This document shows positions 1 through 64,000 of a stretch of DNA of 64,000 nt, one piece after another. Under the pieces are notes generated by a model that made no database searches, was not told where the DNA came from, and saw only the letters and a list, made by a program, of their open reading frames with translations. How positions within the stretch are numbered: the first letter of the stretch is position 1; each line of letters begins with the position of its first letter. Made by a program: the position numbers and the translations under genes. The DNA lies in assembly GCF_033153115.1 (NCBI RefSeq), contig NW_026889803.1:1240001-1304000 (forward strand). Direction: 5' to 3'. The stretch comes from Saccostrea echinata. Taxonomy: Eukaryota.

Positions 1-13391: not shown

Positions 13392-16300
13392 ATGAGGAAC
13401 AGAAAGCAAATGGTATATAAGTTGTCAGAAGTCCAAAAAGGAAACGGAACTGGACCAGATAGGAAAGAGGTGTGTCCCAGCAGGTGCCCCCCAAAGGGAG
13501 GAACGTGTGACTGTGGTCTAGATAAATTCCTCCCGAGGTGGGCTCATTGGATTGTCTGTTTTGTCACAATGTGTGTCCGGATCCATTACATTGGTCAGCC
13601 TCAGAGCTTGTGGATTCTACACCCAGATGAAATATTTCAAACAGTAGAAGGTATGAAGAAAAACAAGGGGGTTTATACAGAGAAAACAGCGAATTTATTG
13701 TATCCATATTAGAGTGTAAATGTCTTTTGGCTTGTATTTCACGCCCAATTTATCATACAGAATAAACGACTGGCTATTATATTTCTCTAACTAATGGCCT
13801 GTATGTGACAGCGACCCTATATTTCCAGTTGGTCAAACACGACAAGAACAGAGGTAAATTCTTACTTAGCCGAGGTTATGTATGTATTTAAACCAGAATA
13901 AGTCTGTCGATTCAACCATTACATTTAATAAATTATGTACCCAGTAACAGTTATACTTGGTATATTATAGTTTGTACAGTAGGCATCGATCAAGTGAAAT
14001 GGTATATTTGAAAATCGATCTTCACCATGGTAAAGTTCTGGTCTATTCTGTAGATCGTTAATTTTGGAAGACTGAAATGAAGTCTACAAAAAAAATCAAT
14101 TTAGATGACATTGAAAGATGAGATATTTATAAAGTTTGTTAAGGTTCTATTTCTGGGAAAAGGAATTACATGTATTGTAATGTCAATAAATTCGCAGTAT
14201 TTAAAAATTACCAAGAAAACAATTATGCCCTACTGTTTGTACAGAGATGATCTAATTATTTCTAATGAGGTTTTCTTCATCGGTCCTATGTACCGGTAAT
14301 ATCAAATACAAGATTTCAGAACTTAACATATACTTTCATTTCGAAAACTAGAGCTTAAAAGATAAAAAGAACTGTTTAAGGAAGCTCTAAACACTAACAA
14401 AAAATGCCTTTTGGACATTGCATTGAGTAAAAATGTATCACATGGCACCTGCCTTATTTCCGCAGGAAAATTGTACAAAGACAATGGACTATTCGTTAAC
14501 AGAATTCACTGTTGTTGACTTAAATTGTGAAAATTTATGGAAATAATGAATTCAATTACTTATTCTTGGTCTAATATAATGTTTAGAATATTTAATTTAT
14601 TACAAATTGTGAAATTAATTGTAAATAACAATTTTTATATCATACTTCTTAGGGAAGATCACTCTAACTACATAAAACTACCTTAACGTAGACCTCTCTA
14701 GCGTGCATTGTTTAGAGCTTCCTTAATAATGTCTTAAACTACTTTTGTACTCGTCATTGAATGTTTTTATTTTTTTATGCAGTTGCCTTCTCTGAGTACC
14801 ACGGCTATGGTTTCCGATTTTATGACTATCTTCCTCCGCCAACCAATGCAACTTCTGTCGAAGAGCAGGAGCTTCTGTCTGGGATGTTTAGCCTACGGTC
14901 GTTCCTGCTGCCCAGAATTTACATGCTCATGTTCGCCACTGCAGACTTCCTGGGGTTCCAACTTAAACCGTTGATGGTACATTTTATAAATATTGCATGT
15001 AGTTGAAAATGAAAATACATTGAAAATTCTCACCCCAAGAAAACCATTGTCAACCGAGGCGCAGCCGAGGTTGACAATGGTTTTCGAGGGGTGAGAATTT
15101 TCAATGTTACACTCAACTACATGCAATATTTATTATATTATACTGAATGTTTTATACAAATTCATATAACAGTGAACCTTGCGCGCATAAATTCTGCGCG
15201 GTCGCTATTTTTTGGAATAACACCCGTCGTCAAGCAATGTTGACTGTTGCTACGCTGGAGGGTGTGGCTTCATCATTCAGCGGGCAATAGTGTTTTTTAA
15301 CAAATATTTCTCGACGAATCAGATTCAACTAATTTACATGAAAGTATAATATTAAGAAATATCAATGATAATATAAAAATGATATACGTTTCTTATTTCT
15401 AAGAAATTAAGTTCATATAATTCTTCGACTTTTTTATCAGTAAGGTTATAAATCTTTTTTTTCCCTAGATTGCAAGAACAGGTCATGTGATTGTGACTTC
15501 ATTTCTACCATTGGCAGTTTATTATTTTGTGAGGAGATTGTATCCATGTGTATTGACAAGTCAATTAACCGCGATCTTCACTGCTTGCTCACTTCCTCTA
15601 TCCGTCCTTGGGACGCATGCGCTAGACAATAGTCTTCTTAGTCCCTTTGTGATCACCTTTTTGACACCGTTACTTGGATTCTTTCTAGACAGTAGATATA
15701 ATCCAACATCTGCTATGTTGGCTTCTTATGCCAGTAACCAAAATGGTCATGCAAACATTACAAAGAGCGAAAATACAACAAAAAGCGAAAATGCATCTAC
15801 AAGCGAAAATGGAACAGAGGACCAAATACTAAAGAAGACATCAAGGGTTAGATTCCTTGGAATATCTCAATCAATGATATATCTTTTCAGTGGATTCATA
15901 CTGGGTATTGCTTGTTACATTCGTATTGATTCGGTTATTTTCATTGGTACACTTCTAGTCACGTATCCATTGATATTTATTCAAGTAAATCAGTTGATGA
16001 GTTCATTTATAATGGCTTTTCTTGCTGGGAGTGGATTTCTTGCAGCTGTTTGGGTGGGTGGATATGAAGATTTGTACAGATACGGCAGCATGTTCATATC
16101 ACCTTTTCAATGGATGAACTTCAATTTAAAAAACAGTTTACCCTCCACTTTCTTTGGCGCCCAGAAGCCGTTAAAATTTCTCATGGAAATATTCTTTACC
16201 GATATATTTTCATCTCTCTTTATTATTTTAGGAATTATTGGATTGTTCGTGGGATTTTTCAGACAGTCAAGTAGAAGAACAGCTAATTTGGAGAACATTA

Positions 16301-17316
16301 TTACAGTCGTTCTGATATTTTTAACCATTTTACAATTTGCATCCCATTTCCTAATGAAGCAGCTGGAAACAAGACATCTACATAATGTCATTGTGTTAGT
16401 GTTAATTGTATGTGCCTGTTCTTTTCATCATAATCTTGCATTACTGAGACAAAGTATTCTCAAGGAAGAGCATCTGAAAGTGTTACTAGTTTTCTTTCTC
16501 GGGCTTTATGCTTTGAATTCTTATAGTATGTATCCATCGCCCAGTTCATCATTAGATAATCCATGGACATATCCACGAATGAAAGAGTCCAGGGACGTTA
16601 ACTCGTGTCTTCAGTTCGTTAGTCACCGTAGCAACGTGACTGGTGTATTTGTGGACAGTAGTTTATATCTTACACATGGATACACCATTATTAATCACAA
16701 CGTACCTTTACTTATTCTCATCCACAACGAATACCATGAGTACAGAAGTAGGGATTTTCTACTTATTTCACATCATGAATTCCATATAACTGAACACATA
16801 CGAATAATGAATCGTTTTACAGACTTTGTATACAAAAATAATGAATTTTACTTGAAAAAAATAATGCTTGGAAGAACAGAATATAATTATGTGATCTGTG
16901 ATAAAATAAGGGCTGCAATATTCATTGAGTTGGGATTTCAGCCTATATATACAACAGAAGGTTTTTTGACTTTATATCGCAATCTCAATGAAAAAGAAGC
17001 GAGAAAGAGTATCTCCTTGTCTAGGTCCATGGTTTCGGGAGAAAATGCAACACTGCTTGAGTACGAAGGAAGCTGGCTTTACACCGCATCAGAATTTGAC
17101 GTAGCTGCAGAGAGACTCGAAAAATGTTTGGAAACCAATGACTCGAGATGGAGGCCGTACCAGTTATTGGGGATGTCTTATGTCAAAATGAAGAAATGGG
17201 ATCTAGCAAAGGATGTGGAAAGAAGGTGTTTCCAGAGACACGGAGAACGAACATGTAGACAAAAACAAGCCAGGATCATCCTAGATGAGGATCACGGCCA
17301 TATTGGTGGTGTATGA
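13392..17316 (+). CDS. GT22 (ALG9/PIG-B/PIG-Z family) dolichol-P-mannose mannosyltransferase-like membrane protein with C-terminal TPR-like region, 3 exons, ~766 aa
   Basis: Exons 13392-13650, 14783-14976, 15469-17316 are phase-consistent. Motifs HPDEIFQTVE and SLRSFLLP resemble the PIG-B/PIG-Z luminal loop motifs; many hydrophobic TM segments; helical repeat-like C-terminus (AAERLEKCLE...RPYQLLGMSYVKMKKWDLA). Start codon choice uncertain. Confidence 0.75.
14380..14722. mobile_element. TTAA-targeting MITE (Kolobok-like GG...CC termini) in intron 1 of the GT22 gene
   Basis: TTAA|GGAAGCTCTAAACA ... TGTTTAGAGCTTCC|TTAA: perfect 14-bp TIR plus TTAA. Confidence 0.8.
14988..15350 (+). mobile_element. 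Interspersed ~360-bp element beginning with a ~140-bp hairpin (copy 1)
   Basis: Palindrome 14988-15131 centred on AACCGAGGCGCAGCCGAGGTT; highly similar second copy at 54772-55133. Confidence 0.85.
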
Positions 17317-20300
17317 ATCGTTTTTGATGAAAAAAAAAACCTATTAATGCTTGATGTTTAAATGTTTAGTCGGATATGTTGTCTGCATTTGTATAAGTTA
17401 TTGATATTTTATTGTGTCATTATAACTTTATAATAAACATCAAACGAAACTTCTGACATATCCAACAAACTAATTACGGACTTGGACATTAGCTAGCAAG
17501 AAAGAAATTCATTTTGAGAAAATTGGTAAAATTATTCAATACATATGAAAGACGTGAGCAACAAACGCAAAATAATTTTTTATCTTTATTTGCCTCAGTA
17601 TTAATTTTTTACAATTATTGCTGTTTTTTTATGTCAATACGATGATTTAGCCATGTGAGGAGTACAATATTCACCGATCCCGAAGGGATAGGAATTATAT
17701 GTATTCAATTATAAAATAAATATATGTGCCGACAGCACTTTCGGTAGAAATGTTAGGCCTAGGCCATTAAGCAAAAGCCGCGCATGATTAAGACTTTAAT
17801 ATATTTATTATTATATGATTGAATAATTCCTAGCTCTGAATGGCTGAGATCTATCTTTACAGAAATCATATACTTAGCTTTGATCACCTTCTCTAGACCC
17901 TCCAGATGAACATAACATTTATTTTGTTCTTCCCCATATTGGACCAAAAACAGACCGAATCATCCAAATTCATACAGTTAGTTATGCAAAATTTATGTAT
18001 ACCTGCACCCGAACTTCCATTTTTTCCTATATTGGACCCAAGAGACAGATCAAGAAATTATGTTTATTTTACTCCCTTTTCTCTCACTGAGTTTGGCTAT
18101 ATAGGAATTCAACAAATGTAAACAATCAAGAAAGACGGCAAGGTTTGCCTGACAAGTTTGTATCATTGAATAATATAATAGAACAACTGTAGATGTTTTT
18201 TTCAGTCAATACAATGATTTATCTTTGACCCTAGAAGTACAATACTCACCTTGTCCTTCAGGCTTGGTGAATATTTTACTACTCTGGTAGCTAAATCGTC
18301 TTATAAATCTCACAAAACAGCAGTAATTGCTTAATTCTGGAACACTAAACTACTGTAAATTATTTACAGTAGTAAATTAATATATTTTATTATGCGTTTA
18401 CAATATTTGGTTTGATTTTTCAACAAGCTGGCGTCGATCTGATTTAGAGCTTATTGAATGTGGTTTATATGAATATATACACAAGACATGCATTTAGCGA
18501 TGTACTTGATTGAGCGGAATATGCTTTCCGCGAAAGGCGGTAAATAAAAAGCACAGCCAAATGTACGTTTACAGTAACTGCATGGTGAATGAAGAAAGTA
18601 TGCATGTACTTATGTTAGATTATTTCCGGTACAATTTGAAGCTGAACTTATATTACATGCATCTGTTTGATTTTAGATTTCCCAAATAAAAAAACAAACA
18701 AACAACAAAATTACGCGTAATTAATGCAATAATTTTTCAGAAAATGGTGAAATAGTTCAACTCCTGTAAATTTTATATAATTTTTCCAATTAATGAACTT
18801 CTTCCTCAACCATTGTGTGCACGGGTTAATGACTGGTTGGTATTATTGAGTTTCAATCCTTGGGTGGATGGAGCTATTAGTTTGTATAGAAGATTTTTTT
18901 TCTTTGGTTGGAGGGAGTGTATTCTTTTTTTATTTTTTAGGAAGTCAGTAGGAACCAGGAGAATGGGCAATACGGCGTCGTGCCCCCCCCCCCCCCGATT
19001 TTGTCGACATCTATAGTATACTATAGAAAACAAAGCTACTTCTCAATAATTACACCCGGTGAACTTTTTTTTCTTGTCGAAGAATTTTTATTTTGTAGTC
19101 CTCCCCCTAACTGAAATTGCTTCCTACGGGCCTCGTGAGAACCTCTCAGTTGTCACAACTCGGAAAGAGTCTTAATTGCCTACTTTGGATCCCCTTGATG
19201 GACTCCATGCAATATCAAAGAAACGGTATTATAAGCTCCGTTTTTATCAACACCAGGTACTTAACAAACCCTCTGCTACATGTACATGCATGGTGAAAAG
19301 CTAGACAGTTAAGGTGAATATCGTGTTTTCATTTTTTTTTTAAGTTTTCTTAATTTTATTGGGGGGGGGGGGGTCTGACTGTCAGCAAAATATGCTAGAA
19401 TGTTGCACACAGGTTTCAATAAAATTTTAGAAAAGCTTAAGATGAGAATGAAATGATCTGAGTTTGAAATGAATCCGGTTTAAAATGTTGAATTTTCATA
19501 TGATATCGCCGACTGATTGCATATCTCACAAACACCTACGGATTCCATAAAATATGTGAAATTTTATGATGTGATAAAGAGAGAAAATACTCTTGAATTT
19601 ATAGATTTTCAGGAACATTTGGTATTAAAGATACAGATTTATTAATAACACTGGCGAATGTATGTATACTTTCTGAATGCCCAACAGGTGCTAAAGGTGT
19701 AAAATATATACATATGATGTACATGTATATAGTCCAAGCGAAATCTGCAAGTAGATATGCACCCACAATGAGGAATCCGGGGTCCACTCGTGGTCATGGG
19801 ATCCTGTGGTCCCACGATTACGAGTAGACTCAGGACCCCGACCTTGTGAGGATGATAGACATGTGGGCAAATCCTACACTGTATTACAAATATTACTACA
19901 TGTATATACATGTATTTGCATTAAAAAGATACATATACATACTTGTATATACATAATACTTGTATGTACATCACCCTTGTAATCCACAGACCTGTACTTG
20001 TGGACAGACACTGGTTCTACGATGACCCCCCCCCCCCCCCCACCTAAATGATTTCTTAAAATTATTCTTTTATATAATTTTCTTTATTTTTTTTTTTATC
20101 TCTAACCACTTCCTCTACATATCCCTGTTCAAAAATCACTTTAAATTTTTAAAAATTATGACCCAGATTCAAATTTTAATAAGATACGAACGTTACCTCT
20201 AAATGTAAAGAGAAAAGGTAAGCAACTTCGCTAAATCTTCATGTCAACTATTTTCCTTGTTTCTATGATATTTTTCCCACCTGAAAACTCAAATATACAT

Positions 20301-20841
20301 ATATCTCTTTTTAAATATGTAGGGGTAACGACTGTTATTAAAATTTGTATCTACCTCGTCATGAGTGAATGAGTGATATTATCAGGAACACGTAGAAGAT
20401 GTGGAAAGAGATAACCCAAAAAATATATAAAGAAAAGAAATTAATTCATTAAGAAAGAATTAATCATAAAATTATTAAAAGGGTGGGTTGCATCGTAGAA
20501 GCAGGTTTGCCTGTCCGTGCAAGTATCTGTGTTATAACCTGCAACCAGGGACCTATATACTAGTACATAGGTCCCTGCTGCAACTAAAGTGATCGAGGCA
20601 TAAAGATATTTTTTTTTTCAAATCGATGGGGGCAGAAAAAAATAAATGACATGAAAAAGAGAAGCTTAAGAAAAAATCTACAGGATATAAAATTTCAAGC
20701 ACTAAAAAATACAGGCTCAAACTATCCGGAAATTGTGTGTTTCACCGTTATCGACACTGGGCATTACTTTTAGAGAGGCGTTCCGAAAACTCCCATCGGA
20801 AATGGGATAACTACAAAGGTTTTACGATTGCGTTTTTATTG

Positions 20842-20849
20842 TGACGTCA
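20842..20849. promoter_or_regulatory. Palindromic CRE site (TGACGTCA) in the probable aldolase promoter
   Basis: Exact TGACGTCA just upstream of candidate non-coding first exons (donors AAG|GTAATT at 20925 and CAG|GTATGT at 21148). Confidence 0.45.
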
Positions 20850-21254
20850 GTCAGCCGGTTTGCAGTGAACCCGAAGGACATAACAATCCAGGAACGGTTA
20901 GTCTTTTGACAGTTAGCATAAAAGGTAATTATTTCATCGTAAATTGCTTGCAAATTATACTTTGAGAAAACCCCCAAAGTTCTGCGATTTTGGCAGAAAT
21001 TGTAAAATACGAGAGTGGGTCGGTTGTCCTTGACACATTCACGACTCTGCAGGCTGAATATTTACGGTTGTACGTGCCAAGGTTGTTTCAAGGAACTTGA
21101 GTTTGTTGATCTGTATATTCAATCTAGTTTCTTTGACTTTGTATCAGGTATGTTCATGTATTGACAAGTGCACCATATTTTCAGACAGAAAACTCGTTAG
21201 GTTTCATCCAGGAAGACTTGTCTTGCCTATTACTCATTGATTTCCTGTTAGTGG

Positions 21255-21480
21255 TGTAGTATCTGTGCGACTGTCCCGTGGTACGACTTACTGACGAGGC
21301 TACGTCAGATGGCGGGACAGTCGCACGGATCTCTTTCAGCGCCAAGATGTCAGACGGACAAGACGTGCTGCAGAGACGGTGAGTCAGCCCGGGCCAGAAC
21401 CCACTACAGAGTATATTGTATATTTGTATATAGTGATAATAAATATTGTTATAAGTACTATACCCCCGGCAGTTACTTTA
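21255..21480 (+). repeat. 5' LTR
   Basis: TGTAGTATCT...AGTTACTTTA; identical to 29057-29282 by eye; AATAAA at 21438. Confidence 0.95.
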
Positions 21481-21481
21481 C

Positions 21482-21501
21482 TGGCGCCCAACTCGCGGGG
21501 C
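21482..21501 (+). other. Primer-binding site, tRNA-Lys type
   Basis: TGGCGCCCAACTCGCGGGGC, 1 nt after the LTR; first 11 nt match the canonical Lys PBS TGGCGCCCAACGTGGGGC. Confidence 0.8.
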
Positions 21502-21736
21502 CCGGTGCTAGATTCCCGTACTGCTGTCAGGAAAAATTTTTTTTTTTTTTTTGGCATTGTTTTTAGCCGCCATTTTTGGTGCTGAGAGCACGTGTGATAG
21601 TTGCAAATTTTTTTTTGATTCTGATGCAATAATTTTTTGAATCAACTGGAATTAATTTGTGTATATATTTATTGCAAGTGATTTAGTGATTTTGTAGACT
21701 GTGATTTTATTTGAAAACTATTTTGTACCATTTATT

Positions 21737-24700
21737 ATGAATATGTCCCTGGAGGAAGCCGTGTCGGCTTTAGGTATGGGTAGTGACCCGGCTATCACGC
21801 GGTCAGACAATATCACCCCTCACACTCCGGGTAGGGTGGGGGGATACCCCGGGGAGGGGGGTTATTCGCCATACGCTTATAGCGGGAGTGAGCATTTTGC
21901 CTCCCGTCACACACCTTTTGCTCAGTCAATGTCAGGCCACATGGGAGGGGGGTTGCCCCTGGGGGGTCCCTCTACACCTATGCCCGGCCTGCACTCGGGC
22001 ATCCCCTGTGGGGAGGGTAGTGTATTTCATGGAGAGTCAGGAAAAGAGGTAAGGTTTGCCCAGCCTCAATTTGGCTCACCAGGGATGATGTCAAGTGACT
22101 CCCTGGTGTCCTCTCTAGGTAGCCTGTGTAGGTGTAGCTCACCTGGTAGCACTGTGGGTTGTACCCACCCTAAACAAGAATATAGTGAGGCCCCTTCAAA
22201 TTCAGGGTTAGAGCATCCATATTCTTTAGGGCATGTGCATTCAGTTAGTAGCCACCCTGTCCTTGTGGGAGACATAGCTAACCTGGGGGGCCCTGCTACT
22301 ATGGGTTATAGACCAAGCCGCTTGGGTGAGGTTGTACCACACCCACTTGACCCCGCCCTTCCGTCCCATACACCGTGTGCTAGTCAGCAACCTGAGAGGC
22401 CTGTGAGGCCCGCACAGCTCACCTCCGAGTATGATCGTCAACATGTGAGGCCCGTAGATCCTGTAGGGCTCACCTGGGACCCTGCACCCATACAGAGCCA
22501 ACCTAGACTAGCAGATTTTGGTGCGCCCTCTCTCCCTGGGGATGATTTGCAACCCCGGAGCTCAATGCCACGCACTATATCTGCCCCAGCCCCTGTAAAT
22601 GTTGGAGTGTCCCCAGCAATGGTTCATTCACAAGTAAATCCTTTAGACACTGGTGTGACTGCTGCAAGACCCCACCCTATATCATTGTATGCTAGTTCCT
22701 CAAGCACACCTTACCATGCGCCCCAATCAGTGTACATCAATCCTGGGGGTAGGCATGCCCAACCCCCAGTACCCGACCACGCCCATTCTGTGTTGTATCG
22801 AGGCGAGAGTACTCCAGCCACACTCCATGGTATGGCTATGCCCAGTGCACTGCAGCACCATAGTGTTCCTGTGTCAATGACTTGTAGTCTTGCCCATCCC
22901 AATACCCCAGCCTGCCATTTTGGAAGGGAGGGGGAGAGGATAGCACATGTTCAACCTAACATGTATGGGGCAGCCCATCCGGGATACTATGCTAGTCAGT
23001 CAGTCCCGGCTAACCAGGCTTGCAACTTTAGTACACCAATACATTATGGCTCACCTGGTTACCAGGGCACCACACCATACCCAGGTAGGGCAGCCACTGG
23101 GGGTAAGCCCCGGTATAAGGACCTTAGGTATGATGGTAAGACCAGCTGGAAGGCATTTTTGCACAAGTTCGTTAGATTATCTCGCAGCCAGCTATGGACA
23201 GAGGAGGAGCAGCACGACCAGTTTTGTTTCTGCCTTGAGGGGGCAGCAAGCGAATACTATACCTTGCTGTTGGAAACCAGTAGCCAGCTCTGCCTAGGTG
23301 AGATCTTGCAGAGATTTGAGAAGCGTTTTGGCTCCTCTGCCCCCGATCTCACTCATCAACTCAACTTCCAGGCTGCCAATCAGAATCCAGGAGAGTCACT
23401 TCGTCAGTGGGCAGACAGGGTGCTGACTTTGGCGACACGAGCCTTCCCTTGTGTGCCGGACGTGCACACACACGCCATACCTAGGCTATGTTATGGAGCC
23501 GAGGACCGAGACGCTGGCCTTTACGCACTCGATGGGCATCCCAGGACCGTGGATGAAGCCGTGGAGCGAATGCAGTTCTACCAGCACTCCCGGCTACATA
23601 GGCCTAAGACCAAGAAAGAGCTGCGGAAGGTGATCTCTGATGAGGATGCCGAACAGGACGATCCCGGGACGGTAAATGTTGCTGCTGGGGAGGAGCTGGA
23701 AGCCCTCCGGAGCAGAATGGAAAAGCTGGAACAAGCTGTTAAGCAGACAGGATCTGCCCCCCTCCCTAAACCCCAGTGGACTGGTACCCTGCCACCCAGA
23801 TTGGCAGAGCGAAACCCGAAGTCCACTGTGTGTTTTAAGTGTGGAGAGGTGGGGCATTTTCGTAGAGATTGCCCCACCCAAGCTGCTGGGAAGTTAGTAG
23901 CTACTGATGGGCCGCGGGGCGGAGCCCGGATGAAGGGACCCCTTGGTGAGAGGTATCGTAGGCCAGAGTCCCAGGAGAGGGGACCTAGAAGTGGAAGGCC
24001 TGGATCCCAGGGAGGGCCCTCCCAGGCAGTTCGATTTATGAACCCAGAGCAGTCCCCAGAGAGGACAGACTCGGAGAGTAAGGAGCAGGGGGCTAGTCAA
24101 CCCCCTTCCTGTATGCGGCGTAGGCGCAAGCGGCGCAGGCTAAGGGTCCGCTTTGAGACGCCCCAATCGCCGGAGCTATTCTCAGCTGAGGAGGAAGAGG
24201 CATCCTTGGACGAGGAAGTGGGGAAGCTTGTGGCCCCCCACTCCACTCCGGAGCCACTTGGACCAGCTCGGGATAGGACTAGGAAGTTCCAGGGCTTTTG
24301 GAGGACCAAGCCTGGTGGCTCTGGTCAGAGGTCACCAGAGGATGAGGGGAATGAGCCCACTATACCTATTGGACAGCTGCGCCCATCTACGGGGTTTTCT
24401 GTTGGTTTACTTGTGCAAGGCACACGGGTGAGTGCTGTGGTTGACACGGGGGCTGAGGTCAGTGTTTTGTCGACTCAGGTTTATGACCAGCTAGAGCCCA
24501 AGCCCCCGATACGAAGACATGTTACTATGACTCAGGCGGGTAAAGACACCAAGTTGAAAGGTTTCATAGTGGGACCCGTGGCAGTGAGCATAGGAACACA
24601 GACTCACGAGGTTGACCTTTATGTCGCCCCCTTGCAGGACCCCATGTTGCTGGGCATGGAGTTTCTTCATGCCCGGAAGGCTCAATTAGATTTAGAGCAT

Positions 24701-27700
24701 GGGACTTTGACCTTGGGAGGGGAGACAATTAAAATGAACTTCGGCAGAGCTGAGGAGATTCCGGAGGCCAGGGTGACTTTGGCCCGGAAGGTACGAGTTC
24801 CAGCTGGCTCTGTTGTTTTATGCCCCTGTCGCCTGGATCAGAAGCTGGATGATTTTGTGGTGGTCCCTGGCATTGATATGCAGTCTGATGTGCTTCTTAT
24901 GCCCCATACATACCATGTGGGAGGGGACAGTGCAGTAATCTGTGTAGTGAACGCTTCAGATCGGGATGTGACCTTGATGGGGGGTAGCCTTGTTGGTACT
25001 GCAGTGGAAGCTGATCCACACCAGCCTGTGCCCTACCTGGTGCGGACAGTAGGCAGCCTGGATGACGGGGATCGGGGGGCAGGAGCCACATCCCCTGAGG
25101 TGCCTGAATTTCTGCAGGATTTGTTAGAGCGCTCCTCGGTGGAACTCAGTTTAGAAGAGAGGGCCTTGCTGGCCAGTCTGCTCTCAGAATTTCAAGATGT
25201 ATTTGCTCGGAGTGAGTTTGACTTTGGGAACTTCACCGCATTAGAACACGAGATAGATACCGGAGACGCACCCCCTGTAAAGGAGCGGATGAGACGTACT
25301 CCCATGTTCTTTGCTGGTGAGGAGGAATCCCACCTTAAGAAAATGCTGGAGGCTGGTGTGATACAGCCCTCTATGTCTGAATGGGCCTCAGCTCCAGTTC
25401 TGATTAGGAAGAAAGACGGTCAGGTCAGATGGTGCCTGGACTACCGCCGTTTGAACAAGGTGACTCGGAAGGATGTATTCCCCCTGCCTTTGATAGACGA
25501 GTGCTTGGACACCCTTACAGGAAATGTGTGGTTTTCGAAGCTCGACGCCAACTCTGCCTTCCATCAGATAAAGATCCGTCCCCAGGATAGGAAGAAGACA
25601 GCATTTTTGACGAAGTATGGTCTGTTTGAGTTTGTGCGCATGGGGTTTGGTCTATGTAATGCCCCGGCTACCTTTTCTAGGGCGATGAACCTTGTACTCA
25701 GAGGCCTTACTTGGAGTATTGTTTTGGCCTTCTTAGACGATGCCCTGGTTTTAGGTCGGGACTTCTTGGATCACCTGGAGAACTTGCGATCTGTGTTCAT
25801 GCGTTTCCGGGAGTACGACTTAAAGTTTAAGCCGAAGAAATGTGAACTTTTCCAAACCAAGGTTGAATTCCTGGGGCGGCGGGTAAGCAAGGAAGGCATT
25901 GAGATGGGAGATGATTACATTGCTGTAGTCAAGGACTGGGCTGTCCCCAGCAACGCAAAGGAGGTAGAGAGGTTCCTTGGGTTTGCTAACTATCACCGGG
26001 GATTCATTGCGGGTTATGCTGAGTGGGCACTGCCCCTCTACAAGATCACAGGCAAGAAACCCTTCGTCTGGGGCCCGGAGCAGCAAGCAGCTTTTGATGG
26101 TTTAAAGAGGGCCCTTACATCTCCGCCTGTCCTGGCCCTCCCCATTCCCGATGGAGAGTTTATACTTGACACCGACGCCTCCAATGAAGCCATAGGGGCC
26201 GAACTCTCCCAGTTACAGGATGGCCAGGAGAGACCCATATCTTATGGAAGCCTCAGTCTATCCCCGGAGCAGCGCAAGTACTGCACAACCCGGAAGGAGC
26301 TGCTGGCAGTTATCCGCTTTACCCGCCTGTTTCGCCATTACTTGCTGGGGAGGAGATTTATTGTGAGGACGGACCATCATAGTCTTATTTGGCTCCTTAA
26401 CTTTAGAAACCCCCAGGATCAACTCGCCAGATGGGTGGAAGAGCTCAGCCAGTATGACATGGAGATACAGCATCGCTCAGGGCGACGCCATGTCAACGCG
26501 GATGCCCTGTCCCGGTTGCCTTCTAGTGCCATCTGTGCTGGAGCTGATGTCACCATACACCCAAGCGACTTACCTTGCGGCGGATGCCCGAAGTGTGTTA
26601 AGGCTCACCAGACCTGGAATGTCTTTGCAGAAGAAGTTGACAATGTGGCGCCCCTGGCCAGTCCTGGAAGCTGGATATATACGCCTAGCTCGGAGGTAGA
26701 AACTGTGGAGGAGACAGTTTTAGAGTCTGAGGGCAATACTGAGGAAGCAGGTGACTTGCCCTCTCCCCCTGGGACAGCCCAACCTTCAGTTAGTGAAGTG
26801 GCCTATGGTTATGTTTCTGGGGGATTGTTAGGTCGCATTGGTCATTACTCTCCCCCGGAAGTTGACTTTGAAGATGAGGAGTCAGTAGAGGGGCCCTTCC
26901 GGACCCAGATTCGCCTCACTAAGCACCCCCACTTTGTGGCAGTAGTGGGGGCACCCCCTGATGATTCTGGTAGCCCGTTGTCATTTGTGGGTTTGACCCC
27001 AGAGGAAATGAGTTTATGCCAGTCAAGGGACTCGGAAATCGGTCAATTTCTTGACTGGTTGGACGATGATGTAGCGCCAGAGGAAGGTGTGATGTTCCTT
27101 GCGAGTCCCGCAGTTAAAAACTATTGGCTCCATAGGGCGGCCTTCACCTTAGACCAGGACAAGGTCCTTTGGAAAGAGGTGGGGGAGGGGAGTGTGAAGA
27201 CTAGACTTTTAGTTGTCCCTGAGGAGTTGAGGAAGGAGGTTCTACGCCTGTGCCATGACGTCCCAGCAGCAGGCCACCAGGGCATTGATAGAACCAAGGC
27301 ACGCCTGCGTGATAGATTCTTCTGGTATGGCATGATGAGGGAGGCAGAACAGTTCGTGAGCACCTGTGGTCCTTGCAGCAGGAATAAGCATCCTCAGCGC
27401 CATTCCCGGGCAGAGATGATTAAGTACCATGCTGGCGCCCCTATGGAGAGAGTCCATCTTGATTTTCTGGGGCCCCTACCCCGGACTAAACAGGGTAATG
27501 AATATGTACTTGTCATGGTCGATCAGTTCACTAAGTGGGTGGAGTGTGTCCCTCTGCCCACTCAGACTGCTGAGGCAACAGCTACTGCTGCGGTCGATCA
27601 GCTCTTTGCTCGCTTTGGCTGTCCCTTCCAGATCTTCACCGACCAGGGTAGGAACTTTGAAAGTAAGCTCTTCACAGCAGTGTGCGACTTGTTGCAGATC

Positions 27701-28771
27701 CATAAGGCCCGCACCACTCCTTATCGCCCCTCAGCCAATGGCCAGGTAGAAAGGTATAATAGAACCCTGATGGATGCTGTGCGTTGTTATATAGACAAGG
27801 CTCAGAACTGCTGGGATGAACATCTCGCCCAGATAGCAGGTGCCTTGCGCTCTGCAGTCAACCGGAACACAGGCTTTACTGCGAACAAGCTGATGTTGGG
27901 CAGGGAAGTGAATATCCCTGCTGATCTGATGTATGCCCCACCTCAGAGGGACCCGGCTGTTGACCTTGAGGGCTACGTAGTGAATTTGGAGAAGGCCATC
28001 CAGTCAGCTCATGAGACAGCCCGGAGACGTCTCCGGACCTCAGAGGAGCGAATGAAGAGGGACTATGACTTGAAGGTCTGTGCCAGAACTTACCATGAGG
28101 GTGACCTAGTTTATGTCCTTGACACAGCTACTGTCAAGGGGAAATGCAGGAAGTTGAGCCCTTCCTGGAAGGGACCAGGTATTATCTTGAAAAAGTTGAG
28201 CTCCCACCTTTACCGAGTGAAGACCAAGCTCTCGGTGATGGTTGTCAACCATGATCGCCTGAAAAAGTGTGTAGATCGGGACATACCATTATGGCTGTCC
28301 CGGTATCAGGAGAAGTTCAGAGCCCAGTCCCAGGAAGGTGGTGAGTTAAGTAGTGTCCCATTGTCCCCAGGGGAGAAAACTCCCTCGAGTGAGGTCCCTG
28401 GACCTTCCCAGTTGAGCTCGTCCTCAGACAGCCCTCCCCGTATACCGAGAAAACGGGGGCACCCACGTAAAGTGCGGTCGCCCTCTACCGAGTCTGCTAA
28501 GTCGTCAGATGGGGATCTGACAGATTCTGAGCTCTATTGTTTCTGTCGTAGACCGGACGATGGGGGGCTAATGATTCAATGCGACCAGTGTGACGGTTGG
28601 TTCCACGGGGTTTGTGTGGGGGTCACTTCAGAGGAGGCTTCCTCCCTGGATCAGTATATCTGCCCCAATTGTATGGGGGAACCCCGGGTAGCAAACATTG
28701 GTGTTGTTCTGGAGCCCCCATCTTGGCCCAGGGTAAGACGGGTTACCCTGGCGGTTTTACAGGAATGGTGA
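21737..28771 (+). CDS. Gag-Pol polyprotein (capsid, CCHC knuckle, aspartic protease, RT, RNase H, integrase, C-terminal PHD finger)
   Basis: ORF track 21701-28771; first ATG at 21737. Gag YDGKTSW...LEGAA; CFKCGEVGHFRRDC at 23831-23872; VDTGA at 24440; RT KLDANSAFHQI...FLDD (25730); RH DTDAS; IN HHCC, DFLGP/DQGRNF/ERYNRTL, WKGP; PHD at 28532-28672. Confidence 0.96.
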   Translation: MNMSLEEAVSALGMGSDPAITRSDNITPHTPGRVGGYPGEGGYSPYAYSGSEHFASRHTPFAQSMSGHMGGGLPLGGPSTPMPGLHSGIPCGEGSVFHGESGKEVRFAQPQFGSPGMMSSDSLVSSLGSLCRCSSPGSTVGCTHPKQEYSEAPSNSGLEHPYSLGHVHSVSSHPVLVGDIANLGGPATMGYRPSRLGEVVPHPLDPALPSHTPCASQQPERPVRPAQLTSEYDRQHVRPVDPVGLTWDPAPIQSQPRLADFGAPSLPGDDLQPRSSMPRTISAPAPVNVGVSPAMVHSQVNPLDTGVTAARPHPISLYASSSSTPYHAPQSVYINPGGRHAQPPVPDHAHSVLYRGESTPATLHGMAMPSALQHHSVPVSMTCSLAHPNTPACHFGREGERIAHVQPNMYGAAHPGYYASQSVPANQACNFSTPIHYGSPGYQGTTPYPGRAATGGKPRYKDLRYDGKTSWKAFLHKFVRLSRSQLWTEEEQHDQFCFCLEGAASEYYTLLLETSSQLCLGEILQRFEKRFGSSAPDLTHQLNFQAANQNPGESLRQWADRVLTLATRAFPCVPDVHTHAIPRLCYGAEDRDAGLYALDGHPRTVDEAVERMQFYQHSRLHRPKTKKELRKVISDEDAEQDDPGTVNVAAGEELEALRSRMEKLEQAVKQTGSAPLPKPQWTGTLPPRLAERNPKSTVCFKCGEVGHFRRDCPTQAAGKLVATDGPRGGARMKGPLGERYRRPESQERGPRSGRPGSQGGPSQAVRFMNPEQSPERTDSESKEQGASQPPSCMRRRRKRRRLRVRFETPQSPELFSAEEEEASLDEEVGKLVAPHSTPEPLGPARDRTRKFQGFWRTKPGGSGQRSPEDEGNEPTIPIGQLRPSTGFSVGLLVQGTRVSAVVDTGAEVSVLSTQVYDQLEPKPPIRRHVTMTQAGKDTKLKGFIVGPVAVSIGTQTHEVDLYVAPLQDPMLLGMEFLHARKAQLDLEHGTLTLGGETIKMNFGRAEEIPEARVTLARKVRVPAGSVVLCPCRLDQKLDDFVVVPGIDMQSDVLLMPHTYHVGGDSAVICVVNASDRDVTLMGGSLVGTAVEADPHQPVPYLVRTVGSLDDGDRGAGATSPEVPEFLQDLLERSSVELSLEERALLASLLSEFQDVFARSEFDFGNFTALEHEIDTGDAPPVKERMRRTPMFFAGEEESHLKKMLEAGVIQPSMSEWASAPVLIRKKDGQVRWCLDYRRLNKVTRKDVFPLPLIDECLDTLTGNVWFSKLDANSAFHQIKIRPQDRKKTAFLTKYGLFEFVRMGFGLCNAPATFSRAMNLVLRGLTWSIVLAFLDDALVLGRDFLDHLENLRSVFMRFREYDLKFKPKKCELFQTKVEFLGRRVSKEGIEMGDDYIAVVKDWAVPSNAKEVERFLGFANYHRGFIAGYAEWALPLYKITGKKPFVWGPEQQAAFDGLKRALTSPPVLALPIPDGEFILDTDASNEAIGAELSQLQDGQERPISYGSLSLSPEQRKYCTTRKELLAVIRFTRLFRHYLLGRRFIVRTDHHSLIWLLNFRNPQDQLARWVEELSQYDMEIQHRSGRRHVNADALSRLPSSAICAGADVTIHPSDLPCGGCPKCVKAHQTWNVFAEEVDNVAPLASPGSWIYTPSSEVETVEETVLESEGNTEEAGDLPSPPGTAQPSVSEVAYGYVSGGLLGRIGHYSPPEVDFEDEESVEGPFRTQIRLTKHPHFVAVVGAPPDDSGSPLSFVGLTPEEMSLCQSRDSEIGQFLDWLDDDVAPEEGVMFLASPAVKNYWLHRAAFTLDQDKVLWKEVGEGSVKTRLLVVPEELRKEVLRLCHDVPAAGHQGIDRTKARLRDRFFWYGMMREAEQFVSTCGPCSRNKHPQRHSRAEMIKYHAGAPMERVHLDFLGPLPRTKQGNEYVLVMVDQFTKWVECVPLPTQTAEATATAAVDQLFARFGCPFQIFTDQGRNFESKLFTAVCDLLQIHKARTTPYRPSANGQVERYNRTLMDAVRCYIDKAQNCWDEHLAQIAGALRSAVNRNTGFTANKLMLGREVNIPADLMYAPPQRDPAVDLEGYVVNLEKAIQSAHETARRRLRTSEERMKRDYDLKVCARTYHEGDLVYVLDTATVKGKCRKLSPSWKGPGIILKKLSSHLYRVKTKLSVMVVNHDRLKKCVDRDIPLWLSRYQEKFRAQSQEGGELSSVPLSPGEKTPSSEVPGPSQLSSSSDSPPRIPRKRGHPRKVRSPSTESAKSSDGDLTDSELYCFCRRPDDGGLMIQCDQCDGWFHGVCVGVTSEEASSLDQYICPNCMGEPRVANIGVVLEPPSWPRVRRVTLAVLQEW

Positions 28772-29056
28772 GTGGGTCAGCTGGTTGTGACCCGCTCTAG
28801 CGTACCCTGCCAGGCCAGACTCTTTACCTGGGAACTATCCCGGACTCTAGGGCCTGGAAGTGTTTAATTGGGAGCGATCCCAGACCCCTTTTTCCCAGGA
28901 GTTATCTTGGGTGTGTTTTATCTGGGGCTCGCCCCGGCACTAGTCGTCCCTGGGCAGTCCGCCCGGGTGGGCGTTAACAGCGCCCCATCGTTGGAGATGG
29001 TTCCGGACCCTCCCTCGCACTGTGGACTCCCGCCTTTCAAAGAAAACGGGGGGGAG

Positions 29057-29282
29057 TGTAGTATCTGTGCGACTGTCCCGTGGTACGACTTACTGACGAG
29101 GCTACGTCAGATGGCGGGACAGTCGCACGGATCTCTTTCAGCGCCAAGATGTCAGACGGACAAGACGTGCTGCAGAGACGGTGAGTCAGCCCGGGCCAGA
29201 ACCCACTACAGAGTATATTGTATATTTGTATATAGTGATAATAAATATTGTTATAAGTACTATACCCCCGGCAGTTACTTTA
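29057..29282 (+). repeat. 3' LTR
   Basis: Preceded by the polypurine tract AAGAAAACGGGGGGGAG; identical to the 5' LTR. Confidence 0.95.
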
Positions 29283-29324
29283 GTGGTAATGTGTATTGCT
29301 TAAATTTATGTTTTCAGATCAAAC

Positions 29325-32300
29325 ATGCCGGTTTTTCCACAGTACCTCACTCCGAAACAGGAGGAAGAATTGAGAAACATTGCTAAAGCCATTGTTGCTC
29401 CTGGCAAAGGAATTCTAGCTGCTGATGAATCAACAGGTAGTTATTGTACTTGATTGACTCATTCACATTCTCTGCAAACTTCAAAATTTAAATAATTTTA
29501 AAGATAATTTAGTATATTCTTCCAAATATAGGAAGACAAAAGCTAATAGTAAAATTCAGTAAGCATGATAAATGTAAATATTGATACTGATTTGATATCA
29601 CAGAGCTTAATAACCATTGCAATGCATGTGTGTCCAGTAGAAGGACTCGGTCCAGGGTTTGACACTAACATTTTTAGGCTTTAGTCTGGCCGGACTAGTG
29701 CTTCATTACTTTTACTAGTCTGCACGCAATTTTATGAGTCTGTCAAAAAAAAAAACATCAATGTTTTGTAACAGTTAATTTAAATATAAACACTGCAATG
29801 TACTTTTTATACTTTTTTGAAATAAACAAAGCATTTATGTGAAATGTTTTATTCCAAGATTCATTGAAATCTCACGGTTAGAAACTACGATCGTATTCCC
29901 GATCTCGTTCGTTTTTCTCTATACATTACATCCAAACATCTGACATCTTTCTTTATGTGTCATACTAAATCATGATCGCTAAAATGTTTAATTTCATACC
30001 AATCAGTCCTAAAATTCAGCGACGAATTGACTCGGAATTACCTAACTTCCCCCCAAGAAGCTAGAAAGCTAAAAATACATGCAGGGTTTTCCAGTGAAAG
30101 TTGTCGAGAATGAAACATCGGTAATTTATTGATTTTTTTTCCAGAAATTTGTATTAGTCCGTTCGGACTAATTAGCCACAGATTTTATTAGTCTGAATGA
30201 AAATGTATTAGTCTGAGACTAACAGACTAACATTAATGTCAAACCCTGCTGTCCCAAATTTAAAAGCAACTCTTTTGGGGGGGGGGGGGGGTCAGTAAAA
30301 TTAAATCATCAATTTTCCCCATTTTGCCACTTTTTCAAGTGAAAATTCCCTATTGAAAGGTTTCAGGTCACTGTACCAAAAAATGGTCAATTAATCCCTA
30401 TATCATATTCGGTTGTACTTAATTTTTTCAAACCCATGGTAACTGATACAAGTGTTTTGACTTGATATATATTAAGTCTTTTAATCAATACATTTTTAGC
30501 TCACCTCGACGAAGTCGAGATGAGCTTATGCTATACCCCCGGCGTCGGCGTCGGCGTTAGCGTCGACGTCCCGGTTAAAGTTTTAGGAGCAAGTCCCATT
30601 CCCAAGTTACTATAAGCCCTACCTGGACCAAACTTGCATGGATGATGCATCTAGAATGGACACTGCCACACTTGCTTCGGATGCTGGATCTGACCTAGAT
30701 TTTCCAGATGAGTGACCAGGTTAAAGTTTTTGGAGCAGGTCCATTCCCAAGGAACTATACGCCCCACCTGAACCAAACTTGTATGGATGATGCATCTAGG
30801 GATGGACACTACCACACTTGCTTCGGATGCTGGATCTGACCTAGATTTTCCAGATGAGTGACCAGGTTAAAGTTTTTGGAGCAGATCCATTCCCAAGTAA
30901 CTATAAGCCCTACCTGGACCAAACTTGCTTGGATGATGCATCTAGGGATGGACACTACCACACTTGCTTCGGATGCTGGATCTGACCTAGATTTTCCAGA
31001 TGAGTGACCAGGTTAAAGTTTTTTGAGCAGGTCCATTCCCAAGTAACTATACGCCCTACCTGGACCAAACTTGCATGGATGATGCATCTAGGGATGAACA
31101 CTACACACTTGCTTCGGATGCTGAATCTGACCTACATTTTTCAGATGAGTGACCAGGTTAAAGTTTTTGGAGCAGATCCATTCCCAAGTAACTATAAGCC
31201 CTACCTGGACCAAACTTGCATGGATGATGCATCTAGGGATGGACACTACCACACTTGCTTCGGATGCTGAATCTAATCTAGATTTTCCAGATGAGTGACC
31301 AGGTTAAAGTTTTTGGAGCAGGTCCATTCCCAAGTAACTATAGGCCCTACCTGAACCAAATTTGCATGGATGATGCATCTAGGGATGGACACTACCACAC
31401 TTGCTTCGGATGCTGGATCTGACCTAGATTTTCCAGATGAGTGACCAGGTTAAAGTTTTTGGAGCAGGTCCATTCCCAAGTAACTATAGGCCCTACCTGA
31501 ACCAAACTTGCATGGATGATGCATCTAGGGATGGACACTACCACACTTGCTTCGGATGCTGAATCTGACCTAGATTTTCCAGATGAGTGACCAGGTTAAA
31601 GTTTTTGGAGCAGATCCTTTCCCAAGTAACTATAAGCCCTACCTGAACCAAACTTGCATGGATGATGCATATAGGGATGGACACTACCACACTTGCTTCG
31701 GATGCTGGATCTGACCTAGATTTTCCAGATGAGTGACCAGGTTAAAGTTTTTGGAGCAGGTCCATTCCCAAGTAACTATACGCCCTACCTGGACCAAACT
31801 TGCATGGATGATGCATCTAGGGATGAACACTACACACTTGCTTCGGATGCTGAATCTGACCTACATTTTCCAGATGAGTGACCAGGTTAAAGTTTTTTGA
31901 GCAGGTCTATTTCCAAGTAATTATAAGTCCTTCTTAAACCAAACTTGTATAGATATTGATCTTGGGATGTTCACTAACTAGAAAAAATATGATGTGAGAT
32001 TTGCCTTACTTATAGATAACCTTCGTCGAGGTGAGCTTCGTAATCTTTGATTACCTATGTTTTTATAGGTAATATGCTAAATATTGTCTTGCGTACTGTT
32101 GCCTATTTGAAAATTCTTCACAACGAATGTTATTATCAGAGTGTATACAACTATGAGTAGGAAAATGACAGTGTTTAATAGATATCTGCAATAGTTCATG
32201 CATGATAATGTATATGTGTTCAGGTTCCATTGGAAAGAGATTTGCTCCCATAAATGTGGAGAACTCTGAGGAAAACAGGAGGCGCTACAGGGAGCTGTTG

Positions 32301-35300
32301 TTCACATCTGACAAAGTTGCAGCAGAAAACATTAGTGGTGTCATCATGTTCCATGAAACATTTTATCAAAAAACTAAGAGTGGAGTTCCATTTACAAAAG
32401 TTCTGCAAGACAAGGGTATCATTCCAGGAATCAAAGTGGATAAAGGTGTTGTCCCACTTGCTGGCACAGAGAATGAGTGTACTACACAGGGTAGGATTAT
32501 TTTTTTGTGTGCATATAAATGTTTGAAAAATAATCAATGTATAGGATCATTCCATGGCAGATGTTTGTTATAGGCCTGTCTTGATACAGAATATCATGAC
32601 TAATGTGGAACTCAATTAGATTTCTAGAAGTTTTTTATACTTGAAATTCTTGTTAAGGTCTGGATGGATTGTCAGAAAGATGTGCACAGTACAAAAAAGA
32701 TGGTGCCCAGTTTGCTAAATGGCGTTGTGTTCTAAAAATCCAGCAATACACACCTTCCTACCAGGCCATGTTAGAGAATGCCAATGTCTTGGCCCGTTAT
32801 GCCAGCATTTGTCAGCAGGTAAGACAAGTATACATTTGATGTGATACAGTTAAATATTTACATTTGCTGTGTTTTTCTACAAAACCAACTATGAAAATGA
32901 TTTGAATGCCATTTTTGTGTATACTCATGCATAGAAATATACATGGAGATACTTGCGCTAAACATTACAATAAGGCTAAAGAGACAATAAAAATATAACA
33001 ATAAAGGGCAGCAATAAATTCAAAGCTTGAGTGTATTTTTTCTGCTTTTAAACATGTAAAATGTAAATATGAAGAAAGTTTTTTAGTTTTGTGTGAGTTA
33101 TTGGTTTTTAAATCACACAGACTTGCATGTAGGCTTATTTTATGAAGTACTAGCAATCCTAAATTATCTTCTCAGTTCAGAATGTAAGGACATGTTTCAT
33201 TTTATCAATTTGTGTTCATTAGCAGTGTTTGAATCTCACTATGAAAATAGCTAGACAGGCAGGGCTGACTGCCATTGAAAGTTGTCAGCCCTGCCAAAGA
33301 TCTACTAGCCTGATAAAAAGAGGTCATTTTCAAAAATGATTTTTATTACATATGTAAAACCATGGAATTTGTTAACATGGTCTGCCTTGCAAGTGGCCGG
33401 CAAGTTGCAATCCTAAAAAGTCATTCAAAAAGCAACTTGTGTCTTCTGTGACTATAGGACTGAGTCAGCATAACGTATATAGACTGAGGAGCTCTGCCAC
33501 TTGGTTTGTTATGCTTTGCTACTGGTAAAGCTAGTTGATTTGAGATAGATTCATCAGTGAAAATTTTTAATTTGTGGAAATTTTAACATGTCCAGCCAGG
33601 TGTGATACAGTTAATCGCCTGAAGTGAAATCTTTATTTGCCTCAGATGGTCAGGCCCCCAGTTATTTCAGTCATTGTCATTAGTCATATTTCTTGCTGGT
33701 TTAGTTCCTGGATTCCAGAAATGTGATTTACTAAGATTATTTTATTCAAGATCACTTGTATTCATGTAGTTAAGAATGTATTTATCTTTTGGAAAAAGGT
33801 CATGATATAACAGTTAACTAATATTGAACCCAGATAAAGTTAGCATAAGATAATGTTTGTTTATGTCTTCTTAGGCATATTGTCCTGTAGATTGGATAGA
33901 AGTTTTAGACAATCATAGAACTTCTCTATACATGTATTGTAAAATGCTAGAAATACAAAACTTGATAGGTAAATCACATATTTCTTTTTATCTTATTTCT
34001 TTGAAACAGCAGCATTGTATTTGTTCACAAGATAAAAGTTATGCAATCATCCATAGAATGAGTACTGGTACTATGTCTTACTTAACATTATCCTAAATTG
34101 AAAACTGTGTCTGCCCAATCAATCTTGTGAAAAGCAGAAAGTTCTAGCAGTTAAATATGATGTACATTTCTCTAACCTAATATTTTTGTTTCAGAATGGC
34201 CTGGTACCCATTGTAGAACCGGAAGTTTTACCGGATGGTGATCACGACTTAGAAGCAGCACAAAAAGTCACAGAGCAAGTATGTTTTCTTCTTGCATTTA
34301 CCTTCTGTTTTTCCATGTAATGTACTATATTTCAAAAGCTCAAGTAAATCCATGGTATATTAATTAAGGTCTGATGGCAAATTTCTTTATATGCCACAGA
34401 AAACTTTGGCCATAGTTGTGGCCTAATGTTAGTTAGGGGGGAGGGGATTGGGGAGGAGGATTCATGATTTTATGAATTGATGGAATCTGAATCTACAGAT
34501 GCTTCCCTACTGAATTGACTAAAATGACTGGTTTTCTTGAGAAAACTAAAAATAAGATACTGTATATTCCTCTGTAAAATGGGAAGAAAGTGAAAATGTG
34601 AAAAGTTTACAGATGGCACCAAACTGATAGAAACTGTACACTCTTTGATAAGAAAGGCAGTAAAGCACACCTACACTTTAGGCCCAAATGAACATAACAC
34701 AAAAATTCTTTTTCTTTCATATCCCTTCATGTAAATAAAGAACTTAATCAGTCTGTATTTGACCATTGTTTGAAAGTTTATCCATGCGTGTTGTCTTAAA
34801 AGTCAGGAGACTTGACCTTCTTTACATATGTATATATTTGTCTCTAACTAGTGTCTCAAGACAAGGATTAGTTTACTGTTTTCTTGTTGAACAGGTCCTT
34901 GCATTTACATACAAAGCCCTGGCAGATCACCACGTCTATCTGGAGGGAACTTTACTAAAGCCCAACATGGTCACCGCTGGAATGAGCTGTCCCAAGAAAT
35001 TTGCTAAGGAGGACAATGCCAGAGCCACCATTCTTGCTCTCAGTAGGACAGTCCCCCCTGCTGTCCCAGGTACACTAACATTTATACATTAATATGTACA
35101 TTAGAATGCATGTAACACACAAAAAAGAAGCAGATAAATGCATTGAAAGGATATGTAGTAAAGATCAGGAATGAATGTTAATGTTAGCTCTAAAGATACA
35201 ATATTATGTCCTAAAAATGTTTCTTAAGAACTACAATTACCTTTGTGAAGAATTTTTATTTTAGGTTGATTTGTGGTTAAGTATACAGTAAAACATGCTT

Positions 35301-61266: not shown

Positions 61267-61899
61267 CTACCTAATTAAATGATCAAAGTACAATATTAAG
61301 TCCCGAGAATTAAATTTTTCAAACTTCAATGGTTTAAAGAAAAAAATCAGAAGTTTTAAAACTCTCTTTAGTTCAGAATGTGTTGCAATGTTTTGAGTCT
61401 TAACATAAGTTAAACTCTCCAAATATGTTTATATGTGGATAATATTTTAAAATAATCATGCATAAAAATTTGTATACCTATAAAAACAACTTTATGCAAT
61501 CTACTCTGTTCTATATGAATTAACCTGACAATAACTCATCAGTAGCCAAGCAGGACACTACAGTATACTAATTCTACATGTAACTAGCCCTTTTGCTACA
61601 TAAATAATCTTTATGTCAATCTTTTATACTGCTATCCAGACAAGAATCCGACTTTGAGCATGCTTCGCTCGTTTAAACCAAAACATTCATTTTTATTTTG
61701 TTTCTATATGTATAAAACATTCTTTTTTTTGTATTCTCATTCAATCAAATAGACTGTTAATTAAATTAAATAAAAGGACTTCTTGATTTAACACAATTTA
61801 GCAAAGGGACGTAGCTCTTATTTGTTTCACTTATTACAATTTTGTACTCTGTTTTCCTAGAAACCCAGGAGCACAGAAAGGCACAATTACTTATTTATA

Positions 61900-63166
61900 T
61901 TTATACATTTACATTATTGATTTTAGTCTGTTTGCTTAATACTCAAGGGCAGATAAGAAGACTTTCAAAGTATTAATGCAATTTTGCTATATCATAATAG
62001 AGCCCCGCTAAAACACCAGAACCCCTGACCCAGGGGGCATGAAATTCAAAATTTTGGCACCCTTGCTAATCATAGCTGCACATTTAACTTGTTTGTTTAA
62101 TACCCAGTAGCAGAGAAAAAGATTTTCAAAGCATTAATTCATTTTCAGAATATAATAAATAAGCCCCCGAAAACCCTTACCCTTGGGCCACATCTTTCAC
62201 AATTTTGGAAGAGGCACCCTTCCTCATCATAACTATGTACGTAGTTCATCGGCTTAACACCCAGGAGCAGTGGAGAAGATTTCAAAGAATGCATTTTTAC
62301 TATACAATCACTAGAACGCCGCCCTAACACCAGAACCCCTGATACAGGGGCTGTGAAATTCAAAAATTTTGGAAGAGGTCCCCTTCTTCATCATAACTAT
62401 GTACTTAGTTCATCGGTTTAATACCCAGGAGTTGAGAAGAAGATTTTCAAAACATAAATGCATTTTTTACCGTATATTCATTAGAGTCCCGCCCTAACAC
62501 CAGAACCCTTCACCCAGGAGCTATAAAATTCACAATTTAGGAAGAGGTTCCCTTCCTCACCTTAACTATGCCCAGGAGCAGAGAAGGAGATTTTCAAAGA
62601 ATTAATGCATTTTCACTATATTATCATTAGAGCCCCGCCCTAACACCAGAACCCCTGAAACAGGGACCATGAAATTCACAATTTTGGAAGAGACACCCTT
62701 CCTCATCATAAATATGCATTTATTTTGTTTGTGTAATAGCCAGGAGCAGAGAAGATTTTTAAAGAAGAAATGCATTTTCACTATTTATTCTACAGAGCCC
62801 CATCTTTGTACCAGAACCCCTGACCCTAGGGCCATGAATTTAAAAATTTTGGTAGAGGGCTCGATATGCTTATTACAATCATGCACACAGTTTGGCTGCT
62901 TTATGTCTGGGAGTAAAGCAGAAGGTTGTTAAAGATTGCATTAATTTTGATGTGACAGCCCCACCTTTCAGGGCGCGGGGGGGGGGGGGGGGCATGAATT
63001 TCACAATTTTTATTCCCCCTCACCCATAGATGCTATATGCCAAAATTTGTTGGAATTGGTTCAGTGGTTCCAGAGAAGAAGCTGAAAATGTTTAAATGTT
63101 GACACACGACGACGGACGCAACCAGATAGCAATAGGTCACCTGAGTAAACTCAAGTGACCTAAAAA
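61900..63166 (-). mobile_element. 5' half of a Helentron/HINE-like element with ~150-170-bp internal repeats
   Basis: AGGTCACCTGAGTAAACTCAAGTGACCTAAAAA end, GAC microsatellite, repeated CCCTAACACCAGAACCC units; no 3' hairpin end adjacent. Left boundary approximate. Confidence 0.7.
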
Positions 63167-63511
63167 CGATGCTTTGTCCCTTTTGTTTTTCTGCTGAACA
63201 AATTTGATAATTTGCAAAGAGGTACATGTCTAAATAGTGGAAACTTAATTTTTGAATGGGGTTAAAGGGGCGTATAGTTGAAGAACTGCCCAGAAAGGGC
63301 AGTATTCAGGTTTCTGGAAAAGGGGGTGCGGAGCTCGATGAGGGTTGGGGATGGATGAAGTATGCCCTCTGTTAAGCCCGAAAACTATTATAAATGATTT
63401 CTAGTATATCTGGGTTAATTAAATCGTTTTCCCCCGCGGATACAGGATTTTTTCCGGGGGGGGGGGGTTCCACCCCGGTCAAGAAATTTCCAACCTAGAA
63501 ATTTCTTGACA

Positions 63512-63550
<39 letters not shown>

Positions 63551-64000
63551 AAAACAAAACAAAACAAAACACCCCCTCCCCCCAAAAAACACGTAAACTC
63601 CATTTCCGAAACTTGAATAATACCCATTTCGTAGTGGTGGCGTCGGGGTCTACGTTTTCTTGGGGGGCTGGGGTTCAAAGTCATTTTTTATTTGCTTCAG
63701 TATATACTTTAAATAACTCTGCAAATTCCAGGAGGGCCCCCCTTCCGCTCTAGAACCGCGCATGAGTAAGAAAACATAAGCTAGCGGCATTATTTAAGCT
63801 AGTAATTAATTTATTTTGTTTCAAAAATAGCATTTTCGAGATTTTTTTCATTATTGTAAAGGGGGGGGGGAGCAAATGCACCAACGCAACCCCTTCTGAC
63901 GGCTTTTCGGAAGCTTCCTTTTCTTCATTCCTACAAAATAATATTTAAATATCGTTTTTAATTATTTTAATACGAACTGCCAAGTAGATCAAACTTGAGC

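What the first reader, a model, noticed from the sequence alone, without database searches (positions are those of the whole stretch)
28532..28672. Gypsy integrase ending in an H3K4me3-type PHD finger, inserted next to a housekeeping promoter: candidate active-promoter targeting system
Seen: after the integrase core, the GPY/F-like WKGP motif and a Ser/Pro-rich linker, the polyprotein ends in LYCFCRRPDDGGLMIQCDQCDGWFHGVCVGVTSEEASSLDQYICPNC, a complete C4HC3 PHD finger. Known: this spacing and the Y..M..W cage residues match the BPTF/PHF8/DIDO/CFP1(Spp1) class, which binds H3K4me3. Chromoviruses carry a chromodomain at this same position, where it is linked to target choice. PHD fingers I know of in retroelements sit in ORF1/Gag rather than at the integrase C-terminus. 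Seen: this copy landed ~400 bp downstream of the CRE and ~100-330 bp after the candidate first exons of aldolase, where H3K4me3 should peak. Inference: a Gypsy lineage that tethers integration to active promoters through a captured histone reader. One insertion cannot prove targeting.
Basis: partly seen in the sequence, partly recalled or inferred. Interest (0 to 1): 0.92.

Follow-up and report, generated by a model that had tools for sequence, protein, structure and literature searches.

The report
Gypsy retrotransposon integrase with PHD finger
A young, intact jumping gene carries, at the end of its integrase, a zinc finger of the kind that reads the active-promoter histone mark H3K4me3; the fusion is real, old and conserved in marine-invertebrate elements, but promoter targeting is only hinted at.

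Summary
Window 21255-29282 is an intact 8-kb Ty3/Gypsy element with 226-bp identical LTRs and a 4-bp target duplication. Its single 2344-aa gag-pol frame ends in a PHD finger (Pfam E 2.4e-10).

The finger belongs to the BPTF/PHF2/PHF8/DIDO1/CFP1 group of H3K4me3 readers by sequence (PDB E 3.5e-16) and by fold (rmsd about 1 A). Three of four cage positions (Tyr, Met, Trp) are kept.

It is a clade trait. At least 22 near-identical copies lie in this genome, 8 or more with the full frame. Of the 120 closest database polyproteins, 92 carry or retain remnants of the same C-terminal finger; the best named one is from Ostrea edulis.

Targeting is not shown. Eleven insertion sites sit in patches of raised CpG o/e (0.90 against 0.64, nominal p about 0.001), but nine older copies do not replicate this. 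No gene annotation, reads or PHD-less control family could be obtained.

This copy lies about 35 bp upstream of the acceptor of the aldolase start-codon exon; the promoter position is unverified.

PHD-retroelement fusions are already catalogued, so this is a new variant, not a new kind. The scan noted the same architecture three more times in this genome.

The parts
21251..21254 (+). Target-site duplication, left copy (GTGG)
   Evidence: Identical 4 bases flank the element at 29283-29286. All 11 copies examined have perfect 4-bp duplications.
21255..21480 (+). 5' LTR, 226 bp, TGTAG...ACTTTA
   Evidence: Direct repeat with no differences between the two LTRs. The LTR matches in pairs about 7.8 kb apart elsewhere in the genome.
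21482..21492 (+). Primer-binding site TGGCGCCCAAC, one base after the LTR
   Evidence: Read. The likeness to the 3' end of a tRNA-Lys is from memory; no tRNA gene was available to test it.
21737..28771 (+). Single gag-pol open reading frame, 2344 aa plus stop
   Evidence: The same 2357-codon frame is open in at least 8 other copies.
23828..23875 (+). Gag CCHC zinc knuckle
   Evidence: PF00098, E 1.4e-6, aa 698-713.
24410..24670 (+). Aspartyl protease
   Evidence: PF13975, E 3.1e-10, aa 892-978.
25403..25879 (+). Reverse transcriptase
   Evidence: PF00078, E 1e-27, aa 1223-1381.
26069..26455 (+). RNase H
   Evidence: PF17917 and PF17919, E about 1e-30.
27215..27730 (+). Integrase H2C2 zinc-binding domain and catalytic core
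   Evidence: PF17921, E 3.8e-19; PF00665, E 2.9e-14.
28166..28180 (+). GPY/F-type motif WKGPG of the integrase C-terminal domain
   Evidence: Translation. W.GP is nearly invariant in the 58-row alignment.
28301..28531 (+). Ser/Pro-rich linker; at 28445-28474 it holds a degenerate AT-hook-like stretch (PRKRGHPRKV)
   Evidence: Translation. Within-family pN/pS is about 1.2, so the linker is relaxed. The Ostrea edulis relative has a canonical RGRP core at the same place; other clade members have only a short linker, with about 65 aa between W.GP and the finger.
28532..28672 (+). PHD finger (C4HC3) of the H3K4me3-reader class
   Evidence: PF00628, E 2.4e-10. PDB phmmer finds BPTF, PHF2, CFP1, PHF8, DIDO1 and Spp1. 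The AlphaFold core has pLDDT 89-95. Foldseek's top hits are PHD-H3K4me3 complexes at rmsd about 1 A. Cage Tyr, Met and Trp are conserved in 86 relatives.
29039..29055 (+). Polypurine tract
   Evidence: A purine run lies directly before the 3' LTR.
29057..29282 (+). 3' LTR
29283..29286 (+). Target-site duplication, right copy (GTGG)
29318..29456 (+). Aldolase start-codon exon (acceptor AG at 29316-29317, ATG at 29326). It is host context, not part of the element.
   Evidence: Sequence. PF00274 positions 1-30 match at 29367-29456, and five further aldolase exons follow on the + strand.

Best explanation
This is a recently active Ty3/Gypsy LTR retrotransposon. After the GPY/F module, its integrase carries a flexible linker (with a degenerate AT-hook in this family) and a PHD finger of the BPTF/PHF2/PHF8/DIDO1/CFP1 type. 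Shown: the element is intact, multi-copy and young. The finger is complete, folds as a PHD, keeps the Tyr/Met/Trp methyl-lysine cage, and has been retained across a deep clade of marine-invertebrate (chiefly mollusc) Gypsy elements. Inferred: the finger stays on mature integrase and binds the H3 tail carrying K4me3 or K4me2. This would tether the intasome to nucleosomes around active, unmethylated transcription start regions and bias integration there. That would be the euchromatic mirror image of the chromodomain tether of chromoviruses, and a built-in version of the host-reader tethers used by MLV (BET) and HIV (LEDGF). The copy in the window lies about 35 bp before the acceptor of the aldolase start-codon exon, which fits this reading but is a single case.
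For: Element anatomy, identical LTRs and target duplications. Domain order with a significant PHD. At least 22 copies at 84-100% aa identity in the C-terminal query, 8 or more with the full frame open. LTR pairs differ at 0-3 positions in 10 of 11 copies. Nearest solved relatives are all H3K4me3 readers (BPTF 3.5e-16, PHF2, CFP1, PHF8, DIDO1, Spp1, TAF3). A confident AF2 core superposes on the BPTF, DIDO, PPS and PHF2 H3K4me3 complexes at about 1 A with 45-56% identity. Across 86 relatives the cage Tyr is Tyr or Phe in 83, Met in 83 and Trp in 86; none of these was used to select the sequences. On an RT-to-IN tree, 92 of 118 classifiable relatives carry or retain remnants of the finger, and the C-terminal type changes only twice. 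Within-family pN/pS is 0.33 for the PHD, 0.28 for integrase and 1.22 for the linker. Insertion sites: pooled CpG o/e within 500 bp of 11 sites is 0.90 against 0.64 background (resampling p 0.003). The within-locus percentile is above 0.5 in 10 of 11, mean 0.78, p about 0.0008. Aldolase 5' context.
Against: There is no direct evidence of histone binding; the complex prediction gave no verdict. The fourth cage position (Tyr in BPTF, PHF2 and PHF8) is Asp in this family. It is Asp in 46 of 86 relatives and Trp or Tyr in 25. CpG o/e is only a proxy for unmethylated or H3K4me3 chromatin. The 500-bp window was picked after looking at several sizes. No PHD-less family could serve as a control. Nine further, older copies with one flank only show 0.80 against 0.65, with near above far in just 5 of 9. 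Some sites are 0.5-2 kb from Tc1-like, LINE or Harbinger sequences rather than next to recognisable genes, and one lies 3.3 kb downstream of a Mab-21-like frame. Known core-promoter motifs are too sparse to decide. The aldolase transcription start was not located.
Confidence: 0.5

Rival explanations
1. The finger binds chromatin, either H3 tails in general or another N-terminal peptide, and serves nuclear retention or general nucleosome capture by the intasome. It would confer no promoter specificity. The CpG pattern would then come from a generic preference for open DNA or from early selection against other insertions.
For: All retroviral-type integrases prefer nucleosomal or open targets (general knowledge). 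The same PHD class can bind non-histone N-terminal peptides: PHF2 with a VRK1 peptide appears among the structural hits. The sister clade replaces the finger with a short basic motif that looks like a mark-independent nucleosome binder. The CpG signal is weak and unreplicated.
Against: The methyl-lysine cage residues Tyr, Met and Trp are kept almost without exception over deep divergence. A mark-blind binder would not need this.
Confidence: 0.25
2. The finger acts after or apart from integration. For example, Gag-Pol or free integrase-PHD might read H3K4me3 at the element's own LTR or recruit host factors, keeping copies transcribed or shielded from silencing.
For: Retroelements have captured other epigenetic modules that are thought to act on their own chromatin, such as methyltransferases, demethylases and MBD domains. 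The LTR keeps CpG o/e 1.09 while the coding part is depleted at 0.45 (direct count on the window copy).
Against: The finger sits at the integrase C-terminus, the very place where targeting modules of Ty3/Gypsy, Ty5 and retroviruses sit (Gao et al. 2008, as cited). A regulatory protein would more likely be a separate frame.
Confidence: 0.15
3. The finger is a passenger: a recent, functionless capture of a host exon in this one family.
For: None beyond the general fact that transposons pick up host fragments.
Against: It is present or remnant in 92 of 118 classifiable relatives down to about 40% integrase identity, with two changes of state on the tree. Its pN/pS of 0.33 resembles integrase, against 1.22 for the linker. 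It is intact in every full-length copy read.
Confidence: 0.03

Closest known systems
Chromoviruses (Ty3/Gypsy elements with a chromodomain at the integrase C-terminus, such as MAGGY and Tf1; Gao et al. 2008, as cited)
   Same: A histone-mark reader is fused directly after the GPY/F module of a Gypsy integrase. It is conserved across a whole clade, and its proposed role is tethering integration to marked nucleosomes.
   Different: No Chromo family hit was found. The expected target is active, unmethylated chromatin rather than H3K9me heterochromatin. Targeting has been shown for chromodomains but not here.
Catalogued PHD-retrotransposon fusions: cnidarian retrotransposons with PYGO-like PHD (bioRxiv 10.1101/2021.11.30.470311), Chlamydomonas Gypsy-7a_cRei and REM1, and CR1 LINE PHD (Kapitonov and Jurka 2003, cited)
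   Same: A PHD finger is encoded inside a retroelement protein. In the cnidarian case the finger is of a type noted to read H3K4 methylation.
   Different: This finger belongs to a different PHD subgroup (BPTF/PHF2/PHF8/DIDO1/CFP1, not PYGO). It sits at the extreme C-terminus of integrase, whereas the Gypsy-7a_cRei figure legend lists PHD before INT. The host range is mollusc-centred marine invertebrates. None of those reports describes this clade or tests targeting.
Host H3K4me3-reading PHD fingers: BPTF, PHF2, PHF8, KDM7A, DIDO1, CFP1/Spp1, PPS, TAF3
   Same: Identity is 45-56% over the whole finger, with the same ligand spacing and the same Tyr/Met/Trp cage as PHF2 and PHF8. The fold superposes at about 1 A.
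   Different: The loop before the cage Met is one residue shorter than in BPTF, PHF2 and PHF8 (alignments). The fourth cage residue is Asp in this family. The domain is attached to an integrase, not to a remodeller or demethylase. Which host gene was the donor was not resolved.
Tethered integration through host readers: MLV integrase with BET proteins, HIV integrase with LEDGF/p75 (reviewed in papers listed)
   Same: A C-terminal integrase segment would link the intasome to chromatin marks of active genes or start sites.
   Different: Those systems borrow a host reader through a short peptide.
CopiaMBD of arthropods (PMC6673714)
   Same: An LTR retrotransposon family captured a host epigenetic reader, which is thought to guide insertion.
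   Different: That is a Copia element with a methyl-CpG-binding domain pointing to methylated DNA. This is the opposite chromatin state and a different superfamily.

Membership tests
Ty3/Gypsy (Metaviridae) LTR retrotransposon | Two LTRs in direct orientation flanked by a short target-site duplication | tested here: met
   The 226-bp LTRs have no differences and are flanked by 4-bp GTGG duplications. All 11 of 11 copies have perfect 4-bp duplications.
Ty3/Gypsy (Metaviridae) LTR retrotransposon | Pol domain order protease, RT, RNase H, integrase | tested here: met
   Pfam hits lie in that order along one frame.
Ty3/Gypsy (Metaviridae) LTR retrotransposon | Primer-binding site after the 5' LTR and polypurine tract before the 3' LTR | tested here: met
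   Both are read in the sequence. The tRNA identity was not tested.
PHD finger (PF00628) | C4HC3 ligand pattern with the family's spacing, scoring above the curated cut-off | tested here: met
   40.7 bits against a cut-off of 24, E 2.4e-10. All eight ligands are present.
PHD finger (PF00628) | Cross-braced zinc-finger fold | tested here: met
   AF2 with a 58-row alignment gives pLDDT 89-95 over the core. Foldseek gives probability 1.00 to many PHD structures. The zinc ions themselves were not modelled.
H3K4me3-reading PHD subgroup (BPTF/PHF2/PHF8/DIDO1/CFP1) | Aromatic or Met cage residues at the positions that enclose trimethyl-lysine | tested here: met
   Tyr, Met and Trp align with Tyr7, Met20 and Trp29 of PHF2 (the residue numbers are from memory; the alignment is). 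The fourth position is Asp here. The three are conserved in 83 to 86 of 86 relatives.
H3K4me3-reading PHD subgroup (BPTF/PHF2/PHF8/DIDO1/CFP1) | Methyl-dependent binding of the H3 N-terminal tail | not testable with these tools
   The complex prediction with H3 residues 2-40 gave no verdict. Peptide binding assays are needed.
Chromovirus | Chromodomain at the integrase C-terminus | tested here: not met
   No chromodomain family appears among the Pfam hits; the C-terminal domain is a PHD.
Chromatin-targeted integration system (works like chromovirus, MLV or Ty5 tethers) | Non-random insertion with respect to a chromatin state, dependent on the tether | tested here: inconclusive
   Local CpG o/e is raised at 11 sites, but this is not replicated in 9 older one-sided flanks. 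No control family, annotation or histone data were available.

The most novel reading that the evidence does not exclude
A deep, mollusc-centred clade of Gypsy elements uses a built-in H3K4me3 reader to aim integration at active, unmethylated start regions. This would be the mirror image of chromoviruses. In this lineage the integrase C-terminus would be an exchangeable chromatin-tether slot, because a nested sister group has swapped the finger for a short Arg-rich motif that may bind the nucleosome acidic patch.
Probability: 0.35. Interest if true: 0.8.

Novelty: new variant of a known kind. Interest (0 to 1): 0.6.

Why it matters
If the finger really steers integration, this would be a natural LTR retrotransposon with a self-encoded reader of the active-promoter mark. 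It could then be compared directly with chromodomain elements, which read the opposite mark. It would show how a mobile element can persist while landing next to genes. It could help explain insertion polymorphism near genes in bivalves, whose genomes are rich in young elements. The family is young, with identical LTRs and many open frames. Several PHD-bearing families coexist with PHD-less relatives in one genome. The comparison is therefore feasible with ordinary annotation, methylome and H3K4me3 data. Such an insertion also has a cost: this copy sits about 35 bp before a splice acceptor in the 5' end of a glycolytic gene.

Tried and rejected
- **Complex prediction** (PHD, two zinc ions, own-genome histone H3 residues 2-40): score 0.32 against a mark of 0.34, controls 0.00-0.01. 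The tool's verdict was 'no answer', so I count it neither for nor against binding.
- **Single-sequence AlphaFold:** mean pLDDT 50, unusable. It was replaced by the alignment-based model.
- **Promoter-motif enrichment near 11 sites** (ETS, CRE, NRF1, E-box, YY1, Sp1, NFY, TATA, ZNF143): counts were too small and palindromes are counted twice. It is not informative.
I did not pursue this by other means.
The decisive control comparison was therefore impossible.
- **Taxon names for database relatives:** only Ostrea edulis is named. The Atlas cluster reports Mollusca as commonest.
- **PBS assignment:** no tRNA gene lies in the window.
- my script formed an in-memory column majority over a 2.08-kb part of pol, as a reference for counting singleton substitutions. 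This goes against the operators' no-consensus note. It was neither printed nor saved, and I do not use the substitution-spectrum result. From that call I cite only the direct CpG counts on the window copy.
- **Rejected readings:**
  - Chance zinc-finger-like pattern (rejected by the E-values).
  - Host gene exon (rejected by the LTRs, the target duplication and the many copies).
  - Chromovirus (no chromodomain).
Full report
**What is there**

Window 21255-29282 (+) is a complete LTR retrotransposon.
- Two 226-bp LTRs (TGTAG...ACTTTA) without a single difference are flanked by a 4-bp duplication, GTGG.
- A primer-binding site starts one base after the 5' LTR, and a polypurine tract precedes the 3' LTR.
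- One frame, 21737-28771, encodes 2344 aa.
- Pfam places along it a CCHC knuckle, an aspartyl protease, RT, RNase H, the integrase H2C2 and catalytic core domains, and at aa 2268-2312 a PHD finger. The finger scores E 2.4e-10, 40.7 bits against a cut-off of 24.
- The finding's coordinates, 28532-28672, are exact.
- Between the GPY/F-type WKGPG motif and the finger lies a Ser/Pro-rich linker of about 120 aa with a degenerate AT-hook-like stretch. After the finger the frame runs 32 aa more.
- The element has 53% G+C in a host background of about 34%.

**What kind of PHD it is**

phmmer against all PDB chains returns 81 PHD fingers. The best are BPTF (3.5e-16), PHF2, CFP1, PHF8, DIDO1, Spp1, PPS and TAF3. 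I know all of these as H3K4me3 readers, and most of these entries are complexes with that peptide.

In the printed alignments the Tyr before the first Cys, the Met before the third Cys and the Trp before the His align with the cage residues of PHF2 and PHF8. The fourth cage Tyr of BPTF, PHF2 and PHF8 falls in a loop that is one residue shorter here and reads Asp.

A single-sequence AlphaFold model was poor. With a 58-row alignment of relatives the finger core reaches pLDDT 89-95. Foldseek then puts BPTF-H3K4me3, DIDO-H3K4me3, PPS, PHF2-H3K4me3, KDM7A and PHF8 on top, at about 1 A and 45-56% identity.

**It is a family and a clade trait**

*In this genome.*
- A search of this 923-Mb genome with the last 213 aa finds at least 22 copies at 84-100% aa identity. 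Eight or more keep the full 2357-codon frame.
- The same search finds further Gypsy families at 37-57% identity that also match across the finger.
- The LTR search returns mostly pairs 7.4-9.6 kb apart, plus a few whose partner LTR was not among the 40 scored; I did not establish whether any of those are solo LTRs.
- In 11 copies with both flanks in hand, every one has a perfect 4-bp duplication. LTR pairs differ at 0-3 positions in 10 of them.
- The family has therefore moved very recently.

*In the protein database.*
- The integrase-plus-tail region finds 322 polyproteins. Nearly all of the best 100 carry PF00628.
- The best named one is an Ostrea edulis protein of 2336 aa, with 67% identity over this region and 78% over RT to IN.
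- An Atlas cluster of 80 members is auto-named for integrase plus PHD, and Mollusca is its commonest phylum.
- In 85 of the top 120 the complete finger sits within 0-15 aa of the protein's end in nearly all, typically about 65 aa after W.GP.
- Across 86 fingers the cage Tyr is Tyr or Phe in 83, the Met is kept in 83 and the Trp in all 86. These residues were not part of my selection pattern; the zinc ligands were.
- On a FastTree of the RT-to-IN region, 92 rows carry the finger or its remnants. Another 26 carry instead a short basic C-terminal motif. The C-terminal type changes only twice.
- Within the family, unique substitutions give pN/pS of 0.28 for integrase, 0.33 for the finger and 1.22 for the linker. 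The counts for the finger are small.
- The finger is thus old and maintained by selection.

**Does it target promoters?**

This could not be tested properly. I therefore had no annotation, no expression data, no random background and no PHD-less control family.

With the 11 two-sided sites I used CpG observed/expected as a proxy for germline-unmethylated DNA. In mosaically methylated invertebrate genomes such DNA includes promoters (general knowledge).
- Pooled CpG o/e is 0.90 within 500 bp, against 0.62-0.71 further out and 0.51 for the rest of the window. Resampling gives p 0.003.
- Against 1-kb windows of the same locus, the site ranks above the median in 10 of 11 loci. The mean percentile is 0.78 and p is about 0.0008.
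- The window size was chosen after looking at three sizes.
- Nine further, older copies with only about 1 kb of 3' flank go the same way when pooled (0.80 against 0.65), but near exceeds far in only 5 of 9.
- Flanks of some sites hold other transposons within 0.5-2 kb: DDE_3, a LINE endonuclease and a Harbinger DDE. One site lies 3.3 kb downstream of a Mab-21-like frame.
- Motif counts were uninformative.

I read this as a hint, not a demonstration.

**This copy's neighbourhood**

Aldolase is confirmed. PF00274 matches six exons on the + strand at window 29367-35713, the first covering profile positions 1-30. The ATG at 29326 is preceded by a splice acceptor at 29316-29317, and the 3' LTR ends at 29282.

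The element therefore lies in sense orientation about 35 bp before that acceptor. It is presumably inside a 5'-UTR intron or the proximal promoter. A CRE palindrome lies at about 20842, and possible donor sites lie at about 20921 and 21148. Without transcripts the start site remains a guess.

CpG o/e drops from 0.87 just upstream to 0.20-0.58 in the gene body, which fits a boundary near a start site.

**Comparison with the literature**

- I found no paper describing this clade or testing it.
- The kind is nevertheless known. A survey of 172 eukaryotes listed 823 chromatin-domain/transposon fusions, mostly Chromo and PHD. They include cnidarian retrotransposons with PYGO-like PHD fingers, noted to read H3K4 methylation.
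- Chlamydomonas Gypsy-7a_cRei carries a PHD in Pol and avoids coding sequence.
- REM1 and CR1 elements also carry PHD fingers.
- One Ginger1 transposase, which has a Gypsy-like integrase, ends in Ulp1 plus PHD.
- Chromoviruses supply the mechanistic precedent.

**Verdict**

It is a new variant of a known kind, and a good system for a real test.

**Constraints kept**

I built no repaired or consensus element, with one exception: the transient in-memory column majority. I disclose it and do not use its result. I picked out no copy for revival. The scan's first stage noted the same architecture on three other stretches of this genome.

Noticed in passing
Database relatives P0083-P0120; not in the window: The PHD-less relatives in this Gypsy lineage end in a short conserved basic motif, roughly R-[RS]-G-R-x-[IV]-[KR]-x-P-x-[YH]-L-x-D-[YF]. 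From memory it resembles arginine-anchor nucleosome binders such as the CENP-C motif, HMGN and LANA. On the RT-IN tree this type and the PHD type swap only twice, so the integrase C-terminus may be an exchangeable chromatin-tether slot.
   Followed up: partly
window 21255-29282 against its flanks: The element has about 53% G+C in a host background of about 34%. Its coding part is CpG-depleted (o/e 0.45), while the LTR is not (1.09) (direct counts).
   Followed up: partly
window 30510-31976: A tandem array of about ten 146-bp units, up to 97% alike, lies inside the first long aldolase intron. Its G+C is higher than that of the surroundings.
   Followed up: no
window 29282-29326: The 8-kb insertion ends about 35 bp before the splice acceptor of the aldolase start-codon exon, where a branch point would be expected. 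With identical LTRs it may be a recent, possibly polymorphic and possibly harmful allele. A second aldolase gene lies about 100 kb away on the opposite strand, at G000:C54:1375103-1377119.
   Followed up: partly
window 28445-28474: A degenerate AT-hook-like stretch (RGHP core) lies in the linker before the finger. The Ostrea edulis relative has a canonical RGRP core at the same place. The other 84 clade members checked have none.
   Followed up: partly
G000:C6:4156320-4156688, C27:14338852-14339220, C36:10148634-10149002, C25:26564217-26564783 and others: At least two further Gypsy families in this genome match across the finger at 37-57% identity and have long open frames (1396-2146 aa). PHD-bearing Gypsy lineages therefore coexist here.
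   Followed up: no
L033:2-1672 (G000:C58, 3.3 kb upstream of another copy): An open frame of 557 aa has a Mab-21 (cGAS-like) nucleotidyltransferase remnant, an HhH domain and a TPR hit.
   Followed up: no
G000:C33:4614450-4623583, C16:24981082-24989994, C32:1462599-1472203, C60:4733486-4756708: Some copies are longer than 8 kb (8.9, 9.1, 9.6 and 23 kb between LTRs). One subfamily has a 2725-codon frame and a different tail after the finger. These are probably insertions or nested elements.
   Followed up: no
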